Shown here: piece by piece, positions 1 through 64,000 of the stretch
How positions within the stretch are numbered: the first letter of the stretch is position 1
How the letters are laid out: each line of letters starts with the position of its first letter
Source: a virus
Lineage: Duplodnaviria > Heunggongvirae > Uroviricota > Caudoviricetes
Length of the DNA: 64,000 nt
Strand: one strand, 5' to 3'
IMG/VR virus record: IMGVR_UViG_3300042402_002792
The notes under the pieces: generated by a model
Database searches by the model: none
What the model was told of the DNA's origin: nothing
Seen by the model: the letters and a program-made list of their open reading frames with translations, nothing else
Made by a program: the position numbers and the translations under genes

Positions 1-1
1 T

Positions 2-3000
2 GTTCGTAACGGAAGTTATACTTATGTTGCGTTATTAGACAGTTTAGGTACTGTAGTTACTAATCAAACATACTGGGGCTTATTAAATCACGGATTTAGA
101 TGGACTAATGTACCTGTAACTTACAACGAAGTATCAACAATAACTGTTACTGGGTTAGGCTCAGGTGCAAAATTTAATATTGTAAGATCAGCAACAGTTT
201 ATGCAGTTACATTAGCTACTGGATTTGAAGGTGCTAATTATGCAGCAGGGGATCGATTAAAAATATTAGGAAGTAGTTTAGGAGGTATTACACCAGCTAA
301 CGACTTGACAATTAATGTAAGTACAGTTTCAACAGGTGCTATTGCAACATTTACATTTAGCGGTGGATCTGTAACATGGAGCATTAATACTGATTATGTT
401 TTAGGTGATGTTGTAACTTACGGCGGTAACAGTTATGTTTGTATACTAGCACACACTGCTTCAGGTGGTAATAAACCTGACGCAGATTTAACCGGTACAT
501 ACTGGAATTTGTTAACAGCAGGTTCAGAAGTTAATATTTTAACTACTACTGGCGACCTAGTATACATGGGCGCAAACGGTCCAACAAGATTACCAGTAGG
601 TATCAATGGTCAAGTTTTACGTAGCGACAACGGGTTACCTATCTGGGCCAACTATGGTTTGATTAATAACCTAGTATATGTAGGTCCTTTAGGAAACGAT
701 TTACCATACCCATTAGCAGGCGCTACTATTGATCAGCCATGGAAGACTCTTCGATATGCATGTAAACAAGTTGAAGAGGGTTATCTAACACCAAACGCTA
801 AACAAGTTATTGCTATGAACAAACAGTTCATAATGAAAGAAGTTAGCGCATGGGTAGATTACACATATACGTTAACTATAACATCTTCTGATCAAACTAC
901 TGACAGATTTACAACTGCAAGTACTGAAAATCTAATAGCTAATATGCCAATTGTATTTTCTGGCACGGTGTTTGGTGGCATTACTTCTGGCACAGTTTAC
1001 TACGTAAAAACTATTATTAGCACAACTGAATTTACTATCAGTAACATTTCAGGTGGAACATTGCGTCAAATTGACACTGCTAGCGGAACTATGACGTTAA
1101 AGCTATCTTACGATGCTACTAAATGTGAAAGAGATGTCGGTATGATTGTTGAAGCAATCAAGCACGATATTTCAAGAGGTGGCACAATGAAGACTACCTA
1201 TGCTGCTAAAACGTACTTTACCGAAGAAGGTAATGCTTATATTACAAATAATTTTGGCGCACAAACTACGCAAACTATTGCAGCTTACAATTTTATGGCA
1301 GAGCTTCTAGAAGATGTAATCAATAATGTTGCATCAAGCAGTTACCAAGTTATTAATGGTAGCACATCTGGTGTTGTACAACAAATTGATTCTACACTAA
1401 CATCAGAATTAGGAACAGCTCAGAAAGCTAAAGACCTTATTCAGATCATAACTACAGCATTAACATTAGGCTCATCTACAGCTATTCCTTTACAAATTTT
1501 ACCAGCAACTACAATTAGTGTTAAGACTGGTACATTTAATGAGATACTTCCTATTGTAATACCTGAGTATACTGCTGTTGTTGGCGACGAGCTTAGAAGT
1601 ACTATTATTCAACCAGCAAGCGGTATAGATATACTTGTAAATGATAAATCTAAAACTACTAGTGCGTTGAACAGAATTAATAGCTTAGTTCCTGATTTAA
1701 TTCAAAATAATGCAATAACTCCTACGTCAGGTAACACTGAACAAAGAAAATACCTTGGCGGATATATAGGCGGAAACACTGCGGTTGTTGCAACTAAAAC
1801 AGATATCATTAAAGACATAACACTAAACGGATTAGGCAGTGTACCAGCTATTTCTTTAACTGATCCAACTGGATACAGTAGCGGTTTCTTAAACGGCCGT
1901 AGACTATTAGTTAGTAACAAAACTTTTATTGTTAGAGAAATTTCAGAATGGATTTTAGCACAAATTGCTGGAAACGTTGCTCCATTTGTTGGTGCTACGT
2001 TTGCTGGTTCAACTCGCACAGATTTTGAAGTAGTTGTAGGATATGTAATTGATGCTCTACGCTACGATTTAACTTATGGCGGCAATTTAGAAACTATTGT
2101 TGCTGCAAGATCTTTCCGATCATTAGGCACCTGGGCAGGACAAATTAACGAAGATAGAACAGCCGCAGCATATACAAGATTATTTGATATTGTCGATAAC
2201 ATTATGCAAGGCGATAACAGTGGTTGGGCAAAAACTCCAGGTAACGTTTTAGTTCAAGACGATTCACTACCACACGGTTCAGCTGAAGCAGCTGATTTTG
2301 CTCAAGATAGATTAGCCGAAATCCTTGATGTTATTGATACAGAAATTTTACCTGATGTGATTGAACCTAATACAGCATGGGTATCAACAAGTCTAATTGA
2401 TGCAAAAAATGCTATTAGTAAATTAAAAACAGGTATTCAACAAGGTGCTATTAATTTCATTAATAGTGAATATCCTTCGCTAGTGTATGATCAAATTCTG
2501 TGTGCTCGTGATGTCGGCTATATGGTAGACGCAGTAGCATACGACATCATGTTCCAGTCAAACTTTAGAAGTATTACCGCTGGAAGACAGTATAGAAGAG
2601 GCATTACCTCAACTCTGGTAGTTATTAACGGTCAGCTAACCGAAACAGCAGCAGTTATTGATTATGTCAAATCTGCTATTGTTAGTATTATGCAACCAAA
2701 AGTTGGATCATTAGGTAGTACACTAGCTGTAGATCGTGTTGAAGAAGCATGTAATGTTATCTATGATTTAGTTAATAGTGGTAACGGCACTCAACCTACA
2801 GTAAACTTGCCAATACCAACCGGCGGAACAAATAACGCATTTACAGCAGGTTTCCTAAATGCTAGAAATCAAATTCGTCAAAACTTAACATTTATTCAAG
2901 ACGAAGTTGCAGCATTTTTAAATGTAAATTATAATGCTGTATGGCTAGCGTTAGGCGCAACAGGTCAAGCAGGATGCCGTAGAGATACACAATTTATTAT

Positions 3001-6000
3001 TGACGGTGTTGTTTATGATTTAACTTATGGCGGTAATACTCAAAGTTTAATTGTAGGTAGTGCTTACTACAGCAACTTTGTTTCAACAATTGATCCAGCA
3101 GAAATTCCTGCTACAGTTGCTGCCTATACTAGAATTAAAACTATTGTAGGACAAATTGCACAAGCACAATCTGTAACACCTAGTGCTGGTAATACAACAC
3201 CTCAAATAACTAGCGGAACTGCTGGTACTGCTGGAGGAGCAACATTTGCACAAGATCGTGTTCAAGATGTTATCGATTGGATCAGTAACGAAACTGCTAA
3301 TGCAACTATTACTCCAGATATTTCTTGGGCAAGTTCTAGTTTACAATTAGCATTTACTACACTTCAAGCTAAGAGAGCAGAAATTGCACAAGATGTTGTA
3401 TGGTGGGTTTATAAATTCCATCAAGATTTAAACTTCAATGAAGATATTTGCCGCAGAGATAGCCTATTATTAGTTGATGCAATTAGTTATGACGTTGTAT
3501 TTGGCAGCAACTTTGCATCAATTACAGCAGGTAAGGCTTATAACAGAGCAACTCCTAGCGCACTAAAAGTTAAGACAGATCAATTACGTGCAGAGTTAGG
3601 AGCAATTAATTTCTTAAAATATAAAGCTAAAATGCTTGCAGGTGTTGGCGGCGCTGCTAGAGTAGATTCTCTAATTAGTGATATTACCGGATATATTAAC
3701 GGTGGTTCTGTGCCTAGAACACAATTTGTAAATCCTACAACAATATCTAGTGCATATGCAGCCGCAGCAGTTTTAGTACAAGATAATAAAGATTTTATCA
3801 AAGCAGAAATTGCAGCTTGGATACAAGCTCAAATTACCGCTAATGCTACAAACTTTGTAGGGTTAGAATTTAACGTAGAAAAATGTCAACGCGATGTAGA
3901 CTATATTTTAGATGCACTACGTTACGATTTAATATATGGGTATGGTATATCTTCAACTAGTAACACTGCGGTTCAAGTAGCAGGATTAGCCTACTACAGC
4001 TACGCAGTCTTGCAAATTGATGCTAATGACAAAGCTGCAACTATTGATACTTACAACAGATTGAAAGCTGTAGTTCAAGCAGTAGCTCAAGACAATGCAG
4101 TAACAGCTAGTGCAGGTAATACTGTTTCGCAAGTACGTGCAGTTACTAATCAAGCTGTAGGTTCTGCTGCTACAGCTACTAGTTTAGGTACTCTTGTTGA
4201 TTTTATTACAAATATTATCAACAGTGGTCCAACAACTGGAGTACCTCGTGTAACAATTACTACAATTGCTGGTGGAACAACACTTACTACTGGTACAAAT
4301 CACGGACTTAAAATCGGAGATCAAATAACTCCTCAGGTTACAGCAAACGGATTAAACATCGATCAAATATATTATGTAGAGTCTATTCCGTTACCAACCA
4401 CACTTACATTATCTTTAACATATGGCGGAGCTGCTATAACAGCATTTACTAATGGTACTGGGTTATCTATCCTAGCAGCAACTGTAACAAATCCTTTAAT
4501 CACATGGGTCGATTCATCGTTAACAACTATTAACAGTTCTATATCTTTAAACAGAAGCAGTGTTATTAGCGATGTAACTTCTTATATTAGTCAAAACTTT
4601 CCAACTTTAAATTATAGTGTTACAACTTGTGAACGCGATTTAGGTTACATTATACAAGCAGTAACATTTGATATGATGTTCTCAAGTACTTATAGAACAA
4701 TTACTGCTGCAAGAAGTTATTATAGAGCAGCAGCATCATTAGTATTAGGAGAACAAAAATCTGCTACGATTGCTGCATTTAGATATCTTAAGACAAAACT
4801 TTTAAGTTATGCTACAATAGGTACAACAGCTCATAAGAGAATTAAATGGTTAATGGATATTATTGTTAACATTTTATCTAACGGTATCGGAAGTACTTCA
4901 GAAGTATTTGGTACTATGACTTATGAAAACGATGTAGGAATTTTTAACACAGCTGAAATTTTAAAAATAAACAAAGAATTTTTAGCAGCAGAGTCAACTG
5001 CCTGGATTACTCAGAATTACGGCGGAACTGTTACAACTACAACAGCATCAACTGGCAGATTTACAACCAGTGCTGCTCATAATTTTGTTGTAGGCGATCC
5101 GATAGAATTTAGTGGAACACCAATTACTGGTAGTAATGTAGCAGTTTCTACAACATATTATGTTTTAGCTGTCCCAACTCCAACTACATTTACGCTATCT
5201 TCAACTCCTGGTGGTACTCTATTACCGGTAGGTAACGGATCTGGATCAATGACTGTTCGATATAGTTTTGACATTGATTTGTGCAAACGTGATATGAGAG
5301 AATATATAGAAGCTATGGTATATGATCTAGCTTACACCGGTAATTATAGATCTTTACGTGCAGCCGAACTATACTTAAATGCAATAAACGGATCTCAGCT
5401 TTCAAATATGTTCTACGTGAGCAATGCTACAGGTTTACGTAACTGTACAGTTAACGGTCTAAACGGAACACTTACAGAAGAAAATGATTACGGTACAAAA
5501 CGCCCAACCGCAGGTGCTTATGTTGCTCTAAACCCAGGATTTGGTCCAAATGATCAAAGCGTATGGGTTAACACACGTTCGCACTATTCACAAAACGTAT
5601 CATTATTTGGTACAGGATGTTCTGGTGCTAAGATCGACGGTGCTATACATGCAGGCGGAAATCGTTCAATGGTTAAGAACGACTTTACAACAATTATATC
5701 AGACGGAATCGGCGTATGGTGTTCTGGAGCTAACAGCTTAACAGAACTTGTTTCGGTATTCGCATATTACTCATATGCTGGGTACTTAGCAGACTTAGGC
5801 GGACGTATTCGTGCTACTAACGGTAATAGTTCATATGGAAGTTTTGGTACTATTGCTGAAGGTACAGATACATTTGAAACACCTATTCTAGCTGAACTTG
5901 ACAATACAGCATCACAGGCTACTATTACAGAAACTATTACTGATTCTCTACAACAAGTGTGGAGAGTAGAATTCCAAAACGCAGGTAAAGGTTACACTAA

Positions 6001-9000
6001 TGCAGACTTTGGTATTAGCGGCGACGGTATTAATGCCGTCGCAGTTGGTGATGAGTTTAGAGACGGAGCAGTATTTGAAACACGAATTTATGATGCTGAC
6101 AACGGTAGTGATGTAGGCGGAACAAACTATGTCAATGCTCTAAATGCTGCTCAAGGCGGAGACAGAGTAAGCATTACTATTGCTGCTACTGATATTGCTC
6201 TAGCTACAGCATATGTAGGTATGCGTATTCAGATAACAGCAGGTACAGGTGTAGGCCAATACGGTAATGTATTAACTTACAATAACGGTACAAAAGTTGC
6301 ACAAATATTTAAAGACAGCTGGGAACCAATAACAATTACTTCAACTACTGATACTGGTGACTATGTAAACATTAGTTCTAATGCAAACTTATATGTTAAC
6401 ATGCCAATTTATTTTACCGGAACTGCATTCGGTGGAGTTACAGCTAATACTTTATATTATGTAAAAGCATTAAATGGTACTACACAGTTTACTATTAGTG
6501 AAACACAAGGCGGTGCAACATTTAACGTAACAACCGGCACTGGTACAATGACATTATTGCAAGCTGGTTGGGATCATGTAATTCCAGGTTATCCAATACA
6601 AGCAGCACTTGATTTATCAAGTTCATATGTAATTGAACCGAGAATTCATTTTACACATCCTGGTTACAATTCAGATTCAACAGCAATGAATGGTTCTTCA
6701 CAAGATCACTTTAGAACTACGTTCGGTGTAGAAAGATATGTTGTAATACCAGCAGCAGCTGGCGCAACAAGGTATTCCACAGATGGAACTACATGGAGTG
6801 TAGGTGGTACTATCAGTTTTGCTCCTTCTGAACTTGTATTTGGTGGAGGTGAAGGTGCAACAGCTACAGCTAGAATAGGTGGACTAGGTGGTGAAGGCGC
6901 TATATTAGAAGCCATTATGGGAGAAACTAATAGCGTAGGTATGCCAGGCGCTGACCAAGTTGTTGGTGTAAGAATTATTGACGGTGGTCGTAACTATACT
7001 ACACCTCCTACACTGGTGTTTACTCCTACACTCGGTGGCGCAGGTGCAGTTGCACTGGCTACAGTTAGAGATGGAAAAATTGACAAAGTTTATTTAGATC
7101 CTATCAACTTCGAAGGAACTGTTAACGGATCAGGCTACTTAAATCCTCCAACTGTTACTGCTGTAACAGATAGAGTAAGTAAGATTACAATTCTAACTAA
7201 AGGTAGAAAATATACTACACTTCCGGCAGTTACTATTAGCAGTCCGTTCCCTAGTGCAAGTGCATGGACTGATGGCGGAAGTGCTGTAAGTGGTACGGTG
7301 TATGCTTATCAAAATATTAGTATTTCACCATATAGAACTAATTACTATCAAGCCACAGCTAGCGGAACATTTAGTTCTACAGCCCCAACATTTACAACAG
7401 GAACTGGTTCAGGTGCTACATATGGTGTTGGATTAACTTATGTAGGTACACAAGCTACAGCTAATGCTACACTAGCTAACCAAGGTATTGACACCATTAC
7501 ATTAGATTATGTAGGTGCAGGGTATAGTTCAACTCCAACAGTAACAATTACAGATCCAACAGCAAAATTTGTCTGTATTCAAAGCGGCGGCACTGGTACT
7601 AATTACCTACCAGCAACTTCAGTACCAACAGCTAACTGGACAGCAGGTGGCTCGTTAGCAGCATCAACTTTTGTAGGATTAGCGCACGGAACGCCAAATG
7701 CAGGAATATATGTTGCAGTTGGTGGCACAAATGCTGCGGCTTCAAGCGGTGATGGTATTACATGGACTACTAGAACTATTCCAACATTAGGATCTGGGAC
7801 ATATAGGGCAGTTGCATACGGAGCCGGTCGCTTTGTTGCAATATCTACTGCTACTGCTACTGCTACAAGTACTAACGGTACAACATGGACAGCAGGAGGA
7901 AATCTACCAGCAGGAGTAACATGGACTAGTGTTGCATACGGTAATGGTAGATTTGTTGCTGTTGGTGCAAATAGTCGCGTTACAGCATACAGTTACGACG
8001 GCGGCATAACATGGATTAATTCTACAACAGTTGGCGCAGGAATTCCTAACAGAAACTGGGTGCGAATCAAGTACGGTCAAGGATTATTTGTTGCAATACC
8101 TGATGGATCTCAATTTATTTCAACAAGTACAGATGGTGTTTATTGGACTGAAAGAGATATAGGTTCTGGTGCACCTGGCGGCCCGAGAGATATAGTGTTA
8201 GGTAATCCTAATGGTGTACCGTTATGGCATTTAACTACAAGCGGTGTTACTGGCAGAATAATTAGAACAGGTGTTAAAGCACTAGGTCGTATGAAAGCTG
8301 CATCTGGCAGCGTAGTTGAAACTAGAATGGTTGAACCTGGTAGTGGGTATCCTCAAGGGGCTGTGTCTGCTACAACAGCAAGTACAAACTTGATTACAGC
8401 TAGTATAACTACAAATCTAGTAGATTCTCAACCAATTATATTTGCAGGACTTGATTCTTACGGATTAGTAACAGAGAAAATTTATTATGTAATAGGTTCA
8501 ACTATTACAAGTACACAATTTAAAGTCAGCTTAGTTTCTGGCAGCTCAACTCCAGTGGTATTAACTACTGCTACAGGGCTAACAGGTACATATAAGGCAG
8601 GTCCAATACACACTCAGTTTGATCCAAACAGAGTTCAAAGTGCTTCGTTAAATCCTCGCACAGGTAATGGTGCTTTAGGAAATCCAAGCTTTACTAATAG
8701 AGGTACAAGCTATACAACTGCGACTGCTGATGTATCAGGAGACGGCCGAGCTGATTACTATCAACCATTAACATTTGTTAGTGTACGAAACTTATACGAA
8801 GTACCACAGGCTGGTTCAAACGTTGTGTTTGATTCTATTCCTGGTGTTTGGTTTAAACTAGTAGCAGTAACAAACGTCTTAGGTGACCCAGGCGAGTTTA
8901 CTGGTACATTCCAAATTAGTCCAGGATTAACCACATTAGAAGCACCTATTGACGGTGACGGAATGACTACTACTATTAAGTACAGTCAAGTTCGTTTAAC

Positions 9001-9550
9001 AGGACATGACTTCTTGTATATCGGTACTGGTAATCAAGCACAAACTAACTATCCATTTGTTGATCCTACTACTGCTAGTATTGCAGTACAAACAAAAGCT
9101 AGTGGTGGTGGACGATGCTTCTTTACAAGTACTGACCAAGACGGTAACTTTAACGTTGGCGGATTGTTTGGAGTTCAACAGTCAACAGGTACTGCTACAT
9201 TGAACGCAGATGCGTTTAATCTAAGCGGTCTACAGAGTTTGCAGTTAGGACAGTTAAATATCGGTGTTGGAAGTGCAGTTATTACGCAGTTCTCAACAGA
9301 CCCGTATTTTACTGCTAATAGCGATAGTATTTTACCAACTCAACGAGCAATTAAAGCTTACATTACTGCACAGATTGGTGGCGGACAAAGCTCATTGAAC
9401 GTAAATACACTTACAGCTGGTGTAGTTTATATTGCTAACGACAGTATTTCTACAACAACAGGAGCACAATTAAACATCAAATCAAAGATGAACTTTACAG
9501 GCGGCATTGACGGAGCTCCTGTAGCTTTAGGATACTTTTTATCAAGATAA
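2..9550 (+). CDS. Giant repeat-rich virion/tail-fibre protein, 5'-partial
   Basis: Frame is open from base 2 through the listed TTG start at 305, so the gene begins left of the window. It has a CBM5/12-like motif (WSINTDYVLGDVVTYGGNSYVC), 8 helical CxRD repeats, about 5 beta-barrel YYV repeats, AYGxGRFVA propeller-like repeats and a C-terminal RLTGHDFL block typical of large phage structural proteins. Confidence 0.8.
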   Translation, partial: VRNGSYTYVALLDSLGTVVTNQTYWGLLNHGFRWTNVPVTYNEVSTITVTGLGSGAKFNIVRSATVYAVTLATGFEGANYAAGDRLKILGSSLGGITPANDLTINVSTVSTGAIATFTFSGGSVTWSINTDYVLGDVVTYGGNSYVCILAHTASGGNKPDADLTGTYWNLLTAGSEVNILTTTGDLVYMGANGPTRLPVGINGQVLRSDNGLPIWANYGLINNLVYVGPLGNDLPYPLAGATIDQPWKTLRYACKQVEEGYLTPNAKQVIAMNKQFIMKEVSAWVDYTYTLTITSSDQTTDRFTTASTENLIANMPIVFSGTVFGGITSGTVYYVKTIISTTEFTISNISGGTLRQIDTASGTMTLKLSYDATKCERDVGMIVEAIKHDISRGGTMKTTYAAKTYFTEEGNAYITNNFGAQTTQTIAAYNFMAELLEDVINNVASSSYQVINGSTSGVVQQIDSTLTSELGTAQKAKDLIQIITTALTLGSSTAIPLQILPATTISVKTGTFNEILPIVIPEYTAVVGDELRSTIIQPASGIDILVNDKSKTTSALNRINSLVPDLIQNNAITPTSGNTEQRKYLGGYIGGNTAVVATKTDIIKDITLNGLGSVPAISLTDPTGYSSGFLNGRRLLVSNKTFIVREISEWILAQIAGNVAPFVGATFAGSTRTDFEVVVGYVIDALRYDLTYGGNLETIVAARSFRSLGTWAGQINEDRTAAAYTRLFDIVDNIMQGDNSGWAKTPGNVLVQDDSLPHGSAEAADFAQDRLAEILDVIDTEILPDVIEPNTAWVSTSLIDAKNAISKLKTGIQQGAINFINSEYPSLVYDQILCARDVGYMVDAVAYDIMFQSNFRSITAGRQYRRGITSTLVVINGQLTETAAVIDYVKSAIVSIMQPKVGSLGSTLAVDRVEEACNVIYDLVNSGNGTQPTVNLPIPTGGTNNAFTAGFLNARNQIRQNLTFIQDEVAAFLNVNYNAVWLALGATGQAGCRRDTQFIIDGVVYDLTYGGNTQSLIVGSAYYSNFVSTIDPAEIPATVAAYTRIKTIVGQIAQAQSVTPSAGNTTPQITSGTAGTAGGATFAQDRVQDVIDWISNETANATITPDISWASSSLQLAFTTLQAKRAEIAQDVVWWVYKFHQDLNFNEDICRRDSLLLVDAISYDVVFGSNFASITAGKAYNRATPSALKVKTDQLRAELGAINFLKYKAKMLAGVGGAARVDSLISDITGYINGGSVPRTQFVNPTTISSAYAAAAVLVQDNKDFIKAEIAAWIQAQITANATNFVGLEFNVEKCQRDVDYILDALRYDLIYGYGISSTSNTAVQVAGLAYYSYAVLQIDANDKAATIDTYNRLKAVVQAVAQDNAVTASAGNTVSQVRAVTNQAVGSAATATSLGTLVDFITNIINSGPTTGVPRVTITTIAGGTTLTTGTNHGLKIGDQITPQVTANGLNIDQIYYVESIPLPTTLTLSLTYGGAAITAFTNGTGLSILAATVTNPLITWVDSSLTTINSSISLNRSSVISDVTSYISQNFPTLNYSVTTCERDLGYIIQAVTFDMMFSSTYRTITAARSYYRAAASLVLGEQKSATIAAFRYLKTKLLSYATIGTTAHKRIKWLMDIIVNILSNGIGSTSEVFGTMTYENDVGIFNTAEILKINKEFLAAESTAWITQNYGGTVTTTTASTGRFTTSAAHNFVVGDPIEFSGTPITGSNVAVSTTYYVLAVPTPTTFTLSSTPGGTLLPVGNGSGSMTVRYSFDIDLCKRDMREYIEAMVYDLAYTGNYRSLRAAELYLNAINGSQLSNMFYVSNATGLRNCTVNGLNGTLTEENDYGTKRPTAGAYVALNPGFGPNDQSVWVNTRSHYSQNVSLFGTGCSGAKIDGAIHAGGNRSMVKNDFTTIISDGIGVWCSGANSLTELVSVFAYYSYAGYLADLGGRIRATNGNSSYGSFGTIAEGTDTFETPILAELDNTASQATITETITDSLQQVWRVEFQNAGKGYTNADFGISGDGINAVAVGDEFRDGAVFETRIYDADNGSDVGGTNYVNALNAAQGGDRVSITIAATDIALATAYVGMRIQITAGTGVGQYGNVLTYNNGTKVAQIFKDSWEPITITSTTDTGDYVNISSNANLYVNMPIYFTGTAFGGVTANTLYYVKALNGTTQFTISETQGGATFNVTTGTGTMTLLQAGWDHVIPGYPIQAALDLSSSYVIEPRIHFTHPGYNSDSTAMNGSSQDHFRTTFGVERYVVIPAAAGATRYSTDGTTWSVGGTISFAPSELVFGGGEGATATARIGGLGGEGAILEAIMGETNSVGMPGADQVVGVRIIDGGRNYTTPPTLVFTPTLGGAGAVALATVRDGKIDKVYLDPINFEGTVNGSGYLNPPTVTAVTDRVSKITILTKGRKYTTLPAVTISSPFPSASAWTDGGSAVSGTVYAYQNISISPYRTNYYQATASGTFSSTAPTFTTGTGSGATYGVGLTYVGTQATANATLANQGIDTITLDYVGAGYSSTPTVTITDPTAKFVCIQSGGTGTNYLPATSVPTANWTAGGSLAASTFVGLAHGTPNAGIYVAVGGTNAAASSGDGITWTTRTIPTLGSGTYRAVAYGAGRFVAISTATATATSTNGTTWTAGGNLPAGVTWTSVAYGNGRFVAVGANSRVTAYSYDGGITWINSTTVGAGIPNRNWVRIKYGQGLFVAIPDGSQFISTSTDGVYWTERDIGSGAPGGPRDIVLGNPNGVPLWHLTTSGVTGRIIRTGVKALGRMKAASGSVVETRMVEPGSGYPQGAVSATTASTNLITASITTNLVDSQPIIFAGLDSYGLVTEKIYYVIGSTITSTQFKVSLVSGSSTPVVLTTATGLTGTYKAGPIHTQFDPNRVQSASLNPRTGNGALGNPSFTNRGTSYTTATADVSGDGRADYYQPLTFVSVRNLYEVPQAGSNVVFDSIPGVWFKLVAVTNVLGDPGEFTGTFQISPGLTTLEAPIDGDGMTTTIKYSQVRLTGHDFLYIGTGNQAQTNYPFVDPTTASIAVQTKASGGGRCFFTSTDQDGNFNVGGLFGVQQSTGTATLNADAFNLSGLQSLQLGQLNIGVGSAVITQFSTDPYFTANSDSILPTQRAIKAYITAQIGGGQSSLNVNTLTAGVVYIANDSISTTTGAQLNIKSKMNFTGGIDGAPVALGYFLSR

Positions 9551-9564
9551 TGGAGATATAAAAC

Positions 9565-9888
9565 ATGGCAACAGGAAGACTAGGCGTTTTTGCAATACCA
9601 GCAACAACCAACACAACAGTTTATACAGTACCGACAGGCTATTATGCAGTCTGTAACGTGTCTATCACAAATAGAAATGCGTCAAGTACTATCACACTTA
9701 GACTAGCAATGGCTGCATCAGGAACACCAAATAATGAAGAGTGGATGGAATACGATACTATTATTATTCCAAACGGCGTTTTTGAGCGCACAGGTTTAGT
9801 TATGCAAGCCGGGCTAAATATTGTAGTATATTCATCCGCAGCTAATGTTGGATGTACAGTGTATGGCATCGAAACACCAACAACATAA
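9565..9888 (+). CDS. Small virion-associated beta-sandwich protein
   Basis: 107 aa, GGAGA RBS, TVYTVP motif, lies between fibre genes. Confidence 0.55.
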   Translation: MATGRLGVFAIPATTNTTVYTVPTGYYAVCNVSITNRNASSTITLRLAMAASGTPNNEEWMEYDTIIIPNGVFERTGLVMQAGLNIVVYSSAANVGCTVYGIETPTT

Positions 9889-9906
9889 TTGAAGTGAGAT
9901 AAAAAT

Positions 9907-11319
9907 ATGGCACGTTTTAATACAGGACCTAGGACCCTTGTAATCTCGGGAACAACGATACTAAGCTATGCGTTTACTGGGGGAATAGTTACTTTATCAG
10001 GCGCAGGGGCCTATACTGTTACTGTTGCTAGCCCTGTATCGTTTCCGGGGACTACACAGGTATTTTATAATGGATCGTCGGCAGCTGTAACTTTAGCAAC
10101 CCCAGTGGGACAACTTCGAGGACCGGGCTTTACTGGCGGCGCATTTCAAACAATCGAAGCTGGCGCCTCAATGACTATAGTATCAGATGGTTCAAACTAT
10201 ATTATTGTTAATACAGAAGGTAACATAGTTGTTGGTACAACTGCAACGTTTACTGGAACATTAACAGCCCCAACACAAAACGGATCAACAGCCAGCAGCG
10301 GCACTTTGATCATGCGAGGTACTAGTCATGCTACAAAAGCAGCCGCTAGTATTTTAATGGATGATAATGTTACTAGTACAAGTACAACAACTGGTACCTT
10401 AGTTATAACAGGCGGTGTTGGATTAAGCGAAAACTTATATGTAGGAGGTTCTGCTGTAAGATTTACAGCTAACTCTGCAAGTACAGGCACATCAAGTGGT
10501 ACACTAGTTGTTACAGGAGGAGTAGGTGTTGGAGGCAGAATTAATGCAACTGATTTTACAGGTACAGTTGGAGCAAACTCTGCAAATACCGGAGCATTTA
10601 CTACTTTAACTGCTAATAATACAGTATCATTAACAGCTAACCAAAGTGCTACAAACACTGCAACTGGAACACTAAGAGTAACAGGGGGTGCTAGTTGCAC
10701 AGAAAATTTATGGGTAGGTGGTTATATCGATGCAGCTAGTATGCAAGATACACCAATCGGAACAGTTACTCGAAGCTCTGCTGCTTTTACAACTCTAACA
10801 GCAAATAATTCAGTAACACTTACACAAAATGCTAGTTCAAGTAATACAGCATCAGGTACATTAGTTGTCACTGGCGGTGTTGGTATTAGTGAAAACTTAT
10901 TTGTAGGTGGCGCAAGTGTAAGATTTACAGGTAACACTGGTAGTTCTAACACTAGTTCTGGTACACTGGTTGTTACAGGTGGTGTTGGTATTAGTCAAAA
11001 CTGTTACGTTGGTAGCTCATTAGTTGCTGGCAGTATTTCAGAAACATCTAGCGAAACATTAAAGAGAGATATAACTCCAATTGAAAATGCTCTAGACAAA
11101 ATTCTAAATTTAACAGGCGTAACTTATTTTAGAACAGCCGATGACACATTTGAAGCAGGCTTGATTGCAGAACATGTAAATAAGATTATACCAGAATTAG
11201 TTGGTAGAGATAGTAAAGGAAATCCTCAAACAGTCTACTATACAAAAATTACTGCCTACTTAATTGAAGCAGTTAAATCATTAAAACATGAACTTGATAG
11301 TATAAAAGGAAAGAATTAA
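9907..11319 (+). CDS. Tail fibre protein with C-terminal intramolecular chaperone (peptidase S74-like)
   Basis: Five GTLxxTGG(VG)xxxNL repeats; C-terminal ETSSETLKRDITPIENALDKI...GLIAE...coiled coil. Confidence 0.8.
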   Translation: MARFNTGPRTLVISGTTILSYAFTGGIVTLSGAGAYTVTVASPVSFPGTTQVFYNGSSAAVTLATPVGQLRGPGFTGGAFQTIEAGASMTIVSDGSNYIIVNTEGNIVVGTTATFTGTLTAPTQNGSTASSGTLIMRGTSHATKAAASILMDDNVTSTSTTTGTLVITGGVGLSENLYVGGSAVRFTANSASTGTSSGTLVVTGGVGVGGRINATDFTGTVGANSANTGAFTTLTANNTVSLTANQSATNTATGTLRVTGGASCTENLWVGGYIDAASMQDTPIGTVTRSSAAFTTLTANNSVTLTQNASSSNTASGTLVVTGGVGISENLFVGGASVRFTGNTGSSNTSSGTLVVTGGVGISQNCYVGSSLVAGSISETSSETLKRDITPIENALDKILNLTGVTYFRTADDTFEAGLIAEHVNKIIPELVGRDSKGNPQTVYYTKITAYLIEAVKSLKHELDSIKGKN

Positions 11320-11321
11320 AC

Positions 11322-12317
11322 ATGGCAACATTACAAGATACAACGATTGCTAGTGCAGGTTATTTAAGGTTACCTGTTGGTAATACTGGACAACGAGGCC
11401 AAAATGGTGCCGGAAGCATTAGATATAACACAGATCAAAGTGCAGCCGAAATATGGAATGGTACTAACTGGAGTAGGGTTGCAACAATTGCACCACCATT
11501 TCCTCCAGGACAAAGTAATTATACTAGTGGAGGAACATATACATGGACTGCTCCTAGTCCAGTAACTTCAGTTAACGTTCTAGCTATCGGCGGCGGCGGC
11601 GGTGGCTTGAACGATTGGGCAAATCCAGGTGGCGCAGGTGGCGGACTAGGTTGGGCAAACAATATTCCAGTAAACCCAGGACAAGGATATACAGTAGTAG
11701 TTGGAGGAGGTGGCGGCAACGGTAGTAACGGTGGAACTAGTTACTTTCAATCAACAGCTACAGTATCAGGATACGGTGGCGGATCAGGGTGGGGAGGACA
11801 AACAGGCGGCCCTAGTAGTAACGGACGTGGCGGCGGTTATGCAGGTGGTGGCGGCGGTGCTGGCGGCAATGCTACTGATTGGACTGGCGGCGGCGGTGCT
11901 GGCGGATATACTGGTCGAGGTGGCAACTTAAACGAATGGGCTCCTGCTGGTGGTGGTGGCGCAGGCGGATTCCATCATAGTTCACACCTTGGAACAGGTG
12001 GGGGCGGCGGTGTTGGAATTTATGGACAAGGAAGTCCAGGACAGGGATTTTATACTCCATGGAATGGACAAAACAGTCCAGGCGGTGGCGGTCTTGGTGG
12101 ATCAGGCGGCCAGTTAGGCCTATGGGGTCAAAACCCATGGAGTTACAGTGGCGTAGAATCTAATAATATTTACGGCGGCCAATATGGCGGTGGCGGTGGC
12201 GGACCAGGAACTGGCTGGCCAGCAAGTTCAGGTGATGGTGCCACAGGAGCAGTTAGAGTTATTTGGGGAACAACTGTAAGTAGAGCATATCCAAGTACAG
12301 GTACAGGAGATCTATAA
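11322..12317 (+). CDS. Glycine-rich tail fibre tip / adhesin-like protein
   Basis: N-terminal LRLPVGxTGQR...IRYNTD...EIWNG fibre motif followed by many GGGG tracts; 13 Trp. Confidence 0.7.
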   Translation: MATLQDTTIASAGYLRLPVGNTGQRGQNGAGSIRYNTDQSAAEIWNGTNWSRVATIAPPFPPGQSNYTSGGTYTWTAPSPVTSVNVLAIGGGGGGLNDWANPGGAGGGLGWANNIPVNPGQGYTVVVGGGGGNGSNGGTSYFQSTATVSGYGGGSGWGGQTGGPSSNGRGGGYAGGGGGAGGNATDWTGGGGAGGYTGRGGNLNEWAPAGGGGAGGFHHSSHLGTGGGGGVGIYGQGSPGQGFYTPWNGQNSPGGGGLGGSGGQLGLWGQNPWSYSGVESNNIYGGQYGGGGGGPGTGWPASSGDGATGAVRVIWGTTVSRAYPSTGTGDL

Positions 12318-12913
12318 TGGATGAAGAACTATACATTAGAATGTTAAACGGTCGTCCAGTGGATCATCCTATGTTACGTAGCAACATAGAATCTTCATTC
12401 CCTGATGTAGATTTTGATAACTTACCAGACTGGTTAGCTAGATTCGAAAGAATTCCTAAACCAACTACAGACGGACCTTATGAAATTGTAAACGGTCCAG
12501 TGTATGTTGTTGTTGGAGATACTGTAAAGGATCAATGGTTTAAGCGTGAAATGACTGAAGAAGAACGCTTAACAAAACAAAGTAGAGCTAGAACAAATTT
12601 TCTAGCTGACGAAGGCAATGCTACTCGTCGATCAACATGGGTGTTTGATGAAATACAATGTGCATTCATTCCTCCTATCCCACACCCAACAGACGGCAAA
12701 GGGTATCTTTGGAGTGATGCTAATCAAAACTGGATAGAGGTAATACCGCCAGAAAGAACTGAATGGATTGAAGGCACTGGAGGAATTCGACGTAAACCTC
12801 TTCCTTTAGAACCTGGACACTGGGTATGGAACGAAGAAACATCAGATTGGGTGAAAAATTCAGATTCACCTAATTCAAGTATGCAAGAACCTCCTCCATT
12901 CCCTCTTCCGTAA
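12317..12913 (+). CDS. Tail-fibre-associated Trp/Pro-rich protein (possible assembly chaperone)
   Basis: TAATG-coupled to the adhesin gene; two PxP...Y/HxWxE..xxW repeats. Confidence 0.5.
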   Translation: MDEELYIRMLNGRPVDHPMLRSNIESSFPDVDFDNLPDWLARFERIPKPTTDGPYEIVNGPVYVVVGDTVKDQWFKREMTEEERLTKQSRARTNFLADEGNATRRSTWVFDEIQCAFIPPIPHPTDGKGYLWSDANQNWIEVIPPERTEWIEGTGGIRRKPLPLEPGHWVWNEETSDWVKNSDSPNSSMQEPPPFPLP

Positions 12914-12936
12914 TCAATATTACTTAGACTTTAACT

Positions 12937-12970
12937 AACCCTTGATAACTAATATTATCAAGGGTTTTTT
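12937..12970 (+). terminator. Intrinsic terminator-like hairpin
   Basis: AACCCTTGATAA-ctaata-TTATCAAGGGTT followed by TTTT. Confidence 0.65.
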
Positions 12971-13588
12971 ATGAGTAATTACAAAGGTATATCAAATTCA
13001 ATTAGATCTAGATCTTTAATAACACAGCCTTTTTGTTACTGGACTGGTGTTTTTAATGATCGAGAATTAAGTGAGATTCAAAGAATTATGGCCAACGATT
13101 CGTTAACTGATTCAATGATATCTGGAAATGTTGGAGTTATTGATAAAGATATACGCCGATCTAAAGTTAGCTTTTGTACTTGTACTGAACAAACTCAATG
13201 GATATTTGATCGACTAAATCCTATTATTGATAATTTAAATACTAGATTTTTTAATTTTGATATTAACGGCTATGATACTTTACAGTACAGCGAGTATCAT
13301 GCTAGTGAAAATGGAAAATATGATTGGCATGTTGATATGTATATAGGAGAATCTCCGCCTACTGACATAGATACAAGAAAACTATCATTAGTTGTTTGGT
13401 TAAATGACGACTACGAAGGCGGAGATTTTGAATTAATTTGTACCTCGCTCGACAGTCCTGTTACTATACCTAAAGAAAAAGGAAAATTAATTATATTCCC
13501 TTCGTTTTTATTTCATAGAGTTACACCAGTAACACGCGGTGTTAGGAAATCTTTAGTATCTTGGATATACGGACCTAAATTTAAGTAA
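12971..13588 (+). CDS. 2OG-Fe(II) oxygenase (PKHD/prolyl-hydroxylase type)
   Basis: WHVD...RKLS...FPSFLFHRVTPVTRGVRKSLV: HxD...H...R triad. Confidence 0.9.
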   Translation: MSNYKGISNSIRSRSLITQPFCYWTGVFNDRELSEIQRIMANDSLTDSMISGNVGVIDKDIRRSKVSFCTCTEQTQWIFDRLNPIIDNLNTRFFNFDINGYDTLQYSEYHASENGKYDWHVDMYIGESPPTDIDTRKLSLVVWLNDDYEGGDFELICTSLDSPVTIPKEKGKLIIFPSFLFHRVTPVTRGVRKSLVSWIYGPKFK

Positions 13589-14114
13589 CGTCCCAATTAT
13601 AAAAATTAAAATTTATTACACAACGATTTTTTGCATTAGTACATGTTGTACCAGTATGCATAATGTTAGAGTCAAAAATTACCATTCGATTAGCTACTGA
13701 ATGTACTCGCTCACCGTTTTGAAATAGTGTATAACCGTCGTTAGAGTTAAGATAAAATACCGAAGTTTTTCCTTTGAAATTTAATATATCTGTATGTAAC
13801 TGATGTTCAACTATCTTGTCTGCTCTAGGTATAAGATTAGCTTTTATTTTTAAGATAGCCGACGGATTAAGTTTTATCAAGATAGGATCTAATACTTGAA
13901 AAAACTCACTACATATTGTATAGTTTCTATAAAATGCGTGAGTAAATTGATAATCATAATAAGATGCTAAGTCACTTTTTTCAGCATTACTTAGAAGAGC
14001 ATGATTTACAATATATTTGTTCTGAAACCAAGGAATATGCGATCCTAACAAAATATCTTGTAATTTTTCAAAATCAGTTTTGTTTAGAAAGTTATCTACA
14101 ATTTTAAAATCCAT
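13581..14114 (-). CDS. 2OG-Fe(II) oxygenase-like protein
   Basis: IVDNFL start, HTD, NRMVIFDSNIMH, RCVINFN. Confidence 0.8.
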   Translation of the reverse strand: MDFKIVDNFLNKTDFEKLQDILLGSHIPWFQNKYIVNHALLSNAEKSDLASYYDYQFTHAFYRNYTICSEFFQVLDPILIKLNPSAILKIKANLIPRADKIVEHQLHTDILNFKGKTSVFYLNSNDGYTLFQNGERVHSVANRMVIFDSNIMHTGTTCTNAKNRCVINFNFYNWDVT

Positions 14115-14153
14115 GAAAATATTTATGATGATTTTTTTTAACGTAAATAAAAG

Positions 14154-15620
14154 ATGAAAAACACAAACTCGATACTGATTGTAGGTGGAGGTACAGCTGC
14201 CTTAATAGCCGGAATAATTCTTAAGAAAAAACTAAACATTCAAGTTGACATAGTCCATTCTTCGAACATTGGTATTATTGGTGTCGGTGAAAGTAGTACA
14301 GAACATTGGCGAGAATTCTGTACATTTGTAGGAATAAATCACGTTGAAGCATTAGTGGCCTGTAATGCTACTTATAAAACAGGAATAACTTTTAAAGGCT
14401 GGGGTAAAAAAACATGGGTGCATCATGTTAATCCAGATTTTGCAAAAAAATGGGGTCAATATTCTCCTATATACGCTAAACAAATAGCAGAGGATAGTTC
14501 TTACCTAGCACCAGATTTTATACGAAATAATAAATTACCGAAACATCTTCTTAATAAACCCGAAGTATGGCCTGCTAACCAATTTAATTTTGATACTTAT
14601 AAATTAAACGAGTATCTCACCTCAATAGCTAAATCATTTGGTATTAACTTTTTTGACGATGAAATTAATGAAATTTTTTTAGACGATCAAGGAAACATTA
14701 AGAATTTAAAAGGTAATAAGTTTATCTATGAATATGATTTTTATCTAGATTGTACAGGCTTTAAAAGATTGCTGATGAATAAGTTAGGCTGCGAATGGCA
14801 GAGTTTTTCAAAATATTTAAAAACTAATTCAGCAATTGTGTTTCAAACTCCAGACACTGATAATTATGAAGTAACGGTTACTGCCCAAGCAATGGATTAT
14901 GGCTGGATGTTTAGAATTCCAACATACGGCCGATACGGAAACGGATATGTTTTTGATAATAATCACATAACACCAGAGCAAGCTAAACAAGAAGTTGAAT
15001 CAAAATATTTTAAAGATATTGATGTGAGAAAAGTTATTACTTTTGATCCAGGTCAGGTTAAAGAGCCCTGGATCAAAAATTGTGTAGCTATAGGACTAAG
15101 CGGAAGTTTTATTGAGCCTTTAGAAGCAACTAGTATATCTACAACTATCCAACAAGCATTTGTACTAATGCATCACTTGCCATTTTACGATGATAAATCG
15201 ATAAAGAAATATAATACAAGTTTTACTGATATACTTGAAAACATTCGTGATTTTATTATAATACATTATCTAAACAAGAGTGAAAAAACAAACTTTTGGA
15301 AAGAGTATAATCAAATTAAACTACCAGATTCTTTACAAGAAAATTTAGATATATGGAAACATAGACTTCCTATAGCTGAAGATTTCGCACACCTATCATC
15401 ATATGTATTATTCCATGCTGATAACTTTACATTAGCTCTTAACGGTGTAGATCATTTTGATAAAGAATCAATTAGAAAAGAATACACGGCACAAAATCCG
15501 TATATACAAGCTGAATCTGAAAAACAACTTGACTATTTAAAATATCAAGACGGTAATACTGTTTGTATTAATCATAAAGATTTTGTATCATTAACAAGAG
15601 GGGTTTTTAATGTCAATTGA
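14154..15620 (+). CDS. Flavin-dependent (tryptophan) halogenase homologue
   Basis: GGGTAA, GVGES, ATYK (catalytic Lys position), DCTGF, WMFRIP, FIEPLEATS. Confidence 0.9.
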   Translation: MKNTNSILIVGGGTAALIAGIILKKKLNIQVDIVHSSNIGIIGVGESSTEHWREFCTFVGINHVEALVACNATYKTGITFKGWGKKTWVHHVNPDFAKKWGQYSPIYAKQIAEDSSYLAPDFIRNNKLPKHLLNKPEVWPANQFNFDTYKLNEYLTSIAKSFGINFFDDEINEIFLDDQGNIKNLKGNKFIYEYDFYLDCTGFKRLLMNKLGCEWQSFSKYLKTNSAIVFQTPDTDNYEVTVTAQAMDYGWMFRIPTYGRYGNGYVFDNNHITPEQAKQEVESKYFKDIDVRKVITFDPGQVKEPWIKNCVAIGLSGSFIEPLEATSISTTIQQAFVLMHHLPFYDDKSIKKYNTSFTDILENIRDFIIIHYLNKSEKTNFWKEYNQIKLPDSLQENLDIWKHRLPIAEDFAHLSSYVLFHADNFTLALNGVDHFDKESIRKEYTAQNPYIQAESEKQLDYLKYQDGNTVCINHKDFVSLTRGVFNVN

Positions 15621-16221
15621 GATGGTATTTCCTATTCCAGTAATGCTGGACAAATTCCATAGGTCTTTAACAACTGAAGAAATGGATTATGCAAGATCTG
15701 TTTCTTTAAGAAAAAATGTTTCTAATCGTAGTTCTTCTGAGACATATGTTCTTAAAAATCCTATGTTTAAAGAACTAAGTAGCTGGTTAGATTCTAAAGC
15801 AAAGAAATTTTTTTATGATATCTATAATCCGTCAGGGCAAGTAGAATTATATATTACACAATCTTGGATCAATCATAGTGAAGTTGGAGAAGAGCACCAC
15901 GTACATGCACATCCAAATAGTATTGTTAGCGGAGTTTTTTATTTTGATGCAGATCCAACCGTTGATAAAATTACTTTTGTAAAAACTATTACTAAAGATA
16001 TTGATATAATTCCTGTACAATATAATCCTTTTAATTCAAATACCTGGTATTATAGTGTTGATATCGGACAATTAGTATTGTTCCCATCGACCTTAAAACA
16101 TACTGTTGAATCTGTTTTGCCTTCGCCAAAACGTAAAACAAGAATCAGTTTGTCATTTAATACATTTATTAGAGGACATATAAATCCAGGCATTGAGTTA
16201 TCGGAGTTAATATTACCATGA
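15610..16221 (+). CDS. Putative 2OG-Fe(II) oxygenase (TIGR02466-like)
   Basis: SWIN, HxHPNS, SGVFY, LFPSTLKHTV, RISLSFN. Confidence 0.85.
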   Translation: MSIEMVFPIPVMLDKFHRSLTTEEMDYARSVSLRKNVSNRSSSETYVLKNPMFKELSSWLDSKAKKFFYDIYNPSGQVELYITQSWINHSEVGEEHHVHAHPNSIVSGVFYFDADPTVDKITFVKTITKDIDIIPVQYNPFNSNTWYYSVDIGQLVLFPSTLKHTVESVLPSPKRKTRISLSFNTFIRGHINPGIELSELILP

Positions 16222-16775
16222 ATTACGATTTACGTAACTATTGCAAAGTATATCATAATTACTTTGATGAAGAGTTTTGTACCAAAATACTTAATTCAAT
16301 TAATACAGTTGAATGGGGTGTTCATCGATACTATACACAGACTGGAGAGTACGTAAGTACTGATACTGATTTATCAGTATCATTTAGTGAAATACCTGAG
16401 AGTTACAATATACATAATGCAACAGGACAACTAGTAACACATTACCAACAAGAGCTTAATTTTCCATGGTATGGTGGCTTTCATGCCATTACTACTGCTC
16501 GGTTCAACAGATACGATAAAAATACAAATATGATGCCCCACTGTGATCATATACATTCTTTATTTGACGGCGAAAGAAAAGGCATACCGATATTGTCGAT
16601 AGTTGGTTCATTAAATAATGATTATACAGGCGGCGAATTCATAATGTGGAACGAAGAAAAAATAGACCTACCAGCAGGTTCCGTAATGATTTTTCCAAGT
16701 AATTTTTTATATCCGCACGAAGTTAAACCTGTCATAACAGGAACTAGATATAGTTTTGTTCAGTGGGTTTGGTAA
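16218..16775 (+). CDS. 2OG-Fe(II) oxygenase (prolyl 4-hydroxylase-like)
   Basis: HCD, LNNDYTGGEF, FPSNFLYPHEVKPVITGTRYS. Confidence 0.9.
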   Translation: MNYDLRNYCKVYHNYFDEEFCTKILNSINTVEWGVHRYYTQTGEYVSTDTDLSVSFSEIPESYNIHNATGQLVTHYQQELNFPWYGGFHAITTARFNRYDKNTNMMPHCDHIHSLFDGERKGIPILSIVGSLNNDYTGGEFIMWNEEKIDLPAGSVMIFPSNFLYPHEVKPVITGTRYSFVQWVW

Positions 16776-18476
16776 TTATTTAAAGTATATCAACGTTTTG
16801 ATATCTGGCATATACAAATAATTAATCCCAGAATTCCTGCATGATTCGAATGCACCTTCTACTGTCTCAATAATAGGTTCATGACTAAGATTAAAACTAG
16901 TGTTCATTAACATAGGAATGCCAGTTTTTTTATAAAATTCTGAAATTAAATTGTAGAAAACTATATTTTGATTTTGATTTACTGTTTGAATTCTACAAGT
17001 ACCATTGACATGCACTACAGCTGGAACTTGTTCTTTAGCATTATCCTTAGCATCTAATGCAAACATCATAAATGGACTAGACTCTAACCCATGCAGTTCG
17101 AACCATTTATTAGCTTCTTCTTCGAGTATAGAGGCAGCGAACGGTCTAAATTCTTCTCTACCTTTAACTACGTTAAGTAATTCTTTACCATTTGTAAGTC
17201 TTGGATCACAAAGTAATGATCTATTACCTAATGCTCTAGGTCCTGATTCTGCTTTACCTTGAAATAATGCAACAACACTTCCGCTCCTAATTACTTCAGC
17301 AACTGTTGCTTCATCAACATTTTTATATTCAAATTCTCCGTCTTGAATTTTATAATTATATGTAGGCTCTGCTCCGCATAGATAGACATTTTCAAGTTTA
17401 TTAGCCTCTTTACTACCGCAATTTTCATAGTGATAATATCTAGCCATACCTATACAATTTGCTTCATCTCCACATGTGGGTTCTACATACATATTAATAT
17501 CTGGAAGATTCTTTTTATAATAGTTGTTAGCTACAACGTTTAAAGATACACCACCTGTTAAAATTAAATTGTTTCTTCCTGATTTTTTTAAAATTTTCTC
17601 TAAAAAATTTAGACCTTGGGTTTCTAAATTCTTTTGTGTTATGTACGCTAAATTTGAAAGCTTTTCTTGATTATTCATAGCTTCCGAATACTTACCCCAT
17701 GCAAAATGTCTATGATTGAAATTAGCATCAAAATAATGTGACGACATATCAAAAATACCTTGCTCATTTATAAAAGGTTTAAAATAGTCATCATCTTTAC
17801 CGTAAGCAGACAATCCCAACATTTTGCCACCTTCGTCGTCAAATCCTAATGATCTACTCATTGCTTCATACTGTAATCCTATATCATAGTCGTTTCTGAT
17901 TTGAATTGTAGCATTTTTTGTTTGCCAAACCGGCCAGTTTTCTTTCGATGCCCCAAAACCGTTATCCCAAATAATTGTTGTATTATCGTCTATTTTTCTA
18001 GGAGTATAAAATCTTTTATAGATTGCTGTAAAATTATTAGGGTAGTTAGCTAAAAACACTGTAGTAGTTTCGTATGCAGAATAGCCATTATTTAATGAAT
18101 AACAAGATCCTTTTCCGTCCCATACAACAATTACAGCATCTTTCATTCCAGAATTATAAAAAGCATTAGCAGCGTGAGCAAGGTGATGATTTCTATTATT
18201 ATAATGATAAGAAAATCTTCGACTAAATTTAACACCTAGTTTTTTTAGCAACGAAATTATTGAGATATCTTCACTTTTGTATGAATCATAACCAGTAATT
18301 ACTAATTTGTCTATGGTTATGTTTAATTTAACAATTTCTTTAATACAATTTAAAGGAAAACCAGAATCTTTTTTTATTCTAGAAAGACGCTCTTCTTGAT
18401 TAAAATATATAATGTTATTATTTTCTAATAAGCATACAGATGATAGGTGATGCTTTTGAATACCTAAAGTAATCAT
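16776..18476 (-). CDS. Carbamoyltransferase, NodU/CmcH family
   Basis: EERLSRIK, HHLAHA, GKMLGLSAYG, GGVSLN, GPRALGNRS, RPFA, NTSFN. Confidence 0.95.
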   Translation of the reverse strand: MITLGIQKHHLSSVCLLENNNIIYFNQEERLSRIKKDSGFPLNCIKEIVKLNITIDKLVITGYDSYKSEDISIISLLKKLGVKFSRRFSYHYNNRNHHLAHAANAFYNSGMKDAVIVVWDGKGSCYSLNNGYSAYETTTVFLANYPNNFTAIYKRFYTPRKIDDNTTIIWDNGFGASKENWPVWQTKNATIQIRNDYDIGLQYEAMSRSLGFDDEGGKMLGLSAYGKDDDYFKPFINEQGIFDMSSHYFDANFNHRHFAWGKYSEAMNNQEKLSNLAYITQKNLETQGLNFLEKILKKSGRNNLILTGGVSLNVVANNYYKKNLPDINMYVEPTCGDEANCIGMARYYHYENCGSKEANKLENVYLCGAEPTYNYKIQDGEFEYKNVDEATVAEVIRSGSVVALFQGKAESGPRALGNRSLLCDPRLTNGKELLNVVKGREEFRPFAASILEEEANKWFELHGLESSPFMMFALDAKDNAKEQVPAVVHVNGTCRIQTVNQNQNIVFYNLISEFYKKTGIPMLMNTSFNLSHEPIIETVEGAFESCRNSGINYLYMPDIKTLIYFK

Positions 18477-19945
18477 ACAGGTCCTCTTTGTAAATGTTGT
18501 AATAAATCTTTATGATATGGAGCTTCGCTATGCATATCATTTAATATCTTTTTATATAAATCAAGAGATTGAAATATATCTTCATAAAATGCTAGTTTAA
18601 ATTTTTGTTTGAACATATCTAGTCCGTGAGCAACTAGTAAAAAACTATATAGAGGAAAATGACAGATAGCAAACACATTTTCTACATCTAATGGTCTTAA
18701 ATTAGCATACTCTATTCTATGAATAAATTCTTTTAAATGATCGGGAGTTTTATTTTTTTCTCTAAATTCACGCCAAAACAAACTATCATTTCTTTTAGTT
18801 AGATAATGGAAGTGTACAAAATCAGCACACAAGTCAGTTCCTTCTGTTACCATCTTGTTGTAAGCTTTTTGCGATTCTGCACTAGGATCAAATATTTCGT
18901 TAATGTACGATTTAAAATTGTTTAACTGCATCAAAGCTAACCACAATGATGTTGATTCTAACGGTTCTAAGAAATTAGCACTAAGACCGACTGCTAGACA
19001 ATTTTTAATCCATGCTTCGTCGTATCTACCTGGATCAAACGAAATAATTTTTCTAATATCAATTTCATGACCTAAGTACTCTTCTGCCTCTTGTTTAGCT
19101 TGATCCACAGAAATATAGTCTGAGTCAAATACGTATCCTGCACCTATTCTATGTTGCAACGGGATGTTCCACATCCAACCGTTTTTCATAGCAATACTAG
19201 ATGTATACGGAGCAACATCGTCTTTATTTTCTAACCAGAATGGTATTGCTTTTTTTGCAGGCAGAAATTTACTATAGCTTTGCCATTTAGATTTATATAG
19301 CTTTCCTATTAGTAAACGAGAAAAACCTGTGCAATCAAAAACAAAATCACAGTCAATTATTTTTTCGCTTTGTAGTTTTAAAGATTTTATAAATCCATTA
19401 TGATCTAAAACAGGTTCTAAAAATATGTCATCGATAGCTTGCACACCACGAGATTTTCCTATATCTTCTAAATAGTCTGCAAACTTAACCGAATCAAAAT
19501 GTAGTGCATATTTTGTATTTTTTAAATCAACTTTGTTGTTACTAGCTAATTTAATTTGATACATGTAGTCTTCAAAGTTTAAATTTTTATTAATTAAGAA
19601 TGCTTGAAAGTAATGATTAAAATCTCTATTAGTAAACGTGCCTATATTAGTTGAAGACATAGATTCTGTAAAGTCATGGAAATATTTAGAATTATCGCCA
19701 TTCCAGTTTTCAAAACTTATACCGTTTTTTATTGTTCCTTTGGTAACTCGTATCATATCCAAAGGATCAATATCGTGATCTCTTAACCAGTTTACTAGAT
19801 GCGGAGTAGTAGCTTCACCTACTCCGATGATACCTATTTCTTTACTCTGAATTAACGTGATAGAAGCTTGAGGTAGTAATTTTTGCATAGATATTGCAGT
19901 AATCCAACCTGCCGTGCCACCACCTAAAATTACAAATTTTGTCAT
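18473..19945 (-). CDS. Flavin-dependent (tryptophan) halogenase homologue
   Basis: GGGTAGW, GVGEAT, GTIK, WMWNIP, FLEPLESTS. Confidence 0.92.
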   Translation of the reverse strand: MTKFVILGGGTAGWITAISMQKLLPQASITLIQSKEIGIIGVGEATTPHLVNWLRDHDIDPLDMIRVTKGTIKNGISFENWNGDNSKYFHDFTESMSSTNIGTFTNRDFNHYFQAFLINKNLNFEDYMYQIKLASNNKVDLKNTKYALHFDSVKFADYLEDIGKSRGVQAIDDIFLEPVLDHNGFIKSLKLQSEKIIDCDFVFDCTGFSRLLIGKLYKSKWQSYSKFLPAKKAIPFWLENKDDVAPYTSSIAMKNGWMWNIPLQHRIGAGYVFDSDYISVDQAKQEAEEYLGHEIDIRKIISFDPGRYDEAWIKNCLAVGLSANFLEPLESTSLWLALMQLNNFKSYINEIFDPSAESQKAYNKMVTEGTDLCADFVHFHYLTKRNDSLFWREFREKNKTPDHLKEFIHRIEYANLRPLDVENVFAICHFPLYSFLLVAHGLDMFKQKFKLAFYEDIFQSLDLYKKILNDMHSEAPYHKDLLQHLQRGPV

Positions 19946-20538
19946 AGTCCGGATATTCCTGCATTAAATGCTATTGAGATTCTGTCAGAATCTAACAAGT
20001 TAGGTTCGACATAATGATTTAAAAACGATGGAAATATTATTAAGTCTCCTGGTTTAGGTTGAATACGCCATGTACCGGATGTAAAATCATTCCAGTCAGT
20101 AACAATATCGGGATTAATATGATATTGAAAATTTATAGCAGGATGTAAAAATACTATGCCACCTCCAACTTGCTCATCAGATTTAACATAATAGCTTCCT
20201 GAAAAAATAGACTTTGGATGTACATGTGGTCTATTAAAAGCAGACACTGGATTAATATTAATCCAAATATTTTCTAACGATATTGTATTTTTTTCTGTCT
20301 TAAGTTTCCAACACTCGGCAACTTTTGTAAGATTGTGATGAATCAAATCCGCTAGTTTTCCTATTTCTGCATTCGGAATAGATAGCGAATCACTTTGCCA
20401 ACCGCCTGCATTGCTTTTTAAAACACCGGTTGAGTTCTCTTTACAGTGGTAGCAATAATTTATAAGCTCATTATTGTCAATTTCTGTAAGTGATGTAGAT
20501 GCAATAAAGCTCGTAAAAACTGTTTCTATTTTAAGCAT
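19942..20538 (-). CDS. Putative 2OG-Fe(II) oxygenase (TIGR02466-like)
   Basis: SNAGGWQS, WININ, HVHP, IFPSFLNHYV, RISIAFN. Confidence 0.88.
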   Translation of the reverse strand: MLKIETVFTSFIASTSLTEIDNNELINYCYHCKENSTGVLKSNAGGWQSDSLSIPNAEIGKLADLIHHNLTKVAECWKLKTEKNTISLENIWININPVSAFNRPHVHPKSIFSGSYYVKSDEQVGGGIVFLHPAINFQYHINPDIVTDWNDFTSGTWRIQPKPGDLIIFPSFLNHYVEPNLLDSDRISIAFNAGISGL

Positions 20539-20580
20539 TTCATAAATAATATTAGCACTTTATTTATCAAGGGTCAATTT

Positions 20581-22173
20581 ATGCATATAACAATTTTAGG
20601 CGGTGGAACAGCAGGATGGATAGCAGCTCTTATGCTATGTAAGAATCATCCTAATCATACATTTAGTGTAGTAGCATCTAAAAGTGTAGGAATTTTAGGA
20701 GCAGGTGAAGCTGTCACTGGTGCATTGACTGCGTTGGTTTGCGGATTCTACGGAGACCTTGGAATTGATCCTTTAGATTTTTTAAGAAAAACAAAAGCTA
20801 TGCCTAAGTATGCAATCTATCATAAAGGTTGGACTAATGATATTAACAAAGGATACTTAGGTCCTATTGATGGAACATTAACAACTTGTAATATTCCCGA
20901 CGATGTGTTTACATATTTGGTAGCACAAAATCATGATAAAAAACATCTAGGTGCTTTTATGGGTAATCTTGTTGAATATGACATTTCACCTATAAGCAAA
21001 ATTACGCATGAATTTGAAGAGACTAGTCATGCCTTTCACTTTGACGCAAAAGAAGCAGCTATCTATTTAGAAAATGTTACTTTAAAGAATAGTAATTGCA
21101 AATTAATTGACAAAAAAGTTGTAGACGTAAAGTTAGACGAAAGTGGTAATATTAGCTCATTGTTATTCGAAGATCAAAGCGTACATGAAAGTGATTTCTT
21201 TATCGATGCATCTGGATTCTCAAGAATCCTAATGAACAAACTAGAAACTAAATGGGTTAGTTACAAAAAATGGTTACCAATAAATGCAGGGTTACCGTTC
21301 TTTATCGATTATAAAGAAAATGAGGCACCAAAGCCTTATAGTGTTGCCTGGGCACAAAAAGCTGGATGGTACTGGGAAGCTAGTGTACAAACACGAAAAG
21401 GATGTGGTTATACATTCTGTGAAGATTTTATATCGTTTGACCAAGCTCACGCTGAGATAGAACAAGCATTAGGCCATAGTATTACACCTATTAACAAATT
21501 TAGATTTGACACTGGTAGATTAGAAAATACCTGGGTAAAAAATTGTTTAGCTATAGGACTAGCTAGTTCATTTGCAGAACCTTTAGAAGCAACTAGTATT
21601 CATAGTACTATTCAACAAATTAAACATTTTTGTTTTGAATTTTTAAGAGATAACAAAGAAGACACACTAAATCCTGCTTCTATTAACTTGTATAACAAAA
21701 GAGTTAACGGAATGTTTGATGACTACAAAGAATTCTTAGTCAGTCATTATTTAGGAGGCAGAGATGACAGTGAGTTTTGGAAGTATATCTCTGCAGGTAA
21801 CACACTTACTGACTTTAATAGAAATTTACGTGAAACATGTAAATCTCGTATTCCATCAATTTATGATTTTCCAGGATACCCAGGAGCTGCTGGGTGGACT
21901 ATATGGTGCTGGATCTTAGCAGGTACAAATCAAATTACACCCGAAGTAGCAAGAAAAAATCTATCTCAACCAATGATTGATAAGGCTATTGAAAAACTAA
22001 ATCAAATGAGTGTTACAGCTCATAGAATGGAATTAACACATTATAAATTTGCTGATTACAGATCGCATGTTAACATGCCTGATTTAAAATATGTACGCTG
22101 GCGTGGAAAAGACTTCCAAGGGCTACAGCACGATTATATACAAAACACTAAAGCACATCAATTATATCAATAA
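20581..22173 (+). CDS. Flavin-dependent halogenase homologue (divergent)
   Basis: GGGTAGW, GAGEA, MPK, DASGF, WYWEAS, FAEPLEATS. Confidence 0.88.
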   Translation: MHITILGGGTAGWIAALMLCKNHPNHTFSVVASKSVGILGAGEAVTGALTALVCGFYGDLGIDPLDFLRKTKAMPKYAIYHKGWTNDINKGYLGPIDGTLTTCNIPDDVFTYLVAQNHDKKHLGAFMGNLVEYDISPISKITHEFEETSHAFHFDAKEAAIYLENVTLKNSNCKLIDKKVVDVKLDESGNISSLLFEDQSVHESDFFIDASGFSRILMNKLETKWVSYKKWLPINAGLPFFIDYKENEAPKPYSVAWAQKAGWYWEASVQTRKGCGYTFCEDFISFDQAHAEIEQALGHSITPINKFRFDTGRLENTWVKNCLAIGLASSFAEPLEATSIHSTIQQIKHFCFEFLRDNKEDTLNPASINLYNKRVNGMFDDYKEFLVSHYLGGRDDSEFWKYISAGNTLTDFNRNLRETCKSRIPSIYDFPGYPGAAGWTIWCWILAGTNQITPEVARKNLSQPMIDKAIEKLNQMSVTAHRMELTHYKFADYRSHVNMPDLKYVRWRGKDFQGLQHDYIQNTKAHQLYQ

Positions 22174-22591
22174 TTGTAGAAATTTTGTTTTCTAAATGAC
22201 GATTTCTTAAACTTAAATCTAGGCCTTTATGTAAAGGCTTAGGTAAATGCTTTAAATCAAACCAACCCCATGCACAATGTTCAGAGCTTAGTTGCGGAAT
22301 AAATTCCTCTGCTACTAAACAAAAATAAGTTTGAAATTTAAAATGTTGGTCGTTACTAACAAATCTTTCTAAGGGTATAGTTTTAGTAATTGATTGTTCG
22401 CCTATTTCTTCTTTGATTTCTCGTGACAATCCCTGCCATGCCGACTCTCCGTCTATATGAGTGCCGCCAACTAATCCCCAGTACCCTGTATGCTTACCTT
22501 CAGCTTTTTGTAATAACAAAAATCTTTTTGTAGATTTAGAACAAATTAATGCACCGGAGCATTCAACGGTTTTTATAGAGCTATTCTCCAT
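22148..22591 (-). CDS. Nudix hydrolase
   Basis: Nudix box GGTHIDGESAWQGLSREIKEEIG. Confidence 0.9.
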   Translation of the reverse strand: MENSSIKTVECSGALICSKSTKRFLLLQKAEGKHTGYWGLVGGTHIDGESAWQGLSREIKEEIGEQSITKTIPLERFVSNDQHFKFQTYFCLVAEEFIPQLSSEHCAWGWFDLKHLPKPLHKGLDLSLRNRHLENKISTIIDIIDVL

Positions 22592-24447
22592 TGTCCCCTC
22601 TTATACTCGCCCTCAAATGATTTGCTCCATTGTACACCGTTCCATTTATACTGTGTATTTGTATAGAAATTAGTTTGGTATACTATGTTATCAGTAACCT
22701 CGTCAGCACTAAAAATTACTACCCACTTAGTACCATCCCATTCGATAATGTCATTAGCTTCGGCTAACCCGTCAGTGCCGTTAGAATTTTTCCACGCATC
22801 TGGACCGTCTTCGTTTACGTTTAGCTCGTACTCGATTTCGTCGTCTGGATCTATCATGTTAGAAGCAACAATAATAAATTCTCTATCAGGCGGAATACCC
22901 TTAACATTAAATGTTAAAATTGAACCACTGCCATTTACTGTTAGTACAGTAATTAAACAGTCGTTTGTGATATTAACACCGCCTAAAAATCTACCTCTAA
23001 CTCGCACCTTATCACCGGGGGCATATCCTGACCCCGTATTATTAATTACTGCACTATAAGATGCTGTAGCTAAATGTATAGTTACATCAAATGTAGCGTT
23101 TTGTGCTGATCCTGTAAAATTTTTAGAAGGTTTGTCATAATATACAGGATCAGGTTGAGGATTTGAAATTACTTCAACACCGTTTACATATAATTTATGA
23201 TCGTTAACTTTTTTAGCAAGAGTGTTTGTATGTATTAAATTAGTCCTGTTTGATGATATAAATCTATCACGTATTGCACCACCGATGCTATCTATTAGTA
23301 AGTATCTTTTTCCAGCAGCTATCGGCTGATCGGTTTTTTCTTTGTTTGGTCGTTTTGGATTAAATGTAGTAGGATCTACAATAGCATCAAAAAAACCATA
23401 TTCGTTAATAGGTCTTACTGGACCAGGAATAGCAGTGTTAGACGGAAACGTATCTGGATCCCAAGAAGCTATTAGTGTAGTTAAATCTGTAGGATGAAAG
23501 CTGATTGATCCAACCACTTCAGTATCGTCTGGCTGTTTTAAATATATTTTACTTAACCCGCTAGTTAATTTACCGGGAAACTGTTGTACAAGCATATCCC
23601 ATGCCAACCAGTTATCGAATCCTATTGAATTACTTCTAGCACGAACAATAGTTGTTTCAACAACTATGTCAAAATTTCCTATAGTTACTCGTTGAGTAAA
23701 AAGTTTGTCTACAGGGTCAGTCTGACCAACAGCTATGTCTGTTGCTAATCCATCTATATAATCTAAATGAGGATCACTTTTGTTTTCAAAAATATTTGCA
23801 ATAATATTAGTAATGATACCTAATTTCTTAACTTTTACTGGAGGACTGATATAGATAGGAGTTTTAAGTGTAAGTGTAGCTATGTCAATTGCAGAATTTG
23901 TACCTGTTGGTACACTGCGAGAAGTGAATGTTACATCTTGTAATTCTAGTACACTAATAGAAGTCCAGTCAATGTAATTGTCAGTGGTTTGTAGTTCAAG
24001 GCTAGGATTGAATAATACTAGTATTTGCTCTAGTATTTGTAATTTTTGCTCGGTACTAGTCGACCAAATGTCAACTTTAAGAGTAAGATCGAACGGAGTA
24101 GGCATCAATCGTTCAACAGTGTAATTAGCTCCTTCAGAGTAGACGTAGTCACCAGTAGCATCATCAATATCTCTTTCTCTTATGTGCAATTTACTAACAA
24201 AACTACTGTCACTTAATCTATCTCTAGCTAGATCTAGGTCATTAACGTAAACAGCAATACGAGGAGCAGTTGGTACAGTATTTTCGCTATTTTGATTTAC
24301 AATAAATGCTGCCTGTCGATCTTGATCTCCATACATAACAGGAACTCTAACTAATGTTCCGTCTCCATATTGTACTACAAAATTACTAAGCATTCTAATA
24401 ACTTGTGTAAGATATCTTCTTATTTGTCCGTCGTAAAAATATTGCAT
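22573..24447 (-). CDS. gp15: Tail terminator / sheath stabiliser gp15-like with long C-terminal extension
   Basis: N-terminal YFYDGQIRRY...VPVMYG...P.PFDL...QILEQILVLFNP; adjacent to the neck genes. Confidence 0.8.
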   Translation of the reverse strand: MQYFYDGQIRRYLTQVIRMLSNFVVQYGDGTLVRVPVMYGDQDRQAAFIVNQNSENTVPTAPRIAVYVNDLDLARDRLSDSSFVSKLHIRERDIDDATGDYVYSEGANYTVERLMPTPFDLTLKVDIWSTSTEQKLQILEQILVLFNPSLELQTTDNYIDWTSISVLELQDVTFTSRSVPTGTNSAIDIATLTLKTPIYISPPVKVKKLGIITNIIANIFENKSDPHLDYIDGLATDIAVGQTDPVDKLFTQRVTIGNFDIVVETTIVRARSNSIGFDNWLAWDMLVQQFPGKLTSGLSKIYLKQPDDTEVVGSISFHPTDLTTLIASWDPDTFPSNTAIPGPVRPINEYGFFDAIVDPTTFNPKRPNKEKTDQPIAAGKRYLLIDSIGGAIRDRFISSNRTNLIHTNTLAKKVNDHKLYVNGVEVISNPQPDPVYYDKPSKNFTGSAQNATFDVTIHLATASYSAVINNTGSGYAPGDKVRVRGRFLGGVNITNDCLITVLTVNGSGSILTFNVKGIPPDREFIIVASNMIDPDDEIEYELNVNEDGPDAWKNSNGTDGLAEANDIIEWDGTKWVVIFSADEVTDNIVYQTNFYTNTQYKWNGVQWSKSFEGEYKRGQWRIAL

Positions 24448-25619
24448 TAGAAATCTGCCCTAGGTTTAAGTGCTTTAGAAAGACTCTGACGTTCTTGAAT
24501 ATTATCTCCAGCAATAACTGCTGAATTAGTGTTATTGATAAATCCAGTTTTTTGAGTATTTCTATTATCTGTATTAGTAATTGTGTGTCGAACTGCATCT
24601 TCAACTTTGATCCAACGTTTACCGTCATACCTAAACAGCCTGTTAGGCATAAGATCAGTACGTAAAAAGAAATCATCTTTTAGTGCCGAGTTAGGAAATT
24701 GTATACCAAACCCAAAATCAGCACCATTAGGTGGAATCCCATCACCAATCAAATAACCACTGTATCCGGCACGTTTTGCACGTTCGTTCATTAAACTGGC
24801 ATCTAACGTGATTGCACTAGCATCGATGTCAGTTTCGTCTGCTGTTCTTAAAGCAGGGTTGCCGTTTTCGTCTAAGGCCAGTGTGTAATAATGTTGTGTC
24901 TCAAAACCGCTCTTAGGCACATCTGCTTCCGCTTGAGCAATTACTGCATCGTTAATTTGAAGCTGTTTATTATAGTTACTTAGTACATCTCTTAATGTTT
25001 GATTAGTAGCTTCCCCAGTAACAGGATTTACAATAGCCTTGTCAAAAATTTCTTTATACTGCTGACTGTCTACTATTTTTCTTAATTTTAATCTGTATAA
25101 GTGTGGATACCATGTACGGCTAAATCCTTCAGCAGCACGACCTACTTCTTCAATAACAAAGTATCTAGGTAGTGCTACATCAAAGTCGTTAAGAGCAAAC
25201 TCGTCACGTAAATGTGGAAGTTCTATAACATCTCCCGCTAAAGGTTTACGTCCGATCATACTGACAAAATCATTAATATGTACAGTCATAAAAACTGTAT
25301 CATTGTCAATCATAAGTCCAAATTGACTTAAATTAAAATCAATATCGGAAACATTATAGATACCTCTAAGAGTATAAATGCTAGTATCGTATTTTCTATC
25401 ACGATTTTCTAACAACAACAAGTCTTGTATGTTAGTTTCTTTTACAGCATCATACCTGGGTTGGTCTGCTGTAGCTTCTTCTAAACTAGGATTTCTAGGG
25501 CCTAGATATTTGTGCAGATATACGTCAGTTCCGCCAACTTGAAACATCTCAGAAATATTACGATCTAAGAACTTGTAATCAGCACCTTTTTCTGGCTTGT
25601 AAATTGATAAACGGGGCAT
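24447..25619 (-). CDS. gp14: Neck protein gp14-like
   Basis: GGTDVYLHKY, LSQFGL, PLAGDVIELP; lies between gp13-like and gp15-like genes. Confidence 0.7.
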   Translation of the reverse strand: MPRLSIYKPEKGADYKFLDRNISEMFQVGGTDVYLHKYLGPRNPSLEEATADQPRYDAVKETNIQDLLLLENRDRKYDTSIYTLRGIYNVSDIDFNLSQFGLMIDNDTVFMTVHINDFVSMIGRKPLAGDVIELPHLRDEFALNDFDVALPRYFVIEEVGRAAEGFSRTWYPHLYRLKLRKIVDSQQYKEIFDKAIVNPVTGEATNQTLRDVLSNYNKQLQINDAVIAQAEADVPKSGFETQHYYTLALDENGNPALRTADETDIDASAITLDASLMNERAKRAGYSGYLIGDGIPPNGADFGFGIQFPNSALKDDFFLRTDLMPNRLFRYDGKRWIKVEDAVRHTITNTDNRNTQKTGFINNTNSAVIAGDNIQERQSLSKALKPRADF

Positions 25620-25626
25620 AGTCTAA

Positions 25627-25643
25627 TATTTAGCGAATAAATA
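25627..25643. promoter_or_regulatory. Back-to-back late-type promoters (TAAATA) for gp14 (-) and gp13 (+)
   Basis: TATTTA at 25627-32 and TAAATA at 25638-43 in a 39-bp divergent gap; T4 late consensus is TATAAATA. Confidence 0.6.
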
Positions 25644-25658
25644 CATAGGGAGATTGGA

Positions 25659-26420
25659 ATGTCAGATAATCCGCAAGCCGTTAAACAAAAAGTATTCGAT
25701 TATTGTCGCACTATGCTAGGTGACGGCATGATCGATGTTGAGCTCGATCCTATTCATTATGAAACAGCACTAGAAAAAGCACTAACTCGCTTTAGACAGC
25801 GTAGTCCTAACAGTGTAGAAGAAAGTTACATGTTCTTAGAATTAGAAAAAGATCGCAATGATTATATTCTTCCTCAAGAAGTTATTAATGTGCAAAGTGT
25901 TTTTAGACGAACGCTGGGATCTAGAACAGGCGGCGGAACCGGTACAAACTTTGAACCATTTAACTTAGCCTATACTAACACATACCTATTAAATTCAACT
26001 ATGTTAGGTGGTATTGCTACATATTTTATGTTTGCTAGCTATCAAGAAACAATTGGTAAAATGTTTGGTAGCTACATTGAATTTCAATGGATCCAGTCTA
26101 GTAAAACTTTGCGAATTTTACAACGTCCATTTACAGAAGGCGAAACTATAATGTTACGCTGCCAAAATTACAGACCTGATTATGTTATTATTGAAGATCT
26201 GTATGCAAGACAATGGATTAAAGATTATACACTTGCAAACTGTAAATTAATGTTAGGTGAAGCTCGTAGTAAGTTTTCAAGTATTGCAGGCCCGCAAGGC
26301 GGCGGCAGTTTAAATGGCGGCGACCTTAAAGCTGACGGAAAAGCTGAAGTTGAAAAATTAGATAAAGAACTTGAAACTTTAATTTCTGGCGGAACTGGAT
26401 ATACATTTATTATAGGCTAA
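25659..26420 (+). CDS. gp13: Neck protein gp13-like
   Basis: LGDGMIDVELD, WIKDYTLA.CK..LG..RSKF, GPQGG..LNG. Confidence 0.85.
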   Translation: MSDNPQAVKQKVFDYCRTMLGDGMIDVELDPIHYETALEKALTRFRQRSPNSVEESYMFLELEKDRNDYILPQEVINVQSVFRRTLGSRTGGGTGTNFEPFNLAYTNTYLLNSTMLGGIATYFMFASYQETIGKMFGSYIEFQWIQSSKTLRILQRPFTEGETIMLRCQNYRPDYVIIEDLYARQWIKDYTLANCKLMLGEARSKFSSIAGPQGGGSLNGGDLKADGKAEVEKLDKELETLISGGTGYTFIIG

Positions 26421-26421
26421 T

Positions 26422-26799
26422 ATGAAAATCTACGAAGTTATTACAGAAGTACGTCAACCTAAACCTACTAAACGTCAAAGTCAATCTAGTAGAGGATTAA
26501 CTATATATGGCGATTCTGAACGTGCTAACAGTGACTATGTAGCTTTTAAATTAGGACAAGCAATGGCCAGTACAGATGGCAAAACTAAACCAGACATTGA
26601 TGGCAAAAGCTGGCACGGTAAAAAGAAAACAATTCATCCCTATACAGAAGTTGAACATGAAATGTTCAAACAGGCTGCTAAAGTAGTAGGTGCAGACTAT
26701 CAAGATCTAAACAAAGGCGATATGCGTAGTCTAGAGCTCGAAACTACAAACATAACAAGTCCAGTTGCAAAGCCCAAACGCAACAAATATGGCGTATAA
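26422..26799 (+). CDS. Hypothetical protein, possible internal head protein
   Basis: Starts MKIYEVITE, resembling a capsid-targeting/protease-cleaved leader. Confidence 0.5.
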   Translation: MKIYEVITEVRQPKPTKRQSQSSRGLTIYGDSERANSDYVAFKLGQAMASTDGKTKPDIDGKSWHGKKKTIHPYTEVEHEMFKQAAKVVGADYQDLNKGDMRSLELETTNITSPVAKPKRNKYGV

Positions 26800-26805
26800 T
26801 CACTA

Positions 26806-26834
26806 TTGACAAACTTGTAAAAATCGTGTAATAT
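26806..26834 (+). promoter_or_regulatory. Sigma70-like promoter
   Basis: TTGACA-17 bp-TAATAT upstream of the dNMP kinase. Confidence 0.65.
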
Positions 26835-26855
26835 ATAGTATCACTGGGGGATACT

Positions 26856-27536
26856 ATGATTGTTGGCTTTGTTGGTTTTATTGGTTCAGGCAAAGATACT
26901 GCCGCAGATTACTTGGTAAATTTTCATGGATATCGACGAGACTCGTTTGCTAACACACTTAAAGATGCAGTAGCTTGTGTTTTTGGATGGGATCGAACCT
27001 TACTTGAAGGGCGTACTAAAGAAGCCCGTGAATGGCGAGAGCAAGTTGACATGTGGTGGGCAGAACGCCTAGGTATGCCTAACCTAACACCTCGTTGGGT
27101 TTTACAATATTGGGGTACAGACGTGCTTCGCAAAAGCTTTCATGACGATATCTGGATTGCTAGTCTTGAAAACAAAATGCGTAAAACCGCTGATAATATT
27201 GTAATCAGTGATGTGCGATTTCCTAACGAAATTCAAGCAATTCATAATGCAGGCGGCATTGTTGTTCGCATCAAACGCGGTGATGACCCTGAATGGTATC
27301 AAGACGCTGTTAACATGAACGAAGGAAGCGGTAATATGAGCTGGCTGCTTAGTACCGATAAATTAAAACGTCTAGGGATACACGCTAGTGAAACTAGCTG
27401 GGTTGGCGGGGATATTGATCATACTATTTCTAACAATTCTACCATAGATGAACTGTTTGAACAAATTAGAAATCTGGTAGAAGATCGCCACGACGCCACT
27501 GAAACCCTTCTTTATGTAACAGCCTCTGGCAATTAG
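26856..27536 (+). CDS. gp1: Deoxynucleoside monophosphate kinase (T4 gp1-like)
   Basis: GFIGSGKDT P-loop, SFA..LK, TPRWVLQYWGT, SDVRFPNE, HASE. Confidence 0.92.
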   Translation: MIVGFVGFIGSGKDTAADYLVNFHGYRRDSFANTLKDAVACVFGWDRTLLEGRTKEAREWREQVDMWWAERLGMPNLTPRWVLQYWGTDVLRKSFHDDIWIASLENKMRKTADNIVISDVRFPNEIQAIHNAGGIVVRIKRGDDPEWYQDAVNMNEGSGNMSWLLSTDKLKRLGIHASETSWVGGDIDHTISNNSTIDELFEQIRNLVEDRHDATETLLYVTASGN

Positions 27537-27807
27537 CACATACAGACTTTAAATTACTGTGACGAGTATTATTGAGATTGCCGTCTATGTGATAAACATT
27601 AAACTGTTCTTTGTATTTTGATTTAAAATTACATTTGTCGCAAACAAGCTTTATGCGATAACCATCTTGATACCATTTAGGCAGTCCTTTAGCAGTACCT
27701 CCGTACCTAAGACAAGATTCGCACTTAGATCTGTAATAAATCTTTCCTGCTTTTTGATAGTTTATCGCCGCGGGTCTCAACCCGCATGTACATAATGGTC
27801 TAGTCAT
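27466..27807 (-). CDS. Zn-binding HNH-like protein (degenerate)
   Basis: CxC, CxxC, CDKC and YHIDGNLNNTRHSNLKSVCANCQ. Confidence 0.75.
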   Translation of the reverse strand: MTRPLCTCGLRPAAINYQKAGKIYYRSKCESCLRYGGTAKGLPKWYQDGYRIKLVCDKCNFKSKYKEQFNVYHIDGNLNNTRHSNLKSVCANCQRLLHKEGFQWRRGDLLPDF

Positions 27808-27918
27808 AAAGCTATTTATAACTGCCCTTTTTGATCCCTTTTTGGTCTGTTATTACTAGGTATTTTTTGATACTTTCCAATAAATACTAGTAGAACAAAA
27901 ACCTTAGGAGATTCCAAG

Positions 27919-30900
27919 ATGGCATTAAGTTCACCAGGCGTAGAAGTCAAAGTAATTGACGAATCGTTTTATACACCAGCAGCTCCTGGCACAGTACCAC
28001 TAGTAATTGTTGCCTCTGCTGAAAACAAAGCAAACAGCGGAGGTACCGGAACCGCCCCGGGCACACTTAAAGCCAACGCTGGAGAAGTTTATCTTCTAAC
28101 AAGTCAGCGTGACTTAGGTGATGTATTCGGAGATCCAGTCTTTAAGACAGATTCGAATAACAATCCTATCCATGCTGGAGAGCAAAACGAATACGGTTTA
28201 CAAGCCGCATATAGTTTATTAGGTGTTAGCAATCGTGCATTTGTTGTACGTGCTGATTTAGATCTAAATCAACTAGATGCTCGCGCTACAGAACCAGATT
28301 CAAATCCAGCCAATGGAACACACTGGCTAGATACTAGTATTACAGCATTTGGTATTTTTGAATGGAACGGTGCACCTGTAACAACACGTGGCGGACAAAA
28401 GTTTACTAACAAAGTTCCTCGTGTAATTACAGATTCGACTAAAGTCGATTCTGGCACAGGCGGTCCTTTAGCTTCGGTTGGTGCTATCGGCGACTATTGT
28501 ATGGTAATGGTCGACGACGATCCAGATACTCCTACACTAACAACTAGTGTTCCTGGCAAATTATGGTACAGAAGCAGAGGTGTTGCTCCTGGACAAGATC
28601 CTGGACAGTGGGTTGAAGTAGGGTCAAATGAATGGTTTAAGAGTTGGCCTGTAATTACAGGAACAGCAATCAATCCAAACTTAAATGCAAACAACGGTCA
28701 AACATTTACAATTAATGGTGTAACAATTACAGCAGGAACTACTTTAGCTAGTGTTGTTACAGACATCAATACAAAAATGGCTGCACAAGGGATTAGTTCA
28801 GCTATTGTAAATGGAAAACTTGAAATGTATTCAGACGGTGCTCAAGGTTTAAATCCTGAAGATAGCACATCTGCTAACAGTGTAGTTATTGCTAACGGTA
28901 CAGGTACACTAGTTGCTGCTAACGGCGGCGTATTAGGTATTAAACCAGCTACTTACTATGCACCAAGATTAACTATTAGCAAGCATACACAAGTTCCTCA
29001 GTGGAAATCTTCAAACGCTGCTCCAAGACCTACAGGTTCTGTATGGATTAAAACAACCGAACCTAATTTAGGTTCACGTTGGAGAGTAAAACGTTGGGAC
29101 GACGCAACTAGTGCATGGGAAAGAGTTGAGGCTCCGCTTTATGCTAATGGTGAAACTGCTATCAACAATTTAGATCCAGCAGGCGGCGGCATAAGTCTTC
29201 CAGTTGGTACATTATATGTACAAACAAATTACACAGAAGATAACGGCACAGATAATAGTCCTCGTTTAGCTTCATGGAAAATTTGGCGCAAAGGCGGCTA
29301 CGAAACTGCTACTGTGATTAAAACACAAAAAGTCATTAACGGCAACGTTACAGCTGGTGCAAAATCTTTCAGACTTGCAGAAAGTTTACAAGGTTCTAAT
29401 GTACTAGGTGACTACGACGGAAACGGTAGTTACAGTTATAAGACTGTAAGTTGGACAGCTACTGGTACTATAGCTGATGCTGACGCAATGGCTGAAGCAA
29501 TTAATTCAGCAGGGTTTACAAATATTGAAGCAGAAGTTGATTCACAAAATCGTGTTTTAATTAAACACAAATTAGGTGGCGATTTCCGTATGAAAGAAGG
29601 AACAGGAACTCCTCTTGTAGATTACGGAATCAGCGCATACGATTATGAACCAAGTTCAGGTAGTTATAGAACAGGTACTGAATTTGTTTTTGCAGCACCA
29701 GCAGGTGATATGTTGCATGATTTTGTAGCAAGTTCATGGGAACCTTTAGTATATGCAGCTAATGCAGATGCTCCTACACGTATTCCAGTGGACGGACGCC
29801 TATGGTATAGTTCTGTAATCGACGAAGTTGATATTATGATCCACGATGGTGAAAACTGGGTTGGATATCAAAATTATGCAGACTACGGTGCAACAGATCC
29901 AAATGGTCCTATTGTAAGTGCAACAGCACCAGAGCTTCAAAGTGAAGGCGGCGCATTAGTAACAGGTGATCTATGGATTAGTACAGATGATATGGAAAAT
30001 TTCCCTCAAATTTATAGATTTAATTTTGATTTAGAAAATCTTCCAATTGCAAGACGTTGGGTACTGCTAGACAAAACAGATCAAAGCACTGAAGATGGAG
30101 TACTATTTGCAGATGCTCGCTATAATACAGCGGGAGCAAATAGCGACGAACAGGGCGATATAGTAAGTTTACTAACAAGTGACTACGTTGATCCTGATTG
30201 TCCAGATCCAGCATTGTATCCAAAAGGCATGTTACTATGGAACTTACGTAGAAGCGGTTATAACGTAAAAGAATTCAAACGTGATTATATTAACACAGCT
30301 GATGACAACGTTCGTTATGACCCAGGCTCAACAGGCGGTCAAGCAATGGCTGACTACTATCCACATCGTTGGGTAACAGTTTCTAGCAACCAAGACGACG
30401 GCTCTGGTAGCTTTGGACGTAAAGCACAACGTAAAGTTGTTGTACAAGCCTTACAAGCTACAGTTAATAGTAATCAACAGATCCGTGACGAAGACGGACG
30501 TATCTTTAACTTAATTGCTTGCCCAGGTTATCCTGAGCTAATCGGCGAAATGGTTACATTGAACTACGATCGTGGGCTAACAGCATTTGTTGTTGGTGAT
30601 ACTCCTGCTCGTTTAACACCTGATGCAACCAGCTTGCTACGTTGGGGTAATAATGAGCTAATTGCTGTAGAAGATAACGATATCGGAGCAGCTAGCTTTG
30701 ACGAGTACATGGCTATGTTCTATCCATGGGGCTTCACAAGCGACAACTTTGGTAACAATGTTGTTATTCCTCCAAGTCATATGATGTTAAGAGTTATTGC
30801 TCTAAACGATCAGGTAGCTTATCCATGGTTTGCACCAGCAGGTGTACGTCGTGGCGGCATTACTAACGCAACCGCAGTTGGCTATGTTAACAGCGAAGGC

Positions 30901-31356
30901 GAATTTAGAAGTGTAGCACTAAACACAGGACAACGTGATACGCTATACGAAACAAAGGTTAATCCTATTACATTCTTTACAGGTACAGGATTAGTTAACT
31001 ATGGTCAAAAGACACGTGCTCGCGCAGCCAGTGCTTTAGATCGTATTAACGTAGCTCGACTAATTGTTTACTTACGTAGACAACTAGCTGTTTTAGCTAA
31101 ACCATATATCTTTGAACCAAACGATAAGATTACTAGAGATGAAATTAAGGCAGCGGTTGAAGCTTTACTATTAGAACTAGTAGGACAACGTGCTCTATAC
31201 GATTACCTAGTTGTATGTGACGAAAGTAACAATACACCTAACAGAATTGATCGTAATGAGTTATGGATTGACATAGCAATTGAACCAGTTAAAGCAGTTG
31301 AATTTATTTACATTCCACTACGCTTGAAGAATACTGGCGAAATTGCTGGCCTATAA
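27919..31356 (+). CDS. gp18: Tail sheath protein (large, 1145 aa)
   Basis: MALSSPGVEVKVIDES start; PWFAPAG, DRINVARL, FEPND, CDESNNTP..ID, P.KAVEFI C-terminus. Confidence 0.97.
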   Translation: MALSSPGVEVKVIDESFYTPAAPGTVPLVIVASAENKANSGGTGTAPGTLKANAGEVYLLTSQRDLGDVFGDPVFKTDSNNNPIHAGEQNEYGLQAAYSLLGVSNRAFVVRADLDLNQLDARATEPDSNPANGTHWLDTSITAFGIFEWNGAPVTTRGGQKFTNKVPRVITDSTKVDSGTGGPLASVGAIGDYCMVMVDDDPDTPTLTTSVPGKLWYRSRGVAPGQDPGQWVEVGSNEWFKSWPVITGTAINPNLNANNGQTFTINGVTITAGTTLASVVTDINTKMAAQGISSAIVNGKLEMYSDGAQGLNPEDSTSANSVVIANGTGTLVAANGGVLGIKPATYYAPRLTISKHTQVPQWKSSNAAPRPTGSVWIKTTEPNLGSRWRVKRWDDATSAWERVEAPLYANGETAINNLDPAGGGISLPVGTLYVQTNYTEDNGTDNSPRLASWKIWRKGGYETATVIKTQKVINGNVTAGAKSFRLAESLQGSNVLGDYDGNGSYSYKTVSWTATGTIADADAMAEAINSAGFTNIEAEVDSQNRVLIKHKLGGDFRMKEGTGTPLVDYGISAYDYEPSSGSYRTGTEFVFAAPAGDMLHDFVASSWEPLVYAANADAPTRIPVDGRLWYSSVIDEVDIMIHDGENWVGYQNYADYGATDPNGPIVSATAPELQSEGGALVTGDLWISTDDMENFPQIYRFNFDLENLPIARRWVLLDKTDQSTEDGVLFADARYNTAGANSDEQGDIVSLLTSDYVDPDCPDPALYPKGMLLWNLRRSGYNVKEFKRDYINTADDNVRYDPGSTGGQAMADYYPHRWVTVSSNQDDGSGSFGRKAQRKVVVQALQATVNSNQQIRDEDGRIFNLIACPGYPELIGEMVTLNYDRGLTAFVVGDTPARLTPDATSLLRWGNNELIAVEDNDIGAASFDEYMAMFYPWGFTSDNFGNNVVIPPSHMMLRVIALNDQVAYPWFAPAGVRRGGITNATAVGYVNSEGEFRSVALNTGQRDTLYETKVNPITFFTGTGLVNYGQKTRARAASALDRINVARLIVYLRRQLAVLAKPYIFEPNDKITRDEIKAAVEALLLELVGQRALYDYLVVCDESNNTPNRIDRNELWIDIAIEPVKAVEFIYIPLRLKNTGEIAGL

Positions 31357-31375
31357 TATAGAGGAGCATTAAAAA

Positions 31376-32002
31376 ATGGCAATCGCAACATTAACAAGAT
31401 TTACAGTACCCCTAGCTAGCGACCAATCTGCTAGCGCACAGGGTATGCTAATGCCTAAGCTCAAATATCGTTTTAGAATGATGTTTGAGAATTTTGGTGT
31501 TTCTACTCCTACAACAGAACTTACAAAACAAGTTATGAACGTTGGTCGACCAAACTTACAGTTTGCAAACCAAGTAATTGAAACTTACAACAGTAAAATC
31601 AACTACGCCGGTAAGCACACATGGCAAACTATTGCAGTTAGCCTACGTGACGACGCTACAGGACAAGTTGCTAAGTTAGTTGGTGAGCAAATGCAGAAAC
31701 AGTTTGACTTTTTTGAGCAAGCTAGTGCTGCAAGTGCTATTGACTACAAGTTCATGTTAAGATTAGAAATGCTAGACGGTGGCAACGGAGCAAACACACC
31801 AAACGTCCTTGAAACATGGGAAATGTATGGTTGCTATGTAACCGCAGTCAACTATCAATCATTAGCCTACGGTGACGCTGCACCAGTTCAGATTGATTTA
31901 ACAATTCAACCTGATAACTGCTTACAGATTCCATCGGGCACTGGCGTTGGAGCCGCTGTACCAAGAACACTCGGTACTGCTGCAACAGGACCTGGTGTTT
32001 AA
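31376..32002 (+). CDS. gp19: Tail tube protein
   Basis: Follows the sheath gene; PKLKYRFR, YAGKHTW, LETWEMYGC. Confidence 0.9.
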   Translation: MAIATLTRFTVPLASDQSASAQGMLMPKLKYRFRMMFENFGVSTPTTELTKQVMNVGRPNLQFANQVIETYNSKINYAGKHTWQTIAVSLRDDATGQVAKLVGEQMQKQFDFFEQASAASAIDYKFMLRLEMLDGGNGANTPNVLETWEMYGCYVTAVNYQSLAYGDAAPVQIDLTIQPDNCLQIPSGTGVGAAVPRTLGTAATGPGV

Positions 32003-32015
32003 TAAAACACAAAAG

Positions 32016-32038
32016 AAGCAGCGAAAGCTGCTTTTTTT
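32016..32038 (+). terminator. Intrinsic terminator
   Basis: AAGCAGC-GAAA-GCTGCTT followed by a T run. Confidence 0.85.
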
Positions 32039-32083
32039 GTGATCCATTTTTATCTACGTAGATAATGGTAGATAAATAATTGT

Positions 32084-33112
32084 ATGTCAAGCTATTCTAA
32101 TCGTCAATTTAATAGTGGTTCCGGTGGGTCACCTGTACTACGTGATTTCCAACATGCTGCTCGTTCTTTCATCGACGGCGACTTTGCACTAGCTCCAAGG
32201 CTTAAATTTCAACATCATGTTGTTATAAGCACCTTAGGAGGCTCAAGCTCTCAACTTAGTGCTGTTATTAAAAGCATGGAAACTCCTAAAATTTCTGTCA
32301 ATACAGAAGTAGCAAATCAATATAACAGACGTAATGTTATAATGTTAAATTTAAATTATCAACAGGTAACATTAAAATTTTATGATGATAATTCTGGAGT
32401 AGCTAGAAAAGTTTTTGAAAGTTGGTACAGTTATACATTCGGTGACCATGGCGCAGCACAAGCTGGTCTATATGGTAAAAGTTTTGGTCCTCCATTGACT
32501 TCATATGGTTTAGAAAACGAACCTGTAGTTCCTTTTGTAAATTATGTAAAAATTCATACATTTGCTAAACGCAAATGGCAAGGGTTTACATTAGTACACC
32601 CTGTTATTGTATCATGGAGCCACGATACATTTAACTGGACCGATACAAGTCCTGCAGAACACACTATGGTAGTAGCTTATGATGCTGTAACATATGATAG
32701 CGGTAGTGCAGGACCTGGAAGTCCACCAAACTTTGCATCTGCAAATTACGATCAAACTCCGAGTCCGTTAAAGTCGGGTGGTGGTGGAAGAAGTCCGTCG
32801 CCGGGTGTACAAGGTGGGGTTCTAAACGGTAAAGAACAAGTATTTGGATCTGCTGAAAGAAAAGTAGATCCTACTAGTGCTTACAAAAGTCCATTATCGG
32901 CTCTTTCAGCTAATCCTAATTCTGCTAAACAGTATATTGAAACTAAACCATTAACTAATCAAGGTCAAGCAAATTCTACAAAAAATTCACCTATTAGAAA
33001 TCCGCAAAGAAGTTCAAACTTAGGACGTATTGGATTAAACGACACAGCATTCCCTGTTTACGACAAAGATAATACTGTGCCTACAACACAAAGAAGAATA
33101 ACTGGTTTATAA
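32084..33112 (+). CDS. Tail-tube-fold baseplate protein (gp48/gp54-like)
   Basis: NQYNRR...YQQVTLKFYDD and FTLVHPVIVSWSHD tube-like motifs; follows gp19. Confidence 0.6.
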   Translation: MSSYSNRQFNSGSGGSPVLRDFQHAARSFIDGDFALAPRLKFQHHVVISTLGGSSSQLSAVIKSMETPKISVNTEVANQYNRRNVIMLNLNYQQVTLKFYDDNSGVARKVFESWYSYTFGDHGAAQAGLYGKSFGPPLTSYGLENEPVVPFVNYVKIHTFAKRKWQGFTLVHPVIVSWSHDTFNWTDTSPAEHTMVVAYDAVTYDSGSAGPGSPPNFASANYDQTPSPLKSGGGGRSPSPGVQGGVLNGKEQVFGSAERKVDPTSAYKSPLSALSANPNSAKQYIETKPLTNQGQANSTKNSPIRNPQRSSNLGRIGLNDTAFPVYDKDNTVPTTQRRITGL

Positions 33113-33113
33113 C

Positions 33114-33494
33114 ATGGCAGTCGAAAGAAAATATAATCTACCTAGTAAAGAAGTCACTGACAGCAGCGAAGAAGTAAGAAACTTCTTTGATAAATTTTTC
33201 TTACATCAAATTACTTTTCCTAGTAATCAGATAGATGCTGTTATAGGATTTTTCTTAAAAAGAGGATTTGATGAACAGGCAGCACGTAGCACTTGCATTG
33301 TACTATTAAATCAAGCTAGATTAGAAAACATAAATCCTTTACAGCTATTAGATACACTAAAAGGGCTCAATGATGTTAAACTTAGCGAGATAGTCACTGA
33401 GGTATTAAACACTTATCGTGATAGACGATCTGCATTAGGTTATAAACTTACAGTGCTTGAAGAAACCCTAGAAAGCAGAAACATTGTTCAATGA
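33114..33494 (+). CDS. Hypothetical protein (morphogenesis cluster)
   Basis: 126-aa ORF tightly packed between structural genes. Confidence 0.6.
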   Translation: MAVERKYNLPSKEVTDSSEEVRNFFDKFFLHQITFPSNQIDAVIGFFLKRGFDEQAARSTCIVLLNQARLENINPLQLLDTLKGLNDVKLSEIVTEVLNTYRDRRSALGYKLTVLEETLESRNIVQ

Positions 33495-33931
33495 GTCGCA
33501 GATTTGCTCAAGGAAAATATCAAGTTATTAATGCCGACAAATATGTAGGCACTCGCCAACCTACATATAGGAGCAGCTGGGAATGGAGCTTTATGAAGTT
33601 CTGTGACACAGACCCTAGAATACTAAAATGGGCAAGCGAATCTATCAAAATACCTTATCGAGATCCATTTACAGGTAAAGGTACAATTTACGTACCTGAT
33701 TTTTTTATACAGTATGTAGATAACAAAGGTAAAATGCAAGCCGAAATTATTGAAGTAAAACCACAAAATCAAACAGTGCTAGAAAAAGTCGGTAGGAATC
33801 GTAACAACCAAATACAGTATGCAAAGAATGTAGTTAAATGGCGGGCAGCTCAAGAGTTTTGTAATAAACAGGGCTTAAAGTTTCGTGTACTTAACGAACA
33901 AGACTTATTTCATAATGGTCGCAGAGGATAA
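33491..33931 (+). CDS. gp4: Head completion nuclease gp4-like
   Basis: YRSSWE..FM..CD, WASE...IPY, YVPDF, IEVKP. Confidence 0.9.
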   Translation: MSRRFAQGKYQVINADKYVGTRQPTYRSSWEWSFMKFCDTDPRILKWASESIKIPYRDPFTGKGTIYVPDFFIQYVDNKGKMQAEIIEVKPQNQTVLEKVGRNRNNQIQYAKNVVKWRAAQEFCNKQGLKFRVLNEQDLFHNGRRG

Positions 33932-33939
33932 GTAGTATT

Positions 33940-34416
33940 ATGAAAAAACTTGAAGAAATCCTTAATTTGCCTGAAAGCAAGAAGACTATTAAAAAAGCTG
34001 AACGTCAAGAAGCTAAAGAATCTGTCGCTCAACCATTTTTAAGAGATATTTCGGAATTTGATAAAATCTCTAGTGCGTTACCGCAAGTAAAGGGTCTCGG
34101 CGATATAAGCGATAAAGAATTTGACGACCTAGCACAACGAGCAACAGATGCGTTTGATGATTTAATGGATTTAGGCATGAACGTAGAAGCTAGGTATAGC
34201 GGTCGTGTATTTGAAGTTGCTGGCGGCATGCTTAAGAATGCTATTGATGCAAAAGCAGCTAAAATTGATAAAAAACTTAAAATGATCGAGTTACAAATTA
34301 AAAAACAAAAACTAGATCAAGATGCCGGTGAAGATAATGGCGTAGATGTTAGCGGTACTGGAGTTATTGTTACAGATCGCAATAGCCTTATTGAAAAACT
34401 GAAGAATTTGAAATAA
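33940..34416 (+). CDS. Probable terminase small subunit (gp16-like)
   Basis: Helical core with RVFEVAGGMLK resembling the gp16 R.xEV motif; upstream of the large terminase. Confidence 0.55.
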   Translation: MKKLEEILNLPESKKTIKKAERQEAKESVAQPFLRDISEFDKISSALPQVKGLGDISDKEFDDLAQRATDAFDDLMDLGMNVEARYSGRVFEVAGGMLKNAIDAKAAKIDKKLKMIELQIKKQKLDQDAGEDNGVDVSGTGVIVTDRNSLIEKLKNLK

Positions 34417-34438
34417 ATATATTATCGGAATTTTGACC

Positions 34439-35050
34439 ATGAAATCATTTAAAGACTACCTCACTGAAAGCATAGAAGAAAAACTTTACTCTTTTAAGAT
34501 TAAAGTTGCTGGAAAACTACCTGACAACTGCGAAGATGTCATGGAAAATGCTTTGAAAAAATATGAAATAGCTAAATTTGCTAAAGCTAGAACTGTACCT
34601 ATTCAAGCTAAGGTGCCTGATTTTCCAGAAATGGAAAACGTAGAAGTAACAGTTTTTGACGTGGATCTAAAGTATCCAACAACTAGTACAGTACTACACA
34701 GTTACATGACTGAACAAACTGGGCTACAAGGATGCTGTATCAAAGTAAGAACCGCGCTTGAAGAGAATGAAGCAGAATTAAATCTTGAAGAAGAAAATGC
34801 AGAAACAAAAGGCGGAAAACCTTTAATTGGTCAATGTGATTTTCCTGCAAGCAATAATCAAAAAATAGTAGGCGAAAAACATGTTCTTAGTCTACTTAAA
34901 GAATTGTCAAAGAAAAGAAATGAACCGCAACAATATAAAGGTGTTAATGACAGTTTGTTAGCTAAAAAAGCACCAAAAGAAAAAGCCGCTGAACTTGCTA
35001 AAGCTTCACCTGCTAAGAGCCCTATTAGCGGCAAAGGAAAAACAAAATGA
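34439..35050 (+). CDS. Hypothetical protein, possible head/prohead core protein
   Basis: ATG start gives MKSFKDYLTES, similar to the T4 capsid-targeting sequence; TAAATA upstream. Confidence 0.55.
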   Translation: MKSFKDYLTESIEEKLYSFKIKVAGKLPDNCEDVMENALKKYEIAKFAKARTVPIQAKVPDFPEMENVEVTVFDVDLKYPTTSTVLHSYMTEQTGLQGCCIKVRTALEENEAELNLEEENAETKGGKPLIGQCDFPASNNQKIVGEKHVLSLLKELSKKRNEPQQYKGVNDSLLAKKAPKEKAAELAKASPAKSPISGKGKTK

Positions 35051-35661
35051 ATTTTCAAGAATTATTATCTCGCATCAACGAATTAGATCAGCCTATGATC
35101 GAAGAGCCTAATGAAGGCAATGCTTATGGTCAAGCAGTTCAAAATACTCCACCAGGCGAAGAAATCAAAATAGACGGTAAAGGTACTGGCGATATTAAAC
35201 GAGAAGAAGTTGTAGCAGACGGATGTGGCATGGGTCCTATGGGTTCTATGAATCCGCCACAACAAGATAATGTTAATATGAATGTTAGTATGAATGGTTC
35301 CGGTGCCGGTGGTATTCGTGACTTGTTAGACATTCTAAAGAATTTAGATGGCGGCTCAGATGAGCATGGCGACGGGCATGACTTAGGTGACCTCATTGCC
35401 AAAATGGACGGTCCTGATGAAATGCCAGCTCCTATGGCAATGAAAAAACCTATTGTTGTAGGTGATGATATACCAGTTGATGAATTTGCTAACGAGCCAG
35501 ATGAAATGTATGCACCTGCTCAAGCAGTAACACCAACTGGCGACGATTTGCATAGCAAAGGCGGAGAAGCCCCAAAAGTTAACGGTGGCGGTAATCCGAT
35601 GACTATGGAAAGTTTAGTTAAACGCCTTGATAGTCTGTATCAAGAAGTTAAGTCTAGATAA
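35047..35661 (+). CDS. Acidic low-complexity protein, possible prohead core/scaffold
   Basis: D/E/G/P/M-rich; overlaps the stop of the previous gene. Confidence 0.5.
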   Translation: MNFQELLSRINELDQPMIEEPNEGNAYGQAVQNTPPGEEIKIDGKGTGDIKREEVVADGCGMGPMGSMNPPQQDNVNMNVSMNGSGAGGIRDLLDILKNLDGGSDEHGDGHDLGDLIAKMDGPDEMPAPMAMKKPIVVGDDIPVDEFANEPDEMYAPAQAVTPTGDDLHSKGGEAPKVNGGGNPMTMESLVKRLDSLYQEVKSR

Positions 35662-35676
35662 TAAAAACTGACACCT

Positions 35677-35702
35677 AAAACGGGCCATAGGCCCGTTTTT
35701 TT
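35677..35702 (+). terminator. Intrinsic terminator
   Basis: AAAACGGGCC-ATA-GGCCCGTTTT followed by a T run. Confidence 0.85.
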
Positions 35703-35716
35703 ATTGTAAATACAAT

Positions 35717-37312
35717 ATGGCAACAAAAAGTTTAGACGGCGTTTTAACCAAAAAAGCCCATACTAAAGAAACATTTACAGAGCAACAGATTGCTGATTTG
35801 CTCAAGTGCAGTTCTGACGACGGGTATCATCATTTCTGTAGTACCTTCTTTTATATACAGCACCCTGTTAAAGGTAAGATGCTGTTTGAACCATTTGAGT
35901 ATCAAACACGGTTATTAGATGCTTACCACGGACATAGATTTAATATTAACATGTTACCTCGACAGATGGGTAAAACTACCTGTGCTGCTGGTTACTTGTT
36001 ATGGTATGCCATGTTCCACCCGGATCAGACAATATTAATTAGTGCTCACAAATATACTGGTTCGCAAGAAATTATGCAGCGTATTAGATACGCTTATGAA
36101 TTATGTCCTGACTACATTCGTAGTGGGGTAGTAAACTACAATAAAGGGAGTATAGAATTTGATAATGGATCACGTATTGTCTCTACAACTACTACTGGCA
36201 ACACAGGTCGTGGTATGTCTATTTCCCTACTATACTGTGACGAGTTTGCATTTGTTCCGCCTAATATTGCAGACGAATTCTGGACTTCAATTTCGCCAAC
36301 ACTAGCAACTGGTGGTAAAGCAATCATTACTTCAACACCGAACAGTGACGAAGATACATTTGCTACTATATGGAAAGAAGCTAATAAAAAATTTGACGAG
36401 TTTGGTAACGAGAAAGAAACGGGTGTGAACGGATTCTTTCCGTTTACATGCTCTTGGAGTGAACATCCAGATAGAGATGATGCATGGGCAACAACAGAAA
36501 GGGGTCGTATTGGTGAAGAACGATTCCGTCGAGAATACAATTGTGAATTCTTAGTATTTGACGAAACACTAATTAACAGTATTCATCTTGCTGGCATGGA
36601 AGGGCGAAACCCTATAATGAATTTGGGACAAGTCCGTTGGTATAAAGAAATTAAAAAAGACATGTTATATGCAGTAAGTTTAGATCCTAGTTTAGGCACC
36701 GGCGGAAATAGATCTGCTATTCAAGTTGTTGAATTGCCCTCATTTATACAGGTTGGCGAATGGCATCATAATCTTACACCTATACAAGGTCAAATAAGAA
36801 TTCTTAAAGAGATACTACAGTATATTCAAACTCAAATAGGTGACGAAAGTAGTAACAGCCTTTACTGGAGTATTGAAAATAATAACATTGGCGAAGCTGG
36901 TTTAATTTGTATTAAAGACATAGGTGAAGATCAGTTTCCTGGGTTGTTTGTCAGTGAGCCTATACGAAAAGGGCATGTACGCAAATTCCGTAAAGGGTTT
37001 AATACTACACATAAAGCTAAAATTAGTGCCTGTGCTAGATTGAAATACCTAATCGAATCAAACAAAATGACCATTAACAGTAAACCTTTAATTACTGAAC
37101 TAAAATCTTTTATAGCACAGGGTGTAAGTTTTCAAGGTAAAATGGAAGAGCCTGACGATTTAGTCAGTGCTATGCTGTTAATTGTACGTATGACACAGGT
37201 ATTAGCTGACTGGGATGCAAGGGTATTTGATAGCTTTAGTACTAATGACGGAATTAATGACGAAGATTACGAAATGCCTATGCCCATTTATGTTTCGTCA
37301 ACCCTAGCATAA
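35717..37312 (+). CDS. gp17: Terminase large subunit
   Basis: PRQMGKTT Walker A, LLYCDEFAF Walker B, TSTPN, RuvC-like LDP and DDLV. Confidence 0.97.
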   Translation: MATKSLDGVLTKKAHTKETFTEQQIADLLKCSSDDGYHHFCSTFFYIQHPVKGKMLFEPFEYQTRLLDAYHGHRFNINMLPRQMGKTTCAAGYLLWYAMFHPDQTILISAHKYTGSQEIMQRIRYAYELCPDYIRSGVVNYNKGSIEFDNGSRIVSTTTTGNTGRGMSISLLYCDEFAFVPPNIADEFWTSISPTLATGGKAIITSTPNSDEDTFATIWKEANKKFDEFGNEKETGVNGFFPFTCSWSEHPDRDDAWATTERGRIGEERFRREYNCEFLVFDETLINSIHLAGMEGRNPIMNLGQVRWYKEIKKDMLYAVSLDPSLGTGGNRSAIQVVELPSFIQVGEWHHNLTPIQGQIRILKEILQYIQTQIGDESSNSLYWSIENNNIGEAGLICIKDIGEDQFPGLFVSEPIRKGHVRKFRKGFNTTHKAKISACARLKYLIESNKMTINSKPLITELKSFIAQGVSFQGKMEEPDDLVSAMLLIVRMTQVLADWDARVFDSFSTNDGINDEDYEMPMPIYVSSTLA

Positions 37313-37320
37313 ATATAACT

Positions 37321-39207
37321 ATGGAACTAAATTTAGAAACAACTGCTGAAGAATTATTTGGGAAATTAAGAACACAATTTCCACAAATCCAATTAGGCGA
37401 TGCTAATAATACTGTAACAGATACTCCCAAAGACGCTAGATTTTTCGAGTTTGATTTTGTTAAAAAAGGACAAAATTTAGGAACTGTTACTGTAGATATT
37501 TCTGAAGATGATGGATTAGTTGTCATTTATAGTAATGACATTGCTGATCAAGGATCTAGCGGAATAACACAGCATTGGTATAATTTTCTAAAAGAGCTTA
37601 GAGAATTTGCCAAACAACATAGAATGAAATTTAGTGCAAGAGATACTACAAAATCAAATCTAGATAAAAGAGATTATAACTACCTAGCTAACAAGCACGG
37701 AGAAGCTGCAATGAGTGAAAGCAAATTATGGGGCACTTCCAAAACAAGTTTCCAAGATATGGGAGAAGCCAAACTTATCGTTAAACATACAAAACCTGTT
37801 AACTACGATCTACCAGCTGGTAGAACAATGCACATTGACAGCATCTATGTTGAAAACGCAGACGGAGAAAGATTTAAGTATCCGTACAAGCATCTAAACG
37901 GAGCTAGAGCACTAGCACAACACGTTGCACACGGTGGTAACAGTTACGATTCTATCGGTCAACACATTATTGGTCTTTCAGAAGAATTAAACAAGTTACG
38001 CATGTTTAAAGGCTATGTTGATCGTAATGAAATGGTCAGCGAAGCTATGGGAGAAATCAATAGCAAAGTTTACGAACGTATTGATCAGGTTAAAAAAGAA
38101 ATTCATAGTTTACAAAATGTAAATTATTACAAATCATTTGCTGAGTCATGGACTGATCCAGAAGAAATTTTTATTCCAGAAGACGTAGTTAGTGACTGGG
38201 TAGATAGATTAACTATTCGCAGTTTTAATGAAGAATTAAAAAATGTGTTTCCATATATTTTTAAACTAGTTGGTGAAAATGTTGCCCCAGTAAAAGAAAT
38301 TATGCCTAGTGATTTGTTTACAGATATTGAAGAAGAATCTCAATACGATCCAGTAAAAGAAATTGACGAACTTGTTAACTATGAAACATACTTAAATCAA
38401 ATTGTTGGAGAAAGCAATGATTTGTTTAGTAATAATCCAGAATCTCAAAGTGTAGCGTTGCAAAAATTAAATGCATTAATGAGTCAAGAATTACCAGGCG
38501 GCGCCGATGGTACTAATGTTATTCAAAGCCTAAAAGGTGTAATTGATGATCCAGAATTAACAAAAGCGTTAAAATTTGTTAGTGAATTAAATCCAGAAAG
38601 TGATGTTAGAGACATCATTGTACAATATTTAAAAGCTAAAGATGAAGAAACTGGTACCGATCTAAGTAGTCAAATTCAATTTGATAAAGGCGCAGCACCT
38701 GCACCTACACCTGCACCGGCAGCGGCACCGGCAGCACCTACACCAGAACCGGCTGAGCCTCAACCAGGTGTACCAGTAGCAGAAAGATTTATGCGAGCTA
38801 TAGAAAAAGCTCGTCAAGCAGGTGCGACACAAGAAACTATTATTAGATTTAGTGGCAAAGATTTAACTATTAGAGAAGCAGCCAAACTTGCTAAAGTTGA
38901 TGTTGGTACTATTTTTGCAGAAGATTCGATGAGTAGTAAACAAGAAGAAGTAGTTGAGTTTATCAAATCTATGTACGACGAGCAAACTGGTTCTTTCCCC
39001 AAAGGTGAAACTGGTGTAATGATAGCAGTTGAAAAACAATTTGGCGAAGATGTTACTGAACTAGCATCAACGGTTATTAAAGAACTAAGCGCCATTTACG
39101 AATCAAAACGCCTTCGTCAATTGGCTGGTATTACTGAACACGGTCTTCAAAAACCACAAGCTAGTGTTGCCGAGATGTTTAAAGCTTTGAACGCAAGACT
39201 TCAATAA
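37321..39207 (+). CDS. Hypothetical virion/head-associated protein
   Basis: 628 aa, TAAATA 5 nt upstream, Pro/Ala linker, ESKRLRQLAGI C-terminal motif. Confidence 0.55.
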   Translation: MELNLETTAEELFGKLRTQFPQIQLGDANNTVTDTPKDARFFEFDFVKKGQNLGTVTVDISEDDGLVVIYSNDIADQGSSGITQHWYNFLKELREFAKQHRMKFSARDTTKSNLDKRDYNYLANKHGEAAMSESKLWGTSKTSFQDMGEAKLIVKHTKPVNYDLPAGRTMHIDSIYVENADGERFKYPYKHLNGARALAQHVAHGGNSYDSIGQHIIGLSEELNKLRMFKGYVDRNEMVSEAMGEINSKVYERIDQVKKEIHSLQNVNYYKSFAESWTDPEEIFIPEDVVSDWVDRLTIRSFNEELKNVFPYIFKLVGENVAPVKEIMPSDLFTDIEEESQYDPVKEIDELVNYETYLNQIVGESNDLFSNNPESQSVALQKLNALMSQELPGGADGTNVIQSLKGVIDDPELTKALKFVSELNPESDVRDIIVQYLKAKDEETGTDLSSQIQFDKGAAPAPTPAPAAAPAAPTPEPAEPQPGVPVAERFMRAIEKARQAGATQETIIRFSGKDLTIREAAKLAKVDVGTIFAEDSMSSKQEEVVEFIKSMYDEQTGSFPKGETGVMIAVEKQFGEDVTELASTVIKELSAIYESKRLRQLAGITEHGLQKPQASVAEMFKALNARLQ

Positions 39208-39243
39208 ACGGCTAAAATAAATCATAATTAAGCAAGATTTCTC

Positions 39244-39289
39244 TTGCAAACATAAATAAAAACGCATACAATAACATGTATGCGTTTTT
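39244..39289 (+). promoter_or_regulatory. Composite sigma70 promoter, late TAAATA and 13-bp hairpin upstream of gp32
   Basis: TTGCAA-17 bp-TACAAT with TAAATA inside the spacer; inverted repeat AAAAACGCATACA/TGTATGCGTTTTT. Confidence 0.65.
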
Positions 39290-39357
39290 TGTTTAGTAGG
39301 TTCTAAACAAATAAAGGCAAATACAATAGGCTATTAAAATTTATTAGGAGGCTCATT

Positions 39358-40344
39358 ATGGCATCATTAGCTGAAATTCGCGCAAAATTAAAGGAACAAG
39401 AAACACGCTCAACAGGCGACGGTAACAGAACAGGTGGAGATAATTCCATTTATCCGTTCTGGAACTTAAAGGAAGGTTCCGAATCAACAGTCCGTTTTCT
39501 TCCTGACGGAAATTCCGATAACACATTTTTCTGGGTAGAACGTGCAATGATCAAATTGCCATTCCCTGGAGTTAAGAACTCGACTGATAGTAAACAAGTT
39601 ACTGTCAACGTCCCTTGTATGGAAATGTATGGCGAAAGCTGTCCTATCCTTAACGAAGTACGTGGTTGGTTCAAAGATCCTACTTTAGAAGATATGGGTC
39701 GTAAGTACTGGAAGAAACGTTCATACATCTTCCAAGGATACGTTGTTGAAGACGGTTTGAAAGAACAAGAACGTCCAGAAAATCCTATCCGTAGATTTAT
39801 TATCGGACCACAAATTTTCCAACTTATCCGTGGAGCATTGCTAGATCCAGAAATGGATGACTTGCCAACTGACGCAGTTAACGGTGTTGACTTTAAATTG
39901 ATCAAAACTTCAAAGGGTGGTTATGCTGACTATTCTACTAGCAAGTGGAGTCGCCGTACTCGTCCGCTCGACGATGCGGAAACTGCCGCTTTAGAGCAAC
40001 ATGGTTTGTTTAGTCTTAAGGATTACTTGCCTAAGAAGCCTTCAGACGTAGAAGTTAAAGTTATCAAAGAAATGTTCGAAGCTTCTGTTGCAGGCGAACC
40101 GTTTGATATGGACCGTTGGGGGCAATACTTTAAGCCAGCAGGTATGAGTTCTGCTACTGGTGATCCTAATACTGTTAAGGCTGCTCCAAAGGCTGCTCCT
40201 GTTGTAGCCGATGATGACGAAGCTCCATGGGAACAACCTGCCGCTAAGGCAGCACCTGCTCCTAAAGCAGAAGAATCAAAACCTGCCGCAGGCGGTAGCA
40301 AGGCAGAAGATATCCTTGCTATGATTCGTAATCGAAACAAGTAA
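39358..40344 (+). CDS. gp32: Single-stranded DNA-binding protein
   Basis: VRFLPD, CMEMYGESCPI, YWKKRSY, GYADYSTSKW; precedes uvsX. Confidence 0.92.
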   Translation: MASLAEIRAKLKEQETRSTGDGNRTGGDNSIYPFWNLKEGSESTVRFLPDGNSDNTFFWVERAMIKLPFPGVKNSTDSKQVTVNVPCMEMYGESCPILNEVRGWFKDPTLEDMGRKYWKKRSYIFQGYVVEDGLKEQERPENPIRRFIIGPQIFQLIRGALLDPEMDDLPTDAVNGVDFKLIKTSKGGYADYSTSKWSRRTRPLDDAETAALEQHGLFSLKDYLPKKPSDVEVKVIKEMFEASVAGEPFDMDRWGQYFKPAGMSSATGDPNTVKAAPKAAPVVADDDEAPWEQPAAKAAPAPKAEESKPAAGGSKAEDILAMIRNRNK

Positions 40345-40355
40345 TAAGTAACACG

Positions 40356-40385
40356 GCTCGGGCCTTGCGCCCGAGTTCTCTTCTC
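40356..40385 (+). terminator. Hairpin after gp32
   Basis: GCTCGGGC-cttgc-GCCCGAGT followed by a pyrimidine run. Confidence 0.55.
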
Positions 40386-40398
40386 TTAAGGATATTAT

Positions 40399-41463
40399 AT
40401 GGCAACAAAGGCATTTGATTTATCAAAATTTAGAAAAACATTAACAAAAAGCATTGACGGACTAGGAGTAGGTTTTAATGATCCTACAGACTGGATATCG
40501 ACAGGTAATTATGCTCTTAACTATCTTATTTCGGGAGACTTTCACAAAGGTGTACCGCTAGGTAAGGTTACTGTATTTGCTGGAGAATCTGGCGCAGGAA
40601 AGAGTTTTATTTGCTCAGGAAATCTTGTTCGTAATGCACAAAAAGACGGAATCTATGTAATCCTAATCGACTCAGAAAATGCATTAGACGAAGAATGGCT
40701 TAAAGCATTAGGTGTAGATACCGCAGAAGATAAGCTTCTTAAACTCAATATGGCTATGATTGATGACGTAGCTAAAACTATTAACGAGTTTATGAAAGAA
40801 TACAAAGCAATGGCAGAACGTCCTAAAGTTTTGTTTGTGCTAGATAGCTTAGGTATGTTGTTAACACCGACTGATGTTAATCAATTCGAAGCAGGTGACC
40901 TAAAAGGTGACATGGGTCGTAAACCTAAAGCTCTTACCGCACTAGTTCGTAATTGTGTCAACATGTTCGGATCGTATAACGTGGGACTGGTAGCAACAAA
41001 TCATACCTATGCTAGCCAGGATATGTTTGACCCAGATGACAAAATTAGTGGCGGACAAGGTTTTGTTTACGCTAGTTCTATTGTTGTAGCTATGAAGAAA
41101 CTCAAGCTCAAAGAAGATGAAGACGGCAACAAGATCTCAGAAGTTCGAGGCATTCGTGCAGCCTGTAAGGTTATGAAAACTCGTTATGCAAAACCATTTG
41201 AAAGTGTACAGGTTAAGATTCCTTATGAAACAGGTATGAATCCATATAGTGGATTAGTTGACCTTTTCGAAGGCAAAGGATTCTTGCAAAAAGATGGCAA
41301 TCGACTTAAATACGCTGGGTCGGAAGAGCTCAAGTTCTATCGTAAAGAATGGGAGCGAAATGAAGAAGGTGCATTGGACAAAGTCATGATAGACTATGCT
41401 AAGAATCCTAATGTAAAATCTAACATCGACCTTGAAACTGGGGAAATTGTAGAACATGAATGA
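40399..41463 (+). CDS. uvsX: RecA-like recombinase
   Basis: ISTGNYALN, GESGAGKS, IDSENALD, VLDSLG, SGG.G..YASS. Confidence 0.96.
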   Translation: MATKAFDLSKFRKTLTKSIDGLGVGFNDPTDWISTGNYALNYLISGDFHKGVPLGKVTVFAGESGAGKSFICSGNLVRNAQKDGIYVILIDSENALDEEWLKALGVDTAEDKLLKLNMAMIDDVAKTINEFMKEYKAMAERPKVLFVLDSLGMLLTPTDVNQFEAGDLKGDMGRKPKALTALVRNCVNMFGSYNVGLVATNHTYASQDMFDPDDKISGGQGFVYASSIVVAMKKLKLKEDEDGNKISEVRGIRAACKVMKTRYAKPFESVQVKIPYETGMNPYSGLVDLFEGKGFLQKDGNRLKYAGSEELKFYRKEWERNEEGALDKVMIDYAKNPNVKSNIDLETGEIVEHE

Positions 41464-41704
41464 AAATCAAATTGGTGATATCTGGTTATTGTTTAAAGAG
41501 TACGTTGATAAAAAAGTCTTAGATGTACTTGCAGAACGTTATGTTGATCTATTAGCAGACCACGGCATTAGTGATAAAGTCATGGCTGGTGCTAGCGGTA
41601 TTGATGAGGATTTAGATAACGCTATAGATTTCTATCTCGATCAAGATGTCGAAGAAGAAGTTGATGAAGAAAACGACTGGGATTCTTACGAAGACGAAGA
41701 ATGA
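41456..41704 (+). CDS. Small acidic hypothetical protein
   Basis: Overlap-coupled between uvsX and uvsY. Confidence 0.65.
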   Translation: MNENQIGDIWLLFKEYVDKKVLDVLAERYVDLLADHGISDKVMAGASGIDEDLDNAIDFYLDQDVEEEVDEENDWDSYEDEE

Positions 41705-42156
41705 ACTGGTATACTCAAATCTCTAAGGATATTAGTAATATCCCCGACGCTGTAGAATATTACGAAGCTGAATTACAGGCAGCAAAATATGAATGCCGTA
41801 TAACGGGAAATATAGAAAAGGCCGCTGCCAATATGCCTGGTGTTGTAGAAGTGAGATTTGGGCAACTTCAAGAAATTGAAGCAATATTAGAGTACTTGAA
41901 CATTGAATGTCGTAGACTTAAAAGTCAACACTTTAGAAAGTATCTTGAAAATTATCAACGAGCACTAAGTAGTCGAGACTGCGAACGTTATGTAGAAGGC
42001 GAATCCGATGTTGTAGATTTTGAAAAAATCATCAACGAGTTCGCCTTACTACGTAATAAATGGTTAGGTATTACTAAAGCCCTTGATCAAAAACAATGGC
42101 AATTAACTAACATTGTCAAACTTAGAGTGGCCGGGATGGAAGATGCGTCGATATAG
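41701..42156 (+). CDS. uvsY: Recombination mediator
   Basis: Helical 151 aa ending LDQKQWQLTNIVKLRVAG; follows uvsX. Confidence 0.85.
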   Translation: MNWYTQISKDISNIPDAVEYYEAELQAAKYECRITGNIEKAAANMPGVVEVRFGQLQEIEAILEYLNIECRRLKSQHFRKYLENYQRALSSRDCERYVEGESDVVDFEKIINEFALLRNKWLGITKALDQKQWQLTNIVKLRVAGMEDASI

Positions 42157-42811
42157 TACGCATACGCTGTATTGGTGGTCTATCTGCTCGTAGGGTATTA
42201 ACAAAAAATACCATTGTTAATCTAGCATTTTCTCTCTCAGCAGTAAATTCGTGCGGTGCATGATGCATATGGCCGTCATATGCAAGTAATCTGTTATACA
42301 CGTTACTAACTCTTACTGTTTCTGTAAACTCTGTTGCTACTTTTTTCCTATAAGATTCTGCATCTTCTAAGGTTTTGTCGCCGCCCTTGTAAAAATCAAT
42401 CTTAGTCATAATAGATTCCATTTTATTCGGAGCAAAGATAGCCTCGTTTGTTCTAGCATAAATTGAAGTACCGCTATGACTATCCCCGTCTGGTGACAAG
42501 TAAACTAATCCGGCTAGCCTGCATAGCTCGTCTTGATGTATCCATCCTGTTCCGTATGTTTTATCAATTTGTTGAAAACATACATCCATAGACCATTGTA
42601 CATTATCTTTTTCAAAATCAAAAAATAAAGAAAAAAACTTGTTAGCAAAATAATCTACAAAATCTGGATTTATCTCGTGTAACGCTTTAGTTCTTGCTCC
42701 AGGCCATCGTCCGAGTTCGTCTGTATAATAAGGTAAACTTAACGCCCATTTTCGTATACTGTCTGGGTTGTCAAAAAACTTATCAACTATAGTTAGAGGT
42801 ATAATGTGCAT
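42122..42811 (-). CDS. 2OG-Fe(II) oxygenase-like protein (DUF6445-type)
   Basis: IVDKFFDNPD, WPGAR, GWIHQD, YNRLLAY..H, RLTMVFF. Confidence 0.8.
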   Translation of the reverse strand: MHIIPLTIVDKFFDNPDSIRKWALSLPYYTDELGRWPGARTKALHEINPDFVDYFANKFFSLFFDFEKDNVQWSMDVCFQQIDKTYGTGWIHQDELCRLAGLVYLSPDGDSHSGTSIYARTNEAIFAPNKMESIMTKIDFYKGGDKTLEDAESYRKKVATEFTETVRVSNVYNRLLAYDGHMHHAPHEFTAERENARLTMVFFVNTLRADRPPIQRMRTISTHLPSRPL

Positions 42812-42853
42812 ATGATATTTATATTCTTAAAGTACATAGTTTATAAATAAAGA

Positions 42854-43528
42854 ATGATTCCAGTTTTCATAGGTTACGATCCAAGAGAAGCAGCGGTATT
42901 TCATGTTTGTGCAAATAGTATTATTCGTAATGCTAGCCAGCCTGTACAAATTATACCGGTAGCACTTAATCTTTTTAAAGATTATAAAGAAATACACCAG
43001 GACGGCAGCAACCATTTTATATACACTAGATTTCTTGTTCCTTATCTAATGGACTGGACTGGTCATGCTATCTTTATTGATGGCGACATGATTGTACGAG
43101 ATGACATTACTAAACTTTGGTCTATGAGAGACCCGTCTAAGGATGTACAGGTAATCAAGCATGATTATCGAACACGTATGCCTGTTAAGTATATGGGCGC
43201 AAAAAACGAAGACTATCCTCGTAAAAATTGGTCTAGTGTGATTATATGGAACTGTAACAGTTTTCCTAATCGTAGACTAACTCCTGACTATGTTATGAAA
43301 TCTACAGGTAAACATCTGCATAGATTTGAATGGTTAGATGATGCTCGTATAGGTGAGCTGCCGATTGAATGGAACTGGCTACCGGACGAATTTGGTCCTA
43401 ACGAAAATGCTAAATTATTACACTATACTCTAGGAGCACCTTGCTTTCATGAGTTTGTTGATACTCCTATGAACGAAGTCTGGCATAAAGAAAGAGAACT
43501 AACTAACTACTGTCAACAAACAACATGA
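42854..43528 (+). CDS. Glycosyltransferase (GT-A, GT8-like)
   Basis: VFIGYDPRE, F..TRFLVPYL, DGD, RKNWSS, WNWL, LLHYT. Confidence 0.88.
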   Translation: MIPVFIGYDPREAAVFHVCANSIIRNASQPVQIIPVALNLFKDYKEIHQDGSNHFIYTRFLVPYLMDWTGHAIFIDGDMIVRDDITKLWSMRDPSKDVQVIKHDYRTRMPVKYMGAKNEDYPRKNWSSVIIWNCNSFPNRRLTPDYVMKSTGKHLHRFEWLDDARIGELPIEWNWLPDEFGPNENAKLLHYTLGAPCFHEFVDTPMNEVWHKERELTNYCQQTT

Positions 43529-44337
43529 AAAATATATTAATAACAGGGTCTAGCGGATATATTGGACAGCATCTTTTTAAACAACTTAAAGATGCATATA
43601 ATGTAGACGGACTTGATATAGTTCCTTCGAATAGCACTAACATGTTGTTAGATATAAACACTATTAAAACAGAATTCTATAAAGAATATGACGCAGTGAT
43701 ACATTTAGCTGCCTTAGTTAATGTTGGAGAATCAGTTTTAGATCCTATTAGCTATTACCAAACAAATATTGAAGGAACAAAAAATATATTAAAAAATTTT
43801 AAATGTAAGAATTTTATTTTTGCTAGTACAGGTGCTGCAGAGCAACTAAACAGCCCGTATGGTATTTCTAAACGGGTAGCTGAAGACATAGTTACTAAAT
43901 TTTGTAAAGATGTTAACAAAAATTTTACTATATTTAGATTTTATAATGTAATAGGACAAGACGGGTTTAGCCCAACTAATCCAGACGGATTATTTTTTAA
44001 TCTTATTAAAGCCATAGAAACAAAAGAATTTAATCTTTACGGCAATACATATAATACTGTTGACGGTACGTGTATAAGAGACTATGTCCATGTAAACGAA
44101 ATTTGTCAAGCTTTAAATTTATCAATCGAAGAACCTAGTTTACAAATAGAAAATTTAGGACACGGCAAAGGGTATTCAGTATTGGAAATAATTGAATATT
44201 TTAAAAAAATAAACAATGTTAATTTTAATATAAATGTTAAAAGTAAAAGAGCTGGAGATTTAGAAAGCAGTGTTCTTTCAACAGTGTCAAAATATATGAC
44301 ACCCCTTTACTCAATAGAAGAATTATTAAAAATATGA
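43525..44337 (+). CDS. NAD-dependent epimerase (GalE-like)
   Basis: GSSGYIG, HLAA, PYGISK, RFYNV, RDYVHV. Confidence 0.93.
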   Translation: MKNILITGSSGYIGQHLFKQLKDAYNVDGLDIVPSNSTNMLLDINTIKTEFYKEYDAVIHLAALVNVGESVLDPISYYQTNIEGTKNILKNFKCKNFIFASTGAAEQLNSPYGISKRVAEDIVTKFCKDVNKNFTIFRFYNVIGQDGFSPTNPDGLFFNLIKAIETKEFNLYGNTYNTVDGTCIRDYVHVNEICQALNLSIEEPSLQIENLGHGKGYSVLEIIEYFKKINNVNFNINVKSKRAGDLESSVLSTVSKYMTPLYSIEELLKI

Positions 44338-44906
44338 AAACATATACATACGCTGTAGACGAAGCTAAATCACATTTAGGCGGAAACTTTATTGAAGGCG
44401 ATCCTGCTACCTTCTCATCAACGGCATGGAAATATATTATTGAAAAATTTGCAGTTAAAACAGTCTTAGATGTTGGATCTGGTCGAGGATATGCCGCTAA
44501 ATGGTTTAGTGAAACCGGACTAGAAGTAACTGCTATAGACGGATTAATAGACAATGTTAATAATGCAATTTATCCAACAATTGAAATAGATTTAACCGTA
44601 AAACCATTTATTAAAGAAGTAGATTTTGTAAACTGCGTTGAGGTAGTTGAGCATATTGAAGAAAAATATATTTCTAATTTGCTAGACACGCTTTGCTCTG
44701 GCAAACTAATTTTAATGACTCACGCAGTTCCTGGTCAGCCAGGGTGGCATCATGTTAATTGTCAAGAGAGTGAATACTGGATTAAACATTTAGAAAGTCG
44801 CAATTACAAGTTACTTCGAGAAGAATCAAAAATAATTCAACGATTGGCTAAAGAAGACGGCGCAAAACATATATCTAGAAACGGGATGATATTTAAACAT
44901 GAATGA
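44334..44906 (+). CDS. Class I SAM methyltransferase
   Basis: VLDVGSGRG, EVVEHI, GWHHVNCQ. Confidence 0.9.
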   Translation: MKTYTYAVDEAKSHLGGNFIEGDPATFSSTAWKYIIEKFAVKTVLDVGSGRGYAAKWFSETGLEVTAIDGLIDNVNNAIYPTIEIDLTVKPFIKEVDFVNCVEVVEHIEEKYISNLLDTLCSGKLILMTHAVPGQPGWHHVNCQESEYWIKHLESRNYKLLREESKIIQRLAKEDGAKHISRNGMIFKHE

Positions 44907-45654
44907 TACGCAAGTAGCAAATTTTTTCTGGCACGGCCGACCCTTATCCGTTTACGAAATTTATTGTATAAAATCGTTTGTTAAACACAACTGGATCGTT
45001 AATCTTTGGACTTTTGATTCAAACATTAATGCTCCGTATAATGTTAACATTTGTGATGCTAATATATTTTATCAGATTGATGATATTCAAACTTTTACCC
45101 AGCGAGGTAAACAGGGATGTATAGCAGCGTTTAGTGACGCATTTAGATATAAAGTTTTACAAAAATACCAAGGATGGTGGTTTGATACAGATTGTATTTG
45201 TTTAAAAGATCAATTTGAATTTAAAACTCTTAAAGAAAATAAAAATATAGTAGCAGGATATGAAAACGGCCGCGGAGATATTAACGGTGCAGTATTAACA
45301 TTTGTTAATTCAACTTTGTCTGACATCGCCTTAAACATGATGGAAACAAAATTAGCAGAAAAAAACCGATCAATAGGTTGGGGAGAAATAGGCCCAAAAT
45401 TAATAACAAGACTAGTTTTAGAAAATAAACTAGTTAGTGATATTTTAAGTACTGAATACTTTTATCCGTTACATTGTAAACATGCAATAGATGCAATTAA
45501 CAAAGATAAAACAGAAAGCATAGAAAGCATTACTACTAACTCTTACGTATACCATTGTTGGAATGAAATGTTAACTAGAGGTGGAGTAAACAAAAACGAG
45601 ATGCCTGTAGAAGGGTCTTTTTTGTATAAAAAATTTAAAGAATTAGATTTATGA
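44899..45654 (+). CDS. Glycosyltransferase (GT32/DxD type)
   Basis: FFWHG, AAFSDAFRY, GWWFDTD, WGEIGP. Confidence 0.88.
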   Translation: MNDTQVANFFWHGRPLSVYEIYCIKSFVKHNWIVNLWTFDSNINAPYNVNICDANIFYQIDDIQTFTQRGKQGCIAAFSDAFRYKVLQKYQGWWFDTDCICLKDQFEFKTLKENKNIVAGYENGRGDINGAVLTFVNSTLSDIALNMMETKLAEKNRSIGWGEIGPKLITRLVLENKLVSDILSTEYFYPLHCKHAIDAINKDKTESIESITTNSYVYHCWNEMLTRGGVNKNEMPVEGSFLYKKFKELDL

Positions 45655-46406
45655 AAGCATTTGTAATTGGATTATTAGAAAAACAAGACTCGTACGATTC
45701 TGCAATGAAGGTAGTTCAAGAGTTGCAAGAGTTTGGCCACGAAGCTGAATTTTTTCCCGGTGTGTTTGGTGACAATGCTATACGTACAAAAGAAAAAGAA
45801 AAAAGACAATTATTTCCTTTTAGCATCAAGGCGTTTGATGTTGACGAAGACTATCTTAAAGAATTTATAATTCCTGAAAAATACAACGAATTTATTGAAA
45901 ATCATTATTTTAAAATCTTACAAAAAGAAAGATTAAAAGAAAAAGATTTTGATAAGTTTAATATGCCCGGTGTAGTAGGTTGTTTTATGAGCCATTATCT
46001 TCTATGGAGGAAATGTATTGAGCTCGACGAGCCTATTATGATATTCGAGGATGATGTTAAGTTTTATAGAAATTTTGTTGAAATTGACTGGCAAGACATT
46101 TTAATATTAGTGCTAGGAAAAACTAGTTATGAGAACGAGCCATACAAGACTCACTTAGAAAATCCAGTTGGGAATCCTCAGCCTAAAAAATATCCAAATT
46201 CATCTATGCCTGGAACAGTCGGGTATGCAATAAAACCTTCGGCAGCTAAAAGACTGGTTAAGTTTTATCGCACTTATCATACTTCAGCTGATAATGCAAT
46301 AAATCAAAGTATTGTTACTATTGAATATCATAATTATTTAATGGGACGTCATAGGCTAGAAGAAGAGGGCAATTTTAGCTATGTTAAATCTAAAGATTGG
46401 AAATAA
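45651..46406 (+). CDS. Glycosyltransferase family 25-like
   Basis: GCFMSHYLLW, IFEDD, GTVGYAI.P.AA..L. Confidence 0.88.
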   Translation: MKAFVIGLLEKQDSYDSAMKVVQELQEFGHEAEFFPGVFGDNAIRTKEKEKRQLFPFSIKAFDVDEDYLKEFIIPEKYNEFIENHYFKILQKERLKEKDFDKFNMPGVVGCFMSHYLLWRKCIELDEPIMIFEDDVKFYRNFVEIDWQDILILVLGKTSYENEPYKTHLENPVGNPQPKKYPNSSMPGTVGYAIKPSAAKRLVKFYRTYHTSADNAINQSIVTIEYHNYLMGRHRLEEEGNFSYVKSKDWK

Positions 46407-47314
46407 TGAACATTGGCATTTTTTACAACTCGATATCAAATCCTGCAAAGTTTTCTAATAAAGTAACATTGATGGACAATTTTGCTACAGGAGTAAGAAC
46501 CCACGGCGATAATATAATAGAATTTCGAGATAATCAATTACCAGACCAGAAATTAGATGCAGGATTTGTCTTAGGTTACACTTTAGAAGATAATTTTAGA
46601 AAAAAAATTATTGATTATCTTAAAAAACAAGGAACTCCTTCTATTTTTGTAGACAGTAATATACTACACTACTCACGTAAAGAACACGAATGGCATAGAT
46701 ACAGTTTAAATACAGTATATCCAGATACAGGCACATATTTTTTTAAAAATATCAATACAGACAAATGGAAAACATTTAGTGAGTGGCACGGCGTAACAAT
46801 TAAGCCTTGGCGAACAAGCGGCAATCATATTTTAATATTGGCTCAACGACCAAAAGGATTTAATATGTTTACTGATCAAGACGAATGGTTAGCAAACACA
46901 ATCGCTACTATTAGAAAATACAGTCAACGTCCTATTATGGTTCGTATGCATCCGGGCGACGGTACACGTTTTAAACAAATTGAAAAATTACAAAAACGCT
47001 ATGGAACTAGTATTACAATTTCAGAACACGAAGGCATCAGAGAAGCATTAGTAAACTGCTGGTGTTCGGTAGGATATGCATCAACACCTAATGTAGTTAG
47101 TGCCATTGAAGGTGTGCCAGTTTATGTAGAGGAACCTACTAAAAGCTGGGCACAAGATGTTTGTTTTAATAACTTGTCACTGATCGAAACACCACCTATG
47201 CCGGATCGATCAGAATGGATTCATAAAATTGCAAATATTCACTGGAGCAACGAAGAAGTTTGTCAAGGCAAACTATGGACTGCAATTAAGTCGTATATTT
47301 TGACTTCTCATTGA
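46406..47314 (+). CDS. GT-B / capsule-synthesis (KpsC/KpsS-like) protein
   Basis: PW...G.HILI..Q, IMVRMHP, SAIEGVPV; paralogue of 48089..48946; ATG overlaps the upstream stop. Confidence 0.6.
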   Translation: MNIGIFYNSISNPAKFSNKVTLMDNFATGVRTHGDNIIEFRDNQLPDQKLDAGFVLGYTLEDNFRKKIIDYLKKQGTPSIFVDSNILHYSRKEHEWHRYSLNTVYPDTGTYFFKNINTDKWKTFSEWHGVTIKPWRTSGNHILILAQRPKGFNMFTDQDEWLANTIATIRKYSQRPIMVRMHPGDGTRFKQIEKLQKRYGTSITISEHEGIREALVNCWCSVGYASTPNVVSAIEGVPVYVEEPTKSWAQDVCFNNLSLIETPPMPDRSEWIHKIANIHWSNEEVCQGKLWTAIKSYILTSH

Positions 47315-48071
47315 GAAAAACATCAAGATCTTTACGTTGGCCTTTTGCAGTCCAAATGTAACTAGACAAATCCATCTCCCAATCGATATATCTAATAGGC
47401 AATTGTCCCCAATTGTAGTTAGGTACAAGATTATCTAATACATCCTGATCTAATCCCCAGTGTATTTTGTCATTTTTAATATAGTTTTCTAATAGATCAC
47501 CATACTGATGAAAAAAGTCAAAATTTTCACCAGTGTAAAAAATTCCTCCAGCTAAGTATCTAGCTTTTTTACCAGAGATGTGATGAATATAAAAATCTTT
47601 TCCTCCTAATAGAGGAAAATTATTTCGAACAATGGCATCAACATCAATAGCAAGAAATTTTTGACGAGGATTAACAAAGTCTTTTAGGCGTATAAATCTA
47701 GCACAGGCAAAATAGGTTTTTCTTAATCTTTCTCTTAGAGATTTATCACCGCCTTTGGTCATTGCTGTAGTAATTCTTAATTTTTGAGATTTTAATACTT
47801 CATCGGTATCACTGTTATCAAATTTTTGTGTTGCCTGGTCAAAGAGTTCTAGCGGAATATATTCGGCAGTCCACGTAATATCATTATTTTGACAAAATTC
47901 AAGTTGATCTGGTCTAGGATTGTATAAATGTAAGTGAAGAGAGTAAACGGTATTATTTTTTATACTTCTTGCTAGGGCAGGAACAAACTCGTCAAAGTAA
48001 TGTTCGTCAGCAGCTGAGTAAATAAAAAAGTCTTTTTGGCAAAATTTGCCTTGTACGGATGGTGTCTGCAT
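47286..48071 (-). CDS. GT-A-like nucleotide-diphospho-sugar transferase
   Basis: ARFIRL, IDVD, WGLDQ, WTAKG; ATG at 48071 preferred over the listed upstream start. Confidence 0.65.
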   Translation of the reverse strand: MQTPSVQGKFCQKDFFIYSAADEHYFDEFVPALARSIKNNTVYSLHLHLYNPRPDQLEFCQNNDITWTAEYIPLELFDQATQKFDNSDTDEVLKSQKLRITTAMTKGGDKSLRERLRKTYFACARFIRLKDFVNPRQKFLAIDVDAIVRNNFPLLGGKDFYIHHISGKKARYLAGGIFYTGENFDFFHQYGDLLENYIKNDKIHWGLDQDVLDNLVPNYNWGQLPIRYIDWEMDLSSYIWTAKGQRKDLDVFLNEKSKYTT

Positions 48072-48088
48072 AGTTAAATATTTAAGCA
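48072..48088. promoter_or_regulatory. Overlapping divergent late-type promoters
   Basis: Palindrome TTAAATATTTAA gives TAAATA on both strands in a 17-bp gap between divergent ATGs. Confidence 0.6.
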
Positions 48089-48946
48089 ATGAAATTTTCA
48101 CTTTTCCCCAATCATGGCGCACTAAACAGCAAACCGGTATTTGAAGCGTTTGCACAAGGCGTTAAAAATTTAGGACACACTGTGGTCTTTCACGACCTAA
48201 ATGCAGATTGTTATGTCATATGGTCAGTGCTATGGCAGGGACGTATGCGTGGTAACCAAGAAATTTGGAATTTTGCAAAAAAAACAAAAAAACCGGTAAT
48301 AATTCTTGAAGTAGGTACACTGGTAAGAGGCACTACATGGAAATTAGGACTCAGCCATGTTAACGCTCTCGGATATAATTTTGAAAAATTTGATATTGAT
48401 TACACTAGATCACAAAAATTAGGATTGTCCTTAAAACCATGGAAAAAATCAGGTCAAAATATTGTAATTTTTGGTCAACATAGCCAAAGTGAACAATGGT
48501 CAACAAGACCGCCTGTTGATGAATGGTTAAAAAATTTAGTTACAATCATACGCCGTTACTCAGACAGACCTATAATTTATAGACCTCATCCTCGAGACAG
48601 ATTTTTTCAAAAAATTGACGATTTTTCAACCTCTATACCTATAAAAATTCCCGACAGTCACGATGTCTACGATCATGAGCGTGAACTGGAAACTACCTGG
48701 TGTGCTATTAATGCCTGCTCCGGTGTAGGTGTGCAAGCAGCAATTAATGGTATACCAGTTTTTTGTGAAAAAGATAGTTTAGCCTGGCCTGTTAGTATTG
48801 AAAATTTAGCAAATTTAGAAAATCCATTAACACCTGACAGAGCAGTATGGTTTGAAAAAATTTGTAACACCGAATGGACTATCAACGAAATAGCATCAGG
48901 GCAACCTATCAAAAATTTGTTGAAAAACTTGACAATTTTTGACTAA
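48089..48946 (+). CDS. GT-B / capsule-synthesis (KpsC/KpsS-like) protein
   Basis: LKPW, IVIFGQ, IYRPHPR, AAINGIPV. Confidence 0.6.
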   Translation: MKFSLFPNHGALNSKPVFEAFAQGVKNLGHTVVFHDLNADCYVIWSVLWQGRMRGNQEIWNFAKKTKKPVIILEVGTLVRGTTWKLGLSHVNALGYNFEKFDIDYTRSQKLGLSLKPWKKSGQNIVIFGQHSQSEQWSTRPPVDEWLKNLVTIIRRYSDRPIIYRPHPRDRFFQKIDDFSTSIPIKIPDSHDVYDHERELETTWCAINACSGVGVQAAINGIPVFCEKDSLAWPVSIENLANLENPLTPDRAVWFEKICNTEWTINEIASGQPIKNLLKNLTIFD

Positions 48947-48957
48947 GAGTGTAAAAT
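48929..48957 (+). promoter_or_regulatory. Sigma70-like promoter
   Basis: TTGACA-17 bp-TAAAAT, 6 nt before ATG 48964. Confidence 0.7.
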
Positions 48958-48963
48958 TAAAGT

Positions 48964-50139
48964 ATGAATAGCACAGATAACATTCTCATTAATCTTTACT
49001 CTAGTTCACCTGCAAGCGTCCAACAAACTGTTCCGGTTAGAGATAGAAAAATTCTAGTTAGTCTTTTTAGACAAATTAGTAGTGGACATTTTTTGACCGA
49101 AAATCAGGGAAAATTACTGGTAAAAATTTTTAATGAAAACATTGATAATTTAGAATTTAAAGATCCTGAAATTTTATCTTTAATTGAATCACCGGTCTGG
49201 TCAAAGCCTTTCCGCCAGATTGAATACGTAAAAAAGATTTACCTTAGTGACAGTGAAGAAAAGCACATAATTATAGAATTTACCTTTAATAAACGTATTA
49301 GGGACCAGATTTCTAAAATATCTAAAGACCTCGACGGTGCTTTGATATCTATCGGTAATAAGAAGCACACATTACCATTAACAGAAAAAAATATATTAAC
49401 TCTTGTTAAGGGTTTAAAAAACTTTCGATTTGAAATTGATGAAAAACTTCAGAATTTTTACCATGAAATTTTAGAAGTGTTATTAACTAAAGAAAACATT
49501 TTCGATCTAAAAAATATCGAAAGTAAAAAATTGTTAGACAGTTTGTATGCAGATATCGGTGTAGAAAATAGTGAAAATCATCTATTATTAGCCGATAGAA
49601 AAATTCGGTATCAATACCAAATTTTTAGTGATTTTGCACCGGGTACATTAACTGATAAAATTGCCTATCGAAGAACATCTAAATTATATCTTGATAAGAA
49701 TCAAGTTAGTTTAACAGACATTATACATTCGCTGAACGAACTTAACCGATTACCTGTACTTTTTATTTTTTCAAGCCATGACATTAAAGATTCTATAACT
49801 GATCTCAAAAATATGGCAACTGCACTTGAATCAAATTCGATTGCCGATGTAGGGATTTATTTTAGATTTGACAATACAACTGAGCAGAATAAAATTTTTA
49901 ATGATTTGATTAACACCTTAAAATATAATTCGAAGTTAGATAAAAATACAAAAATTGTAGGATTAGCTAACAACAAACTACCAAAATTTCTTGTTAAAGA
50001 TCAATGGAAGCCAAACAGTATTATATCGTTCACAAACAATTTTAAAAATAACAAAACTAGTGTATACTGTGATGATGTAGATCTTATCATCTATTATCAT
50101 GACAAAGCACCGTTAGGAGATATTGATGCCATCATGTAA
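48964..50139 (+). CDS. Hypothetical protein
   Basis: 391-aa ORF overlapping the uvsW start. Confidence 0.7.
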   Translation: MNSTDNILINLYSSSPASVQQTVPVRDRKILVSLFRQISSGHFLTENQGKLLVKIFNENIDNLEFKDPEILSLIESPVWSKPFRQIEYVKKIYLSDSEEKHIIIEFTFNKRIRDQISKISKDLDGALISIGNKKHTLPLTEKNILTLVKGLKNFRFEIDEKLQNFYHEILEVLLTKENIFDLKNIESKKLLDSLYADIGVENSENHLLLADRKIRYQYQIFSDFAPGTLTDKIAYRRTSKLYLDKNQVSLTDIIHSLNELNRLPVLFIFSSHDIKDSITDLKNMATALESNSIADVGIYFRFDNTTEQNKIFNDLINTLKYNSKLDKNTKIVGLANNKLPKFLVKDQWKPNSIISFTNNFKNNKTSVYCDDVDLIIYYHDKAPLGDIDAIM

Positions 50140-51586
50140 ACTTGTAATTAAAGATGAAGTCAATATTAAATTAGAAGGACTTTCAGTAGAAATTCGTAGA
50201 AAACTATCTAATACGTTTAAGTATGAAGATCCTACTGCTAGATATAGACCCGCATTTAAATTAGGAAGATGGGACGGTACTGTTACATTATTTGGATTAG
50301 GTGGTAACGGTTACTTACACCAACTTCCTAAAATATTAGAAGTGCTAGAATCGAGTGGCGTTGATGTTGAAGATGTTGAAGATTTTAGATCCAATGTCGA
50401 AATTAAATTTCCAGAGATTACTACAGATTTCTGGGGGGAAAAGACCTGGCCTAAGGGACATAGATACGAAGGCAATCCTATTAGGCTTAGAGAAGATCAA
50501 GTAAGTGTCATTAATAAATTTTTACAAAATCCTCAATGCCTACAAGAAATTGCTACAGGATTTGGTAAAACTATTACCACAGCAACACTGAGTAAATTAT
50601 GTGAACCATACGGTCGAACAATTTGTATTGTACCTAACAAAAGCCTTGTTGAACAGACCGAAGAAGATTTTATTAACTGTGGTCTTGATGTTGGAGTCTA
50701 TTACGGCGATCGAAAAGAATTAGGTCGTACACATACTATTTGCACTTGGCAAAGTCTCAATATACTCGATAAGAAATCAAAAAATCAAGAAGCTGAAATT
50801 GTAACACTTGCAGAGTTTCTCGATGGTGTAAAAACTGTAATGGTTGACGAAGTACATATGGCTAAAGCTAATGTATTAAAAAATTTATTAACACAAAATT
50901 TATGTAATGCCCCTATACGTTGGGGTTTAACTGGTACAATTCCTAAAGAAGATTTTGAAAATCAAGCAATCTTTGCTAGCCTAGGACCGGTTGTTAACAA
51001 AGTGTCAGCACATGAATTACAAGAAGCAGGAGTGCTTAGTAACTGTCACGTTAACATTACTCAATTAATAGATTTACCGGAATTTAAAAGTTATACAGAC
51101 GAAGTTAAGTATCTAGTAACTAACAAAGATAGAATGACCTTTGTGTCAAAGTTAATCAAAGGAATCGCAAATTCTGGCAACACCCTAGTATTAGTAAACC
51201 GGATTGATACTGGCAATCTTCTAACAGAACAAATTGAGGACAGTGTGTTTATTTCCGGTGAAGTAAAAACCAAAGATAGAAAAGAAGAATACGATGAAAT
51301 TGCGATTGCTGATAACAAGATTATTGTGGCGACTTATGGTGTGGCCGCTGTGGGTATTAATATCCCTAGGATTTTTAATTTGGTTCTTTTGGAGCCCGGA
51401 AAGAGCTTTGTCCGGGTTATACAAAGCATTGGGCGAGGTATTAGAAAAGCTGAAGATAAAGACTTCGTCCAGATCTGGGACATAACTTCAACTTGCAAAT
51501 ATGCAAAAAAGCATTTAACAGAACGTAAAAAGTTTTACAAGGAGGCCAAATACCCCTTCACAATAGATAAAGTAGATTGGAATTAA
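50126..51586 (+). CDS. uvsW: SF2 DNA helicase
   Basis: WDG, ATGFGKT, DEVH, GLTGT, QSIGRGIR. Confidence 0.93.
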   Translation: MPSCKLVIKDEVNIKLEGLSVEIRRKLSNTFKYEDPTARYRPAFKLGRWDGTVTLFGLGGNGYLHQLPKILEVLESSGVDVEDVEDFRSNVEIKFPEITTDFWGEKTWPKGHRYEGNPIRLREDQVSVINKFLQNPQCLQEIATGFGKTITTATLSKLCEPYGRTICIVPNKSLVEQTEEDFINCGLDVGVYYGDRKELGRTHTICTWQSLNILDKKSKNQEAEIVTLAEFLDGVKTVMVDEVHMAKANVLKNLLTQNLCNAPIRWGLTGTIPKEDFENQAIFASLGPVVNKVSAHELQEAGVLSNCHVNITQLIDLPEFKSYTDEVKYLVTNKDRMTFVSKLIKGIANSGNTLVLVNRIDTGNLLTEQIEDSVFISGEVKTKDRKEEYDEIAIADNKIIVATYGVAAVGINIPRIFNLVLLEPGKSFVRVIQSIGRGIRKAEDKDFVQIWDITSTCKYAKKHLTERKKFYKEAKYPFTIDKVDWN

Positions 51587-51587
51587 C

Positions 51588-52094
51588 ATGATGATATTAA
51601 CCTTAGATAACAAGGCATTTGACCTTAATAATTTACCCGAAGAGGTAGATGAAAATATGCGATTTAGTGTGCTAGATAACAGTGATTACCACAATCCAGA
51701 TTTCTTTTTTATGCCACTAATCTTTTTAGAAAGCTTTAACAGTCCAGCAATGGTACTACGTATAGGCGACGATGAGGTAACTATGCCTATTGACTGGTCA
51801 ATCGCTGTGGGAGATAGTTCTAGCAGTTGTGATTTAGAGATATTACCCTTAACAAGTTTAAACGATAGAGGTTTTGAAGCATTGTGTTTTAATCCTATAA
51901 ATGGATTTAGAATAGAATTTAAAAAGATTGAAATCGTTAATTTTTATAATGATGTTAAATGGTATTTTCCTAAAATGAAAACAGGACAGTTGTTATCTGT
52001 TCCTTTAAATAAACAACATAAACCTCTTTGTTCGTTTTTTGTCAAAGAAATTAATAGACAAAGTGAAATGATCGATTTAAGCAAATTACTATAA
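51588..52094 (+). CDS. Hypothetical all-beta protein
   Basis: 168-aa ORF directly after uvsW. Confidence 0.7.
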   Translation: MMILTLDNKAFDLNNLPEEVDENMRFSVLDNSDYHNPDFFFMPLIFLESFNSPAMVLRIGDDEVTMPIDWSIAVGDSSSSCDLEILPLTSLNDRGFEALCFNPINGFRIEFKKIEIVNFYNDVKWYFPKMKTGQLLSVPLNKQHKPLCSFFVKEINRQSEMIDLSKLL

Positions 52095-52095
52095 T

Positions 52096-52365
52096 ATGGG
52101 CAATCTTAAACCTGGCGCAACTTACATATATGAACGCAATGGCGATGAAATTTATGCAAGAGAAGCAGGTTCTACGGAAAGACAAATGATTGGATATAAC
52201 TATAAACCTGCCGACAAGGCAATGCCTAAGTTTACACATGAGCAGATCCGAGAAGACAAACTGTGGGGTGAGATTCGTCGTATGGCTCCAACCAATCCAG
52301 CTTTACAAAAAGCATTAGATCGTGCTATAATGATATATAGACTAAGCAAGGATAAACCACTATGA
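52096..52365 (+). CDS. Hypothetical protein
   Basis: 89-aa ORF with operon-like packing. Confidence 0.65.
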   Translation: MGNLKPGATYIYERNGDEIYAREAGSTERQMIGYNYKPADKAMPKFTHEQIREDKLWGEIRRMAPTNPALQKALDRAIMIYRLSKDKPL

Positions 52366-52661
52366 GTACAGAAGCAGACAAATTTAATCATAGCAAGCGT
52401 CTTCAAAAGAATGAAAACGCGGTAAAGAAACAAGTAAAAATTGCTAAAGCACACGGTCTAACTGATAACGATAAAGCAGTCAAGGAGCCGCATCGTTTAG
52501 AAAAACACCATGCAATGGACTGCGGTAACCCTGAATGTTACCTGTGTGGTAATCCTAGAAAAACACATAAAGACAAATTAACAGCACAAGAAAAAAGACT
52601 GTTTCAAGATCTTGATTCTGTGCGAGATACACACAGTAACGGATTAAAAAATAATGAGTGA
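52362..52661 (+). CDS. Small basic Cys/His protein
   Basis: HHAMDCGNPECYLCGNPRK putative Zn site. Confidence 0.65.
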   Translation: MSTEADKFNHSKRLQKNENAVKKQVKIAKAHGLTDNDKAVKEPHRLEKHHAMDCGNPECYLCGNPRKTHKDKLTAQEKRLFQDLDSVRDTHSNGLKNNE

Positions 52662-53136
52662 CAAAATTGAACTTAAAGAAAAACTGGCAGCAGTAGATTT
52701 AAATCTCAAAAATTTGTGGGATGAGATTAACGATGATCAAAGAAAAAATCTCAAACAGGAATTCTTTATTTTAAACAGGTATATCAGTAATGTTTCGTCT
52801 AATAAAAGAGACTTGCAAGAGCATTTTGTATTAACAGTAAATGAATATTTTAACAAGCACTGGAATACTTTACAGAAACATCCTAAATTATTATGGCAAC
52901 TACTTTGTATGTGTAGTCATGAAAGTAGACAGATTTTTTTCCATCAATGGATTGGTTTTAAACGCAAAGAAAAAGAAAGCGGAAATAAGATATACAAATT
53001 CTTATTAGAAATTTATCCTAATCGAAAAGCTGATGAGATAGAATTAATGAGCAAATTAATAACGTTCAAAGAAGCTAGAGAACTTGCTGAACGTTACGGT
53101 TACGATCAAAAACAAATTGATAAAATTTTTAAATAA
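52654..53136 (+). CDS. Possible clamp loader small subunit (gp62-like)
   Basis: FILNRYIS...VNE...FHQWI pattern recalls the gp62 F..NR.LS...MN...KW motif; replication neighbourhood. Confidence 0.45.
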   Translation: MSDKIELKEKLAAVDLNLKNLWDEINDDQRKNLKQEFFILNRYISNVSSNKRDLQEHFVLTVNEYFNKHWNTLQKHPKLLWQLLCMCSHESRQIFFHQWIGFKRKEKESGNKIYKFLLEIYPNRKADEIELMSKLITFKEARELAERYGYDQKQIDKIFK

Positions 53137-53831
53137 TGTTAACACTCAAGGTGGATAAAAAATATCAGTGTCAATTTTGTGGTTCGAAGTATATGCAAGA
53201 AAAAACTCTTGCTGTACACATGTGCGAACAAAAACGTAGACACTTTGCCAAAGATGAAAAACATGTAGTTGTTGGTTATACTGCTTTTAATAAATTTTAT
53301 CAGCTGACCCAAAAACAAGGTCAAAACAAAACTTACGATGAATTTGCACATAGCCCATATTATAATGCTTTTATCAAGTTTGGCAGTTATGTACACAACA
53401 TCAATCCATTATATCCCGACAAGTACATTGAATATGTAATAAAAAGCGGAGTAAAATTAGATCACTGGTGTAAAGATTCTCTTTACGAAAAATATGTATT
53501 AAATCTTATTCACACTGAAGCTGTTGAAACTGCATTAGAACGCAGTGTAGCACATATGGAGCAATGGGCTAAAGACAATGACAGTCAATGGAATCATTAT
53601 TTTAAATATTCTAATACTAATAGATCTGTATATGATATTAAAGATGGTAAGGTGAGTCCTTGGTTATTACTACTATCTAATACCGGTAAAGAAATGCTAA
53701 CTTCTCTTAGAGATGATCAATTATCGGCTATAAGTAGTATTATAGATCCTGTAGTTTGGTCAAAAAAGTTTAAAAAACAAACATTTGACGTAGAGCTAGT
53801 TAAGGCTGTAATCAAGGAGGCCAACCTATGA
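53136..53831 (+). CDS. Zinc-finger-containing hypothetical protein
   Basis: YQCQFCGSKYMQEKTLAVHMC. Confidence 0.7.
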   Translation: MLTLKVDKKYQCQFCGSKYMQEKTLAVHMCEQKRRHFAKDEKHVVVGYTAFNKFYQLTQKQGQNKTYDEFAHSPYYNAFIKFGSYVHNINPLYPDKYIEYVIKSGVKLDHWCKDSLYEKYVLNLIHTEAVETALERSVAHMEQWAKDNDSQWNHYFKYSNTNRSVYDIKDGKVSPWLLLLSNTGKEMLTSLRDDQLSAISSIIDPVVWSKKFKKQTFDVELVKAVIKEANL

Positions 53832-54010
53832 CACAAGTAAGTTCAGCTGATATCTGTGAACTAGATTTAGAAGTTATCCTAAGCGAGGATGACAAAACAG
53901 TATATGTAAAATTGACAGGCTTTGATAACGTAGAAGATGCTGATAAATACGCATCTTACTTAGTTGAAAATTTACCGTTAATGTTATTTGAATCAGAGGT
54001 CATACACTAA
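53828..54010 (+). CDS. Small acidic hypothetical protein
   Basis: AGGAGG RBS; overlap-coupled on both sides. Confidence 0.6.
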   Translation: MTQVSSADICELDLEVILSEDDKTVYVKLTGFDNVEDADKYASYLVENLPLMLFESEVIH

Positions 54011-54588
54011 TGCCAGACATTGATATAGATTTTGCCAATAGAGAACATGCTTTAGAAAAGATTGAGCATATCACAGCTAGTATTTGTGATAATGGTACTT
54101 TTAAAAAGCATAACACTGGCATATACTGTACTTCTGTGCCTTACAATCCTTTTACTGGTCAAAGTACATTAGATTATAAAGAAGCTGAAGAAAGAGGCTA
54201 CTTTAAAATTGATATGCTAAATGTAAGCGTGTACAAAGATGTTCAAAATGAAGATCATCTCAAAACTTTGATGGAGACCGAACCACTATGGGACCTTTTA
54301 GAGCAGGACGATTTCAGCAGTTTACTTTTTCACGTAAACGGTCACGGCAGCATACTACGTCAGATGAAGCCGACGAGTATACTCCAACTAGCGGCCGTTT
54401 TGGCTATGATACGACCCGCCAAGAGACACTTGATTGGGAAGGACTGGACGACAGTGATGACGACTATTTGGACAAAGCCCGAGGATGGTGAATACTACTT
54501 TAAGAAGGCCCACGCAGTTGCGTATGCAATGGCGGTAGTAGTTCAGATGAATTTGATCTGTGAAAAGATCAGCTACGGGTACAGTTAA
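54010..54588 (+). CDS. Miniature DNA polymerase III alpha (DnaE)-like protein
   Basis: MPDIDIDF, KHNTGIY, GYFKIDML, LAMIRP, YFKKAHAVAYA in DnaE order. Confidence 0.8.
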   Translation: MPDIDIDFANREHALEKIEHITASICDNGTFKKHNTGIYCTSVPYNPFTGQSTLDYKEAEERGYFKIDMLNVSVYKDVQNEDHLKTLMETEPLWDLLEQDDFSSLLFHVNGHGSILRQMKPTSILQLAAVLAMIRPAKRHLIGKDWTTVMTTIWTKPEDGEYYFKKAHAVAYAMAVVVQMNLICEKISYGYS

Positions 54589-54962
54589 CGCTTAGTTGAT
54601 CTAATTAACTGTACAGATTTACGTTTGACTCTTTTTAAGGTCATGTTTAATAAATTTACAGTTGGTCCTAACACAATTCTAACATCTTTGCTGTTGAAGG
54701 TCTTAACAGCATATTTAAAAGGCTCAATTTCTTTACGACAAAAAATACTAATGGGTATTTGACGATTTGATTCCCACCACCATATTTCGCCTATTTCTAA
54801 AAAGATAGTTTTTTCTTCTGGGGTTCGGATTAATTCAAGGTCGTAAAAACTAGTTACGTGCTGATCTTGATTAATGACTATTCCTACATATTCTTCTTCC
54901 CCGTAATGTAGTACAGTAATAAATGGTAGTTGTTCTTGTATGTTATCTCTTAATTTAGCCAT
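54585..54962 (-). CDS. Conserved-looking hypothetical protein
   Basis: WWWESNRQIPI motif; ATG at 54962 with TATAAATA about 45 nt upstream. Confidence 0.65.
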   Translation of the reverse strand: MAKLRDNIQEQLPFITVLHYGEEEYVGIVINQDQHVTSFYDLELIRTPEEKTIFLEIGEIWWWESNRQIPISIFCRKEIEPFKYAVKTFNSKDVRIVLGPTVNLLNMTLKRVKRKSVQLIRSTKR

Positions 54963-54988
54963 ATAAATACAGTTGAGGCTTTTAACCA

Positions 54989-55795
54989 ATGCAAAAAATT
55001 TCAAGTTATTTATATTCAAATCGGATTCCGGTAAATTTAGATTTGACTACCTCACCTCTGGAGTGGAGAATCGTGTATCAAAGAACTGTTAAAATTTACA
55101 AGGGCTATGACAATGTCATAGAATTAGATATTAAAAATGCTGAACAAAGACGATTTGATGTTAGCAGTCTTACTCTTAAATGCTTGATTATGGACGAATT
55201 AGGGCAGGAAATATACACTGCGCCTGTAGTACATACTGCCACATTAGGTATTAGTAAATTTACTATTCCTAAAGTTGAACTTGATTATCTTGAGCCTCAA
55301 TTTTTACGCTATGTAGTCTATAAGCAAAACAACGACGGTACACGTAACGTTATCTACGGAGATACACAATTTGAAGCTGGTGGTCGTATGGATCTGTTAG
55401 GTTCAGCTCAAATTGTAACACCTGCTCCAAAGATCATTGATACATTTACCTATCTGCACAGTACAATAGACGATGCTACTAAGACATATTACAGTGAAGC
55501 AGTCGAAGTTAATCCACCAAATGACATTGTTGAAGCTACTACAATGAATTTGGAATTTTGGTGCGATAATGTAGAAGCCACAGTTAATGTTCAAATTACT
55601 ACAGATCAAGTAGTGAGCACAGGCACTGACTGGGATACCCTGGAAACCTTTACTGTAGCATCGACTACCAATCGTGTATTCAAAACTTATAACAGCATAA
55701 CTGATTTTAGCAACAACATAAGTTGGCTAAGAATTACCTACGAATTACTAGGAAACAACACCGGAAAAATTGACAGAGTCATCGTTAGAGTATAA
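54989..55795 (+). CDS. Hypothetical beta-rich (possibly structural) protein
   Basis: 268 aa, TATAAATA at 54962-69 upstream. Confidence 0.6.
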   Translation: MQKISSYLYSNRIPVNLDLTTSPLEWRIVYQRTVKIYKGYDNVIELDIKNAEQRRFDVSSLTLKCLIMDELGQEIYTAPVVHTATLGISKFTIPKVELDYLEPQFLRYVVYKQNNDGTRNVIYGDTQFEAGGRMDLLGSAQIVTPAPKIIDTFTYLHSTIDDATKTYYSEAVEVNPPNDIVEATTMNLEFWCDNVEATVNVQITTDQVVSTGTDWDTLETFTVASTTNRVFKTYNSITDFSNNISWLRITYELLGNNTGKIDRVIVRV

Positions 55796-55804
55796 AATAA
55801 CTAG

Positions 55805-56788
55805 ATGAATCTGATTATTGACACTGTCAATACCCACTTGCCACCTAGACGCAAAACTACACCTAGTAGATGGGTAAGCTTTAATGCTGTCTGTTGCCAC
55901 CATAATGGTGAAAAAGCAGATACACGTCAACGTGGCGGTATCATGCTCAATGAAGGTGTTAGTTACCATTGCTTTAACTGCGGCTTCAAAGCAAGTTGGC
56001 AACCTGGTAGAAAAATATCGGCTAAATTCAAACGACTGTTAAAATGGCTTAATGTATCTGACGAGCTCATTACCAAATGTAGCATAGAGGCCATGCGTAT
56101 AGAAGAAGTCGAAGGTTATACCAGCGAACGACTGGATCAGATCACGTTTATTGATAAGGCACTACCGCGTGGTAGTGAACCGATAACTTCATACTTAGAT
56201 AATGTACCCGATGAACTAGTACCAGTGTTAGCATACTTACAAAGTCGTAATTTATATTTAGAAGATTACGATTTCCACTGGACTGATGAAGAAGGATTTA
56301 CCAATAGACTGATTATACCATTTCGCTATCAAGGGCGCATTGTAGGTTATACAGCTAGAAAAATCACAGAAGGCAAACCAAAGTATATCAGTGAACAACA
56401 ACCAGGATATGTGTTTAATCTAGACAGACAGCTGGTAGATCGCAAATATGTGTTTGTAGTTGAAGGTCCTATTGATGCTATATCTATTGACGGAGTAGCA
56501 CTGACTAGTGCAGAAATTAATCAAACACAACGCAAATTGATTGAGCAACTGGGTAAACAGATAGTGGTAGTTCCTGACCGAGATCAACCAGGATATAGAC
56601 TAGTTGAGCAAGCACTGGAATTCGGTTGGGGTCTAAGTTTTCCTGAATGGCCCGAAGGCGTCAAAGACATCAATGAAGCACAACAACAACTAGGCCGACT
56701 GGCCGCACTATACTTGATTGTACAGGGTATAGAAACTAATCAATTAAAACAACAACTACGAGCTCGAGCGTGGTTTAAAGGACAATAA
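55805..56788 (+). CDS. gp61: DNA primase
   Basis: Zn finger CC...HCFNCG, RLIIPF, Toprim VEGPIDA and PDRD. Confidence 0.92.
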   Translation: MNLIIDTVNTHLPPRRKTTPSRWVSFNAVCCHHNGEKADTRQRGGIMLNEGVSYHCFNCGFKASWQPGRKISAKFKRLLKWLNVSDELITKCSIEAMRIEEVEGYTSERLDQITFIDKALPRGSEPITSYLDNVPDELVPVLAYLQSRNLYLEDYDFHWTDEEGFTNRLIIPFRYQGRIVGYTARKITEGKPKYISEQQPGYVFNLDRQLVDRKYVFVVEGPIDAISIDGVALTSAEINQTQRKLIEQLGKQIVVVPDRDQPGYRLVEQALEFGWGLSFPEWPEGVKDINEAQQQLGRLAALYLIVQGIETNQLKQQLRARAWFKGQ

Positions 56789-57525
56789 TGTTTTGGTCAA
56801 AACCTAAAGTAACTTTTCATTGTAAACTACCAGAGGTATTAGAAAGATATCCTATTGTGCCTGCTGGTAGTCTACGTCATAACTGGTGGCGGCAAAGCGC
56901 ACTAGAATACAAACGCAAAGTAGAACAAATAGGCCATCGTGAGCATGTGGCAGGCACAGTGAAATGTCCAGGCATAGTCAATATCATGCAACGTGGTTGG
57001 ATCTTAAACAGCTGGTTTGATTTGACTATATTAACTGGTTCTGAATCAGATCGATTTGAATTTGCTATTCCTCCTGCACTACAAGAATATCTTAAAGAAT
57101 CTCAGTACACGCCCAAACTGCTCAGTTGGTTTAGTGAAAATGAACCTGCGCTTAGAGTACCTGTGCAAGATAAAAGTCTAAAAACACTGATTAAGATCAA
57201 TACACCGTGGACCATGTCTGTGCCCAAGGGACTAAATGTATTGATGATGCCCATACCCTATTCCGACCATAAAGACTTTAGCGCACAGCCAGGCATATTA
57301 AACCCTGGCAAATATTATGATGTCAGTCCTATTATTGAGATACATAAAAAGCCAGGAGAACTTTTTATTCCTGCAGGTACGCCCTTAATGCAGATTATTG
57401 TGTTAGAAGACACTGAGTCTGAGATTACACAACAGGCTCAAACAAAACAAAACTGGTTAGATGGACTAAAATCGAGATTCAGAACCACACATACATTTAC
57501 CACAAGAGACCATAATGACAACTAG
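56788..57525 (+). CDS. Hypothetical protein (DUF6065-like / beta-clip type)
   Basis: TVKCPG...GW, KINTPW...PKG, IPAGTPLMQII. Confidence 0.55.
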   Translation: MFWSKPKVTFHCKLPEVLERYPIVPAGSLRHNWWRQSALEYKRKVEQIGHREHVAGTVKCPGIVNIMQRGWILNSWFDLTILTGSESDRFEFAIPPALQEYLKESQYTPKLLSWFSENEPALRVPVQDKSLKTLIKINTPWTMSVPKGLNVLMMPIPYSDHKDFSAQPGILNPGKYYDVSPIIEIHKKPGELFIPAGTPLMQIIVLEDTESEITQQAQTKQNWLDGLKSRFRTTHTFTTRDHNDN

Positions 57526-58969
57526 ACAAAATGCAGATTATGGATTTGACATCCAGAAACTATACTTAGAAATGATGCTGACAGACGCAGAAACGTTTGT
57601 ACGCTGCCAATCAATATTTGATCACGAACTGTTTGATCGCAAGCTACAGCCCGCAGCCAAATTTGTCAATGACTATGTGGTAGAACACAATGTATTGCCC
57701 ACACAGGAAATTGTCAAGGCCACTGTGGGTCTAGACCTAAGCAATTTGCAAGAACTCAAAGAAGCACACTATGACTGGTTGCTGAGTGATTTTGAAACTT
57801 TTATCAGACACAAAGGTCTAGAGCGAGCTATTCTAAAGTCAGCAGATCTACTGGAAAAGGGTGAATATGGTCCTGTAGAAGATTTGGTCAAATCAGCAGT
57901 ACAGATCGGCTTGAACAAGGACATGGGCACAGACTACTTTGCTGATCCTCGTGCTAGACTGTTACGCATCAAGGACAAGAACGGACAGATTAAAACTGGT
58001 TGGGAAACTGTGGACAAGAAGCTGTTCGGTGGTATGAATCGCGGAGAGCTCAATATCTTTGCAGGTGGAAGTGGTGCAGGTAAAAGCTTGTTCCTAGCCA
58101 ACTTAGGTGTTAACTGGGTATTACAGGGTCTTAATGTGGTCTATGTTACACTGGAGTTGTCAGAAGAGCTGGTCAGTATGCGTGTAGACTCAATGGTCAC
58201 AGAAATCCCTGCTAGAGAAGTGTTTAGACAAATTGATGAAGTAGAAATGCGAGTGCGGGTCACAGGCAAAAAAGCAGGATCCTATCAGGTCAAATATATG
58301 CCTAGTGGTAAGACTGCCAACGATCTACGCAGTTATCTCAAAGAGTATGAAATCAAACTGGGTCGTAAGGTTGATATTTTGCTAGTGGACTACCTAGACT
58401 TGTTAATGCCGATCAGCAAAAAGATCTCAGCAGAAAACTTGTTTATCAAGGACAAGTATGTGTCAGAAGAGCTTAGAAACCTAGCTGTAGAAAAGAACTG
58501 TGTGTTAGTAACTGCGGCACAGCTGAACCGCGGTGCGGTTGAAGAAGTTGAGTTTGATCATAGCCATATTTCAGGTGGATTATCAAAGATTCAAACAGCA
58601 GATAACGTGTTTGGTATCTTTACATCAAGAGCCATGCGTGAGCGCGGCAAGTATCAGATACAGTTAATGAAGACACGTTCATCAAGCGGTGTAGGACAAA
58701 AGATTGATCTGGACTTTGATCTGGACACACTACGCATTACAGACCCTGGCGAAGAAGATCAAGGACACGCACCTACAACCAAGGGCAGCTCAATACTGCA
58801 AAATCTACAGCGTACCAGCACAACTGCTTCAGAACCCTGGGAACGAGCACAGCCTAAAAATGGCATTGATCCCCTAACAGGACAGCCAGCGCCCAAAAGC
58901 TCTGCACAGGTAGAATCATCAAAACTGCGACAGCTGATTAATAATCTAGGGCAAAATGACGACGTGTAA
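57515..58969 (+). CDS. gp41: DnaB-like replicative helicase
   Basis: GGSGAGKS, TLEL, VDYLD, AQLNR, MKTR. Confidence 0.95.
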   Translation: MTTRQNADYGFDIQKLYLEMMLTDAETFVRCQSIFDHELFDRKLQPAAKFVNDYVVEHNVLPTQEIVKATVGLDLSNLQELKEAHYDWLLSDFETFIRHKGLERAILKSADLLEKGEYGPVEDLVKSAVQIGLNKDMGTDYFADPRARLLRIKDKNGQIKTGWETVDKKLFGGMNRGELNIFAGGSGAGKSLFLANLGVNWVLQGLNVVYVTLELSEELVSMRVDSMVTEIPAREVFRQIDEVEMRVRVTGKKAGSYQVKYMPSGKTANDLRSYLKEYEIKLGRKVDILLVDYLDLLMPISKKISAENLFIKDKYVSEELRNLAVEKNCVLVTAAQLNRGAVEEVEFDHSHISGGLSKIQTADNVFGIFTSRAMRERGKYQIQLMKTRSSSGVGQKIDLDFDLDTLRITDPGEEDQGHAPTTKGSSILQNLQRTSTTASEPWERAQPKNGIDPLTGQPAPKSSAQVESSKLRQLINNLGQNDDV

Positions 58970-59025
58970 TCAAATTTTAACAGATAAAATGATAAGTACC
59001 TATATAACCCCGACCTTAGCCAGCC

Positions 59026-59451
59026 ATGTTGTACAGAATAGAAAACACACAAGACCCCCTATTTGACCTAGTCAAAGACGATCCAGTACGTCCAGCAATA
59101 CCTCGAGATCTACGCACACACGAGTATGCAGATACCTTTGTGCTGTTAGATGGCACAAGACCTAGAGCAGTGACCTGTGTGGCCTATCTAGATCAAGTGC
59201 CACGCACAGAACGTGAACTGGGCATACATGGCCGTCAAGTGGCAGCTTTTTACACCATATGGAGTTATGATGCAGGTGCAGGACGTGAACTGATACAACA
59301 GGCACAGTTATGGATCAAACAGAATCATAACTCTATAACCAGATACGTAACGCTGAGTCCCAAAACAGAAATGGCTCGCAGATTCCATCATAAAAACGGT
59401 GCAGTCACACTCAGTGACAACGATGACACCGTAAACTACGAATATAGATAA
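59026..59451 (+). CDS. Small GNAT-fold protein
   Basis: AAFYTIWS..GAGRELI, VTLSP, ARRFHHKNGA. Confidence 0.65.
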   Translation: MLYRIENTQDPLFDLVKDDPVRPAIPRDLRTHEYADTFVLLDGTRPRAVTCVAYLDQVPRTERELGIHGRQVAAFYTIWSYDAGAGRELIQQAQLWIKQNHNSITRYVTLSPKTEMARRFHHKNGAVTLSDNDDTVNYEYR

Positions 59452-59572
59452 CATCGCGAAGCGCAAAAAATTCGCGACAGCGCAAGCGGTAAAGCGGTTT
59501 TAGGGTCAGTAATATACGCATATTTCAAAATAGTTCTAGCCAAAATAAATAATCATACTAGGAGAGTATGAT

Positions 59573-59995
59573 ATGGAATTAATGGTTCGCGAATTCACAC
59601 GTATACTCACAGACACTAATGAACTAATGGGCTGGGCAATACCTGAATATGTTATAGCATACGAAAGCCGTATATTTGCCAGCAAAGTAGAACAGCCTAA
59701 CTGGCAACCTGAACCTAGCTATGCAGAACGCTATCTAAGCATACGCACCAGTGAGCAAGCACTGAATTTGGCCAACACCTGTTGGTTTACACGATCAATA
59801 TTTCCTGAACTGGGCTCAAGAAAAGGCATTAACGAAAGCTACTATGTACAACTAGGTCAAAGCTGTTATGATCGTGCGCTACGTGATCAAGAATCACCAA
59901 CTGTGGAAATCATGCGTGATCACTTTGAATTTCTAGCTGAAACTGCATATACTGCCATACGCCACTATGGCAAGTTTAGATCAATGTGGGAATAA
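59573..59995 (+). CDS. Hypothetical protein
   Basis: AGGAGA RBS, upstream TAAATA. Confidence 0.7.
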   Translation: MELMVREFTRILTDTNELMGWAIPEYVIAYESRIFASKVEQPNWQPEPSYAERYLSIRTSEQALNLANTCWFTRSIFPELGSRKGINESYYVQLGQSCYDRALRDQESPTVEIMRDHFEFLAETAYTAIRHYGKFRSMWE

Positions 59996-60201
59996 GACTA
60001 AAAACACTGACACAAACAGCCACAGGATATACATGTGAGCTTGAAGGTGCCATGGGCTGTATACTGGTACAAGATTTGGTTTGGATGGAAGATCGTGAAG
60101 ATCTAAAGGATATACTGTACAGTCAAGCGTGGGCAGTGTTACAGGGCAGTTTTCACTGCTGTCTTAGCCTTCCGGGCAAGGTACAACTGTTGACCCAGTA
60201 A
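59986..60201 (+). CDS. Small hypothetical protein
   Basis: GTG start overlapping the previous stop region. Confidence 0.4.
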   Translation: MGIRLKTLTQTATGYTCELEGAMGCILVQDLVWMEDREDLKDILYSQAWAVLQGSFHCCLSLPGKVQLLTQ

Positions 60202-60369
60202 CAACCATGGTGACAAGTGTGCTAGACTCATTAGAATCCACATTATGAGCATGGTATCTATATGAGCTGTGCTAGTGCATACAGAATGTGTCTCATGATA
60301 TTGATAAACAGCCATAATGGCAAATATAGGTGTGGGGAATAGATTAAAAAACTGATAAATTCTGTACAT
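60139..60369 (-). CDS. Small membrane protein
   Basis: Two hydrophobic segments; TAAATA 4 nt upstream of ATG. Confidence 0.55.
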   Translation of the reverse strand: MYRIYQFFNLFPTPIFAIMAVYQYHETHSVCTSTAHIDTMLIMWILMSLAHLSPWLLLGQQLYLARKAKTAVKTAL

Positions 60370-60380
60370 GCTGTATTTAA

Positions 60381-60528
60381 GCCCGAAATGGGTCTACAGC
60401 CCAAAAAAAATAGCCGCGCAAAAAATTTTACAAGCTACTAAATGCTGAGGCCGGGGTTGTTTTTACAGTGCCCAAATGGGTCCTGCACTCTAAAAAAAAT
60501 TCTGCGCAAAAAATTTAGGTGGAGTACT
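60381..60528. repeat. Imperfect ~55-bp direct repeat with A-tracts
   Basis: GCCC(G)AAATGGGTC..A8..GCGCAAAAAATTT at 60381 and 60470. Confidence 0.8.
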
Positions 60529-60644
60529 TTTCTTTTCAAGGTGGTGATTTAGCACCACTAAGCTGTAATAAGTTAGTATTAATAATAATAATATAAAGCC
60601 CCGACCCCTCTCATCTATCGCCCCGACCACCGAACCCCTCAGCC

Positions 60645-60788
60645 AAAAAAAAATCCTAACCTACCGGGAGCGAATCGGATCAGTTAGGATTCAAAACACC
60701 CCTGAGGATGTTTATAGGGTTAGCCTGCTAAATACTTTGCCGGGAGCGAATCGGACTTACAGAGTACTAACAGGGCCTAGCCCTGTTA
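60645..60788 (-). ncRNA. Candidate structured 3'-UTR/small RNA with two anti-SD loops, ending in an intrinsic terminator
   Basis: Four consecutive hairpins; identical 16-mer at 60664-79 and 60740-55; final stem followed by a U tract on the minus strand. Confidence 0.6.
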
Positions 60789-60790
60789 CG

Positions 60791-61702
60791 TTATGCTCTA
60801 CGCATACACGTAACCTCTGCAACAGCACGCCAATTGCTAGGCATGCTCTTCTTCAAGTCTGCTATTTTTAGTACTGTACGCAATGACAGTTCACGCAGCT
60901 TCTTCTTGTTGTCATCCACAAAGTCAATCAACACTTCCTTCTCAAGGTCCGTGAACTCGTAGTCGTCCAGCATGCCGCACTCAGTAACCACTTGCTTGAT
61001 GCGCAAGATCTTCTCACGCTCTGTGTCAATGGTCAAGTCCAAGTAGTGGCAACGGCTCTCAAGTGCTTCCAAGTGATCACGTAGCTTCTTGCTCTTGACA
61101 TTGTCAAACTTGATGTTGGTGATGAAGATTGCACCGCCCTGGAACTCGAATGAGTTGGGCACACCTTCTGAACGCAGGAGTCTGCTGTCTGTGTTCCAGT
61201 GGATTGTACGCTTCTTACTGCTGTCCAGTGCTGCCTTGAGAATGTTCAAGCTCAGGTCATCTAACAGTACTGAGTCACAGTCATCAAACACTAGAATACA
61301 CTTCTTGTCTGAGAACTCGTAGAGCTTCTTGTACAAGCCAATGGCACTCATAGCACCCTTGACCACTTCGTACTTTTTCAGCTTTGAGTCGTTGGCAACG
61401 TTAGCAAACACATCGTGACGGCTCAATACAGCTTCTACACCAAAGCTCTTGCCTACGCCTGGGGGACCTGTTACGATCATAGCACGTACATCACCCTTCT
61501 TGACAGCACGGGTCATGTCGTCCAGGATAGTAAAGCGGCTACGCAGACGCTCCATGATCTCTTCATCTGTTACACCTTTGAGCTCACGCTCTTTGGCCTT
61601 GATTGCATCAGTGTCAATGCCAAAACTGACAACTGATTCCTTGCTGGCTTTCTTCATGTTAGAAACCGTCTCCAAATTTAGTACTTTATAGCCTTTAGTC
61701 AT
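60791..61702 (-). CDS. AAA+ family ATPase (early region)
   Basis: GPPGVGKS Walker A, ILVFDDCD Walker B, ALESR arginine finger; ATG 61702 follows a GGAGCGA RBS. Confidence 0.88.
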   Translation of the reverse strand: MTKGYKVLNLETVSNMKKASKESVVSFGIDTDAIKAKERELKGVTDEEIMERLRSRFTILDDMTRAVKKGDVRAMIVTGPPGVGKSFGVEAVLSRHDVFANVANDSKLKKYEVVKGAMSAIGLYKKLYEFSDKKCILVFDDCDSVLLDDLSLNILKAALDSSKKRTIHWNTDSRLLRSEGVPNSFEFQGGAIFITNIKFDNVKSKKLRDHLEALESRCHYLDLTIDTEREKILRIKQVVTECGMLDDYEFTDLEKEVLIDFVDDNKKKLRELSLRTVLKIADLKKSMPSNWRAVAEVTCMRRA

Positions 61703-61734
61703 TGCTCGCTCCAATGTTGTTTAAGTAAGTGTAT

Positions 61735-61763
61735 ATTATACTATCAAGCGTACTCGTTGTCAT
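61735..61763 (-). promoter_or_regulatory. Early sigma70 promoter
   Basis: ATGACA-17-TATAAT. Confidence 0.75.
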
Positions 61764-62037
61764 CCACTTTGGTTAACATGTTAGCAGGCACCCGCCACAA
61801 GCCACCTAAGGTCTTAACAGTAACGTATTTGATAGCAATCTTGGTCACAAAGCCAGTCATGTTCTGTCCAGTCTTAGTGCTGGTAAAGTTCACGTTATCA
61901 CCTAGTGCCAAACTGGCTTTGGTCAGTTTGGCTAAGGTTGCACGTTTCCATTTGACTGCATCAATGATGGCTGTCAGCTCTGTGTTAGACAAGTCACTAA
62001 ACATGATTGCCTGGTTGATCTCTTGTACTGTACGCAT
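61744..62037 (-). CDS. Small early hypothetical protein (SH3-like C-terminus)
   Basis: Own promoter and AGGAGCGA RBS; GDNVNF...GFVTKI...WRVPANML. Confidence 0.8.
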   Translation of the reverse strand: MRTVQEINQAIMFSDLSNTELTAIIDAVKWKRATLAKLTKASLALGDNVNFTSTKTGQNMTGFVTKIAIKYVTVKTLGGLWRVPANMLTKVDDNEYA

Positions 62038-62067
62038 AGGTCGCTCCTGTGTGTTGTTTAAGTCTTA

Positions 62068-62096
62068 ATTATAACAGCTTTAGCACCAGCTGTCAA
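62068..62096 (-). promoter_or_regulatory. Early sigma70 promoter
   Basis: TTGACA-17-TATAAT, perfect consensus. Confidence 0.9.
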
Positions 62097-62463
62097 CCAT
62101 TAATACGGGCTTCTTCATAACCCGTTTTACAAAGTCCTCGGGCTCGTCGTCGCAACGTACCATCATAAAGCCCATGCTCTCTACAAGGTCTACCTCGCAG
62201 ATCTGCAGGTCCAGAGCAGCCGCCTCAAAGGCAATGTTCATCTTAGTTAGGGCATACTTAACGCCTGCTTCAAAGGCCGCATACTCGCCATTGCCTACAT
62301 CTTCAAAGTCAAACTCGGACTCCATAATGTGTGCGTACTCTTGTCCATCTGCTACGATGAACTTGCCGATCTTCTTCCAGTTGCTCTGCTTCTCACTGTC
62401 AAAGTGGTCACAGCACTCGTTAATGTCAAAGCTGGCAAACTTGTCATAATTTACTTTAGTCAT
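62080..62463 (-). CDS. Early hypothetical protein
   Basis: Own promoter and GGGAGCGA RBS. Confidence 0.8.
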   Translation of the reverse strand: MTKVNYDKFASFDINECCDHFDSEKQSNWKKIGKFIVADGQEYAHIMESEFDFEDVGNGEYAAFEAGVKYALTKMNIAFEAAALDLQICEVDLVESMGFMMVRCDDEPEDFVKRVMKKPVLMVDSWC

Positions 62464-62494
62464 TTCTCGCTCCCTTTTGTGTTAATATGTATGT

Positions 62495-62535
62495 ATTATA
62501 GCACCAAATAATAACCCTGTCAACCGATGGGTTAT
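62495..62535 (-). promoter_or_regulatory. Early promoter with stem-loop around the -35
   Basis: TTGACA-17-TATAAT; ATAACCC...GGGTTAT stem encloses the -35. Confidence 0.9.
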
Positions 62536-62756
62536 AGCCACTGTTTATAGTCACCATGCTCTTCGTTGTCGTCGTAGCCTGCGTTATAGGCTTCTACTTC
62601 GTCAGGTGTCATGTCTTTGTATGTGACACGCGGTGAGCTACCAGTGTCGCCCATGTAATAGTGTGGCGTACGACCTCTGCGGTAGTAGCTGTCTGCCATG
62701 CCGCGATCATATGGGCCACCGTGGCGGGTATCAATAACAATGTGTTCTCTATACAT
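62532..62756 (-). CDS. Early hypothetical protein
   Basis: RHGGPYDRGMADSYY; AAGGAGC RBS. Confidence 0.8.
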   Translation of the reverse strand: MYREHIVIDTRHGGPYDRGMADSYYRRGRTPHYYMGDTGSSPRVTYKDMTPDEVEAYNAGYDDNEEHGDYKQWL

Positions 62757-62783
62757 GTCTGCTCCTTGCTTGTCTATGTGTTA

Positions 62784-62823
62784 ATTATAGCACCAAATAA
62801 TAACCCAGTCAACCGTAGGGTTA
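62784..62823 (-). promoter_or_regulatory. Early promoter with stem-loop around the -35
   Basis: TTGACT-17-TATAAT; spacer identical to the one at 62501-62517. Confidence 0.9.
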
Positions 62824-63111
62824 CCAGGCAAGCTCTTTTGCTGGGTAGCGGATCTTGCCCTCGTACTCCAACTGATCCTTCTCAAACTCTGTGAGGTAGT
62901 CGTTGGCTACAACTTCCCAGCCCAGGATGTACTCGCGATAGAACTCATTGTCGCACTCGATCTGTGAGCGCAAGGCCATCACAGTCTCTGTGACCTTGTT
63001 GACATTGATCTTCTTGACCACATAGTCACTGCCACCTTTTGGCTTCCAGTAGGGCTCATCAGCCGTACCGTAGTTCTCGTACACTTGGGTGGTAATCAAT
63101 AGTTTAGCCAT
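62821..63111 (-). CDS. Early hypothetical protein
   Basis: TQVYENYG...WKPKGG; AAGGAGCGAA RBS. Confidence 0.8.
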   Translation of the reverse strand: MAKLLITTQVYENYGTADEPYWKPKGGSDYVVKKINVNKVTETVMALRSQIECDNEFYREYILGWEVVANDYLTEFEKDQLEYEGKIRYPAKELAW

Positions 63112-63143
63112 TTGGTTCGCTCCTTGTTGCTGTCTATGTGTCT

Positions 63144-63172
63144 ATTATACTGTCTTTGGGCTAGAGTGTCAA
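63144..63172 (-). promoter_or_regulatory. Early sigma70 promoter
   Basis: TTGACA-17-TATAAT; the -35 contains the upstream gene's TGA stop. Confidence 0.9.
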
Positions 63173-63378
63173 GCCAGTTCGCGTTGTTTTTTAACAACAG
63201 CCGCCATGCTGTCGATAAAGCCCTTTTGCTCGCGCTTGCTCATCAGCGCCAGCATCTGCACAGCCATGCTCTCCAAGTAGCCAGCGGCATAGGCGTGTGA
63301 GCCATACTTCTCGTATGTAGCATCGGAGAACTTGCGCAGGATCTCTTTAAACTCTACTTGATTGTCTGTATGAAACAT
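63169..63378 (-). CDS. Early hypothetical protein
   Basis: Own promoter and AAGGAGC RBS. Confidence 0.78.
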   Translation of the reverse strand: MFHTDNQVEFKEILRKFSDATYEKYGSHAYAAGYLESMAVQMLALMSKREQKGFIDSMAAVVKKQRELA

Positions 63379-63407
63379 TTGGGCTCCTTTTGTGTCTGTA
63401 TGTATTG

Positions 63408-63436
63408 ATTATACTGCCTTTGGGCTAGCCCGTCAA
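63408..63436 (-). promoter_or_regulatory. Early sigma70 promoter
   Basis: TTGACG-17-TATAAT; the -35 contains the upstream TGA stop. Confidence 0.88.
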
Positions 63437-63648
63437 CCAAATTTTGCAAGAAACCCGTCACGGATTAGGGACATTTCCGTGTCTTCTACATAGAAGTCTG
63501 TAGTAGGATCGTAGTACTGACCTTGCTTGTTGTCATAATACAACACTCTGCCCGAGAAGTTGAACGGACCTTCTAGACCCTTGCGTGGACCGTATTTGAC
63601 ACGCATCTGGTCCATCTCATACTTGTCTGCTACAACCTTGTAACCCAT
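63433..63648 (-). CDS. Early hypothetical protein
   Basis: LEGPF...GRVLYYD...YYDPTTD; AAGGAGC RBS. Confidence 0.8.
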   Translation of the reverse strand: MGYKVVADKYEMDQMRVKYGPRKGLEGPFNFSGRVLYYDNKQGQYYDPTTDFYVEDTEMSLIRDGFLAKFG

Positions 63649-63678
63649 CGCCTGCTCCTTTTGTGTCTGTATGTATGT

Positions 63679-63717
63679 ATTATACAGCCAAAAAGAAACC
63701 CTGTCAACCGCAGGGTT
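63679..63717 (-). promoter_or_regulatory. Early promoter fused with a terminator hairpin
   Basis: TTGACA-17-TATAAT; AACCCTG/CAGGGTT stem followed by TCTTTTT directly after tRNA-Arg. Confidence 0.88.
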
Positions 63718-63721
63718 ATTC

Positions 63722-63798
63722 TGGCCAGACAGGAGGGATTCGAACCCCCGACCGACGCCTTAGAAGGGCGTTGCTCTATCCAACTGAGCTACTGTCTG
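63722..63798 (-). tRNA. tRNA-Arg(TCT)
   Basis: Cloverleaf CAGACAG/CTGTCTG, anticodon loop CTTCTAA, TTCGAAT, encoded CCA. Confidence 0.95.
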
Positions 63799-63802
63799 AT
63801 TC

Positions 63803-63880
63803 TGGTGGGCCCTCTGTGAGTCGAACACAGCACCAATGGATTATGAGTCCACTGCTCTAACCAACATGAGCTAAGGGCCC
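63803..63880 (-). tRNA. tRNA with CAT anticodon, probably Ile2
   Basis: GGGCCCT acceptor, loop CTCATAA, ACCA end; resembles bacterial lysidine tRNA-Ile2 rather than tRNA-Met. Confidence 0.88.
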
Positions 63881-63884
63881 TTTT

Positions 63885-63970
63885 TGGTGCTCGGACCCGG
63901 AATCGAACCGGGACGCCATTACAGCGAGAGATTTTAAGTCTCTTGTGTCTACCTATTTCACCATCCGAGC
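63885..63970 (-). tRNA. tRNA-Leu(TAA)
   Basis: 86 nt, long variable arm, loop CTTAAAA, ACCA end. Confidence 0.95.
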
Positions 63971-64000
63971 GATGATTTATTATACTATCATGATTCTATT

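Follow-up and report, generated by a model that had tools for sequence, protein, structure and literature searches.

Phycobiliproteins, the light-harvesting proteins of cyanobacteria, carry bilin, a linear tetrapyrrole, on a globin-type fold (helices A, B, E, F', F, G and H) which, in the alpha and beta subunits of C-phycocyanin, allophycocyanin and phycoerythrin (Pfam family PF00502), forms a free subunit of ~165 aa. In the attachment triad, Cys forms the thioether bond, Arg binds a propionate, and Asp hydrogen-bonds the pyrrole nitrogens, while an X-Y helical hairpin and an Asp13-Arg93 pair build the alpha-beta monomer. A phycobiliprotein-type domain is also found inside a large multi-domain protein, the phycobilisome core-membrane linker ApcE, a cellular antenna component, where a single such domain is followed by linker repeats. 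In ApcE a loop is inserted between helices B and E, the chromophore Cys is at another position, and no lyase is needed to attach the bilin.

The BBAGs (bilin biosynthesis-associated globins) are paralogs of phycobiliproteins that do not belong to cyanobacterial antennae. They are associated with genes for bilin reductases (Rockwell et al. 2023, PMC10151467) and have been proposed as possible partners of phage-made bilin (PMC11480375). The role of hemO, pcyA and pcyX in these phages has been called "enigmatic" (PMC11480375), and that of pcyA, pebS and cpeT in cyanophages a "mystery" or "unresolved" (PMC3037559). There is no mention of BBAGs carried by phages or of tandem repeats in PMC10151467, and no published description of phycobiliprotein-like repeats in phage fibre proteins was found.

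The stretch of viral DNA analysed here (64,000 nucleotides; referred to as the window) derives from an uncultured, T4-related jumbo phage. Its terminase is most closely related to that of Pseudomonas phage PA5oct, among phages of heterotrophs, which argues that the phage is not a cyanophage; its host is probably non-photosynthetic. A single open reading frame on the + strand (positions 2 to 9550), the strand of all features described within it, encodes 3182 aa and continues beyond the 5' edge of the window. Because orthologs have ~3478 aa, ~296 codons appear to be missing from the 5' end. In profile searches the protein matched the PHROG tail-fibre families 9851 (E = 1e-88), 4527 (E = 3.5e-51), 5342 (E = 6.8e-44) and 701. 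The phrog_9851 "tail fiber protein" match, for which the E-value refers to the whole protein, marks a C-terminal tail-fibre domain (aa 2990 to 3124; positions 8969 to 9373), and a CBM_5_12 carbohydrate-binding module was detected at aa 125 to 157 (positions 374 to 472; PF02839, 34.3 bits, cut-off 26.2). The gene lies in a tail-fibre gene module: tail-fibre-like genes come next downstream, the immediate neighbour matching long-tail-fibre families, and the tail sheath (27919 to 31356) and terminase genes are also downstream. The open reading frame, the PHROG matches, the orthologs and the neighbouring genes mark positions 2 to 9550 as the gene of a giant virion protein of tail-fibre type, and the region with the repeats described below is best read as the shaft of this tail-fibre/baseplate-type protein. 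The protein is presumably present in the virion itself, by analogy with its S-PM2 and Sf-CH3 homologs, which are annotated as virion structural proteins.

The motif C-x-R-D is present seven times in the giant protein (aa 375, 834, 992, 1150, 1295, 1543 and 1761), with Cys codons at positions 1124, 2501, 2975, 3449, 3884, 4628 and 5282, exactly where a preliminary description of this DNA had placed them. Shuffling the protein 20,000 times gave 0.025 such motifs on average and 2 at most. A profile hidden Markov model (HMM) of the repeat unit identified eight units of ~150 aa. Two subtypes alternate among them: type A, with the pattern ...YD..F.SN.RSITA (Cys at aa 834, 1150 and 1543), and type B, with the pattern ...YDL.YGGN (aa 375, 675, 992, 1295 and 1761). 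The Cys-less copy, unit 2 (1790 to 2227; aa 597 to 742, E = 3.8e-24), has F-E-V-V in place of C-x-R-D at positions 2024 to 2035 and retains the downstream ...DALRYDLTYGGN. It is followed by unit 3 (type A; 2300 to 2710; LCARDVGY; E = 7e-43), unit 4 (type B; 2738 to 3232; GCRRD; E = 1.2e-43), unit 5 (type A; 3248 to 3643; ICRRD; detected with the repeat HMM) and unit 6 (type B; 3662 to 4162; KCQRD; E = 6.9e-42). A putatively beta-rich spacer module (4163 to 4474), a stretch without HMM coverage, separates unit 6 from unit 7 (type A; 4475 to 4894; TCERDLGY; E = 2.1e-42). Cys-to-Cys distances were 159, 158, 158 and 145 aa, in agreement with the 145 to 159 aa given earlier for uninterrupted copies.

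In units 1 and 8 an insert of ~75 aa interrupts the unit at HMM position 63/64, which bears out the proposal that a module, a putative beta-barrel, is inserted ahead of the Cys helix in these two copies. Unit 1 (773 to 1399; KCERD) consists of helices A and B (~773 to 871), a beta-rich insert (872 to 1099) and the Cys helix onward (1100 to 1399). HMM positions 63 to 156 correspond to aa 367 to 466, and the N-terminal half was assigned by eye from its NKQFIMKEVSAW helix. Unit 8 (4844 to 5401; LCKRD) is C-terminally truncated. Its N-terminal half (4844 to 5032) and its Cys helix (5261 to 5401) flank a beta-rich insert (5033 to 5260), and the repeat HMM matched aa 1615 to 1677 with positions 3 to 65 and aa 1754 to 1800 with positions 64 to 109. 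The split is at the same place as the B-E loop insertion of ApcE.

AlphaFold models were obtained for a single unit (unit 3, aa 792 to 932; pLDDT 89.7, pTM 0.86) and for a stretch of three units that includes units 4 and 5 (pLDDT 84.2). All of the top 50 Foldseek matches of the single-unit model were phycobiliproteins (probability 1.00). In an unbiased scan of this model against 48,161 PDB representatives, the top 8 were phycobiliproteins, including the ApcE bilin domain (Z 15.1 to 12.5), followed by sensor globins (Z 12.4 to 9) and haemoglobins (Z 6 to 8). The top 50 VIA rows for the three-unit model were likewise phycobiliproteins only (Z 16.1 to 14.2; rmsd 2 to 3 Å; 130 to 157 residues aligned), and unit 4 aligned to phycobiliprotein beta chains over 152 residues (Z 16.1; rmsd 3.1 Å). 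By structure, the ApcE bilin-binding domain (PDB 4XXI) ranked among the top two matches (rmsd 2.4 Å; Z 14.9; TM 0.71/0.69). Helices A-B-E-F'-F-G-H are thus predicted for the units, with Z 15 to 16 and rmsd 2 to 3 Å over 120 to 157 residues. The models support the phycobiliprotein type of globin fold, and phycobiliproteins as best matches uphold the globin/phycobiliprotein fold suggested in the preliminary description.

Sequence comparisons place the motif on the bilin site. The repeat HMM was compared with PDB sequences, and 34 of 35 matches were phycobiliproteins or smURFP, with marginal E-values (0.02 to 1.6) and the repeat Cys aligned to Cys84. Comparison of the unit profile, which contains five of the window's units, with 31 CpcA/CpcB sequences by hhalign gave a probability of 90.8 % over 89 columns, with Cys on Cys84 (P = 1.2e-6, from a single comparison); type A units alone gave 85.3 % (P = 5.9e-6). 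Helix B and the "ALKYIK" helix aligned as the preliminary description had proposed for the flanks. Neither the window's whole protein nor its eight single units matched PF00502 above the gathering score. Relatives with 30 to 35 % identity to the window's protein did (P0021, 50.1 bits, E = 3.9e-13; P0083, 35.1 bits; P0012, 27.3 bits; cut-off 22.2). The hhalign, PF00502 and repeat HMM results support common ancestry of the units with phycobiliproteins. The two share K-C-x-R-D-[IV]-G-Y on helix E in the register Cys84/Arg86/Asp87, the triad being present in seven of the eight units of the window, and Tyr+13 and Gly-Gly+18/19 are also found in CpcA.

There are clear differences as well. The phage proteins have eight, elsewhere up to 37, tandem domains per giant polypeptide rather than free subunits, and whereas phycobiliproteins carry bilin, the phage units are putative carriers. 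The units align with residues ~31 to 159 only of the phycobiliprotein chain, and the N-terminal X-Y hairpin is absent. At the position of Arg93, which is invariant in the 31 CpcA/CpcB sequences (alignment A4), 84 % of phage units have Asp (Asp+9), so that the Asp13-Arg93 pair is missing. The units do not qualify as BBAGs: compared by description, BBAGs are small globins from the cells of heterotrophic bacteria, encoded beside a bilin reductase gene, whereas the units belong to giant phage proteins, and no gene for a ferredoxin-dependent bilin reductase (FDBR) or heme oxygenase was found within the 64-kb window.

The same KC[x]RD unit was found in giant proteins of T4-like cyanophages, namely S-PM2p091, a 3779-aa S-PM2 open reading frame, SfCH3_28 and a 4458-aa P-HM2 open reading frame. 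These are fibre-module proteins of the same kind (PHROGs 4527, 5342 and 701) with 22 to 27 % identity to the window's protein, but their units are fewer and more scattered (9 in S-PM2, at least 7 in Sf-CH3 and 4 in P-HM2). Annotations in the papers and records consulted describe them as fibre or structural proteins only and say nothing of a domain resembling phycobiliproteins.

Genes for bilin synthesis accompany the units in several relatives. A 318-kb viral record (G002, 85 % complete) has genes for 5-aminolevulinate synthase (ALAS), heme oxygenase and FDBR together with repeat units; no CpeT- or CpeS-type lyase was found in it. All seven viral records that reach 100 kb and carry an FDBR gene also had units, among them all three with a completeness of at least 90 %, an association on long contigs that may stem from common ancestry of one phage clade. 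In Synechococcus phage Sf-CH3, cpeT, a 2OG oxygenase gene, pcyA and the gene for a giant virion protein with KC[KE]RD units come in this order, pcyA immediately before the giant gene; adjacency of pcyA to the unit protein was seen only in Sf-CH3-type cyanophages. S-PM2 has cpeT and a 2OG oxygenase gene upstream of its giant protein with units and has no FDBR. No unit was detected at E ≤ 0.001 in Pelagibacter phage Mosig, which has heme oxygenase and PcyX, or in P-SSM2, which has an FDBR. Thus, bilin genes do not require units.

In 121 proteins with a total of 1320 units, which share ~21 % identity on average, Cys was conserved in 94 % of the units, Arg in 95 % and Asp in 98 %. Arg was lost from 55 of 85 Cys-less units, compared with 15 of 1235 units with Cys, and the difference persisted at the level of clusters (13 of 26 versus 6 of 165; Fisher P = 3.9e-9). 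The phage-specific D+9, Y+13, D+14 and N+20 remained conserved in Cys-less units. Single units drop Cys even among close orthologs; in one that is 93 % identical (P0002), unit 3 lacks both Cys and Arg. The substitutes for Cys were mostly F, W or Y, as if a pocket were being filled. Because the triad is conserved and its Cys and Arg are lost together, the long FDBR contigs carry units, and pcyA or cpeT lies close to a giant unit protein in Sf-CH3 and S-PM2, bilin binding is plausible.

Alternative explanations differ widely in how well they fit. That the likeness is convergent or due to chance, with C-x-R-D in a generic helical bundle, is scarcely credible. The marginal PDB sequence matches and the failure of the window's own units to match PF00502 would be consistent with it, but phycobiliproteins alone head the structural ranking, the hhalign P value from its single comparison is low, relatives match PF00502 with up to 50 bits, and motif, helix E register and flanking helices all coincide. 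It is also very improbable that the units recognise a host bilin or phycobiliprotein, as receptor-binding or host-sensing domains. Although the fold is a bilin-binding one and the unit-bearing cyanophages infect phycobiliprotein-rich hosts, bilins and phycobilisomes are intracellular and unexposed to an adsorbing virion, the terminase of the window's phage is nearest to those of phages of heterotrophs, and the units are in the shaft, not the C-terminal tip. The host-sensing role raised in the preliminary description found no support, no result pointing to recognition. Binding of something other than bilin by the triad, such as a metal ion shared between fibre chains, another tetrapyrrole such as heme, or a covalent inter-chain Cys cross-link, seems unlikely. 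Metals are coordinated on the axis of many tail fibres, heme and other ligands are also bound by the globin fold, photocobilin domains and sensor globins rank after phycobiliproteins, and the conservation of Cys together with acidic residues would be compatible. However, the sequence and profile matches are specific to phycobiliproteins and centred on the bilin site rather than on the globin heme histidines, and a propionate contact would account for the coupling of Arg to Cys more readily than a metal site would.

A more serious possibility, though one that we consider doubtful, is that the units are rigid, chromophore-free spacers, an ancient phycobiliprotein-type globin recruited for long fibres, with the triad kept for folding or for packing between neighbouring units or chains. 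The units stand in a structural protein amid beta-rich fibre modules, and D+9, D+14, N+20 and Y+30, which are not bilin ligands in phycobiliproteins, are conserved equally or more than the triad, which indicates a strong purely structural constraint. Cys vanishes from single units while the protein persists, Mosig and P-SSM2 make bilins without detectable units, and G002 is without a lyase. On the other hand, the triad residues are the ligand contacts in phycobiliproteins and are lost together while structural positions persist, and Cys gives way to bulky aromatics, not Ala or Ser. Free Cys is otherwise rare: of the 15 Cys in the giant protein 7 are inside C-x-R-D, which leaves 8 over 3182 aa. 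Units also co-occur with bilin genes and adjoin pcyA or cpeT in some phages.

Because seven phycobiliprotein-related domains keep the Cys-x-Arg-Asp attachment site, the particle may bear a bilin pigment. We give roughly even odds (about 0.5) to the reading in which a bilin, loaded in the infected cell, is bound covalently to every unit that has the Cys, so that the fibres bear a row of chromophores. The eight globin-fold domains would form a string in the fibre shaft, and the pigment would be made by ALAS, heme oxygenase and FDBR encoded by the phage. Attachment to the units in the infected cell might be autocatalytic or catalysed by a lyase; loading without a lyase has a precedent in ApcE. 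Chromophores would then line the fibres of the finished particle. As to purpose, a light-dependent change in the fibre would be the most attractive; alternatively, the bilin might serve photoprotection or just stabilise the fold.

In its most specific form, which we regard as rather unlikely, the units would be a virion-borne photoreceptor in which light alters the conformation of the fibre, with bilin from the phage ALAS, HemO and FDBR or, in cyanophages, from the host, perhaps loaded with the aid of phage lyases of the CpeT or S type. Units are present in S-PM2 and P-HM2, whose adsorption needs light, and no unit was detectable in P-SSM2 and P-SSP7, which adsorb in the dark; with four cultured phages this coincidence is only suggestive. 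If the photoreceptor reading is true, it would explain the light requirement for adsorption of some cyanomyoviruses, independent of host photosynthesis, as well as the bilin-synthesis genes in phages, including those of non-photosynthetic hosts. A bilin-carrying particle, if confirmed, would provide a destination for the products of the phages' unexplained pigment genes.

The repeats lie in one open frame on the plus strand (window 2-9550) that is open at the 5' end of the window and encodes 3,182 amino acids of a giant tail-fibre-type protein (P0001); because full-length orthologs are ∼3,478 amino acids long, ∼296 codons are missing. Seven C-x-R-D motifs, at aa 375, 834, 992, 1150, 1295, 1543, and 1761, match exactly the codons given for them in the preliminary description and contain 7 of the 15 cysteines of the protein. 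Shuffling P0001 20,000 times yielded a mean of 0.025 motifs and a maximum of two. Eight units were detected with a profile hidden Markov model (HMM) built from 71 diverse units, with the spacing of 145 to 159 aa that had been proposed. The same model located the copy described as lacking the Cys at aa 597 to 742, where F-E-V-V replaces C-x-R-D, and the insertion ahead of the Cys helix claimed for copies 1 and 8 proved to be ∼75 residues at HMM position 63/64 that split both units. Two subtypes of unit, A and B, alternate along P0001 (B ... B A B A B A B).

A ∼65-aa beta-rich module (P[IV]xFxG ... YY[VI] ... TxFx[IL]S) is present at least four times in P0001, at window positions 872-1099, 5033-5260, ∼6360-6570, and ∼8385-8595 (aa ∼300-366, 1690-1753, 2120-2190, and 2795-2865, respectively). 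Units 1 and 8 each enclose one copy in the loop between helices B and E, which is also where ApcE carries its insertion. Near the N terminus, a CBM_5_12 carbohydrate-binding module (window 374-472) is kept in most orthologs. The BNR/Asp-box-like motif S-x-D-G-x-T-W at window positions ∼6776, 7745, and 7868 (aa 2259, 2582, and 2623) suggests that the C-terminal half of the protein, downstream of the units, may include a beta-propeller or sialidase-like region.

A phycobiliprotein or globin fold had been proposed for the repeats, and phycobiliproteins were the best matches when the predicted structure of a single repeat was evaluated with AlphaFold and Foldseek. An AlphaFold2 model of aa 760 to 1260, built with 103 orthologs, was all-helical with a mean pLDDT of 84.2, and matched phycobiliprotein beta chains in Foldseek with a probability of 1.00 and a target-normalised TM of 0.59 to 0.71. 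In VIA-align the best 50 matches to this model were all phycobiliproteins (Z, 16.1 to 14.2; rmsd mostly 2 to 3 Å over 130 to 157 residues), in alignments that land on the type B unit containing Cys992. The model of a single type A unit (aa 792-932, built with 95 paralogous units) had seven helices, a pLDDT of 89.7, and a pTM of 0.86, and again its best 50 Foldseek matches were all phycobiliproteins. The best TM values were to smURFP (0.74/0.77; rmsd, 2.4 Å) and to the bilin domain of ApcE (0.71/0.69). When the type A model was compared with 48,161 PDB representatives independently of Foldseek, eight phycobiliproteins ranked highest (Z, 15.1 to 12.5), followed by RsbR and sensor globins (Z, 12.4 to 9) and then haemoglobins (Z, 6 to 8). 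The unit aligned to phycobiliprotein residues ∼31 to 159 and therefore lacks the X-Y hairpin.

Relatives of P0001 matched PF00502 above the gathering score (P0021, 50.1 bits, E value of 3.9e-13, in three stretches; P0083, 35.1 bits; P0012, 27.3 bits), each match starting just ahead of the Cys and taking in the rest of the domain; neither P0001 nor its single units had a PF00502 match. Searching all PDB sequences with the profile of diverse units gave 35 marginal matches (E values, 0.02 to 1.6), 34 of which were to phycocyanin alpha, phycoerythrocyanin beta, or smURFP; in these the Cys of the repeat fell on Cys84, and helix B was also in alignment. A profile of type A units only was also marginal in this search, the repeat region used as a single query sequence retrieved nothing useful from the PDB sequences, and a DNA-level search of the phage collection gave no match. 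Comparison by hhalign with an alignment of 31 CpcA/CpcB sequences from cpcBA loci of cyanobacterial genomes gave a probability of 90.8% (P = 1.2e-6) over 89 columns, corresponding to phycobiliprotein columns 38 to 139, for the diverse-unit profile, and 85.3% (P = 5.9e-6) for the type A profile. Because fold, profile statistics, and motif register agree, we regard common ancestry of the unit family with phycobiliproteins as established, and P0001 belongs to this family because it is 30 to 93% identical to its members. The repeats, fold, and homology of the P0001 units are real. Rather than canonical antenna subunits, they represent a new tandem form of the phycobiliprotein domain that lacks the hairpin and is presumably virion-borne.

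Phycobiliproteins are antenna pigments of cyanobacteria and algae, and paralogs have lately been found in heterotrophic bacteria. Among 1.84 billion proteins, the unit profile matched 1,591 cluster representatives at an E value of ≤0.001 and 1,188 at ≤1e-10; all of the 150 matches listed were long proteins (913 to 6,382 aa) containing as many as 37 units. No description of phycobiliprotein-like domains in phage structural proteins was found in full-text searches, which took in only a minority of subscription journals.

In phycobiliproteins the thioether is formed by Cys84, the contact to a propionate by Arg86, and the hydrogen bonds to the pyrrole nitrogens by Asp87. Among 1,320 HMM-detected units from 121 proteins, which are phylogenetically related and were found with seeds that all had the motif, Cys was conserved in 94% (position 0), Arg in 95% (+2), and Asp in 98% (+3), at a mean column identity of ∼21%. 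Arg was missing in 55 of 85 Cys-less units versus 15 of 1,235 units with Cys. When units were clustered at 50% identity in order to reduce non-independence, this was the case for 13 of 26 Cys-less clusters versus 6 of 165 Cys clusters (Fisher, 3.9e-9). The phage-specific residues D+9, Y+13, D+14, and N+20 were equally conserved in Cys-less units, which argues that they are structural and that a functional module of its own is made up of Cys, Arg, and in part Asp. Where Cys was lost, Phe, Trp, or Tyr usually took its place, and their side chains may fill a vacated pocket. A disulfide role for the Cys was rejected as the main explanation, given that each unit has a single Cys, that assembly takes place in the cytoplasm, and that Arg and Cys are coupled.

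These sequence patterns suggest that the triad behaves as a ligand site would. That the units carry a bilin is the best-supported mechanism, and we put its probability at about 0.5. The main rival is a structural role in which the units hold no pigment; we consider it less likely. In P0002, the closest ortholog (93% identical), unit 3 reads S-A-I-D, with both Cys and Arg absent (aa ∼1130), and unit 6 reads W-Q-R-D (aa ∼1583). Compared with P0001 and its seven Cys sites, this ortholog has thus already lost two, which indicates that single Cys sites are dispensable and turn over rapidly.

The window also encodes homologs of gp32, UvsX, UvsW, gp41, and gp61, a tail-fibre gene directly 3' of the giant open reading frame (ORF), and an unusually long tail sheath protein (1,145 aa; window 27919-31356). 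The phage belongs with the T4-related jumbo phages rather than with the cyanophages. Its terminase (window 35717-37312) is closest to that of Pseudomonas jumbo phage PA5oct (56%), then to those of Agrobacterium phage Atu_ph07 and Sinorhizobium phage Phosso, and thus a cyanobacterial host is improbable. Contigs carrying an ortholog of the giant protein reach 371 kb, metagenome contigs of 268 to 371 kb being among them. Neither a heme oxygenase nor a bilin reductase was found in the 64-kb window, and the nearest record, a 39.5-kb fragment, had no PF00502 match.

Among related viral records, the most complete one (G002; 318 kb, 85%) encodes a 5-aminolevulinate synthase (566.8 bits), adjoining heme oxygenase and ferredoxin-dependent bilin reductase (FDBR) genes, and a repeat protein, and contains no gene of the CpeT or the CpeS family. 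All seven other FDBR-carrying viral records of ≥100 kb found from the G002 FDBR have units, including the three that are ≥90% complete, and two of the five longest also encode the synthase. Relatives retrieved by terminase were mostly short fragments; of the five long ones, four had units and none, at ≤56% completeness, had FDBR, a set too incomplete to bear on the association. On these data the association between units and FDBR on long contigs is inseparable from common descent. Exceptions speak against a strict link: no unit was found at an E value of ≤0.001 in Pelagibacter phage Mosig, which has heme oxygenase and PcyX; P-SSM2 has FDBR and no detectable unit; S-PM2, whose host makes bilins, has units without FDBR; and pcyA adjoins no giant gene in P-SSM4 or S-TIM4. 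Three records with terminases 74 to 83% identical to that of the window (G022, G023, and G025) have units in two or three giant ORFs per genome (2,545, 1,975, and 2,166 aa in G022), and the domain is therefore common to paralogous fibre proteins.

Units also occur in cultured cyanophages. Downstream of gp5, the cyanomyoviruses Sf-CH3 (a Synechococcus phage; PV340851.1, 19578-34862) and S-PM2 (NC_006820.1, 163952-177267) share the order cpeT, 2OG-Fe(II) oxygenase, pcyA (only in Sf-CH3), and giant unit protein, which counts in favour of an association of units with bilin genes. In Sf-CH3 tRNAs follow cpeT, and the 4,327-aa virion structural protein after pcyA has at least five units, four of which read KC[KE]RD. 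In S-PM2 cpeT and the oxygenase precede a 3,779-aa unit-bearing protein, and five further units lie in another giant protein, p091. The S-PM2 RefSeq record places 16 tRNA features (168556-173383) within the unbroken 3,779-codon ORF (165928-177267), which looks like displaced annotation rather than biology. P-HM2 has KCARD and KCIRD units in ORFs of 4,458 and 3,682 aa. Cyanobacterial S-type lyases serve Cys84-type sites, and it is possible that an S-type lyase (cf. the S-CREM2 paper, PMC10665884) is another loader of the phage units.

The heme-catabolic genes of valaS-hemO-pcyA/X phages have been called "still enigmatic", and binding to a phycobiliprotein paralog was raised solely as a possibility (Wegner et al. 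2024, PMC11480375). For cyanophages, Sullivan et al. 2010 (PMC3037559) termed what pcyA/pebS do "a mystery" and the role of cpeT "unresolved". In the dark P-HM2 fails to adsorb, and P-SSM2 and P-SSP7 adsorb (Liu et al. 2019, PMC6628666). No unit was detected in P-SSM2 or P-SSP7, and the presence (S-PM2 and P-HM2) versus absence of units tracks light-dependent adsorption in four of four phages, a correspondence that is suggestive only. The most interesting reading of the purpose of a pigment, that the units are a photoreceptor of the fibre, is doubtful. The proposal that the units carry a bilin is open to a direct bench test because they occur in cultured S-PM2, P-HM2, and Sf-CH3. If the units do carry a bilin, phage particles would be pigmented, the products of phage hemO, pcyA, pcyX, and pebS, perhaps with cpeT, would have a concrete acceptor (PMC11480375, PMC3037559), and the unexplained light-dependent adsorption of cyanomyoviruses would have a candidate light sensor (PMC6628666).

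Follow-up and report, generated by a model that had tools for sequence, protein, structure and literature searches.

Our sequence reading, folding and comparative data on a 64,000-nucleotide stretch of phage DNA (referred to here as the window) show that the loop of a repeated RNA hairpin, found in the 3'UTR of an early AAA+ ATPase gene, is the Watson-Crick complement of a private extension of the Shine-Dalgarno (SD) sequence, GGAG followed by CGAA, and that this extension marks the sigma70-driven early genes of the phage, including the ATPase gene itself. The analyses presented here establish how the element is structured, that it is conserved, that the tag is restricted to the early region and that loop and tag co-vary between two clades of phages. 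We consider it very likely that loop and tag base-pair and thereby control early protein synthesis, with neither a transcript nor an effect having been shown so far. Our main reading, which we regard as likely (with a probability of roughly 0.7), is that the element acts from the 3'UTR as an anti-RBS RNA, repressing or autoregulating the translation of early genes; here the existence of a transcript, its processing and the direction of its effect are all inferred.

Results

An early region of repeated cassettes upstream of the ATPase gene

From the gene content of the window and from related contigs we infer that its source is a T4-like myovirus jumbo phage with a genome of roughly 370 kb. The window encodes a tail sheath, T4-type fibres, a DnaB helicase and halogenase-type auxiliary genes, and the size estimate draws on CheckV-type completeness figures of the related contigs, two related records of 383 and 364 kb being rated complete. 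The AAA+ ATPase gene (60791-61702, minus strand; Pfam AAA and PHROG matches) belongs to phrog_1250 and is similar to NrdC.10/11 of T4-type phages. Its start ATG at 61702 is preceded by a GGAGCGA ribosome-binding site (RBS) at 61706-61712, and its 3'UTR is made up of the four hairpins described below. A tblastn search with this ATPase returned homologues in 1307 records, among them many from T4-type phages (Tevenvirinae); in the nearest cultured one, Pseudomonas phage PA5oct (50% identity), a 44-nt gap follows the gene and the element is absent.

Six small genes and three tRNA genes precede the ATPase gene on its strand. We found that all seven early genes (7/7) are built as cassettes, each having its own promoter, a 20-25 nt CA-rich leader and a GGAGC RBS, and that a stem-loop over the -35 box is frequent in these cassettes. 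The seven promoters, one per early gene, are of the sigma70 type (TTGACA-17-TATAAT, with 11-12 of 12 positions matched) and are located on the minus strand at 63707-679, 63436-408, 63172-144, 62812-784, 62523-495, 62096-068 and 61763-735. A promoter scan returned 17 sites where 4.9 were expected, the seven best being precisely these early-gene promoters. We consider the label 'early' justified because each gene has a near-consensus sigma70 promoter, in the cassette style of T4-type early genes. Among the ~50 other called genes in the window, GGAG is weak or absent and the promoters are TAAATA-type late promoters.

Four hairpins follow the ATPase stop codon

Sequence reading of the minus strand places four hairpins 3' of the ATPase stop codon (60793-60791). 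Hairpin 1, UAACAGGGC-uag-GCCCUGUUA (60788-60768), begins 3 nt past the stop and has a 9-bp stem with a 3-nt loop, recovered both by direct reading and in the minimum free energy (MFE) fold; it is found in the window's sub-clade (alignment A1). Hairpin 2 (60733-60766) displays the first copy of the anti-RBS loop, AUUCGCUCC at 60743-60751, closed by CCG/CGG to give an exact 15-mer at 60740-60754 and carried on the outer stem UACUcUG/CAaAGUA, and its loop and closing pairs are unchanged in 11/11 aligned relatives. Hairpin 3, AAACAUCC-ucag-GGGUGUUU (60713-60694; direct reading and MFE fold), is a stem flanked by an A-run and a U-run that could be a first, weaker terminator; in relatives its position is conserved, with stem length and sequence varying (A1 columns 100-126). 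Hairpin 4 (60645-60691) is an intrinsic terminator that bears the second copy of the loop at its apex, its outer stem AAUCCUAAC/GUUAGGAUU (60691-60652) leading to CCG-AUUCGCUCC-CGG with the loop at 60667-60675, and it is followed by a tract of nine U (60653-60645). It meets the criterion for an intrinsic terminator, namely a G+C-containing stem-loop and then a U-tract on the transcribed strand, and its stem co-varies.

There are exactly two copies of the 15-mer CCGATTCGCTCCCGG in the window (60664-78 and 60740-54), against none in 100 shuffles; a preceding T lengthens the identity to 16 nt. Folding of the whole region yielded a modest gain over shuffles (z = -2.6), and the strength of the observation rests on comparison with relatives rather than on folding energy. 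The element has no Rfam family (there was no relevant match for the whole window at the gathering threshold or for the region at E <= 10, other than a single chance snoRNA match), blastn of the region against cultured phages gave no match, and we found no paper describing it in the literature searched. A likeness of the motif to a tRNA T-arm was also considered and dropped, as position 58 misfits and neither ARAGORN nor Rfam has a match there.

The loop is complementary to the early ribosome-binding sites

Four of the early genes in the window carry the full tag on the minus strand, reading GGAGCGA at 61706-12 and 62041-47, GGGAGCGA at 62467-74 and GGAGCGAA at 63116-23, and the other three have GGAGC only (62761-65, 63383-87 and 63654-58). 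The heptamer GGAGCGA is present seven times in the 64 kb, about the number expected by chance; two of these occurrences are the complements of the loops and four are early RBSs within 1.5 kb. As an RBS it is found in 0 of the ~50 other called genes in the window, where GGAG itself is rare. Predicted duplexes between the loop and the four full tags have energies of -12.3 to -13.1 kcal/mol (-12.6 kcal/mol for the ATPase RBS) and rank first to fourth among the window's 57 translation start regions, compared with -5.6 to -7.7 kcal/mol for the same tagged RBSs against the canonical 16S tail. The GGAGC-only early genes (3/7) offer 5 nt of pairing with the loop, at about -8.5 kcal/mol.

An earlier sequence-only reading of this region had claimed four minus-strand hairpins, a repeated 16-mer, a terminator and a set of neighboring early genes with GGAGCGA-type RBSs, three further early genes sharing GGAGC. 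All of these claims held: the hairpins, repeat and terminator lie where that reading had put them, its RBS coordinates were exact, GGAGC is present in the other three genes, and the early label is borne out by the near-consensus sigma70 promoter in front of each gene.

A conserved loop is displayed on varying stems

We retrieved 80 loci encoding relatives of the ATPase and define clade 1 as loci L121-L178, with ATPase identity of >= 68%. In every clade-1 locus the core of the element immediately follows the ATPase stop and has the gene's orientation, and all of the distinct 3'UTRs contain it (49/49, with 93 copies), usually two per 3'UTR and sometimes one or three. The 9-nt loop is invariant in clade 1 and the CCG/CGG closure is usually so, while the rare closures GUG/CAC, UUG/CAA and CUG/CAG preserve the pairing. 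The stems vary, with 66 different helix strands among 87 distinct instances. Even so the flanks pair at -8 kcal/mol or better in 86/87 instances, and pairing of a flank with its own partner averages -15.0 kcal/mol as opposed to -6.6 kcal/mol with the partners of other lineages. This per-sequence comparison of own with foreign flanks was used in place of RNAalifold and column-wise alignment, which for 30 terminator modules did not recover the outer stem, the internal-loop lengths varying. In the terminator stem of hairpin 4 we observe compensatory changes at eight pairs among 11 close relatives, and across relatives the motif sits in an exact 9-nt hairpin loop of the MFE fold in 69/96 instances. 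The last copy caps a stem with a U-tract, and this sense-side U-tract is kept in nearly all lineages. Semi-conserved internal-loop sequences also lie beside the loop, UAAGU/UAAAU on its 5' side and, in many lineages, CCAACG...CGGUAA in copy 1. Loop conservation on stems that vary and still pair therefore indicates that the element is a real, selected structure with a single-stranded, sequence-specific loop.

The tag is similarly widespread in these phages. Among the distinct GGAG-type RBS contexts in relatives, 142/328 have GGAGCGA and 226/328 have GGAGC, and GGAGCGA is present in 130/249 promoter-led leaders of clade-1 relatives. The consensus of the relatives' RBSs is GGAGCGAA followed by C or A and rarely by U, with 8 nt complementary to the loop, and the ATPase's own RBS is tagged, as GGAGCG(A), in all relatives inspected. 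In G007, a complete 383-kb relative that we assembled from retrieved pieces, there are 15 GGAGCGA RBS candidates, nine of which fall at 87.6-98.1 kb, on the loops' strand and within the 11 kb that immediately precede the loops (99.09 and 99.16 kb); no other hairpin-displayed copies of the tag complement exist in this genome. For G007 these positions show the tag to be confined, at 9/15 sites, to the transcription region that ends in the loops. Readings of the motif at the level of DNA, either as origin iterons or as the operator of a protein, were rejected because the RBS copies keep a fixed spacing (4-10 nt) to start codons and the loop copies lie in co-varying hairpins.

Loop and tag change together in a sister clade

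The decisive evidence, which speaks for pairing, begins with two loci (L187 and L188) with ~65% ATPase identity. Here TCGCTCC is absent, and three hairpins with GCCCUC loops follow the ATPase stop, the last of them on a terminator, with the promoter-led early genes having GAGGGC(A) as their RBS. A second scan using that ATPase enlarged this group to clade 2 (L187/L188 and L223-L299), in which 2-5 GCCCUC-loop hairpins are typical (1-5 copies per 3'UTR) and the last copy again sits on the terminator. GCCCTC was found in 52/53 of the distinct clade-2 3'UTRs (143 copies) and TCGCTCC in 0; likewise GAGGGC is present in 250/418 clade-2 leaders and GGAGCGA in 1/418, whereas clade 1 shows the reverse. 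The association of loop and tag is fully reciprocal between the two clades (49/49 versus 0, and 52/53 versus 0). Predicted duplex energies follow the same division, with cognate pairs at -13.1 and -14.2 kcal/mol and non-cognate pairs at -5.4 and -6.1 kcal/mol. Regulator and target sites change together and complementarity is kept, which meets the criterion for the class of anti-SD base-pairing RNAs. We stress that the co-variation represents essentially one evolutionary switch with two clear states, though it extends over dozens of sites per genome.

No convincing third loop/tag state was seen among the other lineages examined (L180-182/G010, L289-297 and L245-247). The L180-182/G010 lineage has generic GGAGC RBSs, with no loop element found near the ATPase; L289-297 have a CUCC-containing loop after the ATPase and few RBSs; and L245-247 mix two RBS types, with only GCCCUC loops seen within the locus. 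One exception is L273, where the loops are still of the GCCCUC type but the majority of RBSs are GGAGAUC, accompanied by a cis anti-SD within the leader. The sequence-only reading had proposed that its idea be checked by conservation of the loop in relatives, by genome-wide enrichment of GGAGCGA at early RBSs and by co-variation of loop and RBS between phages. All three held, the first through an invariant loop on diverging stems, the second through the clade-1 leaders and the clustering of G007 sites upstream of the loops, and the third through the GCCCUC loops and GAGGGC RBSs of the sister clade.

These comparisons bear on two rival explanations. According to the first, the hairpins are ordinary terminators or recombination relics, in the form of inverted promoter-leader-RBS cassettes, and function in termination only. 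In its favor, the early region is hyperplastic and built of repeated cassettes with stem-loops over the -35 box, and the flank of copy 1 resembles the inverted TIR cassette of another gene (TAAATACTTTG-CCGGGAGCGAA versus TAAATACTTTTGTAA-CCGGGAGCGAA). However, a neutral relic would not hold 15 nt invariant amid 66 stem variants, and neither the display of 2-5 copies in loops nor the joint switch with the RBS in the sister clade is expected of a relic, and we regard this explanation as very unlikely. According to the second, a protein binds the loops, for instance an RNA-binding regulator of the phage or a termination/antitermination factor, and the complementarity to the RBS is secondary. This view is favored by the invariance of 9 loop bases and of the 3-bp closure, together with the semi-conserved internal loops next to them, all of which goes beyond what 7-8 nt of pairing needs. 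It leaves unexplained, however, both the pairing of the sister clade's GCCCUC loop with a GAGGGC RBS and the confinement of the tag to genes upstream of the loops, and no candidate protein was identified; we hold it to be scarcely more probable than the relic.

A late-promoter-like motif on the opposite strand

After copy 1 the minus strand reads AGUAUUUAGCA, which on the plus strand is GCTAAATACT, a T4-type late-promoter-like motif (60727-60736) located 3 nt before the plus-strand hairpin CCG-GGAGCGAAU-CGG (60740-60754). The motif is nearly invariant among the aligned relatives of the window's sub-clade, and AGTATTTAGCA is unchanged in 10/11 aligned relatives, with one substitution in L145. 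Moreover, a TAAATA-N-CCGGGAGCGAAUCGG-ATG unit heads the gene of a CsgF-like secreted protein in other phages of the group, including G007. At present we can only suggest that GCTAAATACT drives a late antisense RNA or is the remnant of an inverted TIR cassette, its function being inferred from sequence alone, and that the element itself might have originated by inversion of a TAAATA-hairpin-ATG cassette.

A further rival explanation is that the plus strand is the functional one, its GGAGCGAAU hairpins serving as an RBS-mimic decoy for a tag-binding factor or as a late antidote that pairs with the sense RNA. A mimic explains the co-variation of loop and tag equally well, so that co-variation alone cannot exclude it, and this explanation gains from the late-promoter-like GCTAAATACT upstream of plus-strand copy 1 in the window's sub-clade and from the real gene that the TAAATA-hairpin unit heads elsewhere. 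Counts of G-U versus A-C pairs do not discriminate between the strands and do not favor the sense strand. Against the plus strand, the U-tract is on the sense side only and hairpin 4 has no preceding A-tract; copy 2 has no plus-strand promoter, and the TAAATA motif is limited to one sub-clade; and same-strand early genes flank the element in clade 2 and in several lineages of clade 1, the next gene having its own promoter 30-60 nt from the element. The sense strand is favored because the U-tract is solely on that side and because the element stands between same-strand early genes in many lineages, and its polarity, which is inferred, rests only on the terminator and the gene arrangement. The decoy, which the sequence-only reading had put forward as its alternative, is disfavored by these two lines alone and is not excluded by co-variation; overall we judge a functional plus strand very unlikely.

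Discussion

In the mechanism we propose for the sense-strand anti-RBS RNA, early transcription would lead to the build-up of a terminator-protected 3' fragment or of the full mRNA, and the accumulated loops would then pair with 7-8 nt of the tagged RBSs. Loop pairing is predicted at -12 to -13 kcal/mol, as against -6 to -8 kcal/mol for the anti-SD of the ribosome, and a paired RBS would be blocked for 30S binding, lowering translation of the early genes. Acting in cis the element would exert negative feedback on the ATPase mRNA, and in trans it would act on other early mRNAs. The sequence-only reading had claimed a 3'UTR-derived RNA that shuts off early, and possibly host, translation. The first part is supported by our data, with the stable minus-strand RNA, its release from the 3'UTR and the repression still inferred; the second part is unlikely because pairing with a bare GGAG is weak.

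Two observations about the loops should be kept in mind. The stoichiometry is unfavorable, with 2 loops for 7 to about 30 tagged mRNAs, and the RNA must therefore accumulate. In addition, conservation of all 9 loop bases and of the CCG/CGG closure exceeds the need of 7-8 nt of pairing. There may possibly be an additional reader of the loop, either a protein or a fully complementary hairpin of a late gene, a candidate for which is the 5' hairpin of the CsgF-like gene (CCGGGAGCGAAUCGG), complementary at 14-15 of 15 positions.

A different rival accepts the pairing as real and gives it the opposite sign. In this case the effect would be positive or protective, the loops shielding the SD from a GGAG-directed nuclease (RegB-like or of the host), or stabilizing or circularizing the mRNAs. 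The complementarity and co-variation evidence fits this explanation equally well, and destruction of early mRNAs at GGAG by RegB is known from T4-type phages (review PMC3014915). A search with Pfam RegB (PF10715) gave no match in two complete relatives; the positive-control genomes were also unmatched, and the missing match therefore carries no weight. Against protection stands the fact that an 8-bp duplex over the SD sterically blocks the 30S subunit in every characterized case, and we therefore consider it unlikely.

The repressive anti-RBS reading has parallels in several known systems. Similar to OppZ and CarZ, the autoregulatory 3'UTR-derived sRNAs of Vibrio cholerae (Hoyos et al. 2020, PMC7398697), the phage element is located in a 3'UTR, shares the terminator of its operon and is complementary to a translation start of its own unit, an arrangement that in OppZ and CarZ gives post-transcriptional negative feedback. 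The location criterion, between stop codon and a shared terminator, is met in 49/49 clade-1 and 52/53 clade-2 3'UTRs, and the criterion of own-unit complementarity is met by the GGAGCGA RBS of the ATPase. However, OppZ and CarZ rely on one linear seed, and experiments have demonstrated that RNase E releases them and that they depend on Hfq (PMC7398697), whereas the phage element has repeated identical hairpin loops and many tagged targets, each with its own promoter, in a phage context where processing and any chaperone are inferred at most. In architecture the element agrees with the cuckoo or alpha-r14 (CcsR) sRNA family of Alphaproteobacteria (Reinkensmeier and Giegerich 2015, PMC4615179), with 2-4 adjacent hairpins that share a C-rich, anti-SD-like loop motif on highly variable stems. 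This architecture is matched by the 1-3 copies per clade-1 3'UTR, the 1-5 copies per clade-2 3'UTR and the 66 distinct stems. The bacterial family has the loop motif CCUCCUCCC, whereas the phage element has AUUCGCUCC or GCCCUC, lies in the 3'UTR of a phage gene and faces a private RBS tag; neither the CCUCCUCCC motif nor a match to the covariance model (no Rfam match at E <= 10) was found.

Phages provide a further precedent in the c4 antisense RNA of P1 and P7, the loops of which pair around the RBS in the same operon and block translation (review PMC12197685). Its specificity differs between related phages (heteroimmunity), comparable to our two orthogonal loop/tag pairs. However, c4 has one target (ant/icd) and serves the immunity of temperate phages, whereas the present element belongs to a lytic-type jumbo phage, is embedded in a terminator within a 3'UTR and faces a whole tagged early class, and there was no match to the Rfam C4 family at the gathering threshold or at E <= 10. 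RNAIII of S. aureus and RsaE/RoxS expose multiple C-rich hairpin loops that pair with the SDs of several mRNAs. These Firmicutes sRNAs have UCCC loops directed at generic G-rich host SDs, whereas the phage loops read 3-4 nt beyond GGAG and are matched to phage early genes only. Finally, the outcome proposed for the element, in which early mRNAs are selectively inactivated via the SD, resembles that of RegB (PMC3014915) and RegA in T4-type phage. RegB and RegA are proteins, whereas the putative effector here is an RNA that would recognize its targets by base-pairing. Shut-off of early genes in large lytic phages is known mainly from T4, where it is protein-based (RegB, RegA, AsiA/MotA and Alc). 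If our reading is true, it would add an RNA-only form of early shut-off, composed of a private SD tag, a matching multi-loop RNA at the end of the early transcript and a co-evolving orthogonal pair.

A bolder version of this reading, which we consider unlikely, is that the pairs form orthogonal 'private Shine-Dalgarno codes', with one small 3'UTR RNA both timing the shut-off of the early class, in the role that RegB has in T4, and conferring superinfection immunity. Were this true, a cell filled with the RNA would silence the early genes of an incoming phage with the same tag, and this would explain divergence into pairs that do not cross-react, AUUCGCUCC/GGAGCGAA versus GCCCUC/GAGGGC, in the manner of P1/P7 c4 heteroimmunity, here among lytic jumbo phages.

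The existence of two natural orthogonal loop/tag pairs leaves the system open to direct testing, and the pairs might also supply compact, programmable parts for translational control. Our data further show that metagenomes alone suffice to detect co-variation of a 3'UTR with many dispersed ribosome sites. In freshwater and marine viromes the element is abundant, with well over a hundred contigs of the two clades carrying it.

A late-gene hairpin complementary to the early 3'UTR element

In the loci of related phages we observe an arrangement in which TAAATA, a late-promoter-like sequence, is followed after 8-13 nt by CCGGGAGCGAAUCGG and directly thereafter by an ATG (L026, L028, L029, L049, L050 and L107, and the minus strand of the complete 383-kb relative G007 at ~3,526). 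The ORF behind this unit encodes in most of these loci a secreted protein of ~155 aa with an N-terminus (ELVxQFxNPxFSGIG) of CsgF-like appearance; a few are truncated or unrelated. We found that the 5' hairpin of the CsgF-like gene is complementary at 14-15 of 15 positions to the early 3'UTR hairpin (window 60645-60788, minus strand), and it is therefore a candidate kissing-loop partner, a possibility that is for now based on complementarity. No homologue of this late gene was found within the window.

Loop units at other places and other arrangements

The exact 15-mer hairpin (the loop with its CCG/CGG closure) is also present past the stop of a conserved gene other than the ATPase, ending ...ACTGCCTAA (L010, L025, L042, L053, L069, L083, L095, L102 and L105). 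These contigs have no ATPase homologue in the fetched stretch, and the hairpin element is therefore not exclusive to the ATPase gene. In locus L203 of the 278-kb relative G009 the ATPase is followed by only one loop, the variant GUUCGCUCC, and a second, twin-loop unit is present within the early region (110,792 and 110,821), reading CCUAGG-AUUCGCUCC-CCUAGG and CCG-AUUCGCUCC-CGG; this unit also occurs in L003 and L115.

In many non-enteric bacteria, helix 24 of the 16S rRNA contains a segment, GGGGAGCGAACAGG, that the loop complement GGGAGCGAAC (60743-60751 and 60667-60675) appears to resemble. The loop of clade 2 (the relatives with GCCCUC loops) is not known to have such a likeness, and for this reason the resemblance is likely a coincidence.

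In L273 (IMGVR_UViG_3300040809_000996) a cis anti-SD is found in the majority of the early leaders (1318, 1652, 2736, 4666 and 6037): ACUCC stands 4-5 nt ahead of GGAGAUC and might fold back onto the ribosome site. GCCCUC-type loops are still present after the ATPase. Conceivably, this leader arrangement is an alternative answer to the same control problem.

Flanking non-coding features

On the minus strand of the window, the terminator is followed downstream by a conserved non-coding zone (60381-60644), which recurs in L122-L178, in L187 at ~4,540 and in L188 at ~3,030. It contains, in order, G-rich GGTCGG repeats, GGGGTCGGGG with a directly adjoining TATA(A/T)AT box, an inverted repeat (CTGTTG...CAACAG) and, with it, GGTGCTAAATCACCACC. 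Both clades retain the GGGGTCGGGG-TATA unit, which could represent an unusual promoter or a further RNA gene.

The seven early-gene cassettes (61735-63717) contain hairpins of the form AACCC...GGGTT with a U-rich tail, and each following promoter has its -35 box enclosed in such a hairpin. These hairpins are similar to the promoter-early stem-loops that are a suspected cause of gene shuffling in T4-type phages. A short way upstream, on the minus strand like the early genes themselves, are tRNA-Leu(UAA), tRNA-Met(CAU) and tRNA-Arg(UCU) (63722-63970), with a TATAAT box at ~63,984. In both G007 and G009 this trio is located inside the early region.
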